In this document: in pieces, positions 1 to 37,046 of the stretch
Position numbering within the stretch: the first letter of the stretch is position 1
Layout: each line of letters opens with the position of its first letter
From: a virus
Direction: 5' to 3' (one strand)
Length of the DNA: 37,046 nucleotides
Virus record (IMG/VR): IMGVR_UViG_3300045988_137238
Location: 1 to 37,046 of that record
Made by a program: the position numbers and the translations under genes
The notes under the pieces: generated by a model
Seen by the model: only the letters and a program-made list of their open reading frames with translations
Told to the model about the DNA's origin: nothing
Databases searched by the model: none

Positions 1-55
1 ATTCAGCAACCGAGATTGGCAACATCATTGGCGTGTCGCCGATTGCGATTGGCAA
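1..55 (+). repeat. Terminal overlap, copy 1 (identical to 36992..37046)
   Basis: attcagcaaccgagattggcaacatcattggcgtgtcgccgattgcgattggcaa occurs at both window ends. It lies inside a coding frame that continues across the junction. Confidence 0.95.
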
Positions 56-197
56 GTGGGCCAACAAGCTAGGCGTTAAGCGCGATGCCGATATGAGCTA
101 CCGCGATCGCGATGGAGCTTGGCGCTACTTCCCTGAAGCACTCAAGATTTTCCAGGACAACGCATTGGAGATTCAAGACGACGATTTAGGACTGTAG
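1..197 (+). CDS. Rha-family regulator, C-terminal part (continuation of 36418..37046 across the circular junction)
   Basis: The frame starting at nt 3 continues the frame of 36418.. through the 55-nt overlap. Reads ...SATEIGNIIGVSPIAIGKWANKLGVKRDADMSYRDRDGAWRYFPEALKIFQDNALEIQDDDLGL, stop TAG 195-197. Confidence 0.8.
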   Translation, partial: SATEIGNIIGVSPIAIGKWANKLGVKRDADMSYRDRDGAWRYFPEALKIFQDNALEIQDDDLGL

Positions 198-219
198 GAG
201 AGAACGAAAATGGCAGAGC

Positions 220-248
220 AAAAGAAAAAGGAGCTTAAAAAAGCTCCT
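220..248 (-). terminator. Rho-independent terminator for the minus-strand zinc-ribbon gene
   Basis: Perfect 8-bp stem aggagctt (229-236) / aagctcct (241-248) with loop aaaa. On the minus strand it is followed by TTTTCTTTT, on the plus strand only by A-rich sequence. It lies 52 nt downstream of the stop at 301. Confidence 0.6.
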
Positions 249-300
249 AAAAATAAAGCGAAAAAGTCAATAAAGATCTTTAACAAAATGGCTAAAAATA

Positions 301-507
301 TCACTTTTCCGCACTAATTGAATCATCTTCCATCCAAACTTTATGGCAAGATGCACAACCATATAAGTCAACAGTGCATCCAGAATCAGTTACAGCATTA
401 CGTTTAGTTGAAAAACTAACAATTAGAAATTTATCTGCATCCCCTGCGGGAGAAAGTTTACCAGCTTCATTACTGCCGCAGTAAGGACAAATAACTTCAT
501 CATCCAT
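301..507 (-). CDS. Small zinc-ribbon protein (68 aa), opposite orientation to the early operon, AT-rich
   Basis: ATG at 507 preceded by GAAAGGAGGT (517-526). MDDEVICPYCGS...YGCASCHKVW gives CxxC...CxxC. The 122-aa ORF in the track is an upstream extension lacking an SD. Confidence 0.6.
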   Translation of the reverse strand: MDDEVICPYCGSNEAGKLSPAGDADKFLIVSFSTKRNAVTDSGCTVDLYGCASCHKVWMEDDSISAEK

Positions 508-567
508 ATTGGTTTCACCTCCTTTCATTAGGAGATGACTTAATTGTAGCAGAAAGGGGGGACTTGA

Positions 568-894
568 ATGCCACTGCAAATAGATGACTTCACACCGGAC
601 TTGATCGCCCAACTCTATGAGCAGATTCGGCCGATGTTCCTGAAGGAGTACGGCTTGTCCAAGCACCAAGAGGTCGACAAGATGATCGGCCTAGACGAAT
701 TCATTGGGCTCTTGCCGATGCGCAAGGGCAAAGAATGGGTCAAGGCCTACATCTTCGAAGGCCACCCAGAAACGCAGGCGTTTGTCTACGGACTAAACGC
801 AGGACGAGGGCACCCGATTAAGATTAATGAACGCAAAGCAATTGAATGGATCAACGCCAATGTCGATTTGATTGACTGGCGAGCTAAGTTATAG
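568..894 (+). CDS. DUF771-like protein (putative excisionase-like/early protein)
   Basis: SD aagggggg upstream. The 108-aa translation (...GLDEFIGLLPMRKGKEWVKAYIF...FVYGLNAGRGHPIKINERKAIEWI) resembles the DUF771 family common in lactic-acid-bacteria phages. Recognised from memory only. Confidence 0.45.
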   Translation: MPLQIDDFTPDLIAQLYEQIRPMFLKEYGLSKHQEVDKMIGLDEFIGLLPMRKGKEWVKAYIFEGHPETQAFVYGLNAGRGHPIKINERKAIEWINANVDLIDWRAKL

Positions 895-905
895 GAGGGA
901 TAGAG

Positions 906-1031
906 ATGGGGCTATTACTGGTCATCATGGCGGTCTTCCTGATCGCTTTGGTGGTCAACAGCGTTCTACTCACGGAGCGTTGTCATCGCCTGGAAATGAA
1001 GTTGCGCAACGAACACTACAAGGAGGATTAA
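906..1031 (+). CDS. Small membrane protein (41 aa)
   Basis: SD taggaggga (892-900) then ATG 906. MGLLLVIMAVFLIALVVNSVLL... is one hydrophobic helix followed by a charged tail. Preferred over the 872..1198 ORF, which lacks an SD. Confidence 0.45.
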   Translation: MGLLLVIMAVFLIALVVNSVLLTERCHRLEMKLRNEHYKED

Positions 1032-1033
1032 AC

Positions 1034-1198
1034 ATGACTAGCACTGAAGGATTAGCATACGCAGCTTTGTTCGTATTGGCGATTTCGCTACTGCTGACGA
1101 ACCACTTGATCCTGGCGACGGTGGCCATCGTGCCATACGTCTTGGCCAGCTTCAAGTACAGCTTTCCACAAAAAAAGCCCAGTGGCCACAACCACTAA
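1034..1198 (+). CDS. Small membrane protein (54 aa)
   Basis: SD aaggagg (1020-1026) then ATG 1034. MTSTEGLAYAALFVLAISLLLTNHLILATVAIVPYVLA... contains two hydrophobic segments. Confidence 0.5.
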   Translation: MTSTEGLAYAALFVLAISLLLTNHLILATVAIVPYVLASFKYSFPQKKPSGHNH

Positions 1199-1236
1199 GC
1201 TTCAAGAATCAAAACATTAATTGAGGTAATTCTAAC

Positions 1237-1446
1237 ATGACACCAGATGAAATTAAAGTTGGCCAAGTGGCTAACCGGTTGTTGAAATTAGGCGATCACC
1301 TAGTTACGGATGCCAATCGACTTGTTCTACACGAACCGAAGACGCGCAGTGAAGCAATCGCAGAGCATGACGCCATTATTGAGCAAGCAGAGAAATTAGT
1401 TCTGTACGCAAAGGACTGGAAGCACGAAGTCACAGGGAGGTTTTAA
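1237..1446 (+). CDS. Hypothetical early protein (69 aa)
   Basis: ORF with gaggt SD, tightly packed before recT. No recognisable motif. Confidence 0.5.
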   Translation: MTPDEIKVGQVANRLLKLGDHLVTDANRLVLHEPKTRSEAIAEHDAIIEQAEKLVLYAKDWKHEVTGRF

Positions 1447-1448
1447 CC

Positions 1449-2423
1449 ATGTATCAACAACCACAACCGCCAGTAAACGCTAACGAATTAACCGATCAAG
1501 TCGCAGGGCGCCTGGAAACTCTGAAGGACGAAGGGTTAGCCCTTCCAGCACATTACAACGCTCAGAACGCCTTGAAGGCGGCTTATCTACGATTGCAGTC
1601 AGTAAAGGATCGGCAAGGTCGCCCAGCGTTAAATATTTGCTCACAACCAAGTATCGCTAACGCCTTATTAGATATGGCTATTCAAGGTCTATCACCAGCG
1701 AAAAGCCAGTGTTACTTCATCGTTTACGGTAACGAACTTCAAATGCGGCGGTCTTACTTCGGAACGATTGCTGTGCTGAAACGCCTGGATAGCATCGAAG
1801 ACATCGATGCTCAAGTAATTCATCAAGGCGATGAGTTTGAGATTGGGGCTGACGAACTTGGCCACATCATTGTGACTAAGTTCAAGCCTAGCTTTACCAA
1901 CCTCGATAAGCCGATCAGAGGGGCTTTTGCCTTCATCAAACTAGTAAACGGCCGGACCGACTACACGATCATGACCATGAAACAAATCCAAACTGCATGG
2001 GATCAAAGCAAGCAGCACAGTATCCAAAACAAGTACAGTGATCAAATGGCTAAACGGACAGTAATTAACCGGGCGGCTAAGATGTTCATCAACACGAGTG
2101 ATGATTCTGACTTGCTGACGGGATCAATTAATAGTGTGACCGAGAATGAAACTGTAGAAGAAGAACCTAAAGACGTCACTGAAACGGCTGAGGAAACAAC
2201 TACTCAATCACTCTTAGCTGACTTCCAAAAGCAGCAGGCGGAAACAGCCCCAGAGAAGCCCGTAGAGGATGAGAAACCAGAAGTTAAAGAAGAAGCTAAA
2301 GACGTCACTGAAACGGCTGAGAACGCGCCTGAGGCGAAACCAGAAGGTGAAAAAGAGGATCCGGTCGAAGATGACCGTCAAATGTCCATCGACGACTTTC
2401 TAAAGGAGGAGCAACATGATTGA
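1449..2423 (+). CDS. recT: RecT-family single-strand annealing recombinase with acidic repeat tail
   Basis: SD gggagg. The core (...CSQPSIANALLDMAIQGLSPAKSQCYFIVYGNELQMRRSYFGTIAVLKR...TMKQIQTAWDQS...MAKRTVINRAAK) fits the RecT pattern. A nuclease gene follows directly, the typical recombination pair. Confidence 0.8.
   Translation: MYQQPQPPVNANELTDQVAGRLETLKDEGLALPAHYNAQNALKAAYLRLQSVKDRQGRPALNICSQPSIANALLDMAIQGLSPAKSQCYFIVYGNELQMRRSYFGTIAVLKRLDSIEDIDAQVIHQGDEFEIGADELGHIIVTKFKPSFTNLDKPIRGAFAFIKLVNGRTDYTIMTMKQIQTAWDQSKQHSIQNKYSDQMAKRTVINRAAKMFINTSDDSDLLTGSINSVTENETVEEEPKDVTETAEETTTQSLLADFQKQQAETAPEKPVEDEKPEVKEEAKDVTETAENAPEAKPEGEKEDPVEDDRQMSIDDFLKEEQHD
2167..2321 (+). repeat. 26-nt perfect direct repeat pair inside the recT 3' region (2167-2192 and 2296-2321)
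   Basis: ctaaagacgtcactgaaacggctgag occurs twice, encoding the duplicated peptide (P/A)KDVTETAE in the acidic C-terminal tail. Confidence 0.9.
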
Positions 2424-3252
2424 ACTCACGCCAGAGAACTACTACTCGCTAGAAACTGATTGGGAATATATGAGCTTCTCTCAATTCAAGAACTTCAAGG
2501 AATGTGAGGCTAAGGAGCTAGCCCGATTAAAGGGTGAATGGGAACCAGCCAAGAAGAAATCAACAGGAGCCGATCCACTTATTCTCGGAAACTACGTTCA
2601 CTCTTACTTTGAAAGCATTGTAGCTCACGAAGCCTTTGTTGAAGCTAACAAGAAAGAGCTAATTTCCTCACGAGGCGCAACAAAGGGCAAATTAAAATCC
2701 AGTTACCAGCTAGCCGAAGAAATGATTAAGACGCTGGATAACGATAAACTATTCGATTTCATTTATACGCCCGGAAAGAAGGAAGTTATCGTGACCGGGC
2801 AAATCAACGATCATGCTTGGAAGGGAAAAATCGACAGCCTGGTTTTAGCTAAGGGTTACTTTTGCGACCTCAAGACGGTTGATGATATTCACAAGAAGCA
2901 TTGGGATCCAGCTAACCGAATTTGGACGAATTTCATTGAGGATCGGGGTTACATCATGCAAGCGGCGATCTACCAAGAGTTGATCAAGCAAACCTTTGGT
3001 AAGCAGTGTCAACCGTACTTGTTCGCGGTTAGCAAGCAAACACCGCCAGACAAGGGTGCCTTTGACTTTGAGGATACGGACACACAGTACTTGATGAAAG
3101 AAGCCCTGGAGGAAATCAAAGAGAAGCAGGATCGCTTCTGGCAGGTGATGAACGGCGAAGTTGAGCCTAAGCATTGCGGAAAGTGTGAGTATTGTCGATC
3201 AATGAAAGAGCTAGCTGCTTTTCAGCACGTAACAGATATTGAGGTGGACTAA
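2416..3252 (+). CDS. PD-(D/E)XK exonuclease (ExoVIII/DUF3799- or Cas4-like, C-terminal Cys cluster)
   Basis: SD aaggagg. GKIDSLVL...YFCDLKT gives a D...D-x-K motif, with QAAIY and a C-terminal CGKCEYC. Overlaps the recT stop. Confidence 0.7.
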
Positions 3253-3774
3253 TGATTAATCGAGTGGTGTTAACAGGTCGATTAACTAAGGACCTGGAAT
3301 TGAAATACACGCAAAATGGAACGGCAGTTGCCCGGTTTACCTTAGCAGTTAGTCGGCAGTACAAGAATAAACAGACTGGCGAGCGAGAAACGGATTTTAT
3401 CTCGTGCGAGGTTTGGCGTCAGCCAGCCGAGAACTTAGCTAAGTATGCCGGCAAGGGATCGTTGATTGGTGTTGATGGTCGGATTCAGACCAGCCACTAC
3501 ACCGACCGAGACGGAAAAGAGGTTTATCGAACGGATGTCAGGATTGATTCATTTGCCCTACTGTCATATCGGAATAATGACGCCAACCAGAGCGAGCAAA
3601 CCGGCAAATTACCAAGCTAATGTCAATTTCAATGCGCCTCAGGAGCAACCTAATCTACCGCCATACGGTGGGATGTACGCCAACGGGACGCCAGCTAATG
3701 ACGCTATCAATGGCCAAACGATTGACAGGATGGAAACCCATCAGCCGGCTGACATAACAGACTTACCTTTCTAG
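3252..3774 (+). pseudogene. ssb: Single-stranded DNA-binding protein with interrupted frame (+1 shift needed near 3597-3608)
   Basis: Frame 1 (3252..3620) encodes a typical OB fold: [33 protein letters not shown]...[31 protein letters not shown]. The Q/N/P-rich linker and the canonical SSB tip ...DITDLPF* are in the +1 frame, ending at 3774. Confidence 0.75.
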
Positions 3775-3787
3775 GAGGGGAACGACA

Positions 3788-4480
3788 ATGCCGAAAGTAA
3801 AGAAGGTTAGGACACGGGGGTTTACCCAAGTTGATAACCGGGTCATCAGCGATAAACGGATGAGCTTAAAAGCGCTGGGGCTCTTCACTTATATGTGGAG
3901 CAAGCCGGACGATTGGGAATTTTACGTGTTGGCGATTAGTAAAGACTTCAAAGATGGCCGTGACAGCATCCGGTCCGCAATTAACGAACTGATCAGTCTT
4001 GGCTACGTTAAGCGCACTAGGAAGCACAAGAAGAATGGCCAGTTAGCGTCATACGATTACATTTTGTTTGATGAACCTAAGACGGAAAAGCCGTCACAGG
4101 CACCTACCTATGACGGAAAAACCTACGTAGGGAAAACCTACGTAGGAAAATCCGCCACTACTAATACTTACTGTACTAATACTAACTTAACTAATGATTG
4201 GCTGATTGATAATAAATTAAGCTCATTACCTGAGAAGCTGGGCGAAACTGAACGACAATGGGGCATGTTATCCACCAAAACAAAAGGGAGCCTGGAGGGA
4301 TTAGCCAGGCAGTTTGGTCCCCAAGTAGTCGGTGAAGGGCTACAAGCTTTTAACGAGAACGGTCAGTACAAATCAGGTCTGATTAAGTACATCAAAAAGT
4401 ACATTGAAAGCCAAAAAGCAGGACCGGAGTCGCTTAAGCTTAGTGCATCCTTAGTTAAGCTGGAAAGAAGAAAAATCTAA
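3788..4480 (+). CDS. Replication initiator / replisome organiser with N-terminal winged-HTH (HTH_36-like)
   Basis: SD aggagggg. FTQVDNRVISDKRMSLKALGLFTYMWSKPDDWEFYVLAISKDFKDGRDSIRSAINELISLGYV is the usual phage/plasmid initiator N-domain pattern. An internal DNA repeat region is present. Confidence 0.6.
   Translation: MPKVKKVRTRGFTQVDNRVISDKRMSLKALGLFTYMWSKPDDWEFYVLAISKDFKDGRDSIRSAINELISLGYVKRTRKHKKNGQLASYDYILFDEPKTEKPSQAPTYDGKTYVGKTYVGKSATTNTYCTNTNLTNDWLIDNKLSSLPEKLGETERQWGMLSTKTKGSLEGLARQFGPQVVGEGLQAFNENGQYKSGLIKYIKKYIESQKAGPESLKLSASLVKLERRKI
4081..4222 (+). promoter_or_regulatory. Candidate origin of replication inside the initiator gene (iterons + AT-rich tract)
   Basis: GGAAAA(A/G/T)CC-type repeats start at 4084, 4115, 4131 and 4145, including the tandem ggaaaa(a)cctacgtag x2. 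They are followed by the AT-rich actactaatacttactgtactaatactaacttaactaatgattggctgattgataataaattaag. Confidence 0.45.
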
Positions 4481-4550
4481 GCTTACAGGCGGAGAAATTC
4501 TATTCAGAACGGCCGCACTTGGTGGTGGAAATTAGGGAGGAGGTAGAAAA

Positions 4551-5003
4551 GTGGACTTACTGACACGTGGCCTGCTTTGTGCAATTCACATGCGCTTTGA
4601 TGACCGTTTGCAAATTGAGGATAAGGCATATATTGACGAATTTGGTGAACCTGACTTTGAACGAGAGACTCAAAAATTCAACCGCCGATTAAGGGCGATT
4701 GAAAAACTCCGTAAGTCAGATGACCAGCTTGAGCGAGAACGGCTCCGAGAGCTGGAAATGGCTAAACGAAAGGGTGTGATTGATGGCTTGCGCACGATCT
4801 TTTTAGCCAAGGAACGGAAGCTTAAGGACGCTCACAAGGGTACGAGCGAATTTCCAGAATTGTGGGACATGCTCTTGGAATGGAAAGTTAAAAGAAAACT
4901 AACTTTAGCGGATGCTGCATGCATTTCAAAGCGGTCGTTTAAAACGGTGAAAAATGAGCTGCATAAAGCGGCAGTGCGTAAAAAGAGGGCGGAAGGACAA
5001 TGA
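4551..5003 (+). CDS. Hypothetical early protein (150 aa, basic/coiled-coil)
   Basis: GTG start 7 nt after gggaggagg. No family recognised. Confidence 0.5.
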   Translation: MDLLTRGLLCAIHMRFDDRLQIEDKAYIDEFGEPDFERETQKFNRRLRAIEKLRKSDDQLERERLRELEMAKRKGVIDGLRTIFLAKERKLKDAHKGTSEFPELWDMLLEWKVKRKLTLADAACISKRSFKTVKNELHKAAVRKKRAEGQ

Positions 5004-5101
5004 TGGAAACGATTAAATGGATCTTAGCGTTACTCACTGCGTTGGTGATTGCTAATGGGGTGGTGTGGTTGCTAGTCGGAATTCCGTTTTGGCGATGGTG
5101 A
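5000..5101 (+). CDS. Small hydrophobic peptide (33 aa)
   Basis: ATG overlaps the preceding stop (ATGA). MMETIKWILALLTALVIANGVVWLLVGIPFWRW is one TM helix. Not in the ORF track (too short). Confidence 0.35.
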   Translation: MMETIKWILALLTALVIANGVVWLLVGIPFWRW

Positions 5102-5117
5102 TGTGAGGAGGGCAACG

Positions 5118-5582
5118 GTGAGATTATTTGAGGTTATAGACCCAGATCAAACGGCTCAGAGCGTAGCAGACTTCTTAAGAGGCAAAGGGCACTATCGGTA
5201 CAGAGGCTATCCAAAGCTACTAGAGGATGAAGCGGTGTTCGGGATGGTGAGATCTCCGGTCGGCGACATCACGGGGATTCATGGTTCAAATGGCAATCGG
5301 TTTGAAGAAACGATGATTGCTAAGGCACATTGTCGTTTGGCGATTAGTTGTGTGACTGATGCGATTAAGTCGTGCTTGCCAGCACAGCAAACGATTCTGA
5401 ACGAGCGTTACATAAACGGCGCGAAACGTGAGACCGTCATGCAGATGGTCTTAATCGGTGGTAACGACCAGTATCAAGAGGCGGACATCACAGCACGGAC
5501 TCGATTCGCCGCAGCCCTAGATAAGTTTGTGGCGATCAGAGGGTGCGAAGATCTGATTCCGCCGATTCAAGTGTGGAAGTAA
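5118..5582 (+). CDS. ArpU-family-like late gene transcriptional regulator
   Basis: GTG 5118 lies 6 nt after gaggagg (5105-5111). Size (~154 aa) and position (last early gene before the packaging module) are typical for ArpU/RinA-type regulators of Firmicutes phages. The sequence match is judged from memory only. Confidence 0.45.
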   Translation: MRLFEVIDPDQTAQSVADFLRGKGHYRYRGYPKLLEDEAVFGMVRSPVGDITGIHGSNGNRFEETMIAKAHCRLAISCVTDAIKSCLPAQQTILNERYINGAKRETVMQMVLIGGNDQYQEADITARTRFAAALDKFVAIRGCEDLIPPIQVWK

Positions 5583-5717
5583 TTCAAAATCCGGAAAAAA
5601 TGCGGAAAAAACCCGGAAGCCGCCGGGATAGATCTGTGCAATAATTGCTATAGTGAGACAAGTGGGGAAATTAAGTTCATGGCCACATTACTCACTACTC
5701 TTTACCTCTTAAATTGG

Positions 5718-5737
5718 TTGATATGATTGCATATCAA
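5718..5737. repeat. Perfect 8-bp inverted repeat upstream of the tRNA-like element
   Basis: ttgatatg-attg-catatcaa. It could be an operator or an RNA hairpin. TTGATA also resembles a -35 box. Confidence 0.6.
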
Positions 5738-5750
5738 TCGCATATTAGCA

Positions 5751-5806
5751 GCGGATATAGCTCAATGGTAGAGCTTCTGATCTCGGTTCGATTCCGGGTA
5801 TCTGCG
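5751..5806 (+). ncRNA. tRNA-like element lacking the anticodon arm (truncated tRNA / tRNA mimic)
   Basis: The layout is: acceptor GCGGATA, then TA, D-arm GCTC-AATGGTA-GAGC, linker ttctgat, T-arm CTCGG-TTCGATT-CCGGG, acceptor TATCTGC, then G. The acceptor stem is 7 bp with one G-U pair. The D-loop and T-loop are canonical. Only 7 nt sit where the 17-nt anticodon stem-loop plus variable loop should be. Confidence 0.7.
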
Positions 5807-5960
5807 TTGAGAGTAGCACAATCAACTCTTTTGCCTTTCGGCTTAGGCATAGAAAGGCAGATGGTACGGTCATCCCTATACTTCAGGTGGGGATGCTAAG
5901 GTTCCACTCCATAGGCCGTCATTGTCCGCAATGACGTTAAACTACATATCACCCATTCAG
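5807..5960 (+). ncRNA. Highly structured non-coding segment (consecutive hairpins) downstream of the tRNA-like element
   Basis: Hairpins: gagagt/actctt (5809-5830); tgcctttc/gaaaggca, 8 bp perfect (5832-5859); gatg/catc (5860-5874); cctat/atagg enclosing ggtgg/ccact (5875-5915); cgtcattg-tccg-caatgacg, 8 bp perfect (5917-5936). There is no credible ORF here. Confidence 0.5.
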
Positions 5961-5990
5961 AGTCTAGCTATAATAGCTAGACTTTTGTAT
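5961..5990 (+). terminator. Strong rho-independent terminator closing the non-coding unit
   Basis: Perfect 10-bp stem agtctagcta / tagctagact with loop taa, followed by ttttgtattatttt. The hairpin apex (stem top plus loop) also spells TATAAT (5969-5974). Confidence 0.7.
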
Positions 5991-6011
5991 TATTTTAGTT
6001 GGGTGATTTAA

Positions 6012-6506
6012 ATGAAAGAATATGGAAATTTACTCATTAGTTCAGTAATACCTCTGTTAATCTCTGGGATTAGTACCATAGGTGGGATTTGGGGTGCGAC
6101 TATTCAAGCTAAAAAATATGAAGATTCAAAACGATCTAAGGTGGAATCTTATCAAAAAATATTAGAGGTAGTTGAACCTTTTAATGCTTTATATATTTTA
6201 ATTCGAGATTGTAGGTGGGCTGAAGCAAGAAATGTTTGCTTTAACGGGGCAGTGGATGAGCTGGAAAGTAAATTACAATCAGGTACTTATGTTTTGCTAA
6301 TTCCAGGAGGGGTATTAGAATCTACAGAGAGGATGTTGAATGAAATGGTCGAAATTGTAAAATTAGAAGAGCAAATGGGTAAAATTAAACCTGATTATAA
6401 CAAAAGATATAATCCAACTATCCTTGATGAAAAAATGGGAAACTTAGATAATGACTATGAACAATATATTTCTGAGATAAAGAAAAAATACAAATTATTT
6501 AGATAA
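6012..6506 (+). CDS. AT-rich orphan protein with N-terminal TM anchor (moron candidate)
   Basis: 164 aa. LLISSVIPLLISGISTIGGIWGATI is a TM helix and the rest is helical and charged. Composition is visibly AT-rich compared with the flanks. Its own terminator follows. Confidence 0.6.
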   Translation: MKEYGNLLISSVIPLLISGISTIGGIWGATIQAKKYEDSKRSKVESYQKILEVVEPFNALYILIRDCRWAEARNVCFNGAVDELESKLQSGTYVLLIPGGVLESTERMLNEMVEIVKLEEQMGKIKPDYNKRYNPTILDEKMGNLDNDYEQYISEIKKKYKLFR

Positions 6507-6519
6507 AGACCGGTTAATT

Positions 6520-6549
6520 AAGTCAGCTTAACGGCTGGCTTTTTATTTT
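6520..6549 (+). terminator. Rho-independent terminator after the moron ORF
   Basis: aagtcagc-ttaacg-gctggctt stem (one G-U pair) followed by tttatttt. Confidence 0.55.
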
Positions 6550-6577
6550 GGAAAGGGCGCGAAAGGAGATGGCAAAC

Positions 6578-7084
6578 ATGGGCAAGGTACACCAATGCGG
6601 CGAGATCAGATGTCATAGGATCATCCCTTTTGATCAACGATACTGTGACGTGCATGCCAAACTGCATGCACATGATGCCTATCACAACGTGTCACACAAG
6701 CAACGGCTCGAGTCGTATAAGACGTACAACCGTGAGCATCGTGACCAAGTAGCCAATACTTTTTATCACAGCAAGGAATGGCAGCACGTGCGTGACTACG
6801 TGGTCAATCGTGACATGTATGCATCGGGAGTGTCAGGTATCATACTGACTGATCATGATCTGATCGTTGACCACGTTGTGCCAAGACGCTTGTGCAAGGA
6901 TCCGTTGGACACCGACAACTTGTGGTGCCTGAGCAGACGTGAGCACCTTGCCAAGACAAAAATGGAAAAACATATCGCTGACAAACCAAATGGTGATAAT
7001 GTGCTGAAACATCTAAATCGCCAAAAATGGGCCGTATACATCGATCGACAGCTTGCAAGGGGAAAACGCCGAGGCGGTCGCTAG
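6578..7084 (+). CDS. HNH endonuclease (packaging-associated)
   Basis: ATG 6578 lies 9 nt after aaggag. An N-terminal Cys/His cluster is followed by LIVDHVVPRRLCKDPLDTDNLWCLSRREHLAKT (H-N-H motif). It sits immediately upstream of terS, as in HK97-like cos phages. Confidence 0.8.
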   Translation: MGKVHQCGEIRCHRIIPFDQRYCDVHAKLHAHDAYHNVSHKQRLESYKTYNREHRDQVANTFYHSKEWQHVRDYVVNRDMYASGVSGIILTDHDLIVDHVVPRRLCKDPLDTDNLWCLSRREHLAKTKMEKHIADKPNGDNVLKHLNRQKWAVYIDRQLARGKRRGGR

Positions 7085-7216
7085 AACGTTCATAGCCCCC
7101 CCACAGGCGCTCAGAAAAGAGCAATGTGCACATTAGCCTTCCGTTACAACGACGACAGTTATAAAAGTTCGCATTATGGGGGCTGGCTGGATTACAAAAA
7201 GTAAGGAGATGACGCA
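7085..7216. other. HNH-terS intergenic region, candidate cos/terminase recognition region
   Basis: 132 nt non-coding. Contains the 12-bp perfect palindrome aatgtgcacatt (7123-7134), and agccccc (7094-7100) complementary to gggggct (7170-7176). The assignment rests on position only. Confidence 0.25.
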
Positions 7217-7744
7217 ATGCCACGTAAAATGAAGGTAACCAGAAGCCCAGACAACAAAGCCTATCAAAATCGGCGCACCGAGATGGTCGAAAAGGCGACT
7301 GAAGACCTGCAACCGTTGCAGACGTCACCACCAAACTACATGAAGGGCACGATTGCGGGCCGAGCCTGGCAGAGAATCACGCCGATTCTGCGTCAAAGCA
7401 CGATTATCAAGAACGCCGATCGCTCAACTGTAGAGGCTCTCTGCTCGGCAATCGCACTGTATCGACTTGGCTTTGATGATGTGCAGGAAAACGGCATTCA
7501 GACGCCAATCTATAAGAGTGTGCAGAACAATCGTGGTGAAATTATCGATCGTGATTTTGTGGGTTTTAAAAAAAATCCCGCTGTATCTACGATGGACGCC
7601 GCAATCAGGCAGATACGCTCGCTATCGTCTGAGCTTGGCTTGACGCCAACCAGCCGGGCATCCCTGCTCTCTCTCACTACTGACAGCGACGATGATGACG
7701 TGCCAAGCCTAGCAGACGTCTTGTCGGGTGGTGATGGCTGGTGA
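7217..7744 (+). CDS. terS: Terminase small subunit, P27 family
   Basis: SD aaggag. ...GRAWQRITPIL...ADRSTVEALCSAIALYR...KKNPAVSTMDAAIRQIRSLSSELGLTPTSRASL matches the P27 TerS pattern. Confidence 0.85.
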   Translation: MPRKMKVTRSPDNKAYQNRRTEMVEKATEDLQPLQTSPPNYMKGTIAGRAWQRITPILRQSTIIKNADRSTVEALCSAIALYRLGFDDVQENGIQTPIYKSVQNNRGEIIDRDFVGFKKNPAVSTMDAAIRQIRSLSSELGLTPTSRASLLSLTTDSDDDDVPSLADVLSGGDGW

Positions 7745-9645
7745 TGCGCAAGTGGGATTTAACCAGAAAAGGCCAGACGGTCGAAAAAGCCTATGAAACC
7801 GAGAAAAACGCTGGCAGTTACAATGAGATCTTTAAAAAGTATCGCGATCCGGCGACCAGATATGCATTTGCCGTGCTTGAAGGTCGGCAGTTAGCCGGTA
7901 AAAAGATCAAGCTTGACGCTTTTCGGCATCTGCAGGACCTAAGACGGCAGACGGAAGACCCCGATTTTAACTATCACTATGATTTGGACAAATGTCGGGC
8001 AATCATCAACTACTCTAAGCTGGTCCCTGACGTTAATGCCGGCAAGCCCTTGCCATTGATGATGTGGGAGCAAAAGATTCTATGTTCAGTCATTGGCTGG
8101 CGTGATGATAATGATCAGCTCCGCTACATGCGGGCGATTTTTTCCGTTGCCCGTACCAACGGTAAGACCTATCTGGCTACGATTTTGATGTCGTTCTACT
8201 TTTTGGTGGAATCAAAAGGCCAGATGAACCACGACTACCTGTACACTGCACCGGTTACAAGCCAATCGCAGAAGGGTTTCCAGTACATGCAGTCGTTTTT
8301 TACCAAGCTTTCAACGTTGCCGGCTTTTAAAAAGCTGTTTAAACAGCAAGAAATTGTTGTCCTGCATGATGTGATCCTGTCACGGAAGCTACACAACCGC
8401 CTGCTGCGGATGTCGTATAAGTCCGGCCAATTTGACTCGCTCCACTGTCAGTTTGCGGTGGGCGATGAAGTCGGGGATGACCATCATATTGGCTCTATTA
8501 TCGAAGGTAACGGCAAGATCACGTCCGGGCAAGGCCAGGAACCTAACCATTGTTTTTTGCAGGTTTCAACGGCTTATCCGGACAGCAACTCACAGTTTTA
8601 CAAGGACCAACAGATGATGGAAGAAGTCATGGAGCGCGACTATGACCGCTCTTTGGACGACAACCTGTGCATGGTCTGGGAACAGGACAGCCTTGATGAA
8701 ACAAATGACCCAGAGACATGGGTCAAGTCCAATCCAATTTTGGATTTGAGCCCCGAAAAGCATGATCAGTTGATGAAATCGCTGCTCTCCGAGCGTGATA
8801 CCAAGATGGCGAACGGCTCTCTGCCGGAATTTCAAAACAAATCGCTCAATATGTGGCTGCAAGTTAAGCAGAATACGTATCTGGACCTTGATGACATCAA
8901 TCGGGCAGCGGTTGATGACGCTCCGATCGACATTGACGGCCGCGAATGCTATGTGGGCTTTGACAAGTCCAATTTCAGCGATGACACGTCGATTGCTTTT
9001 GTTTTCCCGTATCTGGACAACGGTAAGCCGCGCTACTACATCAAGCAGCATAGCTGGGTGCCACTCGCACGGGCCCAGAACAACATCGTTTTGAAGGAAA
9101 AACAGGACGGTATCAACTATCGAGACGCCGAAAAGCATGATTTTTGTGACATTGCCAAAAACGACTATGGCTATATTGATGACGGCGCGGTCTACGACTG
9201 GCTGATGGCCTATGCGGAGGCTCATAAGCTTAAAGTCAAATATTTCTGCTACGACAAGTGGGGCCTTTCCAAGATGATCGGCTGGATTGAGCAAAAAACC
9301 GACTGGAACACGATGCCGGTTAAAAACGTCATCCAAAATCTTAACGAACCGACCGTTGATCTGCGCAAGCAGTTTGACACGGGCACGGTCAAATATGACC
9401 ATGATCCGATCATTACGTACTCGCTTAAAAATGCCGTGCTGTATGGCAACAATAATGGCGTAAAAATCGATAAGGAAAAGGCAACGACTAAGATTGACTT
9501 TGTCGATGCGTTGATTGACGCGTGGTATACGGCAATGTTTCACTTTGACGATATCAGTCTGGAGAAATTAGACGCTAAAAACCCGTTCTCGGGGATGTCA
9601 AATGGCGATATCAACGACTACTTTACCAATGATTTTTCATTCTGA
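7741..9645 (+). CDS. terL: Terminase large subunit (Terminase_1 type)
   Basis: 634 aa and overlaps the terS stop. A Walker-like VARTNGKT is present, with a nuclease half containing VGFDKS...DDTSIAF and IDFVDALIDA. Confidence 0.85.
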   Translation: MMRKWDLTRKGQTVEKAYETEKNAGSYNEIFKKYRDPATRYAFAVLEGRQLAGKKIKLDAFRHLQDLRRQTEDPDFNYHYDLDKCRAIINYSKLVPDVNAGKPLPLMMWEQKILCSVIGWRDDNDQLRYMRAIFSVARTNGKTYLATILMSFYFLVESKGQMNHDYLYTAPVTSQSQKGFQYMQSFFTKLSTLPAFKKLFKQQEIVVLHDVILSRKLHNRLLRMSYKSGQFDSLHCQFAVGDEVGDDHHIGSIIEGNGKITSGQGQEPNHCFLQVSTAYPDSNSQFYKDQQMMEEVMERDYDRSLDDNLCMVWEQDSLDETNDPETWVKSNPILDLSPEKHDQLMKSLLSERDTKMANGSLPEFQNKSLNMWLQVKQNTYLDLDDINRAAVDDAPIDIDGRECYVGFDKSNFSDDTSIAFVFPYLDNGKPRYYIKQHSWVPLARAQNNIVLKEKQDGINYRDAEKHDFCDIAKNDYGYIDDGAVYDWLMAYAEAHKLKVKYFCYDKWGLSKMIGWIEQKTDWNTMPVKNVIQNLNEPTVDLRKQFDTGTVKYDHDPIITYSLKNAVLYGNNNGVKIDKEKATTKIDFVDALIDAWYTAMFHFDDISLEKLDAKNPFSGMSNGDINDYFTNDFSF

Positions 9646-9660
9646 AAGGAGGATAACTGC

Positions 9661-9843
9661 ATGATTAAGACCATTTTTAAGCTGATTCTGGCAGTTGCGG
9701 TCGTAGCGCTGTGGGTTGCAGCACTTTATGCCTTTGTTAAGTTTGGATTTGCCGTTAACGTGGCAGTAGGTTGGCTGACGTTGTCAGTCGCACTCTATCT
9801 GGGGTCACGCGTGACCTCAGCACTGATTGGCGGTGATGATTAG
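9661..9843 (+). CDS. Small membrane protein (60 aa)
   Basis: SD aaaggagg. Two hydrophobic helices (ILAVAVVALWVAALYAFV; VAVGWLTLSVALYLG). Confidence 0.5.
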   Translation: MIKTIFKLILAVAVVALWVAALYAFVKFGFAVNVAVGWLTLSVALYLGSRVTSALIGGDD

Positions 9844-11063
9844 TGTTTAATCCATTTAAAGCGGTGATCAAACGTTCGAGGATGCTTAGCTCGAACGGGT
9901 GGTCACCTTTTTTCTCGGCGTCAAACGGTCAGACTGTGTCAGTTGGGCCAGTCAATGCGAGCGCAGCACTCAACAACTCTGACGTTTTCGCAGTGGTCTA
10001 TCGTATTAGCTCAGACGTAGCAGCGTGCCAGTTTGAGGCACCAATGGTCGACTACATGCTTAACCATCCGATGGGCACGCTCATCAACGGATACAACGTG
10101 TGGCAGTCGGTGGTTGCTCAGATGGCGCTCAACGGCAATGCCTACATGCTGATACACCGCGAAGGTACGGATGGTGTGGTAACTCGGCTTGAGCCGATTC
10201 CAGAAGAGCGCGTGACCGTAACGCTTAACGATGACGGCTCAGACGTTTTCTACACGGTCCATTTTGACGACTCCAACCGCTCTGGCGACTATCAGGTGCC
10301 ATCGGCAAACATGCTGCACTTCCGGCTGTTCGTCAACGGCCAGAGCGAGTCGCAGTACATGGGTGTCAGTCCGCTGATGAGTTTGGCTAAAGAGATTGAC
10401 GTGCAGGACCAATCCAATCGATTGGCTTTGAGCACGCTTAAGCATGCTCTGGCACCGACTAACATCCTGTCAATCCCACAAGGGACGCTTAACGCCGACG
10501 CTAAGGCCAATATTCGTGACGAGTTTGAAAAGGCCAATTCCGGCGAAAATGCCGGCCGAGCAATCGTGCTTGATCAAGGCTTGTCACTGAGCCAATTGAC
10601 GGTTAGCCCCGACATTGCCAAACTGCTTGCCAATACCAATTTTAGCCAGGCGCAAATTGCCAAAGCATTCTGCGTACCGGCTGACTACCTATCAGGTAAG
10701 CAGGACGAGCAGTCAAGTATTGAGCAGGTGCGGAGCCTGTATCAAAACTCGTTGACGCTTTATATCAGGCCAATCGAAGACGAGCTTACCAATAAGCTTG
10801 GCGCACCGGTGCACTTGGACGTCTCAACGGCGGTCGATATCGACCACCAGCAGTTGATCAGCAACATCGTCAGCCTAACCAACAGCAAGAACCCTGTCTT
10901 GTCGGGTGATGATGCACGCCAGATCCTGGTTGATCGTGGCGTACTGCCAAAACAGACGTACCAGACGGCTACGCCAGGAAATCAAGATCTAGGAGGTGAT
11001 ACGAGTGCTAACGACAACGGACGTACGGACGCTGACAACGGACCTGACGACACGGAGCAGTGA
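9843..11063 (+). CDS. Portal protein (HK97 family)
   Basis: 406 aa, positioned after terL. ...YRISSDVAACQFE...WQSVVAQMALNGNAYMLI...FEKANSGENAGRAIVLDQGL... is the typical HK97-type portal core. Confidence 0.8.
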   Translation: MFNPFKAVIKRSRMLSSNGWSPFFSASNGQTVSVGPVNASAALNNSDVFAVVYRISSDVAACQFEAPMVDYMLNHPMGTLINGYNVWQSVVAQMALNGNAYMLIHREGTDGVVTRLEPIPEERVTVTLNDDGSDVFYTVHFDDSNRSGDYQVPSANMLHFRLFVNGQSESQYMGVSPLMSLAKEIDVQDQSNRLALSTLKHALAPTNILSIPQGTLNADAKANIRDEFEKANSGENAGRAIVLDQGLSLSQLTVSPDIAKLLANTNFSQAQIAKAFCVPADYLSGKQDEQSSIEQVRSLYQNSLTLYIRPIEDELTNKLGAPVHLDVSTAVDIDHQQLISNIVSLTNSKNPVLSGDDARQILVDRGVLPKQTYQTATPGNQDLGGDTSANDNGRTDADNGPDDTEQ

Positions 11064-12774
11064 TGACGATGGCATGACGGTCGAAGGATACGCCATGCTG
11101 TACGATCAGCCGTCAGTTCCAATGCCGTTTGTCGAGTATATCGATCGCGGCGCACTGGACAACGTTGATCTGTCAAAGGTCCTGCTGCTGTATGGTCATG
11201 ACCTTAACAGCGTCTTGGCCCGTTCTGATGCGGAGAATCTGCAGTTACGGGCCGATGATAAGGGATTGTGGTTTCAGGCTACACTCCCTGATACGACACT
11301 GGGTCGTGATACGTATACCAACGTGGCTAATGGCAATCTCAAGGGCTGTTCGGTCGGCTTTAAGATTGGCGATGACAAATGGCTTCAGGGCAACGATGGC
11401 AATGTTATCCATCATATCCGGTCGTTCGACCAGCTGATTGAGATCTCAATCACGCCGATTCCGGCCTACACCGAAACCAGTGTGGACGTACAGCGTTCCT
11501 TAGAAGCATTTATGAAGGGAGAGAATGAAGTGGAAATTGACTACGACAAGTTGGCTGATGCGGTAGCTGACAAGCTTGAACAACGATCTACCGAACAAGC
11601 AGACGTTGAAACTACCGATGAAACCGACAAACAAGACGCGGAAACGACGGAAGAACCCGTTGAAGAACCGCAAGAAGATGAAGAAGAACAATCAGCTGAT
11701 GATTCTGCTGATTCTGATGACAAGCCTGCAGAAAAGCCCGCAGAAAAGCCTACAAAAAAGGTTGAAAAGCCTGCAGAAAAGGTTGAAAAGCGGTCTGAAC
11801 CGCATGCAGAAATCGTAACTACGGAAAACGAAGAACTGAAAGAAGGTACTGAAATGCGTGAATTACACGGTGCAAACGAGTCTGTAAAGGACCAATTCGC
11901 ACACTTTCTGAAGACGGGCGAAATTACCCGTGACAACACGTCTGGTGGGATTGGCCTGACCAATGGTCAAGTGCTGATTCCACAAGACATTTTGCCGGCT
12001 GAACACGAACAGCACCAATTCCCACGCCTGGGCAATCTGGTACGGCAAATCGCAGTTAAGCACACGACCGGTAAGTTACCTGTCTTCCAACCAGGCTCTG
12101 GCAAGCTGGCTCTGCACACGGAACTGCAATCCACTGCCAACAGCACGTCGCCAGAAATCAAGGAAATCCTGTGGAACCTGAAGACGTACACGGGACGCTA
12201 TGTATTTACGCGTGAATTGATGGACGACTCCGACTACAACTGGGAAGCTGAACTGCAATCTCGACTGGTCGAACTGCGCGACAACACGGAAGACGATCTG
12301 ATCGTAACTCAACTGACCAACGGCATTACGGCTGTTAAGCCAACCAACCTGATTGACGATTTGAAGTTGATTCTGGACTCCAAGCTGAAGCCATACGACA
12401 GCAACGCATCATCAATCGTGCTGAGTCAATCTGCCTTTGCTCAACTGGACCAAATGAAGGACTCTGAAGGTCGGCCACTGGTACAGCCTAACGTAACGTT
12501 GGGCACTGGCAATGCTATTTTGGGAAAGACGGTAACGGTTGTAGACGACACGCTGTTCCCTAACGCAACGCAAGGCGATGTCAACATCGTAGTTGCACCA
12601 TTACAAACGGCGGTTATCAAGTTCAAGTCTAATGAAATCACCGGCCAATTTGTCGACACCAACGACATCTGGTACGAGGCTTTGGGTATCTACATGCGCG
12701 AAGACGTTGTTCAAGCCAACAAGGACGTCATCAATTGGGTATCCAGCACGACTACTTCTACTTCTAGCAAGTAA
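11005..12774 (+). CDS. Prohead protease (HK97/S78 type) fused in frame to an HK97-family major capsid protein
   Basis: GTG 11005 lies 8 nt after aggagg. The N-terminal part (MTVEGYAMLYDQPS...LLLYGHD...LKGCSVGF...ISITPIPAY) is the protease. An acidic/KPAEK low-complexity linker follows. The remainder (...GQVLIPQDI...LKTYTGRYVFTRELMDDS...) is the capsid protein. No stop or frame change separates them. Confidence 0.75.
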   Translation: MLTTTDVRTLTTDLTTRSSDDDGMTVEGYAMLYDQPSVPMPFVEYIDRGALDNVDLSKVLLLYGHDLNSVLARSDAENLQLRADDKGLWFQATLPDTTLGRDTYTNVANGNLKGCSVGFKIGDDKWLQGNDGNVIHHIRSFDQLIEISITPIPAYTETSVDVQRSLEAFMKGENEVEIDYDKLADAVADKLEQRSTEQADVETTDETDKQDAETTEEPVEEPQEDEEEQSADDSADSDDKPAEKPAEKPTKKVEKPAEKVEKRSEPHAEIVTTENEELKEGTEMRELHGANESVKDQFAHFLKTGEITRDNTSGGIGLTNGQVLIPQDILPAEHEQHQFPRLGNLVRQIAVKHTTGKLPVFQPGSGKLALHTELQSTANSTSPEIKEILWNLKTYTGRYVFTRELMDDSDYNWEAELQSRLVELRDNTEDDLIVTQLTNGITAVKPTNLIDDLKLILDSKLKPYDSNASSIVLSQSAFAQLDQMKDSEGRPLVQPNVTLGTGNAILGKTVTVVDDTLFPNATQGDVNIVVAPLQTAVIKFKSNEITGQFVDTNDIWYEALGIYMREDVVQANKDVINWVSSTTTSTSSK

Positions 12775-12794
12775 GAGTGTGGAGGTGATCAGCA

Positions 12795-13097
12795 ATGATT
12801 GATACGCAGTCAATGCTCGATGAGCTCTGCTTGGACGCAACTGATGAGACAACACAACTGATCACCGACCTGTTAAGCCAGTCTGAAAGCATCATCCGTG
12901 ACTCGGTCGACAAGACTAAGCCTGTAGCCAGCTATGAGCAGGACCCAATTTTTGTTCGAGCCGCTAAAACGCTATGCACTCAGTTGTACTATGATCGTAC
13001 GCTAACCGGAGGAATGTCAATTGGCTTGCAGATGATGATTAATCACTTAAAGGGTGAGGTGGGAGCAGATGGTTACGAACCAAACAGTACCGTATAG
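12795..13097 (+). CDS. Head-tail connector (gp6-like)
   Basis: 100 aa, SD ggaggtga, sits directly after the capsid gene. Typical size and helical N-terminus. Confidence 0.6.
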   Translation: MIDTQSMLDELCLDATDETTQLITDLLSQSESIIRDSVDKTKPVASYEQDPIFVRAAKTLCTQLYYDRTLTGGMSIGLQMMINHLKGEVGADGYEPNSTV

Positions 13098-13437
13098 CTA
13101 TCAGCCGTATCAGATGCGGTATACCGCTGACTTTGGCACTTTTGGAGTTACGGAGAACGGTATGGGCATCCCTATGCCGACTTTTGTCAGCCAGTTTAAG
13201 CTGCACTATGCACGCGTCAGCCAGACAATCAGTCAAAAGTATGAGGCACTTGGCACGGACTTTGAAAACACTCAGATTCTGGCCGTACGCCACGACAAAC
13301 GGCTGACCGACAAGCTTGCCGTGCAAATCGACGGCAAGGTGTACAGCATCGTGGATCTCTCAGTGCGGGACGACACCTATCTGTCATACGACTTGGTCAC
13401 CATCAAGCGCTACAGAGCGGGTGGTCAAGATGGCTGA
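13069..13437 (+). CDS. Head closure / head-tail adaptor protein
   Basis: ~122 aa in the conserved position. ...ILAVRHDKRLTDKLAVQIDGKVYSIVDL... resembles the Phage_H_T_join pattern. The start (13054 or 13069) is uncertain. Confidence 0.55.
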   Translation: MVTNQTVPYSYQPYQMRYTADFGTFGVTENGMGIPMPTFVSQFKLHYARVSQTISQKYEALGTDFENTQILAVRHDKRLTDKLAVQIDGKVYSIVDLSVRDDTYLSYDLVTIKRYRAGGQDG

Positions 13438-13867
13438 TATTGAGATGAGTCAGTTCCTTGAGCAATGGCTTGAGGATGTTAAATCGATCTCGGTTGACTT
13501 AACGCCAAAAGATCAGGCTGAAATCACGAAAGCTGGTGCAAAGGTGATGGCTGAACGGTTGACCGACGTTACCAATGCCAAACACCGCTCCCACCACAAC
13601 GACAAGACGTATGGCCACGCCGCCGACCATATCTCGTATATGGCTAAAGATGTGGACGGCGAAACCAATGGCTCATCTACAGTCGGGTGGGACAACCACT
13701 ATCACGCAATGAACATGATGCGACTGAACGATGGCTACAGAGGACATCCTGGTGACCATTTCGTAACCAATCTGCAGCAGGACAAGGCAACCAGCGAGGC
13801 CGTCTTAAGAGCTGAAAGCGACAAGTACCAGGAGCTGATCAACGACAAGAAAGGGGATGACGACTGA
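13430..13867 (+). CDS. HK97 gp10-like tail/neck component
   Basis: The ATG overlaps the preceding stop (ATGGCTGA). 145 aa, in the conserved position. The 13316 start in the track is an unsupported extension. Confidence 0.5.
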   Translation: MADIEMSQFLEQWLEDVKSISVDLTPKDQAEITKAGAKVMAERLTDVTNAKHRSHHNDKTYGHAADHISYMAKDVDGETNGSSTVGWDNHYHAMNMMRLNDGYRGHPGDHFVTNLQQDKATSEAVLRAESDKYQELINDKKGDDD

Positions 13868-14238
13868 TGCTGGCAACGAAACTGGCTAAAGAGCTGATCC
13901 AGACTGGAGATTATAAGAACGTTGACGCTGTCTACATTGGCGCTATCCCACAGTCAGAGATCACGCGTACCGACCGGACGATCATACTGATCACGGACGT
14001 ACGCACCGACCTGGCACTTGACGGAAACCTGGACTTCCACGCTCTCGACAAAGAGGTAGAGGTCCAGATTTTTTATGCGCTCAATGCTGATGATCCTGAC
14101 GATTTTGAAACGTCACTGATGCATTTGTTCGTGCGCAATGGCTGGACGATGCTTGACAATCACGGTCATACGGTTGACCCCAAGACTTATCAGGTCACAC
14201 AGACCTATTACTTTGACTATTACGAACTCGAAAAATAG
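13867..14238 (+). CDS. Tail terminator / tail completion protein (DUF806-like)
   Basis: 123 aa with start overlapping the previous stop, located immediately before the major tail gene. Confidence 0.5.
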   Translation: MLATKLAKELIQTGDYKNVDAVYIGAIPQSEITRTDRTIILITDVRTDLALDGNLDFHALDKEVEVQIFYALNADDPDDFETSLMHLFVRNGWTMLDNHGHTVDPKTYQVTQTYYFDYYELEK

Positions 14239-14249
14239 GAGGGCAAAAC

Positions 14250-14873
14250 ATGTTACTTCACGGTATCAAGGACGCGTGGGTTTTTCTTAAATCCGCCGAT
14301 GGTAAAAGCTTGCTGGTTAAGACCGACGGGCTGTCTGACAATGGCTTGCTTGAACTGGGCCACGACGTGCTCGGTGTGGCATCCGCTGAAATCAAGGGCT
14401 TGGATGGCTCTAAGCTGGAAAAAATCTCAGGCAACAACGCGCCACAGTACAGCTATGCTGATCCGCTGAACCCGACCGTTGCTTTGACGATCAACAGTCT
14501 TAAGATGATGACCTATGCCAAACTGGTTGGCCTGGAAAAGCAGGGCACTGGTTGGCAGATGGCCGACACTAAGCCGGTCGGCGGCTGTGTCGTTAAGGCA
14601 CCACATATGACAGACGACGGATTCACGTACTTCTGTTTCCCAAGTGGCAACTTCTTAGGTGGTGACAAAAAGCTTGATTCCGATAGCGACTCAAAGAAGA
14701 CGCCGGTAACGGATACGCTAAACTTCGCCGCTATTGATGATCCTAACATCAATGACGTGTATCGTATTTACGATACTGGCGATCCTGACTGGAAAGACGA
14801 AGACACAATGTTTAAGGAAATTCTGCCAGACTACAACAAGACGGCTGCGACTACGACTGGTCCACAAGCCTAA
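14250..14873 (+). CDS. Major tail protein
   Basis: SD aggaggg. 207 aa, followed by the chaperone pair and the TMP. Confidence 0.7.
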   Translation: MLLHGIKDAWVFLKSADGKSLLVKTDGLSDNGLLELGHDVLGVASAEIKGLDGSKLEKISGNNAPQYSYADPLNPTVALTINSLKMMTYAKLVGLEKQGTGWQMADTKPVGGCVVKAPHMTDDGFTYFCFPSGNFLGGDKKLDSDSDSKKTPVTDTLNFAAIDDPNINDVYRIYDTGDPDWKDEDTMFKEILPDYNKTAATTTGPQA

Positions 14874-14939
14874 CAGTTAAAAGATCGCCTACGAAAGTAA
14901 ACAGTACTCTTTGAGGGCGGTCAATAGAGGAGAGATAAA

Positions 14940-15269
14940 ATGAAGCTTTATATCAAACTTTTCAATCGCAGGTTTGACGTTTCCACGTCTAACGGCAACG
15001 TTCGGCGCGTCTATGAAATGCAGCTTAGAATCGCTAAGGTCCAAGCCGAAAAAGACATTTTGAAGCGGGCAGAAAGCGAGCTGGAACTAATTCAGGAACT
15101 GCCAAAGTTTCTCGGAACTATGCTCAAGCTGAACAAACAGCAGCTTAAACAGCTTGACAACATGGACTTTGAGGCAACACAAGACGCAGTTGGATACATT
15201 TGTCAACGCATCTTAGGCCGAACCGATGATCAGATTGCTGATGAGGAAAAAGAAGACCCAAAAAAGTAA
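14940..15269 (+). CDS. Tail assembly chaperone (gpG analogue)
   Basis: 109 aa directly upstream of the TMP. Ends ...EEKEDPKK* on a slippery heptamer. Confidence 0.7.
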   Translation: MKLYIKLFNRRFDVSTSNGNVRRVYEMQLRIAKVQAEKDILKRAESELELIQELPKFLGTMLKLNKQQLKQLDNMDFEATQDAVGYICQRILGRTDDQIADEEKEDPKK

Positions 15270-15481
15270 ACTGGAAAGCTCGCGCGTGGAAGTTGCAAAA
15301 TGCGATTGAGGACTTAGACAACAACGAGCGGGAAATGCTGATACAACTTCACTGGACGATAGATCAGTATGAGAACGCCGACTACTATCGCTTAGGTGAG
15401 GTTATGTCGGCTAAAGCACGTGATGATCGTGCTGTCGACCCGCTCCAGTTTGTAAGAGGAAGGAGAGCGGATAATGGCTAA
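14940..15481 (+). CDS. Tail assembly chaperone frameshift product (gpGT analogue; -1 shift at 15260-15266)
   Basis: The downstream ORF (track 15293..15481) is in the -1 frame relative to 14940..15269 and has no SD of its own. It ends overlapping the TMP start (ATGGCTAA). Confidence 0.65.
15260..15266 (+). promoter_or_regulatory. -1 programmed ribosomal frameshift slippery heptamer A_AAA_AAG
   Basis: cc[a aaa aag] taa in the zero frame. The -1 frame is open from here to 15481. Confidence 0.7.
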
Positions 15482-18400
15482 GATCAGCAATGTTATGGCT
15501 ACAAAAGTCGCATTGGATTTGGTGGACGCATCTAAGTCAGTCCGCAATCTGACGACAGAAGTCAATGCATCAACCAAAGCCTGGCAGGCACAGGAAGCCA
15601 GTCTTAGGTCTGCCGGTGACTATGCCGGTGCAACTAAGGCACGACTTGACGGTCTGGGCAGTGCAATCGATGCGCAAAAAGAAAAAATCTCCGCTTTGCA
15701 GGAGAAACAGGAGTCGATGAACAATATCAGCCAGGAAACGGCTGAGGAGTTTCTGAGACTTAAAGAGCGCATCGAACAGCTCAAGGCTGAGCAGGCCAGT
15801 CTTGATGATGTTACCGGTCGGAACAAGGACAAGTACGAGTCGCTTGGTGCCGAGATCAGCCGACTGGAAGACCAGCAGAACAAGCTCAATACGGGTACGG
15901 TCAAACAGGCTGAGACCTATCTGCGCTATGGTGCACAGGTCGACCAGGCTAAGGCCAAGCTGGCAAGCATGGAAGCTCAGCAACAGCGGGCTGAACAACA
16001 GCTCGAACTGCAGAACAGCGGCGTGCTGAAACTTAACGCGTCCATGCGGGCACAATCAGCGCTGTTTATGGCGCATACTGAGCGTCTACAGGCTGAAGGG
16101 CGTCAGTACCAGGCTATGGGAGCACAGGTTGATGGTCTGGAAAACAAGATCAATCAGCTGAGAGACATCCAACAGCGCGAGATGCAGATGCTCGAATCCA
16201 CACGACAGCGGATGGGCGAGAGCTCGCAAGAGTATCTCAAACAGGCAACCCGTGTGGAAGAGCTTGGTACTCAGATTGCGCAGACGCGGTCTAAGATCAA
16301 CGAGCTCAATGAAGCCATGAAGGCTACACCACATACGTGGCTTGACGGCATGAGTGCCCGTTTGGACGGTCTGCAGGGCAAAGCCGACCGAGTAAGCCAT
16401 TCGTTCGGCAGCATGTTTCTGGCAAATACGGCGGCTAATGTGTTTTCTGGCGCACTGGCAACGATTCGGGCTCGCTTTACGGAGCTGATTGACAGCGGGT
16501 TACAGTATGACGTTACTCAAGAAAAAATGCTTGCTACGTGGGATACGCTGACCGGTTCAGCCGGCAAGGCTAAAGGCATGGTCAACACGGTCAATGATTT
16601 GTCAGTCAAAACCGGTCAAGCCGTTGACACTGTGGACGAACTGGAGCAAGGATTCTATCACCTGAACTCGTCTAAGAGCCAGGCAGACGGGCTGACCAGC
16701 TCCATGCTTAACATGGCTGACGCGGTTGGGCTTAACAGCCAACAAATCGGTGACGTATCACAGGATATGGTCCACGCGATGGCAACTGGCAAGGTTACGC
16801 AAGGTGAGCTTAACCAGATCGGCGCCTACTTTCCGATGATCGACAAGGCGTTGGCTAAGCACTACCACACAAGCGTTGCCGGGATGCGCCAGATCGCAAG
16901 CGCCGGTAAGCTTGACGCCGACACGTTCCAACAGGTTTTTGAGCAGTTAGGTAACGGCAAGTACAAGGACGCTGCCGAAAACATGATGGGCACTTTCTTC
17001 GGCATGGAGCGAACGATCAAAGCCCGTATGCCAGCCCTTATCGGCGATGTTGTCGAGCCATTCAAAACAATGAGCAATCCGCTGCTTGAGTCTGTATCCA
17101 AGTGGGTATCAGACAAGCGTACCGAAAAACTGTTTACTCAGTTTGGTCAGCACTTGATGCAGGCGTTTAACCAAATCACGACTGCGTTTGGCGGTAAAAA
17201 GATCAACGTCAGCGATGCGCTGACTGGCGGAATGGAAGCGGCTACTCGTGCCGTTGACCGGTTCGCCAACGTGGTGTCATCACACCATACGCAGATCAAG
17301 GAATTTTTTGATTCGTTTAAGACTGGTTCAGCTGCGAGCCTTAAGATCTTTGCCAACGTCATGCTTGACCTTTCAAAGGTAATGCTGCCAGTTCTGGATG
17401 AGTTGGCTAAATACCCGAAGACAACTGCAGCAGTCATTACTTCCCTTTTGTTAGCAAGTAAGGCTGTTAAAGGCTTATCTGTGGCGGTCAAGGGACTGCA
17501 GATCATGCGGACGGTCGGCTCAACGATAGGCAGTTTTGCGACTAAGATCAAAAACATCCCGAGTCGCAAAATTACTCGCATTCAGGTTGACGGCGCCAAG
17601 TCCACGCGGGATTTGGAAGCCTACAGCCGGCGTTTGGACCGTATTCCAAAATCCAAGACGACTAAGGCAATCGTTAATACGGCATCTGCCGAAACCAGTC
17701 TGACACGGCTTGGAACTAAAGCGACCGTAGCCGGAAAGGTTGGTTCAAGCGGACTCAGTTTGATTGGTCGTGGCGCTAAGATTGCGTCAGCCGGACTTGA
17801 CTTAATCGGTGGTCCAGCGGGTGCAATCATGCTTGTGGTACAGGGCTTGACAATCCTGTACCAGCACAACAAAAAGTTCCGCACGTTCGTCAATGGATTG
17901 GCAAGCTCAGCCATGTCGGCAATGGGCAAGATGGGCAAGGCTTTTGAGTCCGGTGCTAAATCGGCAATCTCGTGGACCAGCAACATGTGGGGCCGTGTCA
18001 AAAAGAGCTATCAGCAGGGCCAAGCTCAAACTCAGCAGCAGACTCTGCAGCATGCACGTCAACAGCAGAAGGCTTGGAATGACATTCGCAGTAACGTCAC
18101 CAACACGGCGCAGGATATGATGCACAAAGCCGGCAACGCATTTAGCAACGGCTACAACGACGTCATCAACAATACGTCTAACTGGCGGAACAATGCGTCT
18201 AACCTTTGGCATGATGCATCAAACAAGATCTTAAACACGGCCGGCAATTTGCGGTCCAACTCAACCAATATTTTGTCAAACATGCACGATAAGCTGTCTG
18301 GCATTCAGGATACTGGCTTAGGCCATATGCTTGGCGGTTGGAAAGACCACTTTGGCAAAGTCATTAACACTATCGAGTCAAATGGTAGTCCACTCCATAA

Positions 18401-19664
18401 TGCTTTTAGAGATATTTTAAACGGCTTGCTTAGTCCATTTACCAATTTGATTAACGGCATTATCAAAGGTATCAACTGGGTCTTAGATAAGGTTGGCGGT
18501 GATAGCCATAAGCTCGGCACTTTCTCCATCGGCAAGCTTGCCAACGGTACGCCGGGGGGCGGTTTGCTCCATGATCAGGTAGCACTGCTTAACGATGGTT
18601 CTGGTCCTAACTTCCAGGAAATGGTCCACTTCCCGTCTGGCGAAACGGTCATGCTCCCGCCAGAGCGTAACTTGATGATGTTCTTACCAGCACAAACAGA
18701 AGTGCTTGACGGAGAGCGGTCAGCACAGTTGGCACCGATGATGGATATCAACCACTATGCCAACGGCGCTGTAGGTGATTTCTTCTCTGGCCTGTGGGAC
18801 AAAGGCAAGGATGTCCTTGACTTTGCCGAAGACATTCTTAAAAAGCCGATCGACTTCATGGAGTCAGTCTTCAACCGCTTCACCTCGGGCAAGTCTGACA
18901 ATGGCGGGTTCTTCAGTGCCCAACTGCATACCAGTCTTCCGGTATTCTTCGCCAAATCAATGGCCGATTGGGTTAAGAAACAGTTCCAGGAAATGGCTGA
19001 TCCCGCCGGCTCAGGTGTTGACAGATGGCGGCCAAACGTTGTCAGAGCTTTGGATATGCTTCACTTAAGCTCGTCGCTTGTCGGTAGAGTTTTAAAGCAA
19101 ATCCAAACTGAGTCTGGCGGTAATCCAAAGGCACTCGGTGGCGATGATGGATTGAGCGATGGTCGAGCTATGGGGCTGATGCAGGTTAAGCCACCTACGT
19201 TCGCAGCCTACAAACTGCACGGCCACGACAACATCTGGAATGGTTTTGACAACCTGTTAGCCGGCCTTAACTATGCACGACATCGCTATGGCGATAGCCT
19301 ATCATTCTTGGGGCAAGGACATGGCTATGCGAACGGCGGTATTGCTACTCAGCCGTCAATATTTGGCGAGGCTGGCGCCGAAATGGCAATCCCGTTGGAC
19401 AGCATGAAGTCATCCCGTGCGTGGGAGTTAATGCGACAGGTTGTTGCCTACTACGGTGGCAACAATGCCAGTCAGACAACCACGATCGATACGCGGAACA
19501 TGTCACGGCAGATTCAGGAGCTGATTGAAGTCGGCAAAGCAGTCTTAGCGGTCAACGGCGAGCAGGTTCGAGCCATTAAAGGCATCAATGGCTACGACAA
19601 GGCGCGGGTCTATCATCAACAACGCACCGACATGGATTTAGCCAACTTTCAATCGTTTGTGTAA
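15474..19664 (+). CDS. Tape measure protein with C-terminal lytic transglycosylase (SLT) domain
   Basis: 1396 aa with a coiled-coil N-terminus and hydrophobic central segments. LKQIQTESGGNPKALGGDDGLSDGRAMGLMQV (about nt 19090-19190) is the SLT catalytic-Glu motif. Confidence 0.9.
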   Translation: MAKISNVMATKVALDLVDASKSVRNLTTEVNASTKAWQAQEASLRSAGDYAGATKARLDGLGSAIDAQKEKISALQEKQESMNNISQETAEEFLRLKERIEQLKAEQASLDDVTGRNKDKYESLGAEISRLEDQQNKLNTGTVKQAETYLRYGAQVDQAKAKLASMEAQQQRAEQQLELQNSGVLKLNASMRAQSALFMAHTERLQAEGRQYQAMGAQVDGLENKINQLRDIQQREMQMLESTRQRMGESSQEYLKQATRVEELGTQIAQTRSKINELNEAMKATPHTWLDGMSARLDGLQGKADRVSHSFGSMFLANTAANVFSGALATIRARFTELIDSGLQYDVTQEKMLATWDTLTGSAGKAKGMVNTVNDLSVKTGQAVDTVDELEQGFYHLNSSKSQADGLTSSMLNMADAVGLNSQQIGDVSQDMVHAMATGKVTQGELNQIGAYFPMIDKALAKHYHTSVAGMRQIASAGKLDADTFQQVFEQLGNGKYKDAAENMMGTFFGMERTIKARMPALIGDVVEPFKTMSNPLLESVSKWVSDKRTEKLFTQFGQHLMQAFNQITTAFGGKKINVSDALTGGMEAATRAVDRFANVVSSHHTQIKEFFDSFKTGSAASLKIFANVMLDLSKVMLPVLDELAKYPKTTAAVITSLLLASKAVKGLSVAVKGLQIMRTVGSTIGSFATKIKNIPSRKITRIQVDGAKSTRDLEAYSRRLDRIPKSKTTKAIVNTASAETSLTRLGTKATVAGKVGSSGLSLIGRGAKIASAGLDLIGGPAGAIMLVVQGLTILYQHNKKFRTFVNGLASSAMSAMGKMGKAFESGAKSAISWTSNMWGRVKKSYQQGQAQTQQQTLQHARQQQKAWNDIRSNVTNTAQDMMHKAGNAFSNGYNDVINNTSNWRNNASNLWHDASNKILNTAGNLRSNSTNILSNMHDKLSGIQDTGLGHMLGGWKDHFGKVINTIESNGSPLHNAFRDILNGLLSPFTNLINGIIKGINWVLDKVGGDSHKLGTFSIGKLANGTPGGGLLHDQVALLNDGSGPNFQEMVHFPSGETVMLPPERNLMMFLPAQTEVLDGERSAQLAPMMDINHYANGAVGDFFSGLWDKGKDVLDFAEDILKKPIDFMESVFNRFTSGKSDNGGFFSAQLHTSLPVFFAKSMADWVKKQFQEMADPAGSGVDRWRPNVVRALDMLHLSSSLVGRVLKQIQTESGGNPKALGGDDGLSDGRAMGLMQVKPPTFAAYKLHGHDNIWNGFDNLLAGLNYARHRYGDSLSFLGQGHGYANGGIATQPSIFGEAGAEMAIPLDSMKSSRAWELMRQVVAYYGGNNASQTTTIDTRNMSRQIQELIEVGKAVLAVNGEQVRAIKGINGYDKARVYHQQRTDMDLANFQSFV

Positions 19665-19726
19665 CGAACTGAGATGATCAGTTACCCGCTTAAAAGTTTT
19701 TCAGTGCGTCTGAGAGGTGATTAAAA

Positions 19727-20566
19727 ATGCAACGACCGACAATGTGGATTAAACTGCCGGGCCAAGCAGAGATAAACTGTGAGAGCATCACAAAAGGTCT
19801 GCGGTTCCTGCAGGATGATTCTGATCCGGGAGTGACCAACTCCTATCTGACTGATGCCAGTCTTGACGGCTCAATTTTGAGCTATCAGTCAATCGCCAAG
19901 AATACGATCAATGCCAACTTTTGGCTGCACTTTGGCGATTGGTATGACTATAAGATGAAAAAACATTCGATTGCCAAGTTCTTCGCACAAAAAGGCCTGA
20001 TGCAAATCAGAACCGATGCTGAACCGGCAATCGTTAAATACGTATATGCCGGAAGCTACTCAATCAAACCGGTGCAGGACTACTCACACGAAGCACTGTT
20101 TACGGTAGCTTTCGACAATCCGACTGGCATCAAGTACTCGCTTGGCTGGTCAGACGATGAGATGACGTACGGCAACGGTCTCTGGCAGGTCGGGATGAAT
20201 CTGCCGAATGGTAAGCATCTCGACTATGAGTATATCGGCCAACGGTCTTTTAAGATTTATAACGCAAGTGATATCACGGTTGACCCGATACAGCGTCATC
20301 CGATGCAGATCATCGTCAAGGACACAACAGGCCAGGTAGAGATATTCAACCAGACAACCGGCACGGCCATTACCTATCGTGGCCATCTGACTGCAAGCGA
20401 TGAGCTGACGTGGGATGGCGTCAACTGCTATCTTAATGGCGAGCTGGCTAACAACGATACCGACTATACGTATCTGACACTGGCGCCGGGATACAACGAC
20501 ATCCACGTGTCCAGTACGTCAGACGCCGATATACGTTTTCACTTTAAGTTTTTGTATCTAGATTAA
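19727..20566 (+). CDS. Distal tail protein (Dit)
   Basis: 279 aa, immediately after the TMP. Typical siphovirus tail-component position and size. Confidence 0.7.
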   Translation: MQRPTMWIKLPGQAEINCESITKGLRFLQDDSDPGVTNSYLTDASLDGSILSYQSIAKNTINANFWLHFGDWYDYKMKKHSIAKFFAQKGLMQIRTDAEPAIVKYVYAGSYSIKPVQDYSHEALFTVAFDNPTGIKYSLGWSDDEMTYGNGLWQVGMNLPNGKHLDYEYIGQRSFKIYNASDITVDPIQRHPMQIIVKDTTGQVEIFNQTTGTAITYRGHLTASDELTWDGVNCYLNGELANNDTDYTYLTLAPGYNDIHVSSTSDADIRFHFKFLYLD

Positions 20567-20572
20567 GGGGGG

Positions 20573-23167
20573 ATGACAGTGACACCGCTTGATGCAATTA
20601 ATCAGCATCGCTATACGTACTTTGGCTTTAAAGACGTTTCAACGGCTGATCATCCCTACCAGTATCTGCCGGCACTCTGCTATTCTGACAATCTGACCAA
20701 CTGGAACGTCGTACAGTACTACCCAGAGCTGGGCAACTGTGGCGCACAATCGGTCGCCAAGATTGGCAGTTGGTATTATGTAATCGCAACCGGATATCTG
20801 ATGCGAACTAAGAATTTCGTTGACTTTGACAAGCTCGACAATCCACTGGACAAACAGAGCGAGTTCAAGCACGTGTGGGCACCAGAGATCTTTGCCGATA
20901 TCAACGGCAACTACCACGTAGCCTACTGCGCCAACAAAGACGATTCAGAGGTGACGGGATTTGATCTGTACGTAGCTGATATGACTGCGGACGGTCAGCT
21001 GAGCAAGCTGCAGCAGAAAATCACGTTTTACGACGGTCAGCTGGGCAACGTTCGACAAATCGATCCAAGCATCGTACTTTACAAGGGCATCTACTACCTG
21101 GCAACGTCGGGCGACTACCTGTACAGTGCCACGAACTATCTGGGGCCATATCAACGCGTCAAGGCCAACTTCTCGCCGACACCGCAGTTCTACGGTGATC
21201 AGTGGTGTGGGAACGATGGTTGGACGGAAGCGCCAGAACTGGTCAAAGACGGCAACTTCCTGCGGCTGTTTTCCGATATGCCGGCTAAACACGGCTATGT
21301 ATACCGATCGGCAAACTTAAGCGACTTGGGTACATGGTCGGCTCGCTCACAAACCGTCTGCGTGGACTTTGACATGCGTCATGGATGTTTCATGGTCAAT
21401 CCTAACGTTGAGCCTGCACTGTATAAGGCAGAGATCAGCTATGACAACAAGTTTAACCCTGCGATGACGATCAAAGCGCTCCATAACGATCAGGTCGTAC
21501 CGCTGACATGCTATGAGCGGACTGGTTTTCAGTATCAGTATGCCAACAATCAGACTAACCAGATCCAGTTCAACGCTTACGATGACGGTTCGCCAAGCTG
21601 GCCGATGATTCAGGTTGAAAGCATCATCACCTTTAATGATGACTGGTTTGTCGTTAAAAACATTCAGCCGACTATACAGGGCTCTGATATCGTACAGGTG
21701 ACGGCAATCCAGTATGTCAACAGTCAGATTGCCACGATCCACCAGTACAACACTCAGCAGGGTACGCTGACCATGCGGCCGGACGATATCTTAAAGTACT
21801 GGCTCAACGACAGTACGGTCAATCCAAACAATAAGTTTACCTATAATGTTGTCGGCAGTTTTGAGTCGCATCGCGTGGAAAACTTAGGCAACGGCTCTGG
21901 TAAGGACATGCTGTCTAAGATCACTGAGCTGTGGCCGTCTGCCGTTATCTACCCGCAGAAGAACCAGATCAACGTGGTCAGTGCTGACGCCTTTACTAAG
22001 CCAACGCAGAAACGTATCGACTATATCCGCGACACGTCTGAGATACAGATGACGCAGGACTCGACTAACATTGTCAACATGGTTCGCTGTATCGGTGCAA
22101 CCAAGCAGAGCGATACTTCAACCGCTGCTACCGACTCTGGAGGAGTGCAGCTTACCGAGTCAGAGACTACACAGACGACTGGGGCAGATAGAACGGCTGA
22201 GTTTCAAGCCGACGCTAAAAAGTATCTGGGCGTACCGTACAAGTGGGGTGGACACGATAAGTCCAATCCGTATGCGGGGATGGACTGCTCGGGTTTTGTC
22301 AGCCAGGTCTACTACGACTTCGGCGTCAACGTACCACCGCAGACGGTACAGATGGAACCCTACTTTTACCAGGTTAGCGATCCTAGATGCGGGGATGTCG
22401 GTTTCTATGGTCCGCACGGTAGTACGCATCATATCTGTCTGATGCTTGATGCCAATACCATGATCTACGAGCCTGAGCCTGGTGAAGTCTGCAAGATCGC
22501 GCCAGTAAGCTCATACCCGCCGGACTGGTATGCACGCAACAACAACATCCAAGCCAAGATCAACCAGCAGAAGACCACAACGGTTGACAATGCCAATATC
22601 ACGTTTACCGACAACTATCAGTCGGGCACCTACAACAGTGAGGAGCAGTACTACTTTGAGCCGTTTATGGTAATCGACAACGATAGCATCAATGCGTGGG
22701 GACCATATCCCGCTACGTCTGATCTGCAAGACGACCGGTTTACCGATGCTGATGCAATGCGCGCCTACGCTAAGACACAGCTGTCACCAGACCCGACCAT
22801 ATCAATCGTGGTGACGCTCAACAGCAATGCCAAGCCGATTGCCGGCGAGCAGGTACGGCTGAACATTCAGCCACGCCATTACAGCACCAACGTGACGGTG
22901 GTTGGCTGGACGTGGTATCCGTTTGACCCCACACAGGGGACACAGATCACGTACGATAATCTGCCGGCTACGATACTTAACAATCGTGCCGCTATGCGGA
23001 CTCTGGCAGATGTCGAGAAGATGGCACGGACGGCGCTTGCCAACATGCCACAGGTTTTCTACTCGAGCGAAGACCCTACAGCCAAGCATAACGTTAAAAA
23101 TGGTGCGATCTGGGTTAAACCGATAAATCAAGAAACAGGAGGCGACGCAAAACATGCCGATGGATAA
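20573..23167 (+). CDS. Tail-associated lysin (Tal) with N-terminal GH43-like beta-propeller extension and an NlpC/P60 endopeptidase domain
   Basis: aa 1-297 carry SDNLTNW, VWAPEIF, IDPSIVLYKGIYYLA and WTEAPELV, a 5-bladed-propeller glycosidase-like pattern. At aa 298 MTIKALHNDQVVPL... reads like a canonical Tal N-terminus. KYLGVPYKWGGHDKSNPYAGMDCSGFV...GDVGFYGPHGSTHHICL is NlpC/P60 (about nt 22210-22500). Confidence 0.7.
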   Translation: MTVTPLDAINQHRYTYFGFKDVSTADHPYQYLPALCYSDNLTNWNVVQYYPELGNCGAQSVAKIGSWYYVIATGYLMRTKNFVDFDKLDNPLDKQSEFKHVWAPEIFADINGNYHVAYCANKDDSEVTGFDLYVADMTADGQLSKLQQKITFYDGQLGNVRQIDPSIVLYKGIYYLATSGDYLYSATNYLGPYQRVKANFSPTPQFYGDQWCGNDGWTEAPELVKDGNFLRLFSDMPAKHGYVYRSANLSDLGTWSARSQTVCVDFDMRHGCFMVNPNVEPALYKAEISYDNKFNPAMTIKALHNDQVVPLTCYERTGFQYQYANNQTNQIQFNAYDDGSPSWPMIQVESIITFNDDWFVVKNIQPTIQGSDIVQVTAIQYVNSQIATIHQYNTQQGTLTMRPDDILKYWLNDSTVNPNNKFTYNVVGSFESHRVENLGNGSGKDMLSKITELWPSAVIYPQKNQINVVSADAFTKPTQKRIDYIRDTSEIQMTQDSTNIVNMVRCIGATKQSDTSTAATDSGGVQLTESETTQTTGADRTAEFQADAKKYLGVPYKWGGHDKSNPYAGMDCSGFVSQVYYDFGVNVPPQTVQMEPYFYQVSDPRCGDVGFYGPHGSTHHICLMLDANTMIYEPEPGEVCKIAPVSSYPPDWYARNNNIQAKINQQKTTTVDNANITFTDNYQSGTYNSEEQYYFEPFMVIDNDSINAWGPYPATSDLQDDRFTDADAMRAYAKTQLSPDPTISIVVTLNSNAKPIAGEQVRLNIQPRHYSTNVTVVGWTWYPFDPTQGTQITYDNLPATILNNRAAMRTLADVEKMARTALANMPQVFYSSEDPTAKHNVKNGAIWVKPINQETGGDAKHADG

Positions 23168-26100
23168 CGTGACACTTGAAAACACTCAACAGTCGATCAG
23201 CAGTCGTGACGCCAAGTCGGTTGCATCCGTGATGGTCAACGGTAAATGGGTTAACCTAAGTGACACGCTGGAGCAAGCCAATGTCAAGTCGGATGTAGGC
23301 ACGGTTGCCAAACAGGTTGCTGCACAGCAAGAGGTAGTGTCAAACGCAGTTAGTGTGGCTGACAGTGCTCAAAGCGCTGCTGATGCCGCCGTCGCAAGCG
23401 CGCAAGTGACAAGTGACGCCGTGAGTGCGATTGCTAGTGCAACGGCAGAAGCCAAACAAGGCGCTAACGATGCGTTGAGCAGAGCTAAGAGTGCGTGGGA
23501 CGTTGCTACCGGAGCTAAAGAAGCTGTTACAAACTTTGATCCGCTCCTCAAAAGCGCCCAATCCGATGCTAGCAATGCAATCGCCCAGATAGCCGATACG
23601 GCCAGCGCCTTGAGTGACGCTAAGGCGGCATTTACAAGTGATGTTGCGGTTACGAAAAATCTAGCTAGCACGGCGCAGACAACGGCCGACAACGCCGTAA
23701 AAAGTGCGTCAAGCGTGGCAGATGATCTAACGACAGTGGCAAACCAAGCAAAGGCCAACGCAAATGGGATCACGAAGGTAACGTCCGATGTGGGATTATT
23801 GCAAACCACAGTGGCGAACAACACCGGCGACATTTCAACAATTCAAGAAACAGCGAAGCAAATTCAGCAATCTGTTTCTGATAACGCCGGTAACATCACG
23901 GTGGCCAAGCAAACCGCCGACAGTGCTGTTGCGGTAGCTAGTGATGCCCGAAGCAATGCTACGGTGGCTATCCAAACGGCGTCACAAGCCAGCATTACGG
24001 CTAAGAATGCTAGTGGTCAGGCGGCAAGCGCCATGCTCACAGCTAACGGGGCGCTAACCACCGCCAGCAATGCTAAGTCCGACGCCACAGTAGCGATTCA
24101 AACAGCAAGTGGAGCCAGTCTAACTGCAACCAACGCCAAGAGTGACGCCACGGTCGCTAAGCAAACCGCCAGCGAAGCTAAAGTCCAGGCGTCCAATGCC
24201 GAGAGCGACTTTGCTCAGCTATCAATCAGGGCGGGACAGATCGAAGCTAGCGTGGCGAACAACTCGGGTGCAATCGCTAGCGTGCAACAGACCGCTTCCG
24301 GCCTGACCTCACGTGTAGGCAATCTCGAGAGCAAGACGAACACGCAAGAGACGGCAACCGAGCAGAATAAAAATGCTATCAAGCTCAAAGCCGACCAGGC
24401 CGACGTGGACAAGATCAACGGTACTGTTAGTCGACTTCAATCCTCGCTAACCGTGCAAGCTGGGCAAATCCGAGAGAAGGTCACGTCAAGCCAAGTGGCT
24501 GGCATGCTAACCGGCTATGCTACGCAAGAGTACACTCAATCACTGATCACGCAGAAAGCGGGTACGATCAATGAGAGCATCACTAATTTAGATGCAAAGT
24601 ACAGTGCTAAGGACGGGGTTAACCTTGCTACCGATACTGGTAACGTCAGCTCTTCTGGAGCTGGTGGTGGTTGGGGCAATATTGGCAATATAAGCGTAGA
24701 CACACTCAATGAATTACGCGGTCAGTATATGACCATTTCTGTTGATGTTGAGTGGAACGGCTGGAAAAACGATGGTAAATTTCCAAATAACAGGCTTGGT
24801 TGGGAAATAGCGCTTGCTTATAAAGATGGTTCGCCCACTGATTATTACGGGGCTTGGCTAAGGCCTACTACTGCCAACGGCAAACAAAGAATATATGGAA
24901 CCTATATGGTTCCAGACAAAGAAATCTCCTTACTTGGCGAAGGTTATGCTTACATACAAATAAGCTGCACCAGCGCCAAGGTTAGCCATCTCAAAATTGA
25001 GCGTGGCACCGTTGCTACTCCGTGGACGCCAGCTCCGTCTGACAACGCCACTGTGACGCAGGTACAATCGCTGACCGCATCAATTGACGGTCTGCAATCG
25101 AATGTGACGAACTTAAAAAACGACACCTCGTCACAGATCACTCAGTTATCAAACGTCGTGCAGTCAAAAGTATCGCAAGGCGACTACAACTCTCAAATCA
25201 ATCAGCTTAAAAACGACATTAATCTGCGAGTGCAGAAAGGCAACGTGATCAGCCAGATCAACCAAGAAGCAGGCGGGAACACTTTAATCCAGGTAAGCAA
25301 CGGGAATGGATCACTAATCCTTGACGCGGCCAATACCATAGTCAAGGGTAAAGAATGGATACCGGTTGCTGCAATCGCGGATTTAACGGCCGATCAAATC
25401 CAAGCTGGGACGCTGACGGGTAGCACGGTGCACTTGGGCGATAGCAGTGGCAATACGATTGATTTGGGAGTGCTCGGCACTAACCACGTGGGATTGCACT
25501 CAAAGGCGACTAACGGCGATCAAACTTATATTGATCTTAATGGGATTCACAACTATGGGGCCACATATGACACTAAAATTAGTCAAGGCCAGATCACCAC
25601 TAACCTCTTGTCTGTCAATGGGGGTGGATTAATCGATTTTAGATCAGGTGGATCCGGAGTAACACTTAGCAATAAAGAGTTTCAGTTTTACAACTCGAGC
25701 TCTATTAACGGTGGGCTTAGCTTTTCTGGAAGTGTGCCGATTGCGGAAGCCGGTGATGCCGGCGGAAATGAATTAAGGATTCGTTATGACCGTTCCTTTG
25801 CAGTGACACCCATCAGCGACGATTCGGCCCGCATCTGTGCATCGCCAGCGGTTCTGGAACTGGGTTTCGTACAATCAGGAAGCTCAACGCCAGACCTCAA
25901 TAACACTGGGCTCTGGGTCGATAGGAACAACCGATACATGAATCTTGGCGTGTGGGAAACTGACAGCACATGGACTCGTATAGCAGCAGGCTCGCATAAC
26001 ATCCAAATGCAAGCCAATGACGCTCACGCTTGGTTGTACAACAATAATTTCCACATTTATCGGGATAATGACGGTGGTTCAGCCACTGCCACAGAACTTC

Positions 26101-26459
26101 AAGTTGACGGCTGGGCGTGGGTCAGAGGCTGGGTTGAAGCGGCTGGCCACTCTCAACACTCGGCACTGTCCACTAAGACAGCCCTCCAAGCAATCGACGA
26201 TGATGAAATGCTTGAGATGGTCAACAACACTGACTTGGCGTCTTTTCTCTTCAAGACGGACGTAGCAAGCGGCGAGACTCACCGCCATATCGGGCTAATC
26301 ATCGACGACGTGCATGATGTAGCACAGTATCAGGCGCCTCAAGATTTCATCGCCCCCAACGGAGTCAGCCGTGATGATGACAACATGATTGGCGCATTAT
26401 TTGGCGCTGTTAAGGCACTCACCAAACGAATTAAAACACTAGAATCTAAAGTCGGTTAA
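23154..26459 (+). CDS. Tail fibre / receptor-binding protein with A/S/T-rich repeat shaft, CBM-like module and C-terminal S74 intramolecular chaperone domain
   Basis: 1101 aa. The shaft carries repeats such as NAKSDATVA(I/K)QTAS. ...SHLKIERGTVATPWTPAPSD is the usual carbohydrate-binding-module signature of LAB phage fibres. The C-terminus ...HSALSTKTALQAIDD...HIGLIIDDV...IGALFGAVKALTKRIKTLE fits Peptidase_S74. Confidence 0.75.
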   Translation: MPMDNVTLENTQQSISSRDAKSVASVMVNGKWVNLSDTLEQANVKSDVGTVAKQVAAQQEVVSNAVSVADSAQSAADAAVASAQVTSDAVSAIASATAEAKQGANDALSRAKSAWDVATGAKEAVTNFDPLLKSAQSDASNAIAQIADTASALSDAKAAFTSDVAVTKNLASTAQTTADNAVKSASSVADDLTTVANQAKANANGITKVTSDVGLLQTTVANNTGDISTIQETAKQIQQSVSDNAGNITVAKQTADSAVAVASDARSNATVAIQTASQASITAKNASGQAASAMLTANGALTTASNAKSDATVAIQTASGASLTATNAKSDATVAKQTASEAKVQASNAESDFAQLSIRAGQIEASVANNSGAIASVQQTASGLTSRVGNLESKTNTQETATEQNKNAIKLKADQADVDKINGTVSRLQSSLTVQAGQIREKVTSSQVAGMLTGYATQEYTQSLITQKAGTINESITNLDAKYSAKDGVNLATDTGNVSSSGAGGGWGNIGNISVDTLNELRGQYMTISVDVEWNGWKNDGKFPNNRLGWEIALAYKDGSPTDYYGAWLRPTTANGKQRIYGTYMVPDKEISLLGEGYAYIQISCTSAKVSHLKIERGTVATPWTPAPSDNATVTQVQSLTASIDGLQSNVTNLKNDTSSQITQLSNVVQSKVSQGDYNSQINQLKNDINLRVQKGNVISQINQEAGGNTLIQVSNGNGSLILDAANTIVKGKEWIPVAAIADLTADQIQAGTLTGSTVHLGDSSGNTIDLGVLGTNHVGLHSKATNGDQTYIDLNGIHNYGATYDTKISQGQITTNLLSVNGGGLIDFRSGGSGVTLSNKEFQFYNSSSINGGLSFSGSVPIAEAGDAGGNELRIRYDRSFAVTPISDDSARICASPAVLELGFVQSGSSTPDLNNTGLWVDRNNRYMNLGVWETDSTWTRIAAGSHNIQMQANDAHAWLYNNNFHIYRDNDGGSATATELQVDGWAWVRGWVEAAGHSQHSALSTKTALQAIDDDEMLEMVNNTDLASFLFKTDVASGETHRHIGLIIDDVHDVAQYQAPQDFIAPNGVSRDDDNMIGALFGAVKALTKRIKTLESKVG

Positions 26460-26472
26460 AGCCGGCTTTTTT
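26451..26472 (+). terminator. Possible terminator after the fibre gene
   Basis: gtcgg-ttaaag-ccggc (one G-U pair) followed by tttttt. The stem is short. Confidence 0.4.
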
Positions 26473-26486
26473 AATTGGAGGAAACT

Positions 26487-26663
26487 ATGAATATCGATTT
26501 ACAGAAACTGCAAAACAACTATGCAAGCAAGCTCGGCGTGTTGGAAGCCAATAACACTCTGCAGGAATTGCAGATTGACCAATTGACCGAAGAGAACGCC
26601 AATTTGAAGAAGCAACTGGAAGATTTAAAGGCTAAGCAAGCAGATACTGCTAAGGAGGACTAA
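26487..26663 (+). CDS. Small coiled-coil protein (58 aa)
   Basis: ATG follows ggagga. Heptad-like LQ..L..EN..LKKQLEDLK. Confidence 0.5.
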   Translation: MNIDLQKLQNNYASKLGVLEANNTLQELQIDQLTEENANLKKQLEDLKAKQADTAKED

Positions 26664-26665
26664 TT

Positions 26666-26923
26666 ATGCAAATTAATGTATCAAACATTGTTTTTAACTT
26701 CTCAACCACGACGCCAGGCCAAGTCGACGCGGCCAACTTCACTTTCTACGGATCCGATCCTAGCACGGGCGAGTTCCTAAACAACACGGTGCGCGTTGAC
26801 AAGGCCGAACTGCCGGAAGGTGCTACGTTTTTCACGGGCTTAGACAAAGCCCAGACGATTGCACGGCAAAAGCTGCTCAAGTATCTGGCACTGCCTACCG
26901 ATACGACGACTACGACTGCTTAA
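26666..26923 (+). CDS. Hypothetical structural-module protein (85 aa)
   Basis: SD aaggagg. No motif recognised. Confidence 0.5.
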   Translation: MQINVSNIVFNFSTTTPGQVDAANFTFYGSDPSTGEFLNNTVRVDKAELPEGATFFTGLDKAQTIARQKLLKYLALPTDTTTTTA

Positions 26924-26936
26924 GGAGATGATGCAG

Positions 26937-27413
26937 ATGACACTGCAGACGATTGACCTTTGGGACGAGCCAAGCCCGTTTCAGAACGAGGATGCCTACG
27001 AGCAGAAACAACATAACTGGCAGACATTGCGTGGTTATTTTGGCTACTACGCCAATTACCTGGAAGAGTCGGCCGAAAATAATCAAACGCGCATCGACAA
27101 TCTCATTAAAAATGCACCCCAACCGTCCGAAATCGTGGATGCACGTACGGCAAGCGATGGCACGGTATATGCCACACTGCACGCGCGCCTGGTCAACCTT
27201 GACGACGGCAAGATTGGCTATGAGGATGCATCCCAGCTGACCGGAGTCACTCGCACGCTTAAACTGCGGGGATTCAACACGGTCTCATCCCCGATTAAAG
27301 AGAGCAAAATGCAGATGATCACTGATGACTATGACAATCACGGTCAGGAAGGGCTGAAAGTCATTGCTGTCTCGTCAATCCAAGTAACCAAAGGGAGTGA
27401 GCTGAATGGTTGA
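26937..27413 (+). CDS. Hypothetical tail-accessory protein (158 aa)
   Basis: aaggag (26922-26927) is followed by three in-frame ATGs, and 26937 has the best spacing. ...PSEIVDARTASDGTVYATLHARL... resembles the N-terminal motif of baseplate/fibre accessory proteins. This is a weak call. Confidence 0.45.
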   Translation: MTLQTIDLWDEPSPFQNEDAYEQKQHNWQTLRGYFGYYANYLEESAENNQTRIDNLIKNAPQPSEIVDARTASDGTVYATLHARLVNLDDGKIGYEDASQLTGVTRTLKLRGFNTVSSPIKESKMQMITDDYDNHGQEGLKVIAVSSIQVTKGSELNG

Positions 27414-27789
27414 GTCGATTAAGCTGATGAAAACCAAAGGCGCTGACGCTGAACAGGTCTATCCGGAAACCCACGCTGGCGTTGTGCACGGACTGACCAG
27501 TGCAATCAGCACGGTAGCAGGCGGTCATGACAACAAGCTGCCGGATGGTGCCGACTTAAACGCATGCACGAGTGGCTCAGACGCAGGCATGAAAGTCTAC
27601 ATCATCGATGGCGTGCATATCAAAAACGGTCCGCAGAGTGTCGTATCTACACAGTGCTGGGCGGCGCTGGTGGTTATCGACATCAACGACAACGCCGCTG
27701 TACAACAGTACTACGATGCTGATGGTAGTGTGTGGGTGCGTGGCGCCAACGGGGACAATAAGACCTGGAACAGCTGGAATAAACATTAG
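27406..27789 (+). CDS. Knob-like (pyocin-knob-domain-like) putative receptor-binding accessory protein
   Basis: 127 aa. ...DLNACTSGSDAGMKVYIIDGVHIKNGPQ...WAALVVIDINDNAAVQQYYDADGSVWVRGANGDNKTWNSWNK follows the pattern of fibre knob domains. Judged from memory. Confidence 0.4.
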   Translation: MVESIKLMKTKGADAEQVYPETHAGVVHGLTSAISTVAGGHDNKLPDGADLNACTSGSDAGMKVYIIDGVHIKNGPQSVVSTQCWAALVVIDINDNAAVQQYYDADGSVWVRGANGDNKTWNSWNKH

Positions 27790-27800
27790 GAGATGATGAC

Positions 27801-28289
27801 ATGAGCACTTATATCGCAGACGTACTCGACAATGACGGCAACTCAATCCGGCCAATCACGGACTGGACGGCAATCCAAAATGCGCCAGACTTTGCATCAC
27901 AAATTCAGGGCGTCAAAAACAGCCTGACTGGTGACTCCGGGACATGGACCAGCAATGGACTGCAGTTTTTAAACGGTGCCGGCCAAGCTGATGGCACGCC
28001 GGTCGAATACAAGTACGAACATATTGGAGCGTACAAGGCACTGATGATTTCTGGCGCGATTAAGCTGCCGGGCTTGGATTCAGCCAAGAGTGCCGACATT
28101 CTGCAGGTGCCAGTCCCAGACTGGTGGGACAACAGCCACTGTATCGTGCTTAACTACCTGGTGCCGACGTGGGACAGCACACAGAACTGGTTTACGTGGA
28201 ACAACGGGAAAATCAACTTGAACAACCACTCCGGCTCGGCACAACAAGCAACGTCATGGATGGACTTCCAAATCATGGTGCTTTGTTAA
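27801..28289 (+). CDS. Hypothetical fibre-accessory protein (162 aa)
   Basis: SD aggag. The N-terminus DNDGNSIRPITDWTAI resembles the N-terminal tip motif of small trimeric fibre proteins. Confidence 0.45.
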   Translation: MSTYIADVLDNDGNSIRPITDWTAIQNAPDFASQIQGVKNSLTGDSGTWTSNGLQFLNGAGQADGTPVEYKYEHIGAYKALMISGAIKLPGLDSAKSADILQVPVPDWWDNSHCIVLNYLVPTWDSTQNWFTWNNGKINLNNHSGSAQQATSWMDFQIMVLC

Positions 28290-28365
28290 CTTAAAATAAG
28301 TCGCCGAAGAAAGATAACAGTACTACGCGGGGCGGCTTTTAGAGATTGGGGAAGCGAGGTGAGAC

Positions 28366-28749
28366 ATGGAACACCGCAGGTTTTTGATTATCAATGGTTG
28401 TGAAACGTTAGCTACTGGCATTTTTATGTCTATTCAACACCATTTGATGCAAGACGACCCGCACACTCGAATCGTACACGTAACTCAACACCTAGGCGAT
28501 GTCAATTGGACACTAATTTTAGCAATCGTTGGCGTGTACGCAATCGTGGCTGGTGCGTGCAGATGCAGCGAGAAAGCTCAACGCTGGGTACTAATTGTTT
28601 TAGGCTCGTTATGGTGTGCTTACCTTTTTGCTTTTGCCGTACAGGATTTTTACTTCCACGGACATTTTAGCATTAGTACGTTGCTTATGCTGTTCGTGCT
28701 GGTTGGCATTTTCGTTGAGGCCGTCTCAGATGATGGAGGTGGCCGGTGA
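28366..28749 (+). CDS. Multi-pass membrane protein of the lysis region
   Basis: 127 aa with 3-4 hydrophobic helices. SD gaggtga. Confidence 0.55.
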   Translation: MEHRRFLIINGCETLATGIFMSIQHHLMQDDPHTRIVHVTQHLGDVNWTLILAIVGVYAIVAGACRCSEKAQRWVLIVLGSLWCAYLFAFAVQDFYFHGHFSISTLLMLFVLVGIFVEAVSDDGGGR

Positions 28750-29090
28750 TGCACATTTTGTCAACAATTGTAGGAACTCTGCTAGGCGGTGGCACGGTAG
28801 CGGCACTGATCAACTATGCCAGTTCTAAAGGCTCGAACTCAGTCAAACGGGAAGACGTCTACGCTGATCATACGCAAGAGCTTTTTAAACGCCTGGACAA
28901 GCTAACGGATGAGAGAGATGAGCTTAAAGACCAAGTCTTGGAACAGTCCAAGACAATCGATACACTAAATAACCAGATCAAACAGTTACGGCAGGATAAT
29001 GATCGATTGATTGAACAGGTCCGCAAACTGACTGAGAAAGTTAACGAACTAGTTAAGACGGACACTGAACTGAAAGGAGCAACAAAATGA
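28746..29090 (+). CDS. TM + coiled-coil protein of the lysis region
   Basis: 114 aa. One N-terminal TM (ILSTIVGTLLGGGTVAALI) then a long coiled coil. Translationally coupled to both neighbours. Confidence 0.55.
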   Translation: MMHILSTIVGTLLGGGTVAALINYASSKGSNSVKREDVYADHTQELFKRLDKLTDERDELKDQVLEQSKTIDTLNNQIKQLRQDNDRLIEQVRKLTEKVNELVKTDTELKGATK

Positions 29091-29473
29091 AAGTAGCAAA
29101 TGAATTTTTTGAATGGTTGATCCAATCTGGAGCTTTGGTAGCGCTGGTGGCCTTTTTATGGGCATATGCGAAGCCACTGTTGACCGCTAAGGCCAAGACC
29201 GCCAAGACGGAGCAATCGCGTCAGCTATGGACGCTGGCCGAACAGGTCGCGGAAGCAGCTGTCAATGCGATGGCTAGTCGCAACATGAGTGGTGCTGATA
29301 AGCACGCTAAGGCCGTTGACATGGTACAGGCAACGTTAGCCAAGTATGGACACCATATCGCACCAGAAGACGCAGGAGCCGTTGTTCAATCAGCTTATGA
29401 AAAGTCGGGGTTGGCTGATAAGCAAAAGAGCACTAACGATGTAAATAACACACAGCCGGTGCTCAACAAGTAG
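29087..29473 (+). CDS. Holin, LL-H family-like
   Basis: 128 aa with an N-terminal TM (LIQSGALVALVAFLWAYA), then AKTAKTEQSRQLW...AEAAV..ME...GADKHAKAV. Sits directly before the endolysin. Confidence 0.65.
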   Translation: MKVANEFFEWLIQSGALVALVAFLWAYAKPLLTAKAKTAKTEQSRQLWTLAEQVAEAAVNAMASRNMSGADKHAKAVDMVQATLAKYGHHIAPEDAGAVVQSAYEKSGLADKQKSTNDVNNTQPVLNK

Positions 29474-29483
29474 AGGTGATATT

Positions 29484-30419
29484 ATGACGATTAAGGTAGT
29501 AGATGTATACTCTGGCTCGCCACGCAGCTATGCGACAGATCCTAACGCACAAGGCGTCATCGTTAAGGCCACGCAAGGTACAGGTTATGTCAATTCGTAT
29601 TGTGATACCGATTATCAAGCAGCAAAGAATGCCGGCAAGCTATTAGGCGTTTATCACTATGCCGCTGGCGGTGATCCTATTGAGGAAGCCAAGTTTTTCA
29701 TTGCTAACGCCAAAAACTACATCGGTGAAGCAATCCTTGGCTTGGATTGGGAATCAGGTCAGAATGCCAGCTGGGGCAATACTAACTGGTGCCGGACGTT
29801 TGTAGACTACGTGCACAACCAGACTGGTGTCTATCCAATTATCTACGTGCAGTTCTCTGGGGTCTGGCAAGTGGCCAACTGCTCCAATTCCTGTGGCTTG
29901 TGGGCTGCTGGTTATCCAACCTACGCTGACAGCTGGGCAGTACCGTCATTCTTGAGTTCTTATAATTTCAGCCCTTGGACCAACTTGACCGGCTGGCAGT
30001 ATACTGGCAACACGATGGATCGTTCAGAGTTCTATCTTGATGCGGATGGTTGGCACAAACTGGCCAAGGGGGATGGCACGGTTCAGCCATCAACTCAGCC
30101 GCAACCACAGCAAGATAAGAAGGCTGCTGCAGAGCCTACGTCATCCGGTACTACTTGGCAGGACAGTTTGGGTGTTACCTGGCATGCCGAAAATGGCAAG
30201 TTCACGGTAGGCTCTGGTTATGTCCTACACTTGCGCTGGGGTGCTACGCCTTCTAGCTCTGTGATTGCCGTATTATATGGAGGATCAGTAGTTAATTATG
30301 ATGCATGGGCACGGACTAATGACTTTGTCTATCTGCGACAGCCACGCGGTAATGGTCAATACGGATATATTGCCTGTCGAGATGCACGCACTAATGAAGC
30401 ATACGGATCGTTTGAATAG
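29484..30419 (+). CDS. Endolysin: GH25 muramidase with C-terminal cell-wall-binding domain
   Basis: MTIKVVDVYSGSP...GVIVKATQGTGYVNSY...GVYHYA...LDWE... is the GH25 pattern. A Q/P-rich linker is followed by an SH3b-like C-terminus. Confidence 0.85.
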   Translation: MTIKVVDVYSGSPRSYATDPNAQGVIVKATQGTGYVNSYCDTDYQAAKNAGKLLGVYHYAAGGDPIEEAKFFIANAKNYIGEAILGLDWESGQNASWGNTNWCRTFVDYVHNQTGVYPIIYVQFSGVWQVANCSNSCGLWAAGYPTYADSWAVPSFLSSYNFSPWTNLTGWQYTGNTMDRSEFYLDADGWHKLAKGDGTVQPSTQPQPQQDKKAAAEPTSSGTTWQDSLGVTWHAENGKFTVGSGYVLHLRWGATPSSSVIAVLYGGSVVNYDAWARTNDFVYLRQPRGNGQYGYIACRDARTNEAYGSFE

Positions 30420-30438
30420 TATCTACAATTAAATATTT

Positions 30439-30535
30439 AAAAAGCCCTACACACGGCATCAAAAAATCTTAAAAAGAAAAGAGGCGAACCCTCTTCTTTT
30501 TTGAAGACTGGCCGTGTATAGGGCTTTTTTATTTT
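30439..30535. terminator. Nested bidirectional terminator after the lysis module
   Basis: The outer 14-bp stem is gccctacacacggc (30444-30457) / gccgtgtatagggc (30511-30524), with one mismatch, flanked by A-run and T-run. It encloses the inner hairpin aagagg-cgaac-cctctt (30479-30495) plus a T-run. Confidence 0.7.
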
Positions 30536-30654
30536 TGTTTTCTTTTTAAAATGCCCAGAAACGTTGATGTGGCGGGCTTCTTTTCTTTTCGCTTTCTTGC
30601 ACATCCCTTTGCAACTAGACCAATTTTAAACAAAACATCATTCCGAAGTGCCGT

Positions 30655-30673
30655 GTGCACCAAATGTGCACCA
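30655..30673 (+). repeat. Candidate integrase arm-type site, copy 1 (gtgcaccaaatgtgcacca)
   Basis: Exact 19-mer, itself GTGCACCA-aat-GTGCACCA (11-nt phasing). Confidence 0.5.
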
Positions 30674-30836
30674 ACTTTAAAATTTTATGGGGTTTTTCAA
30701 GTTTTTTATGCCGTAAAAACCGCTATAAATAAGGATTCGTGGTTCTCTAGGCTTCTTCAAAATTCTTCAAAAATGAGACGGGTGGGCAGTAACACTACTC
30801 CACAAACGTTGATTTAACAGTATTCTTGAGCTAAAC

Positions 30837-30855
30837 GTGCACCAAATGTGCACCA
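30837..30855 (+). repeat. Candidate integrase arm-type site, copy 2 (gtgcaccaaatgtgcacca)
   Basis: Exact copy abutting the int stop codon. Confidence 0.5.
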
Positions 30856-31944
30856 TTAGATGGATTCAAGCGCGGCGATGATCAGTTCATCGGTCTGGGC
30901 TTTGTACTCATCGATCAAGTAAGCATAAGTGTTAGACGTGATCACGGTCGAAGAGTGACCAAGTCGTTTGCTGATGGCGTAGAGATCAATGCCACTCGCT
31001 AACAAGAGAGCCACGTGTGAGTGACGGAGACTGTGGAAGTGGAAGTTCTGCCGGTTAATGCCTAAGTCGGCCAGGAGCGTTCTCAGCGTCTTATTGACGG
31101 CGTTACTGGTGGGAATGGTGCCAAACTGGGTGAGGAAAACCATATTGCTTTTAGAATGCGTTCTAAGCCCTCTCAGAAGCGCCAGAAGATGACGATTCAC
31201 CTTGATGACCCGATTAGACGATTCTGTTTTAGTCGGCTTGAATTGGCGTGTATGGGCGTCCCACGACTTGTTGATCGTGATTGTAGATTTAATCCAATCA
31301 ATGTCCGACCACGTAAGTGCCTGAATCTCAGCTAACCGCATTCCCGTATAAATCGCCGTCACAATCATGTGGCGGGAAGTGTAGCGATGGGTTAACCCCG
31401 CTTCAGCGTGTTGGATTAAGCGGTGAATCTCAGCTTTGTTGAGGTAGTCGACCTTGATCGACCGTGACTTATCGCTGTTCAGCTCCACACCTTGCGTGAA
31501 GTCCTTGATCAGATAGTCATCAAGGATCGCTGATTTAACTGCTGATCGAATGTAGCTGTTAACCTTTTTGACTGTGGACGGTGCGTGACAGCTGCCATAG
31601 TCATTGATGAACTCTTGGTAAATCGTCCTGGTGACTTGTCTGATTGGTGTCAGCTTAAAGAACCGACGGACTTCGTTAGCGGTGTAGTGGTACCGGTCAA
31701 GTGTGATCTTCGCCACCTTTGGCTCTTTGTAAGTCATAACCCACTGATCAACGTAATCGGCAAAAGTGATTTCCTTATCGGTCAGGATTCCTTTGGCCAA
31801 GTTAGCTTCATTCTCGACTGCCCACTTTTTAGCCAGGCTCTTAGTCGCGAAGCCGCCTTTGTTTTTAAACCTCCGTTTTCCAGCAGTATCATACCAGCTG
31901 ATACGAGCTTGCCACTTACCAGACCTTTTTACATATGACGCCAT
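30856..31944 (-). CDS. int: Tyrosine recombinase / phage integrase
   Basis: 362 aa. The N-terminal SAM-like domain is MASYVKRSGKWQARISWYD..GKRRFKNKGGFATK. The catalytic region has GMRLAEIQALTW, HSLRHSHVALLL and RLGHSS...TYAYL. Confidence 0.9.
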   Translation of the reverse strand: MASYVKRSGKWQARISWYDTAGKRRFKNKGGFATKSLAKKWAVENEANLAKGILTDKEITFADYVDQWVMTYKEPKVAKITLDRYHYTANEVRRFFKLTPIRQVTRTIYQEFINDYGSCHAPSTVKKVNSYIRSAVKSAILDDYLIKDFTQGVELNSDKSRSIKVDYLNKAEIHRLIQHAEAGLTHRYTSRHMIVTAIYTGMRLAEIQALTWSDIDWIKSTITINKSWDAHTRQFKPTKTESSNRVIKVNRHLLALLRGLRTHSKSNMVFLTQFGTIPTSNAVNKTLRTLLADLGINRQNFHFHSLRHSHVALLLASGIDLYAISKRLGHSSTVITSNTYAYLIDEYKAQTDELIIAALESI

Positions 31945-31993
31945 AATTACACCCCCCTTAATTAAACGTATGTTCGATTTAGTGGCTTTTAAA

Positions 31994-32012
31994 GCCGGCC
32001 ATTATGACCGGC
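31994..32012 (-). terminator. Hairpin terminator directly after the zinc-ribbon membrane gene
   Basis: gccggcc-attat-gaccggc (7 bp, one G-U pair). T-runs are present on both strands (TTT on minus, TTTTT on plus). It begins 6 nt after the stop at 32019. Confidence 0.45.
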
Positions 32013-32018
32013 GCTTTT

Positions 32019-32531
32019 TCATTTGATAGTAAATGACCTTCCGCAATCCAGACACACCCAATCGGATTTTTTGGTTTGCTTACCGGCAAAACCAGCAAGA
32101 GCACCAATTCCACCGGTTAATGCGGCTCCACCAACTGCTTTTCCAACCGAGAACCCCTTACGGTGTTTCCCCGCAAGTTGAATGTTTTTACTACCGCAAC
32201 GTGGACATTTCATTTTTGCTTGCATTCTGTCTTGCTTAGCTTTTTGCAGCTGTTGGATAACTGCTTGAGCCTCAGCATCAGCCTGAGCCTTCTTTTCGGC
32301 TTTAATGCGAGCCTTTTCCTCTTTTTCTTTCTTCATCGCTTCCCTTTCTTGAGGAGTGAGCGAAGCAGGAAACCTTTCATCGTGCTTTTTAATCGCAAAT
32401 TTAGTCGCAAAGTAGGCGACTACAGCAAGAAGGATAAATCCTAAAAATCCGTCGATACTTAAACCAATGATGGCACAAATGATTGTTGTGCCCCATAAGA
32501 TCCACTTTTCTAATGTACTAAAATTTTCCAT
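32019..32531 (-). CDS. 2TM, coiled-coil, C-terminal zinc-ribbon membrane protein (partner of the Abi_2 gene)
   Basis: ATG 32531 follows GGGAGG. The N-terminus MENFSTLEKWILWGTTIICAIIGLSIDGFLGFILLAVVAYFATKFAI holds two TM helices. A K/E/A-rich helix follows. The C-terminus is CPRCGS...GKAVGGAALTGGIGALAGFAG...CLDCG. Confidence 0.65.
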   Translation of the reverse strand: MENFSTLEKWILWGTTIICAIIGLSIDGFLGFILLAVVAYFATKFAIKKHDERFPASLTPQEREAMKKEKEEKARIKAEKKAQADAEAQAVIQQLQKAKQDRMQAKMKCPRCGSKNIQLAGKHRKGFSVGKAVGGAALTGGIGALAGFAGKQTKKSDWVCLDCGRSFTIK

Positions 32532-32536
32532 AGCTA

Positions 32537-32575
32537 CCTCCCAACAGCTTTTAACGTCGATCACGCTTGGACGTA
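32537..32575 (-). repeat. 39-nt leader repeat, copy A (35/39 identical to 34646..34684)
   Basis: cctcccaacagcttttaacgtcgatcacgcttggacgta. Includes the SD complement plus the perfectly shared blocks agcttttaacgtcgatca and ttggacgta. Confidence 0.85.
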
Positions 32576-32585
32576 AAATCATTTT

Positions 32586-33587
32586 CTATGAAGGAAATTT
32601 CATGTTCATAAATTCCTGCAGTCTTGAAATAAAATCTTTATCAACTTCAAATAAATCGTAGATGCTTTTACCGTTAAAAAGGTTTTGATTCCCATAAGTA
32701 TTAACAACTGATTCCAGCTCATCGATCATAGTAGATATAAGATATTGATCGTCTAGAAGTACAATAATACTAACTATAATTGAAAAAAGCCCATTGCGGG
32801 GTAATTCTTCCCCGTTCTTAGTTTTATAAAGAAACGAAATTGAGAACTTCTCTAAAAAAAGTATTTTTTGTGTGTCAGATTCCTTAAGCCGCAACTTAAA
32901 GGTTCTATTACCATGGGCCGAGAGATTTCTAAATCTATAAACTTGTTCTAAACAAATTTTGCAGAATTGCAGTTTATAGTCAGTTGTAACATTCTCATGC
33001 TTTGGCATTCTTTGAAGGAAAATGTTTACAACTTCTTTCTTTTCGTTAATCGATAAGGTGGAATACCAATTTACCATAGAGCCAAAGCTAATAACTTCTG
33101 CCGCTATCCATGGTGGTAAATTGCCTTCTTCATCTATATAGTGTTGGGCGATCTTGCTGCTTTGCTTAGCATCTTCAATTGCATTCATAAAATCGCTGAT
33201 TTTGCCACGTTGCGCTCTTATTTTACTGTAATTTTTTTTATCTAAGTACTTTTCTTCATCAATAGAAAAGTTTCGAGCTACTATATTTGAAACAAGGGCT
33301 TTTAGCCGTTCTTCTACTGCTAGTGAGTATTTAAAAATAATATTGCTAACTTGAACATCAATCCAATGAACTTGATATAACATTTCGAAAGAAGTTCCCG
33401 TTCGATATATATCGGGTTCTTTTTGCTTCAAGAACATATCTTTGTAGCCATTAATAATAGAGTAGTATGGAAATGTCATTAAAGCATTTTTAGCAAATTC
33501 GTAATCGTTTATTTCCACACCGCGACTTTTTAAAATTGCTATTTGCTCATCGAAAGATTTATACGGATGCTTAAAATTTTTAGACAT
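32586..33587 (-). CDS. Abi_2 (AbiD/AbiF-like) abortive-infection protein, HEPN-type R-x4-H motif
   Basis: 333 aa, very AT-rich. The N-terminus KSFDEQIAILKSRGVEINDYEFAKNALMTFPYYSIINGY is the characteristic Abi_2 start. VYRFRNLSAHGNR contains R-N-L-S-A-H. Confidence 0.75.
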   Translation of the reverse strand: MSKNFKHPYKSFDEQIAILKSRGVEINDYEFAKNALMTFPYYSIINGYKDMFLKQKEPDIYRTGTSFEMLYQVHWIDVQVSNIIFKYSLAVEERLKALVSNIVARNFSIDEEKYLDKKNYSKIRAQRGKISDFMNAIEDAKQSSKIAQHYIDEEGNLPPWIAAEVISFGSMVNWYSTLSINEKKEVVNIFLQRMPKHENVTTDYKLQFCKICLEQVYRFRNLSAHGNRTFKLRLKESDTQKILFLEKFSISFLYKTKNGEELPRNGLFSIIVSIIVLLDDQYLISTMIDELESVVNTYGNQNLFNGKSIYDLFEVDKDFISRLQEFMNMKFPS

Positions 33588-33589
33588 GC

Positions 33590-33629
33590 AAAAAGAGCCT
33601 CCCCACTATACAGTAGAAAGGCTCTTTTT
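33590..33629 (-). promoter_or_regulatory. Leader hairpin / terminator-like structure occluding the abi Shine-Dalgarno
   Basis: Perfect 11-bp complement aaaaagagcct (33590-33600) / aggctcttttt (33619-33629). On the mRNA strand it reads ...GGGGAGGCTCTTTTTGCATG, so the SD GGAGG overlaps the 3' arm and the start codon is 2 nt past the stem. Confidence 0.6.
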
Positions 33630-33667
33630 CGCAGGTCTCATCTAGGAAACCCATCTCAGATACCTTT

Positions 33668-33696
33668 ATAGTACCGTATAGTCTATTTTTAGTCAA
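33668..33696 (-). promoter_or_regulatory. Candidate sigma-70-type promoter for the abi / zinc-ribbon unit
   Basis: The minus strand reads TTGACT-17 nt-TACTAT (-35 at 33691-33696, -10 at 33668-33673). It lies just after the stop of the upstream ORF and about 40 nt before the leader hairpin. Confidence 0.45.
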
Positions 33697-33700
33697 CTTG

Positions 33701-34123
33701 TTAATCAACAAATTCAACAATATCTCCCACTGAAATAACTGGATCAGGCTTGATATTTTTTACATCTGAGTTATTTACATTTAAGTTTTTAAATTTTGGC
33801 GATGAGGCCTCTTTGATAAGAGGAGGGACACTGGAAGAGTTAAGGCTTTTTGATACTTTCTTTCTAGCAATTGAATACTTATCACGAACATCAGTGATTT
33901 CTAAGTAATCAATTGGAGGGTTATAACTACCTAGTGGTTCATTTGTATCGGGGTCAGTCAACTCCATGCCTTTCGATTCTACAACTATTTGTTGACCAAC
34001 TTTTGCATACTTTGGTTCACTACCAAAGGGCAAATCGTCTCTATCTACATCATCTTCATATCCATAGTTAATGATAATTCTTGTATCATCTGGAATTGCT
34101 ATAACTTTAATTTCTTTTTTCAC
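33701..34123 (-). CDS. AT-rich orphan cytoplasmic protein (140 aa)
   Basis: GTG 34123 lies 8 nt after GGAGG. VKKEIKVIAIPDDTRIIINYGYEDD...ISVGDIVEFVD has no TM and no recognised family. Confidence 0.5.
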   Translation of the reverse strand: MKKEIKVIAIPDDTRIIINYGYEDDVDRDDLPFGSEPKYAKVGQQIVVESKGMELTDPDTNEPLGSYNPPIDYLEITDVRDKYSIARKKVSKSLNSSSVPPLIKEASSPKFKNLNVNNSDVKNIKPDPVISVGDIVEFVD

Positions 34124-34179
34124 TATAATTGCCTCCAATAAATAATTTATATCCGCCCCTTGCCCCAGCGGGGGATGCT

Positions 34180-34638
34180 TTAGTTATGCGAGATGCTCCC
34201 ATCATCCCCGACGGTGGCCGTGTAGCCATCTCCGGAAAATGTCCAGCCGTTGGAAGTCCTCGTTGCCTGCAAGTCGCCGTTAGCACCACCAAGCATTGCA
34301 CGGGCCTGGTCCTCAGTAGTGGGGCCGTCGTTCTGAGCCGCCTGATCACGAGCCTGCTGCTGGCTACTCCAAGCATCTGGCTGTGAGCTCTCACTAGATT
34401 GGGTGGATTGGACGCTCGAAGACTGACTTTGGGCTTGCTGATTGGTCTGACTAGTAGAACTAGATGAAGATACGGACGAGCTCTGGGGCTTTTGGTGACG
34501 CTTCTTGTGGTGGTGCTCAACTACCTTGGTAGATGAACTACTGCTTGCCTTATGTGACTGCTGTGACGCCAGATTGTTGCAGGCTGAAAGTGACATACCG
34601 ACTAACAGTGTGGCACAAACTAAGCCTATCTTTTTCAT
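34180..34638 (-). CDS. Lipoprotein with S/Q-rich linker (superinfection-exclusion candidate)
   Basis: ATG 34638 lies 6 nt after GGGAGGA. MKKIGLVCATLLVGMSLSAC has a signal peptide with an L-S-A-C lipobox, then a low-complexity S/Q region and a small C-terminal domain. Confidence 0.7.
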   Translation of the reverse strand: MKKIGLVCATLLVGMSLSACNNLASQQSHKASSSSSTKVVEHHHKKRHQKPQSSSVSSSSSTSQTNQQAQSQSSSVQSTQSSESSQPDAWSSQQQARDQAAQNDGPTTEDQARAMLGGANGDLQATRTSNGWTFSGDGYTATVGDDGSISHN

Positions 34639-34645
34639 ACATAAT

Positions 34646-34684
34646 CCTCCCACTAGCTTTTAACGTCGATCAGGGTTGGACGTA
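34646..34684 (-). repeat. 39-nt leader repeat, copy B (35/39 identical to 32537..32575)
   Basis: cctcccactagcttttaacgtcgatcagggttggacgta, in the same orientation as copy A. It occupies the intergenic gap between the membrane-protein stop (34693) and the lipoprotein start. Confidence 0.85.
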
Positions 34685-34692
34685 GGATTTTT

Positions 34693-35220
34693 TTATTTGT
34701 ACAGTTTGACCCCGCCGCTTAACGTCATGCGTGCAACCGGATTGCCGTTTTGGTCGTAAAACGATACCGGCGCATTAGCGTTGTGGCTTTCGAGCAGACT
34801 GATCACACTGCCGTAGACTTCTTTTTGCTCGTTGTCGGTCATGGCGGCAACACTGTTAGGCACGGTTACGTAAAACTGGCTGTCTTTGTAGGCAATCTTA
34901 AAGCCGTTAAGTGTAGAGTTGCTCGCCATTTGACTGGTCAGATTCTTTGCCAGCGCGGTGTATGTAGCGTCATCCATAGCCTGGTCGCGTGATTCGCTCT
35001 TAGATTCCGAGATTGACTCGGACTTGGCCTTTTTAGACGACGCAATTGACGACGATTCTGCTGCCCGTTGCTTATCCACATTATCAGCGTGGGTAAAACC
35101 GATGATAGTCACACCGACCACCGCTAAGAGCAGAGCACTGATTTTACCGCCTTTACGTTCACGGTTGCGTATCCAGTACCAGACGGCAAGCAGCAAAAAA
35201 AGAAAACCTAAAATCATCAT
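34693..35220 (-). CDS. Membrane-anchored extracytoplasmic protein (175 aa)
   Basis: SD AAGGAG with 9-nt spacing. Two N-terminal hydrophobic segments, an S/E/K-rich linker and a globular C-terminus. Confidence 0.65.
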   Translation of the reverse strand: MMILGFLFLLLAVWYWIRNRERKGGKISALLLAVVGVTIIGFTHADNVDKQRAAESSSIASSKKAKSESISESKSESRDQAMDDATYTALAKNLTSQMASNSTLNGFKIAYKDSQFYVTVPNSVAAMTDNEQKEVYGSVISLLESHNANAPVSFYDQNGNPVARMTLSGGVKLYK

Positions 35221-35226
35221 AAATAA

Positions 35227-35685
35227 TCACTCCTTAGTTAAATTTATGGTCTGACGTAAATCAAACCAGTAACCCCCATGTTTAAACAAAAGGCCGTACT
35301 TAGTACGATAATTAATAATTGCTTGGTAAAGATACTTTTCGGTCACGCCAAAATAGTCAGCGATATCCTGTGATGTCCACAGATCATGCTCATAACAGTA
35401 GATCAGACCATCAAGTGTCACGGCCCGCATCATAGCGACTGATCGTGCCAGGCGTTCTTGTTTACAGTCAGAACAGTCTGAGTACTGAGAGATGTCACCA
35501 ACGGTATAGTCATAGTGTGCAAACTCCTCATGTAACACTTGATACTTTTCCCGTGATTCAAGGTGATCGTTGATATAGATATCGCCATCAAGCAGCAGTC
35601 CGCCAAAATGGCCAGGGATTTTTTGGTGGATAAAGATAATGTGGATTGTAGGACGACTGCTTGCCAACTCTTCAAATTTATCCAT
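35227..35685 (-). CDS. ImmA/IrrE-family zinc metallopeptidase (anti-repressor protease)
   Basis: 152 aa with the HEEFAH (HExxH) motif, located immediately downstream of the XRE repressor. Confidence 0.75.
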   Translation of the reverse strand: MDKFEELASSRPTIHIIFIHQKIPGHFGGLLLDGDIYINDHLESREKYQVLHEEFAHYDYTVGDISQYSDCSDCKQERLARSVAMMRAVTLDGLIYCYEHDLWTSQDIADYFGVTEKYLYQAIINYRTKYGLLFKHGGYWFDLRQTINLTKE

Positions 35686-35697
35686 AAAATCGCCTGC

Positions 35698-36033
35698 CTA
35701 GTGTTTGCGTGCCTTTTTAAGGTTTTCAATAAAGTTGATGATCTGCTGGCGTTCAGATTCTGGCGTATCATCGTCGATATGAGCCGCAATCGTGTCAGCA
35801 GCATAGTTAGTTTTGTTTTCGTTATTTTCGCTTGTCAGATAAGAGATAGTCACGTGATAGTGCTCCGCCAGTTTCTGCAGAGATCCTGAGCGGGGCATTT
35901 TTCTACCATGCTGCCAATCAGACACAGTTGAGTAGGCAACACCGATTCGGTCAGACAGCTGCGATAGATTTTCACCATTAGCTTTCATCAAGGCGTTTAG
36001 GTTTGTTGAGAAAATTTTTGTAATGTCTTCCAT
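35698..36033 (-). CDS. cI-like XRE-family HTH repressor (no S24 peptidase domain)
   Basis: 111 aa. NLNALMKANGENLSQLSDRIGVAYSTVSDWQHGRKMPRSGSLQKLAEHYHVTISYL is an HTH_3 pattern. Divergent from the cro-like gene. Confidence 0.8.
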   Translation of the reverse strand: MEDITKIFSTNLNALMKANGENLSQLSDRIGVAYSTVSDWQHGRKMPRSGSLQKLAEHYHVTISYLTSENNENKTNYAADTIAAHIDDDTPESERQQIINFIENLKKARKH

Positions 36034-36167
36034 TTTATGTCACTCCTTTATGTAGTTTATTATACACTAAAAGCGAAAAAAGTTTTTGCTTTTTACAAAA
36101 AAATGTTTTCATTTCGCTAAAAGCGTGATATTATAGGAAATGTTAAAAGGAAGGAGGTGTTAATCAG
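36034..36167. promoter_or_regulatory. Genetic switch region: divergent promoters and two operator sites
   Basis: The operators are 17-mers built on TTTCGCT-nnn-AGCGAAA: atacactaaaagcgaaa (36062-36078) and tttcgctaaaagcgtga (36112-36128). The plus-strand promoter candidate is TTTTCA (36106-36111)-17-TATTAT (36129-34), with an operator filling the spacer. The minus-strand -10 is TATAAT (36059-36064), overlapped by the other operator. Confidence 0.55.
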
Positions 36168-36404
36168 ATGCCAACTTATGTACCGCAAGAAGCAAAGCAT
36201 ACGATCCGTGATCTGCGGATCCGCGCCAACATGTCGCAAGCGGGCGCTGCTAAAGCTTTGGGAATTTCAGAGCCAACACTGCGAAAATGGGAAAACGATT
36301 CAAGTTCATTAACGTTCCGTGATATGCAACGGATCGCTGAGCTGTACAATATTCCACTGGACTATATTTTTTTTGGCCCAAATAACGCTTTTAGCGAAAA
36401 ATAA
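36168..36404 (+). CDS. Cro-like XRE-family HTH regulator
   Basis: 78 aa, SD aaggaggtg. IRDLRIRANMSQAGAAKALGISEPTLRKWENDSS is an HTH_3 pattern. Confidence 0.8.
   Translation: MPTYVPQEAKHTIRDLRIRANMSQAGAAKALGISEPTLRKWENDSSSLTFRDMQRIAELYNIPLDYIFFGPNNAFSEK
36383..36399. promoter_or_regulatory. Third operator-like site at the 3' end of the cro-like gene
   Basis: taacgcttttagcgaaa has the same CGCT-nnn-AGCG core and AGCGAAA arm as the two switch operators. It lies just upstream of the Rha SD. Confidence 0.45.
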
Positions 36405-36417
36405 GGAGATGCTTAAA

Positions 36418-37046
36418 TTGGAAAACCAAGTAGAAATTATCAAGCAGGTAAACGATCAGGAGGTTATGGATAGCCGGGACGTTGCGAAGATGATCGGAAA
36501 AACTCACGCACATTTAATGCGTGACATTGACCGTTATATCAATGATATGGAGCACGATCCAAAATTGGATTCTGCTCAATTCTTCATTGAATCAAGCTAT
36601 ATCGACCCAAATAAGCGAGATCGGCCCTGCTACCTGCTAACGAAACAAGGTTGCGAGTTCGTGGCCAACAAGCTGACCGGCAAGAAGGGGACGATCTTCA
36701 CAGCTACCTATGTTGGACTGTTTAACGAGTACCAAGCTGAACATAACGGTAAGACAGTCGCAATTGACAGTGGTCTGGAGCATGAAAAGCTCGCGTACAA
36801 GCGAGAATGGCTGATTGAAATGCGCAAGCAGAACGTCAACAAGGCACACGAGCTGCGCAATCAAGACGTCAAGCTGTATCTGGAGCTTGGCAAAGTTGCT
36901 GACGATTACCAGCGACCACGTATGGCCACCGACTTCCGCAACGAAGCAATTCGCGCCATGTCGGCACTGCCGGTCGGTGCACGCCGAGAGTATTCAGCAA
37001 CCGAGATTGGCAACATCATTGGCGTGTCGCCGATTGCGATTGGCAA
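36418..37046 (+). CDS. Rha-family phage regulatory protein, N-terminal part (continues at 1..197)
   Basis: TTG 36418 lies 9 nt after aaggag. An in-frame ATG at 36409 abuts the SD. MENQVEIIKQVNDQEVMDSRDVAKMIGKTHAHLMRDIDRYI...CYLLTKQGCEFVANKLTGKKG fits the Phage_pRha pattern. The total is 771 nt (256 aa) once the overlap is collapsed. Confidence 0.75.
   Translation, partial: MENQVEIIKQVNDQEVMDSRDVAKMIGKTHAHLMRDIDRYINDMEHDPKLDSAQFFIESSYIDPNKRDRPCYLLTKQGCEFVANKLTGKKGTIFTATYVGLFNEYQAEHNGKTVAIDSGLEHEKLAYKREWLIEMRKQNVNKAHELRNQDVKLYLELGKVADDYQRPRMATDFRNEAIRAMSALPVGARREYSATEIGNIIGVSPIAIG
36992..37046 (+). repeat. Terminal overlap, copy 2 (identical to 1..55)
   Basis: Exact 55-nt match read directly. 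Most simply an assembler overlap of a circular or circularised molecule. Confidence 0.95.

Follow-up and report, generated by a model that had tools for sequence, protein, structure and literature searches.

An anticodon-less tRNA-core element as a possible processing handle in the late-transcript leader of a Limosilactobacillus prophage

Mitochondrial transcripts reportedly follow a 'tRNA punctuation' principle, and t-elements have reportedly been described in the mitochondria of plants. These t-elements are non-decoding tRNA-like folds that are embedded in longer transcripts next to coding regions, where RNase P and RNase Z use their acceptor/T-arm shape to create mRNA ends. Together, they provide the best functional analogue for the elements considered here, namely M1, M-last and the truncated elements that precede terS and scaffold genes. 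However, t-elements are organellar and usually loose mimics, whereas M1 resides in a phage and is a near-perfect tRNA core in which D arm and elbow are canonical and only the anticodon arm is gone, and its cleavage is presumed. A second parallel is found in the TMERs of murine gammaherpesvirus 68, in which a viral tRNA-like element is followed by pre-miRNA hairpins, and in MALAT1 with its mascRNA, which we take to be Rfam family RF01684. In both cases, a tRNA-like part is fused to structured RNA, cut by tRNA enzymes and furnished with CCA, without being used in translation. Unlike M1, to which they bear no sequence relationship, these RNAs are eukaryotic, depend on internal RNA polymerase III promoters or nuclear processing and retain an anticodon-like stem.

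Phage late and mRNA-linked tRNAs include ileZ-argN-argO downstream of pR' in Stx phages, the thrU-tufB operon and the T4 cluster with its stable RNAs C and D. Like M1, late-transcript phage tRNAs occupy the slot between the regulatory and the late/packaging genes, and they are co-transcribed with mRNA and released by RNase P and 3' processing, as M1 would be, but they are either decoding tRNAs or, in the case of T4, stable RNAs of unknown role, whereas M1 supplies no codon reading. The tRNA-like domain of tmRNA and the bacterial Y RNA YrlA, whose structure is described in a preprint (bioRxiv 10.1101/312249), combine an acceptor, a T arm and a D-loop elbow without a decoding arm and are substrates of tRNA enzymes. 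In tmRNA, the tRNA-like part is interrupted by an mRNA-like region with a tag reading frame and pseudoknots, and in YrlA it is joined to a Ro-binding helix, whereas M1 has nothing in the arm's place.

Architecture of the late-transcript leader

The window, meaning the whole 37,046-nt stretch of DNA analysed, belongs to a Limosilactobacillus prophage that carries the tRNA-shaped M1 element just 5' of its packaging genes. The first-pass annotation had correctly located the region between regulatory and packaging genes, with the activator gene upstream and the HNH and terminase genes downstream:

5103-5582 (+): late transcriptional activator gene, 159 aa (phrog_248 'transcriptional activator', E = 3.5e-17)
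5591-5628 (+): four direct repeats, CCGGAA / GCGGAA / CCGGAA / CCGGGA, with spacings of 11, 11 and 10 nt (sequence reading)
5646-5654 (+): putative promoter P1, extended -10 element TGCTATAGT, no -35 (sequence reading)
5718-5737 (+): perfect 8-bp hairpin TTGATATG / CATATCAA, arms 5718-5725 / 5730-5737 (repeat search; fold z = -4.0)
5751-5806 (+): M1, tRNA-core element with acceptor stem, D arm and T arm (Rfam tRNA, 45.4 bits; minimum-energy fold)
5809-5830 (+): 6-bp hairpin GAGAGT / ACTCTT (fold; alignment)
5832-5859 (+): perfect 8-bp hairpin TGCCTTTC / GAAAGGCA, arms 5832-5839 / 5852-5859 (repeat search; fold)
5860-5921 (+): M-last, second tRNA-like module, no D arm (minimum-energy fold, a three-way junction)
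5917-5924 / 5929-5936: perfect 8-bp stem (repeat search)
5922-5944 (+): 23-nt motif TTGTCCGCAATGACGTTAAACTA (pattern search of viral contigs)
5948-6007 (+): late-gene leader stem ATCACCCA (5948-5955) / TGGGTGAT (6000-6007) (fold -24.6 kcal/mol, z = -5.7)
5961-5986 (+): terminator-like hairpin, perfect 11-nt arms 5961-5971 / 5973-5983 (terminator scan; repeat search)
6012-6506 (+): first ORF past the leader, 164 aa, no family assignment (ORF list; domain searches)
6548-7084: HNH endonuclease gene (domain and phrog searches)
7217-7744: terminase small subunit gene (domain and phrog searches)
7741-9645: terminase large subunit gene (domain and phrog searches)

The region is a composite of the activator gene, an activator-type promoter, an optional two-module tRNA-like cassette, the 23-nt motif and a stem that hides the ribosome-binding site (RBS) and contains a nested terminator. 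Its 331-nt stretch from 5662 to 5992 folds better than any of 100 shuffled versions (z = -5.2). An earlier view of this stretch as one discrete ncRNA gene with its own terminator gives way to that of a mosaic: its middle part is M-last, the proposed hairpin at 5917-5936 overlaps the 23-nt motif, which is widespread in unrelated contexts, the terminator lies inside the RBS-sequestering stem, and the same promoter-leader-terminator layout is found in relatives that carry no tRNA-like module (L066, L071). The structural elements on which that view was built were nevertheless recovered, including the perfect 8-bp inverted repeat ahead of M1, the downstream hairpins, two of them with perfect 8-bp stems (5832-5839 / 5852-5859 and 5917-5924 / 5929-5936), and the closing perfect-stem terminator. 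The latter was placed at 5959-5985 by the terminator scan (12 pairs, four of them G-C, and a 3-nt loop) and shows the G+C-containing hairpin and the following T run of an intrinsic terminator, with the T run being short and interrupted (TTTTGTATTATTTT); a terminator is also present at this position in the module-free relatives L066 and L071. According to the predicted fold, the surrounding leader stem sequesters the RBS of the first late gene, and anti-RBS/terminator/RBS layouts of other sequence exist in two relatives (L003, L005).

The activator gene, which had no match in a Pfam search and whose homologue in the deposited phage LFP01 is annotated as 'transcriptional regulator', invariably lies directly 5' of the repeats and the promoter. 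A search through it for distant relatives met a narrow family (13 clusters, identity of at least 59%), which nevertheless led to the type B, C and D leaders. The repeats are conserved in all relatives of this activator, other activator families (L079, L089) have their own repeat sets in the same place, and we presume that they serve as activator binding sites. A metagenome scan with the CCGGAA-repeat pattern yielded mostly low-complexity chance matches and only six relevant loci (L035, L066, L068, L070, L071, L065). The -10 element of P1 is invariant in type A and type C relatives and was missed by a sigma-70 scan because it has no -35; we infer an activator-dependent promoter with a predicted start near 5661-5663. 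The ORF at 6012-6506 is variable cargo across relatives. A 61-aa ORF with a TTG start (5714-5899) that runs over the tRNA-like modules is probably spurious and was set aside.

Of the hairpins next to M1, that at 5809-5830 (helix 5) is paired in 98% of alignment cells, with one pair alternating between G-U and G-C, that at 5832-5859 (helix 6) in 98.8%, with one-sided changes in two pairs, and the hairpin at 5718-5737 keeps its stem even in L006, where its loop is inverted (GATTGC -> GCAATC). The second module, M-last, is built as follows:

5860-5865 / 5915-5920 (+): acceptor
5871-5877 / 5889-5895 (+): long arm
5896-5914 (+): T-arm-like part with the degenerate loop TTCCACT, followed by A5921

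It is homologous to module M3' of type B relatives, and RNAalifold detected compensatory changes in five pairs, all within its T stem. In some relatives, M-last is decaying, with a broken acceptor (L007 and L008) or the loss of G53 (L005), and in others only its 3' half is present (L079, L142 and L150).

M1 itself comprises the following parts:

5751-5757 / 5799-5805 (+): acceptor stem, 7 bp, with G3.U70
5758-5759 (+): U8 A9
5760-5763 / 5771-5774 (+): D stem
5764-5770 (+): D loop AATGGTA
5775-5781 (+): linker TTCTGAT, 7 nt
5782-5786 / 5794-5798 (+): T stem
5787-5793 (+): T loop TTCGATT
5806 (+): discriminator G

M1 corresponds to a tRNA that has lost its anticodon stem-loop and nothing else. 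It matches the Rfam tRNA model RF00005 from end to end (model positions 1-71) with 45.4 bits, where 29 is the gathering score; the E-value is 1.1e-6 when the whole window is searched and 1.3e-8 when only the region is, and the alignment swaps 18 model positions of the anticodon arm for 3 nt. The linker corresponds to N26, one further nucleotide and a 5-nt variable loop, leaving about 1 nt in place of the arm (positions 27-43). The remaining canonical features are in place, with a 7-bp acceptor and discriminator, a D arm with G18 G19, a T arm with a GTTCRANYC loop and a tertiary core that retains U8, A14, A15 with U48, G18 G19, G46, G53-C61 and T54-A58. No CCA is encoded, the trailer being UUG. 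Folded alone, M1 adopts exactly the tRNA-like three-helix shape as its minimum-energy structure (-18.0 kcal/mol), although the energy as such is unremarkable (z = -1.6; 11 of 200 shuffles fold equally well), and a custom armless covariance model scores it at 70.8 bits. The Rfam score and the fold thus confirm the tRNA-like element with acceptor, D arm and T arm recognized in the first-pass annotation, and the absence of an anticodon arm, with a linker of only 7 nt, agrees with its claim that the element cannot decode.

As had been anticipated, ARAGORN called no tRNA, nor any tmRNA, in the whole window. Since M1 lacks the anticodon stem-loop and is not called by ARAGORN, it does not qualify as a tRNA gene, despite its Rfam score. 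The tRNA family was the sole Rfam family detected, both in the window at the gathering threshold and in the interval 5560-6020 at E <= 10, and these searches returned no match to GOLLD or ROOL, RNAs of 500-800 nt that represent the large ornate RNAs which phages of this group were said to carry at this location. A one- or two-piece tmRNA was rejected on the same grounds (no ARAGORN call and no Rfam family at E <= 10), and no insertion separates the 5' half of M1 from its 3' half. A YrlA-type Y RNA was likewise rejected, with no match at E <= 10 and no domain where the anticodon arm would be. Such RNAs usually lie beside an rsr gene, whereas the genes around M1 encode the activator, the unknown ORF, the HNH endonuclease and the terminase subunits.

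Conservation and wider occurrence of armless elements

The same armless form of M1 is present in 10 distinct relatives, in which it constitutes the most conserved part of the region. Its mean pairwise identity is 98.3%, compared to 82-92% in the flanks, and only 4 of its 56 columns are variable, as opposed to 28 of 83 flanking ones (Fisher p = 1.9e-4). The sequences of the linker and the acceptor are conserved as well. By these measures, M1 would be under strong purifying selection. Fourteen of its 16 pairs are invariant among the relatives, so that covariation is uninformative on its fold, for or against. An exact-pattern search of 2.9 million viral contigs for an ancestor with an intact anticodon produced no match. 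Given the 10 armless relatives, the lack of an intact version in this exact-pattern search and the high conservation of M1, the suggestion that the element is a decayed phage tRNA or a deletion unique to this copy is not supported. G3.U70 was considered as an alanine identity element and dismissed, as the window and L121 are the only ones to have it; the remaining relatives have A3-U70, so alanylation is not a conserved property.

At the same spot, related phages carry other armless modules or none. Three modules of unrelated sequence occupy the same leader position, M1, M1' (type B) and M1'' (L025/L026), each of which folds as an acceptor stem, a small 5' hairpin and a T arm, without an anticodon arm. 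Rfam searches of the relatives returned only sub-threshold matches to mascRNA and tRNA-Sec, including one of M1'' to the mascRNA model (28.8 bits, E = 0.086). The cassette is dispensable, since the type C relatives L066 and L071 do without any tRNA-like module, and LFP01 contains a broken chimera in which M1 is joined to the 3' end of another module. Mosaic joints within T loops occur in LFP01, L079, L142 and L150.

The design is not confined to this group. A genome scan that allowed 4-12 nt between the D stem and GGTTC identified nine armless elements in unrelated bacterial phyla, which score 31-55 bits against the Rfam tRNA model without being called by ARAGORN; all nine have gaps of 10-12 nt, so that linker lengths are narrowly distributed. 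A scan for gaps of 13-22 nt, meant as a control to show the absence of intermediate arm lengths, instead uncovered at least 120 viral loci with shortened anticodon arms, which makes arm length a continuum rather than a matter of two classes. ARAGORN called 10 of 120 such loci and left 110 uncalled, and some elements with 17-19-nt linkers may be able to decode. Among 83 unique shortened-arm elements, 64 keep both the acceptor and the T stem; 53 of these 64 show a canonical 15-48 pairing and 56 have G46, and positions 15 and 48 covary across the set. CCA is encoded in only 1 of the 64, as opposed to 57 of 230 ordinary tRNAs from the same loci, and the trailers are U-rich, with T as the first base in 40 of the 64 elements. 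Genes of three different terminase-small-subunit families, head scaffolding genes at 27 loci and a head-tail adaptor gene are preceded, at a distance of 20-90 nt, by elements of independent families.

It is possible, if on balance doubtful, that many phage lineages share an undescribed class of anticodon-less or arm-reduced tRNA-core RNAs, which keep core, acceptor and elbow, lack an encoded CCA and are selected either as counterparts of t-elements that punctuate or mature late (packaging, head) transcripts through RNase P/Z, or as non-cleavable mimics that titrate tRNA-directed defences or tRNA enzymes. M1 would be an extreme, fully armless member of this class. The set has apparently not been described so far: the literature searched, whose incomplete coverage leaves room for an earlier description, contains no account of armless phage tRNA-likes. 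If the proposal is true, temperate and virulent phages exploit the host tRNA-maturation machinery as an RNA-cutting system by placing stripped tRNA cores in their late transcripts, or else release such cores as small tRNA mimics. In either case, late-gene control in phages, and possibly the tRNA-centred arms race with bacterial defences, would gain a further layer, and natural minimal substrates of RNase P and RNase Z would be at hand. The proposal would also explain 'tRNA-like' matches that are rejected by tRNA finders and ignored or mis-scored in annotation, even though the Rfam tRNA model scores them above threshold.

Possible roles of M1

With its anatomy and conservation, an optional and modular cassette and a design that recurs upstream of late genes in unrelated phages, M1 fits best, among the three roles originally put forward, with that of an RNase P/Z handle. 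We would give an even chance to the idea that it is a non-decoding tRNA-core module in an optional late-leader cassette, which is cut by host RNase P and RNase Z, severing the leader and releasing a small RNA. The cassette, consisting of a hairpin, M1, two further hairpins and M-last, would be inserted in the late-transcript leader, downstream of an activator-dependent promoter and ahead of the late-gene leader. RNase P and RNase Z are not known to require more than an acceptor/T-arm helix and an elbow, and RNase Z is inhibited by an encoded CCA. M1 has such a helix and elbow in a non-decoding fold, as is typical of t-elements, and it would preserve what these enzymes and the CCA-adding enzyme read, namely the elbow formed by the D and T loops and a 7-bp acceptor that stacks with the T arm. 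Host tRNA-maturation enzymes would cut before G5751 and after G5806, and M-last would likewise be cut after A5921. These cuts would sever the long structured leader and set new RNA ends ahead of the late genes, while the released product would be a stable, compact RNA of tRNA-like shape, about 56 nt long or 59 nt with CCA, that does not enter decoding. Its location is in keeping with this role, as M1 lies between P1 and the late genes and members of the class are found 20-90 nt upstream of terS, scaffold and adaptor genes, with the transcript boundaries being predicted ones. Transcription from P1, cleavage by RNase P/Z and any benefit to the late genes are presumed on the basis of sequence comparison.

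Several observations sit less comfortably with a handle. The cassette can be absent (L066, L071) or broken (the LFP01 chimera), two or three handles in tandem seem redundant, and M-last is drifting, with a degenerate T loop in the window. In a gut-phage family, the element comes 2-3 nt after a terminator, so that its transcription needs read-through. A generic cleavage handle would not need every nucleotide of M1 to be conserved, including the linker and the acceptor, and this conservation may indicate that the released RNA meets a sequence-specific partner and thus has a function of its own.

One such function, which we consider unlikely, is that of a decoy or sponge, in which the released armless RNA binds and titrates a factor that recognizes tRNAs by their body or acceptor end. 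Such a factor might be EF-Tu, an enzyme that modifies or charges tRNAs, or a host defence enzyme directed against them. Without an anticodon loop, such an RNA could neither be inactivated there nor decode, and the idea is compatible with processing by RNase P/Z, differing only in the target of selection. Conservation of all 56 nt is typical of RNAs with sequence-specific partners, and the patchy distribution of the accessory cassette among otherwise related phages resembles that of counter-defence cargo. Moreover, several bacterial defences reportedly act on tRNA acceptor ends or bodies, including FaRel2 (PMC11559606), MenT (PMC7450476), Cas12a3 (PMC12851939) and Septu (PMC13096335), and phage tRNAs are reported to evade retrons and other defences (PMC11555353). 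However, no tRNA-related protein gene adjoins the cassette, and defences that cut the anticodon loop usually recognize that very loop, which M1 lacks. Nor would a decoy be predicted to recur directly upstream of terS and scaffold genes, and no such decoys are described in the literature searched.

Alternatively, the modules could be remnants of a phage tRNA cluster that have lost decoding and persist because they are recent or hitch-hike with the late promoter region. In L004, L009 and L121, M1 comes immediately behind a tRNA-Ser gene, which is genuine in L004 and L009, in a tRNA-type array, M-last has accumulated disruptive changes (the L007/L008 acceptor, G53 in L005, the TTCCACT T loop of the window), T-loop chimeras occur in LFP01, L079, L142 and L150, and type C relatives have no cassette. 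Such a relic is nonetheless quite improbable: conservation of M1 significantly exceeds that of its flanks, the anticodon arm has been removed precisely, with the tertiary-core nucleotides left in place, and M-last shows compensatory changes in its T stem. Furthermore, the design recurs in unrelated lineages with narrow linker lengths and 15-48 covariation, and unrelated armless modules replace one another at the same position.

Very little probability attaches to a cis-regulatory leader, in which the tRNA-like chain would control terminator read-through or translation of the first late gene by antitermination or attenuation, acting through RNA polymerase or a tRNA-sensing factor. The chain does follow an activator-type promoter and precede a terminator that is enclosed in the RBS-sequestering stem, and AGAGTAG (5810-5816), instead of forming the local hairpin, can pair with CTACTCT (5697-5703). 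However, type C relatives have no tRNA-like module although their promoter, leader, terminator and late genes are all retained, and the interval 5560-6020 has no Rfam match to a T-box or other cis-regulatory family at E <= 10. In L004 and L009, in addition, the cassette follows a tRNA gene rather than the promoter and leader, so that the long-range pairing partner is missing. A role at the DNA level, with the repeated T-loop and acceptor sequences serving as recombination or integration sites for module shuffling, satellites or integrases, is barely plausible: the mosaic joints inside T loops and the inverted hairpin loop of L006 would suit it, but recombination at short shared sequences is an expected by-product rather than evidence of purpose, each module has both acceptor strands and the RNA-type tertiary positions intact, which a DNA site could do without, all modules are oriented with transcription, and ORF, domain and phrog searches revealed no integrase gene nearby.

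A 23-nt motif upstream of phage genes

The 23-nt motif downstream of M-last represents a second lead, separate from the armless elements. It occurs once in the window, with 0 copies expected by chance, and in more than 119 viral contigs with unrelated flanks. A literature search that included the motif sequence itself found no description of it, within a coverage incomplete enough for an earlier one to exist. The motif is possibly a phage-specific promoter or operator, and an RNA processing site is conceivable as well. From its distribution, we judge that it is a widespread, highly conserved and directional pre-gene element of phages: 63 of 77 non-redundant copies are followed, at 25-208 nt, by a gene on the same strand that has a Shine-Dalgarno sequence, compared to 3 in the opposite direction, and its carriers include phages of Limosilactobacillus and Enterococcus.

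M1, a tRNA-like element in the late leader

The window represents a prophage of the Limosilactobacillus fermentum type, whose nearest deposited phages are JNU_P5 and LFP01, with JNU_P5 showing 93% identity across 83% of the intergenic region. The non-coding stretch that holds the tRNA-like element studied here, named M1, comprises 430 nt and is flanked by an activator gene and the late genes.

Features of the late leader and its neighbours (window positions)
5103-5582, upstream: activator gene (159 aa), matching phrog_248 'transcriptional activator'
5591-5628, directly 3' of the activator gene: four CCGGAA-type direct repeats with 11-nt spacing
5646-5654, after the repeats: extended -10 TGCTATAGT without a -35, the presumed late promoter (P1)
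5751-5806, + strand: M1
5860-5921, + strand, 3' of M1 and two hairpins: second module (M-last) with a 6-bp acceptor stem, a long arm and a T-arm-like hairpin, but no D arm
5922-5944: 23-nt motif TTGTCCGCAATGACGTTAAACTA
5948-5955 with 6000-6007: 8-bp stem enclosing the terminator (z = -5.7)
6012-6506, downstream: unknown ORF, the first late ORF
6548-7084, downstream: HNH endonuclease
7217-7744, downstream: terminase small subunit
7741-9645, downstream: terminase large subunit

The tRNA-like character of M1, proposed in the first-pass annotation, was borne out by the Rfam tRNA model, which matched from end to end with 45.4 bits (threshold 29; E = 1.1e-6 in a whole-window search). In the Rfam alignment, the 18 model positions of the anticodon arm are reduced to 3 nt. 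M1 retains, in tRNA numbering, U8, A14, A15, G18 G19, the C13-G22 pair, G46 and U48, as well as G53-C61 and T54-A58 in its T arm; in a tRNA, these make up the core and the elbow between the D-loop and the T-loop. Its 7-nt linker, TTCTGAT, consists of N26, a single further nucleotide and a variable loop of 5 nt, so that stem-loop 27-43 has been removed almost exactly. There is no encoded CCA, and the trailer starts with UUG. The acceptor pair 3-70 is G3.U70 in the window; since eight of the ten distinct relatives carry A3-U70, alanine identity is not conserved. As had been anticipated, ARAGORN reported neither a tRNA nor a tmRNA in the window. M1 is not a tRNA, because the anticodon arm was tested for and is absent, and tmRNA, Y RNA and GOLLD/ROOL RNA were likewise ruled out by ARAGORN and Rfam. 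M1 is a real and conserved element for which no curated family provides a matching explanation.

The perfect 8-bp inverted repeats were found where they had been placed previously (5718-5737, 5832-5859 and 5917-5936), and the terminator hairpin was confirmed at 5961-5983, with arms of 11 nt. The 331-nt stretch folds far more strongly than shuffled controls (z = -5.2); M1 folded alone adopts the expected shape with an unexceptional energy (z = -1.6).

Conservation and variation of the leader cassette

The armless M1 also occurs in phage JNU_P5, seven viral contigs and a further locus, L121, which disposes of the earlier suggestion of a unique decayed tRNA. The related possibility that relatives carry an intact tRNA found no counterpart either: a scan of 2.9 million viral contigs yielded no version with an intact anticodon arm that shared the 5' half and T arm of M1. 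In alignment A3, composed of ten distinct sequences, M1 has a mean pairwise identity of 98.3% (4/56 variable columns), compared to 86% for the hairpin before it (15/30), 92% for the inter-module hairpins (13/53) and 82% for M-last (36/63). It is thus more conserved than its immediate flanks (28/83 variable columns; Fisher p = 1.9e-4). Fourteen of its 16 pairs are invariant and, because M1 hardly varies, covariation has no power to test its fold. Over the whole proposed structure, 95.4% of the cells are paired, versus at most 48.5% with the partners slid, and five pairs have changed on both sides, all of them in the T stem of M-last. The latter module, which has its homologue in the last module of type B relatives (see below), shows these compensatory changes, yet also disruptive ones in some phages. 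In L006, the hairpin centre GATTGC (equivalent to 5726-5731), comprising a 4-nt loop and the flanking base pair, instead reads GCAATC, the reverse complement, with the stem intact, as though the loop had been inverted.

The view of the region as a single ncRNA gene was not upheld, as it proved to be a mosaic of promoter, tRNA-like modules, 23-nt motif and terminator. The layout of repeats and extended -10 is kept in all relatives of the activator, and at the equivalent position unrelated activator families bear repeats of their own; L079, for example, has AATCGGG, and L089 has repeated ATCGGAGT/GTCGGAC/ATCGGAC-type units. We infer from the sequence that P1 is an activator-dependent late promoter. 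In the predicted fold, an upstream segment base-pairs with the ribosome-binding site (RBS) of ORF 6012-6506 to form the stem enclosing the terminator, which would thereby sequester the RBS; relatives L003 and L005 display the same layout with different sequences. The content between P1 and the terminator varies considerably.

Leader content among relatives of the same activator
Type A: the cassette of the window (hairpin, M1, two hairpins, M-last)
Type B: three different tRNA-like modules (L023, L027, L028, L032, L070)
L025, L026: a third kind of armless module plus one type B module
Type C: no module at all (L066, L071)
Type D: unrelated structured RNA (L031, L033)

Read-through of the terminator seems to be required in type C, because P1 is the sole promoter candidate for the late genes. 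The type D RNA (~300 nt), located 3' of CCGGAA-type repeats, fills the same space between promoter and terminator ahead of the terminase small subunit gene and has no Rfam match, as tested for L033. In L004, L009 and L121, a tRNA-Ser gene (real in L004 and L009) precedes the cassette within a longer tRNA-like array. L121 contains at least five consecutive modules at 5150-5950 (- strand) ahead of the 23-nt motif, including D-arm-less and armless ones and a tRNA-Ser-like one with a shortened anticodon region. Moreover, chimeric broken modules are found in LFP01 (L002; 3161-3240) and, upstream of the 23-nt motif, in L079, L142 and L150, with joints falling inside the T loop (GGTTCGATTCC or GGTTCAACTCC). 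Collectively, the variants and chimeras indicate that the cassette is dispensable and that repeated T loops serve as recombination joints between leader cassettes. The three sequence-unrelated modules at the M1 position all fold into an acceptor stem, a small 5' hairpin and a T arm without an anticodon arm, which argues that the shape itself is selected at this position.

Shortened-arm elements elsewhere and their predicted role

A search of 185,579 species-representative genomes for an M1-type D arm followed by a T loop within 4-12 nt yielded nine elements, with hosts including Corynebacterium, Flavobacterium, other Bacteroidota, Cellvibrionaceae, Clostridiales and Poribacteria. They score 31-55 bits with the Rfam tRNA model, none is called by ARAGORN, and some adjoin real tRNAs. 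The same pattern with a 13-22-nt gap gave at least 120 loci in viral contigs, with ARAGORN silent on 110 of 120, so that arm length varies continuously; forms without any arm are less common, and decoding may persist in some of those with the longest linkers. Acceptor stems with at least 6/7 pairs and T stems with at least 4/5 pairs are present in 64 of the 83 unique elements among the matches listed. Among these 64, positions 15/48 pair as G-C (37 elements) or A-U (16 elements), 56 have G46, and 40 have T as the first trailer base; CCA is encoded in only one, compared to 57 of 230 ordinary tRNAs of the same loci. Independent families lie 20-90 nt upstream of three different terminase-small-subunit families (phrog_509, phrog_1889 and phrog_2606), and others precede head scaffolding genes (phrog_194, at least 27 loci) and a head-tail adaptor gene by the same distance.

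The features kept in M1 are those read by RNase P, RNase Z and the CCA-adding enzyme, and the anticodon arm, which it lacks, is the sole feature needed for decoding. Based on the kept features, the lack of encoded CCA, the U-rich trailers and the placement before late genes, M1-type elements are predicted to be entry sites for host tRNA-processing enzymes, whose cutting would sever the late leader, set RNA ends and free a compact tRNA-like RNA. This role, close to the processing handle considered in the first-pass annotation, is the best-supported interpretation of M1, with both transcription and cleavage being predicted. Alternatively, a sequence-specific partner may exist for the freed RNA, which would then act as a decoy or sponge, a reading favoured by the very strong conservation of every M1 nucleotide. 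For parts of the cassette, an origin as relics is still worth considering, given the drift of M-last and the patchy cassette distribution. In its predicted mode of working, M1 would come closest to plant mitochondrial t-elements and to the tRNA-like modules found in MHV68 TMERs and in MALAT1/mascRNA. Some phages place tRNA genes where late transcripts begin, the genomic slot that M1 also occupies. In the literature searched, with incomplete coverage, tRNA cores lacking the anticodon arm were not described for phages. M1, whose function is inferred, points to a broader class of elements and to a second conserved motif.

Several loci show additional arrangements. In the scaffold-gene family (L189, L202, L216), the truncated tRNA-like element has on its immediate 5' side a conserved hairpin, AACCCGG-GAAT-CCGGGTT, similar to the one preceding M1. 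Tandem arrays of armless or partial units occur in the Poribacteria MAG L018 (head-to-tail units of ~72 nt) and in the Bacteroidota MAGs L013, L015 and L017; in L013 and L015, neighbouring units are linked by pairing between the 3' acceptor strand of the first and the 5' strand of the second. In the loci L203 (1-3410 of a 180-kb viral contig) and L209, a truncated element (L203 2063-2106) is abutted by a CRISPR-like mini-array (2127-2377; 36-nt repeat, 66-nt period), with further arrays at 22-206 and 3094-3410. The next gene is a 484-aa ORF with an N-terminal sequence that looks TnpB/Cas12-like by eye only. A tRNA-like handle beside a phage CRISPR array may mark a site where the array transcript is processed.

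The 23-nt motif

The motif at 5922-5944, present in a single copy in the window, overlaps the last of the previously annotated hairpins (5917-5936). Its form TTGTCCGNRATGACRWTAAACTA was found in more than 119 viral contigs with unrelated flanks (loci L073-L186 in addition to the window), and Enterococcus phages are among its carriers. It is directional: a same-strand gene with a Shine-Dalgarno sequence follows 25-208 nt downstream in 63 of the 77 non-redundant copies listed, but in only 3 of 77 in the opposite direction. The motif may be a promoter or operator specific to phages or, alternatively, an RNA processing site. The literature searched, again with incomplete coverage, contained no description of it. 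Some contigs carry two to three tandem copies (L080, L086, L091). The motif is also seen 3' of upstream terminators and, in L159 and L181, 5' of tRNA genes.

Follow-up and report, generated by a model that had tools for sequence, protein, structure and literature searches.

Introduction

Which elements belong with a phage-borne abortive-infection gene is the question raised by a 37,046-nucleotide stretch of viral DNA (IMG/VR record IMGVR_UViG_3300045988_137238), referred to below as the window. The window is the lysogeny module of a Limosilactobacillus fermentum temperate phage with a mobile cassette at approximately 34148–32592 on the minus strand, the strand on which the parts located below lie. 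A preliminary description had placed in it an AT-rich two-gene unit, in which an Abi_2/HEPN protein (ORF1) was accompanied by a dedicated membrane partner with a zinc ribbon (ORF2).

Genes for AbiD/F proteins rank with the most abundant in abortive infection, and Cas13 is believed to descend from such proteins; that they depend on an RNA encoded upstream was recognized only in 2024–2025. DefenseFinder handles AbiD as a single gene. In lactococcal abiD1, a terminator and sequestration of the Shine-Dalgarno (SD) sequence act as an attenuator and translational lock. The preliminary description took Abi_2 systems to be single genes, a premise that is out of date, since AbiD/F systems are now described as consisting of a HEPN toxin protein and an upstream non-coding RNA (PMC13064643, PMC12373285). 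The published layout of RCd22-AbiFCd is a SigA promoter, the non-coding RNA, a Rho-independent terminator, and abiF, in that order (PMC12373285, PMC13064643, PMC12737573), and RCd22 carries two abiF motifs (PMC12373285). Published AbiF systems require RNA and protein only (PMC12373285), and in two studied systems the upstream RNA serves in cis as well as in trans (PMC12373285, PMC12737573). In the lactococcal systems, a conserved upstream non-coding region is needed for the gene to be tolerated, and expression is weak and tightly controlled (PMC13064643).

AbiD gene and boundaries of the cassette

ORF1 (32586..33587, minus strand) encodes a protein of 333 amino acids that scored 102.4 bits with Pfam Abi_2 (PF07751; cut-off 25.6), residues 35–230 being covered, and also matched the PADLOC AbiD model (2e-38) and phrog_2158 (1.2e-62). 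Its HEPN motif is R220-N-L-S-A-H225 (RNxxAH), and residues R220, N221, A224, H225, G226, and R228 were invariant in 27 homologues (RNxxAHGxR). A profile of the family matched the solved AbiF structure PbAbiF (8vz6_A) with an E-value of 1.3e-11 over the N-terminal 190 residues. Judged from its sequence, ORF1 is an Abi_2/AbiD-family HEPN protein, and it is called AbiD below. The preliminary description had recognized the Abi_2/HEPN character and the RNLSAH motif and had proposed profile searches and a PADLOC screen as checks; both placed ORF1 inside the family. By analogy with published AbiF systems, AbiD is most likely a toxic RNase.

The G+C contents of AbiD (0.323) and ORF2 (0.431) were different, and that of ORF2 was like those of the neighboring lysogeny genes cI (0.432) and M78 (0.420). 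A low-G+C island extended from approximately 32550–32577 to 34150 and contained AbiD and a gene for a protein of 140 amino acids (o140, G+C 0.338), not ORF2. Because the island reaches approximately 34150, it includes a further gene upstream of ORF1, which was absent from the gene list of the preliminary description. The AT-rich two-gene unit had thus been misplaced, with the island taking in o140 instead of ORF2. Horizontal acquisition, which had been proposed for the whole unit, holds for AbiD as cargo in a lysogeny module; ORF2, which differs in G+C and is separated from AbiD by homology breakpoints, does not belong to the same acquired unit.

These breakpoints lie in the gap between AbiD and ORF2, the length of which (54 nt) had been given correctly. 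A 54-nt linker at 32537..32590 (minus strand; core ACGTCCAAGCGTGATCGACGTT...GGGAGG) supplies the ribosome-binding site of ORF2 and forms the right-hand junction of the cassette. A second copy at 34646..34699 (minus strand), upstream of a lipoprotein-like gene, forms the left-hand junction of a 2.1-kb inserted block; the two copies constitute a direct repeat (D1) with 81% identity. The linker motif is also found ahead of the zinc-finger gene of phages LF1 and phiPYB5 and ahead of further moron genes. Homology to LF1-type phages ended at 32576–32579 and that to the cassette of L. ingluviei at 32545, both inside the linker. The linker had no convincing −10 box, and it was rejected as a promoter and regarded as a repeat at a module boundary. 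The lipoprotein-like gene (MKKIGLVCATLLVGMSLSAC...; 34180..34638, minus strand; 157 amino acids, G+C 0.53) matched phrog_33215 (9e-27) and, weakly, lipoprotein and superinfection-exclusion PHROGs. It accompanies o140 and AbiD in an L. ingluviei prophage (L012) and is missing beside them in two other loci (L013 and L014), and the homology common to the window and these two loci covered exactly o140, the leader, and AbiD. The lipoprotein-like gene is therefore within the linker-bounded block and outside the conserved o140–AbiD pair.

ORF2 (32019..32531, minus strand; 170 amino acids) matched phrog_24502 (5.7e-90) and is a lysogeny-module gene of L. fermentum phages, with 255 homologues, mostly in Limosilactobacillus. 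Its architecture was as the preliminary description had read it from the sequence: a pair of hydrophobic helices at the N terminus, a stretch rich in K/E/A (coiled coil), and a CPRC...CLDC ribbon around a glycine-rich hydrophobic insert (glycine zipper). Like the LITAF/SIMPLE-like membrane-embedded zinc ribbon (PF10601), ORF2 has two CxxC knuckles set apart by a hydrophobic segment some 20 residues long; unlike PF10601, it has two additional N-terminal transmembrane helices and a coiled coil. The match to PF10601 was weak (14.9 bits, under the Pfam cut-off of 23.8) but ran over the entire domain (model positions 3–66 of 70), and the relatives P0106 and P0100 gave E-values of 0.005–0.009. Of the hairpin terminator that had been placed after the ORF2 stop codon, the hairpin itself was found (31994..32012, minus strand; 8-bp stem, −14 kcal/mol, z = −2.5), but the U-tract was weak (CUUUAAAAG).

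Upstream gene o140

The o140 gene (33701..34123, minus strand) has a GTG start codon, with the SD sequence GGAGG 8 nt ahead of it, and homologues share the start position. Its acidic product (pI 4.75) is a predicted beta-barrel. Among AbiD-seeded loci, 35 of the 38 members of the AbiD clade had o140 as the immediate upstream neighbor of AbiD, in the same orientation. In the reciprocal direction, loci were gathered with subgroup alignments of o140, and AbiD followed o140 in all 26, which came from Limosilactobacillus, Ligilactobacillus, Streptococcus, and Holdemanella genomes; six further prophage contexts agreed with this pairing. Pairwise identities of o140 and AbiD were correlated (r = 0.93), and the pairing persisted down to AbiD identities of approximately 25%, in several genera and in differing phage backbones. 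Among the examined loci, the only exception to AbiD directly following o140 was a distant o140-like ORF lying 1.7 kb upstream in L154. A Streptococcus genome (L019) retained the leader and AbiD without o140, which indicates that o140 is dispensable for retention of the locus. These results suggest that o140 is a protein partner specific to this AbiD clade and apparently undescribed.

No match to o140 was found in Pfam, NCBIfam, or PADLOC, and a sequence-profile search against the PDB gave matches at chance level only. An AlphaFold model built with 11 close homologues had a pLDDT of 48 and was discarded, whereas an AF2 model from a 70-sequence alignment had a pLDDT of 88. In a Foldseek search of the PDB, the best matches of this model were FlgT C-terminal and TsaP-type barrels (PF16538; 3w1e, 8z5n, and 6ve2), all weak (TM 0.41–0.45, with FlgT at E = 2e-3 to 2e-2; best E = 2e-3, TM 0.45); against phage FlgT_C-like proteins the value was approximately 5e-5. 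FlgT_C (PF16538) was weakly matched by nine of 21 members of the o140 family (best 7.5e-5), and the o140 of the window had no match. FlgT and TsaP build rings in the periplasm, whereas o140 sits in a defense cassette, and the resemblance of the predicted fold does not indicate a function. By eye, the o140 sequence had no recognizable signal peptide or hydrophobic segment.

Promoter and leader RNA

A promoter-like site at 33668..33696 (minus strand) begins 4 nt past the o140 stop codon and consists of TTGACT (33696–33691), a 17-nt spacer, and TACTAT (33673–33668), as the preliminary description had proposed. By consensus alone this site was not above chance, since 15 such sites were found against 9.6 expected. 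However, an automated pattern found the −35/−10 arrangement at the equivalent place in 23 of 27 distinct homologous intergenic sequences of the AbiD clade; in three more the −35 box was only truncated, the sequences having been cut out at the stop codon, and the last had a −10-like TATAAT without a clear −35 box. The −35 box adjoins the o140 stop codon or shares bases with it in nearly all of the distinct sequences of the clade. Since o140 is located upstream of the AbiD promoter, the two genes need not be co-regulated.

The predicted leader RNA (33588..33662, minus strand; approximately 70–75 nt) consists of "UGARAUG", a hairpin P1 (33652–33646 paired with 33639–33633), "CUGCGAAA", and a long hairpin P2 (33632–33588), with both sequences flanking P1 being conserved and single-stranded. 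The 3' arm of P2 contains the AbiD SD sequence GGAGG (33602–33598), and a U-run at its end stands right before the ATG of AbiD. The structured leader that had been noticed earlier was borne out by folding (−35.2 kcal/mol, z = −6.1). In a 17-sequence alignment analyzed with RNAalifold and pair counts, 96% of cells were paired and 19 cells showed double changes, values reached by none of 500 shuffles, and slid controls were 41–58% paired; P1 was among the covarying elements. A covariance model of the leader (R1) scored 77.8 bits in the window and 47–80 bits in all clade loci, only at the equivalent position. The P2 hairpin and U-run end 1–10 nt upstream of the AbiD start codon, and their pairing is conserved and covarying. 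A simple terminator scan flagged neither P2 nor the hairpin after ORF2, and both were judged from folding and conservation. Nearly all members of the AbiD clade kept the promoter, P1, and the terminator that sequesters the SD sequence, and AbiD genes of other clades had a similar upstream layout in a weaker form. We therefore predict from these alignments that a gene for a short RNA, transcribed from a promoter of its own, immediately precedes AbiD, with a putative intrinsic terminator between this RNA and the AbiD start codon. A conserved AUG in the leader was considered as the start of a leader peptide or as an alternative AbiD start and was rejected, because the frame that it opens is not conserved, ranging from three codons up to read-through in frame, and one locus (L093) has AUC instead.

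The Rfam abiF motif (RF03085) was not found in 31900–34800 even at E ≤ 10, nor at the gathering score in 16 related loci, whereas the positive control phiC2 was detected at 37.6 bits; our own regular expression for the abiF motif found nothing in 161 loci. An antitoxin role of the leader would thus follow from analogy of layout, not from RNA homology.

Discussion

In the preliminary description, AbiD and ORF2 formed a two-component system with the membrane zinc-ribbon protein as a sensor or a second, membrane-disrupting effector. The two genes are indeed adjacent on the same strand with no terminator in the 54 nt between them, and the pair recurs in phage JNU_P5 and a metagenome contig (L175); a fusion protein, Plim_2023, in which a HEPN domain of the Abi2/Swt1 group is joined to two transmembrane helices and a zinc ribbon, is also on record (Anantharaman et al. 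2013; PMC3710099), and is comparable by domain description only. However, the three co-occurrences, including the window, had near-identical AbiD and o140 (HMM scores 468–472 bits), and the window and JNU_P5 have one 98%-identical block in common. In the gene-neighborhood survey that had been proposed as a check on the pairing, ORF2-like genes were not enriched beside Abi_2 homologues: an HMM found no ORF2-family gene in any of 160 AbiD-seeded loci, and a motif heuristic found no small protein with two CxxC motifs and a hydrophobic segment adjoining AbiD in any of 149. ORF2 was present without AbiD in eight related L. fermentum phage contexts (phages LF1 and phiPYB5 and six viral contigs), close relatives of the cassette have AbiD directly followed by the integrase, and sister L. 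fermentum phages have different defense candidates (Abi_alpha and PDC-S02) in the slot upstream of ORF2. With the G+C mismatch (0.32 vs 0.43) and the breakpoints inside the repeated linker, this evidence makes the pairing very improbable, and ORF2 was rejected as the partner of AbiD. ORF2 is a conserved membrane protein of these phages, unrelated to AbiD, that flanks a variable defense-gene slot.

Two further explanations concern the parts upstream of AbiD. The o140 gene might be a passenger that either closes the lysogeny operon or is a moron in its own right, with the leader RNA and AbiD alone forming the working system. Its absence from the L019 locus, the similar leaders without o140 in other AbiD clades, the position of the AbiD promoter, and the sufficiency of RNA and protein in published AbiF systems (PMC12373285) are in line with this; yet loss or replacement of a neutral hitch-hiker should be far more frequent than the 26 of 26 o140-seeded loci (the L154 ORF being the one exception among all loci examined) and the pairing across genera and phage backbones allow, and the junction of its stop codon with the −35 box is nearly constant. 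We regard a mere passenger as rather unlikely. It is also unlikely, and slightly more so, that the leader works solely in cis, attenuating transcription and locking translation, rather than as a trans-acting antitoxin RNA. The pairing of P2 with the SD sequence, the U-run directly before the start codon, the unmatched Rfam motif, and the single P1 motif, compared with two abiF motifs in RCd22 (PMC12373285), are consistent with a purely cis-acting leader. On the other hand, P1 covaries and is conserved with its flanking sequences beyond the needs of a plain terminator, and upstream RNAs do both jobs in the two AbiF systems studied (PMC12373285, PMC12737573).

Having established the family membership, anatomy, conservation, covariation, and co-occurrence of the parts, we consider that the cassette probably consists of o140, a leader RNA with its own promoter, and an AbiD/F HEPN RNase under the control of the leader, with ORF2 unrelated to it. 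It would be a known kind of system, AbiD/F with a cis RNA, to which a seemingly undescribed, clade-specific protein partner has been added. AbiD would act as a dimeric HEPN RNase toxin that keeps an infected cell from growing. In cis, the leader, through its terminator and the pairing of the SD sequence, would allow little AbiD to be produced; in trans, the abundant short RNA would bind AbiD and block its active site in the manner of a type III antitoxin, a role that is most likely by analogy with the published AbiF layout. Infection would disturb the balance between leader and AbiD, and AbiD would be released. The o140 gene would be a clade-specific accessory whose protein most likely works together with the AbiD protein, be it as a sensor, an adaptor, or an extra inhibitor, and an o140 transcript running on into the leader would provide a second source of leader RNA. 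More tentatively, the cassette may be a three-part hybrid toxin–antitoxin system with an RNA motif outside Rfam abiF, in which o140 binds AbiD or the leader RNA and either senses a phage product or serves as a second, protein antitoxin.

RCd22-AbiFCd of the C. difficile prophage phi027 and PbAbiF-AbiFr (8VZ6) resemble the system of the window in having an Abi_2/HEPN protein with an RNxxAH catalytic motif and in being prophage-carried. AbiF/ncRNA type III systems likewise have an upstream short RNA (predicted in the window), its own sigma-A-type promoter, and an intrinsic terminator shortly ahead of the toxin gene, at which the majority of transcripts end early. Unlike those systems, the leader of the window lacks the abiF motif and has one small hairpin motif with other conserved sequences, and its terminator also pairs the SD sequence. 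AbiD of the window is only distantly related to PbAbiF, as the profile match over its N-terminal part indicated. In the window, a gene for a conserved 140-amino-acid protein stands ahead of the RNA, and none was found in the publications consulted on RCd22-AbiFCd and PbAbiF-AbiFr. The lactococcal AbiD/AbiF systems share the Pfam Abi_2 family but are plasmid-borne, whereas the system of the window is on a prophage, and their upstream regions are likened by description only; a tblastn search for lactococcal AbiD/AbiF gave no Lactococcus match among 45 plasmid records, the proteins being too distant.

Single-gene AbiD models thus miss two conserved components, the leader RNA and o140, and the PADLOC library we searched contained no model matching the latter. 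Having another motif in its leader RNA and a nearly constant protein partner, the clade offers a defined and testable case of RNA-controlled HEPN toxins gaining extra regulatory or sensing parts. The attractive but wrong pairing of AbiD with ORF2 is corrected, and a variable defense-gene slot is marked in L. fermentum phages.

Genomic setting and composition

The region lay among the lysogeny genes of a temperate phage of Limosilactobacillus fermentum and, by megablast, was 97–98% identical to phages JNU_P5, LF1, and JNU_P1. In transcription order, the minus strand carried genes for a cI-like HTH repressor (35698–36033), an M78 peptidase (35227–35685), a 175-aa membrane protein (34693–35220), a lipoprotein-like protein of 157 aa (34180–34653), o140 (33701–34138, called at 140–145 aa), the AbiD protein ORF1 (32586–33587), the membrane zinc-ribbon protein ORF2 (32019–32531), and, last, the integrase (30856–31944). 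The preliminary description had treated ORF1 and ORF2 as a self-contained AT-rich unit. The positions of both ORFs, the 54-nt gap between them, the promoter-like TTGACT-17-TACTAT at 33696–33668, and the hairpin after ORF2 were all present as described. The AT-rich composition held for ORF1 (32.3% G+C) but not for ORF2 (43.1%), which was level with the repressor (43.2%) and M78 (42.0%) genes; the low-G+C island instead extended upstream of ORF1 over o140 (33.8%), ending near 34150.

The 157-aa gene (34180–34638 in a second delimitation; 53% G+C) encoded a lipoprotein-type signal (…LVGMSLSAC) and a Ser/Gln-rich region, matched lipoprotein and superinfection-exclusion PHROGs weakly, and accompanied o140 and AbiD in an L. 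ingluviei prophage. Elsewhere in the window, 6001–6500 formed a lone low-G+C stretch (31.6%, with a strong GC skew of 0.34) amid a structural region of approximately 48% G+C. Three copies of a GTGCACCAAATGTGCACCA-like repeat just past the integrase gene (30655–30673, 30826–30844, and 30837–30855) are possibly arm-type sites for the integrase or repeats of an att site.

ORF1 and its conserved upstream gene

The assignment of ORF1 to the Abi_2/HEPN proteins was borne out by matches to Pfam Abi_2 (102 bits; cut-off, 25.6), PADLOC AbiD (2e-38), and phrog_2158 (1e-62), and the ORF1-family profile matched the solved Prevotellaceae AbiF structure 8vz6 (E = 1.3e-11). Among 27 aligned homologues, R220, N221, A224, H225, G226, and R228 were invariant, confirming the proposed R-x4-H HEPN motif.

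The real start of o140 was a GTG at 34123 with GGAGG 8 nt upstream, giving 140 aa in agreement with homologues and the JNU_P5 annotation. With an iterated HMM, 35 of the 161 loci that had an AbiD-family match proved to carry an o140 homologue immediately 5' of AbiD and co-oriented with it, and one distant o140-like ORF lay 1.7 kb upstream in locus L154. Those 35 were among the 38 loci scoring at least 220 bits with the AbiD subfamily HMM, the three exceptions being L015, in which AbiD was cut at the contig end, L019, and L099. Reciprocally, an AbiD-family ORF lay directly 3' of o140 in all 26 o140-seeded loci (split into two ORFs in L199), seven of which were new contigs missed by AbiD seeding. 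Genomes were named in the records as those of Limosilactobacillus, Ligilactobacillus, Streptococcus, and Holdemanella. Among the pairs, AbiD identity fell to approximately 25%, and pairwise identities of o140 and AbiD were correlated (r = 0.93, 31 distinct pairs). The DNA common to the window and loci L013/L014 ran from 34148 to 32592, exactly o140, leader, and AbiD. A second, divergent Abi_2 gene directly followed the o140-AbiD pair in L093 (5676–6725), L174 (4667–5719), and L192 (5231–6280), giving AbiD paralogues in tandem.

No match to o140 was obtained in Pfam, NCBIfam, or PADLOC, and an exhaustive HMMER search of 1.84 billion proteins gave only 70 representative clusters. The AlphaFold model from the 70-cluster alignment, which was of good confidence (pLDDT 88, pTM 0.76), predicted a small beta-barrel plus a C-terminal strand. 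Its best fold matches were weak: FlgT/TsaP-type barrels (PDB E = 2e-3 to 2e-2, TM 0.41–0.45) and, at about 5e-5, a handful of small phage proteins. In agreement, 9 of 21 relatives weakly matched FlgT_C in Pfam. The protein was acidic (pI 4.75), and inspection of its sequence by eye revealed neither a signal peptide nor a hydrophobic segment.

The leader RNA

Almost throughout the clade, the stop codon of o140 abutted or overlapped a -35 box (TTGAC), with TAnnAT 17 nt further on. Downstream of this promoter came a conserved UGARAUG, a small hairpin (P1), a conserved CUGCGAAA or CUAGGAAA, and a long terminator-like hairpin (P2), whose 3' arm held the AbiD Shine-Dalgarno sequence and whose U-run ended a few nucleotides short of the start codon. 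The structured leader already proposed was upheld by its strong predicted fold (-35.2 kcal/mol, z = -6.1) and conserved pairing: across 17 sequences, 96% of cells were paired and 19 were changed on both sides, a level reached by none of 500 shuffles, and sliding the partner columns left 41–58% paired. A covariance model had one match in the window (33585–33667, 77.8 bits) and matched every clade locus at the same position with 47–80 bits; weaker matches (23–33 bits) with the same layout lay upstream of other-clade AbiD genes without o140. Judged from these alignments, the leader is a conserved RNA element. The conserved AUG was also considered as the start of a reading frame and rejected, as it opened no conserved frame.

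In Streptococcus phage Javan374 (L173, 2929–3984), the deposited AbiD CDS begins at this AUG, and the annotated protein would therefore take in the P1 and P2 region. The true start is likely the UUG/GUG after the U-run, and related streptococcal prophages probably share the mis-call.

Recent work shows AbiD/F systems to be more than single genes. In C. difficile and in a Prevotellaceae bacterium, the HEPN toxin AbiF is neutralised by an RNA whose gene lies immediately upstream, with a promoter of its own and a terminator halting most transcripts before abiF; these are therefore type III toxin-antitoxin systems, and lactococcal AbiD, AbiD1, and AbiD-like proteins are thought to work as AbiF does (PMC12373285, PMC13064643, PMC12737573). 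The window locus had the same layout, but its leader differed and fell outside the Rfam abiF model, which gave no match to it at E ≤ 10 and none at gathering score in 16 related loci, while the phiC2 control was found. These publications make no mention of a conserved protein gene upstream of the AbiD/F RNA; the one neighbourhood survey found groups neighbours by functional class only (PMC12373285).

Candidate partners of AbiD

One point in favour of the two-component system of AbiD and ORF2, as first modelled, is a planctomycete protein on record in which an Abi2/Swt1-group HEPN domain is fused with a pair of TM helices and a Zn ribbon (PMC3710099). We ran family HMMs over all ORFs of 160 AbiD-seeded loci (80 genomic, 80 viral) and of eight loci seeded with ORF2. 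The ORF2 HMM matched in none of the 160 AbiD-seeded loci, nor the AbiD HMM in the eight others, and a sequence-independent heuristic (at least two CxxC plus a hydrophobic segment in an adjacent gene) detected no such neighbour of AbiD in 149 loci. ORF2 belonged to phrog_24502 (“zinc-finger domain protein”, 5.7e-90), with 255 homologues, mostly in Limosilactobacillus; it adjoined an Abi_alpha/PDC-S47 gene in LF1 and a 91-aa gene in phiPYB5, both without AbiD there. The two genes occurred together only in the window, JNU_P5, and metagenome contig L175, where AbiD and o140 were near-identical by HMM score; the window and JNU_P5 shared a single 98%-identical block. In close cassette relatives, found in L. 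balticus and L. urinaemulieris and in a further six prophage contexts, AbiD was followed directly by the integrase. Homology breakpoints fell between ORF1 and ORF2, within the 54-nt linker. Absent from AbiD-seeded loci, found elsewhere without AbiD, and separated by breakpoints, ORF2 is very unlikely to be a dedicated partner.

The AbiD locus is real but was mis-partitioned and mis-partnered. We consider it fairly probable that it represents a known kind of abortive-infection module, in which an AbiD/F HEPN toxin would be restrained by its own cis leader RNA. In this clade, the motif of that RNA is distinct, and a small protein, predicted to be a beta-barrel, is linked to the module almost without exception. 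Because L019, a Streptococcus genome, retained a full leader (3917–3992, 58.5 bits) and AbiD with no trace of o140 upstream, RNA and AbiD probably form the autonomous core and o140 is probably accessory; it seems rather unlikely that o140 is a mere passenger. L019 provides a natural “deletion” of o140 for comparison with o140-bearing relatives.

The slot upstream of ORF2

At its C-terminus, ORF2 had a split zinc ribbon holding a glycine-zipper insert. This module aligned below threshold over the whole LITAF-like domain PF10601 and recurred in seven or more further PHROG families; it is possibly a version of the membrane-embedded LITAF fold in bacteria and phages. Since the slot directly upstream of ORF2 in sister phages held other genes (Abi_alpha, a PDC-S02 candidate, an IS30-like gene, or unknown genes), ORF2 is a conserved backbone gene flanking a variable slot, which looks like a defence-gene hotspot. 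Abi_alpha/PDC-S47 occupied it in LF1 (L002, 7812–8573) and the PDC-S02 candidate in L006 (3945–5018); elsewhere there were unknown genes of 240–330 aa (L007, 3567–5733; L009, 4065–5738). A linker of approximately 40–54 nt occurred at 32537–32590 and 34646–34699, and in L002, L003, L004, L007, and L008. Its core, ACGTCCAAnCnTGATyGACGTTAAAAGCTGnTGGGAGG, included a short ACGTC/GACGT inverted repeat and an RBS. Within the lysogeny modules of L. fermentum phages, it preceded various moron genes and coincided with homology breakpoints; it may mark a site of module exchange or be a translation/processing signal that these genes share.
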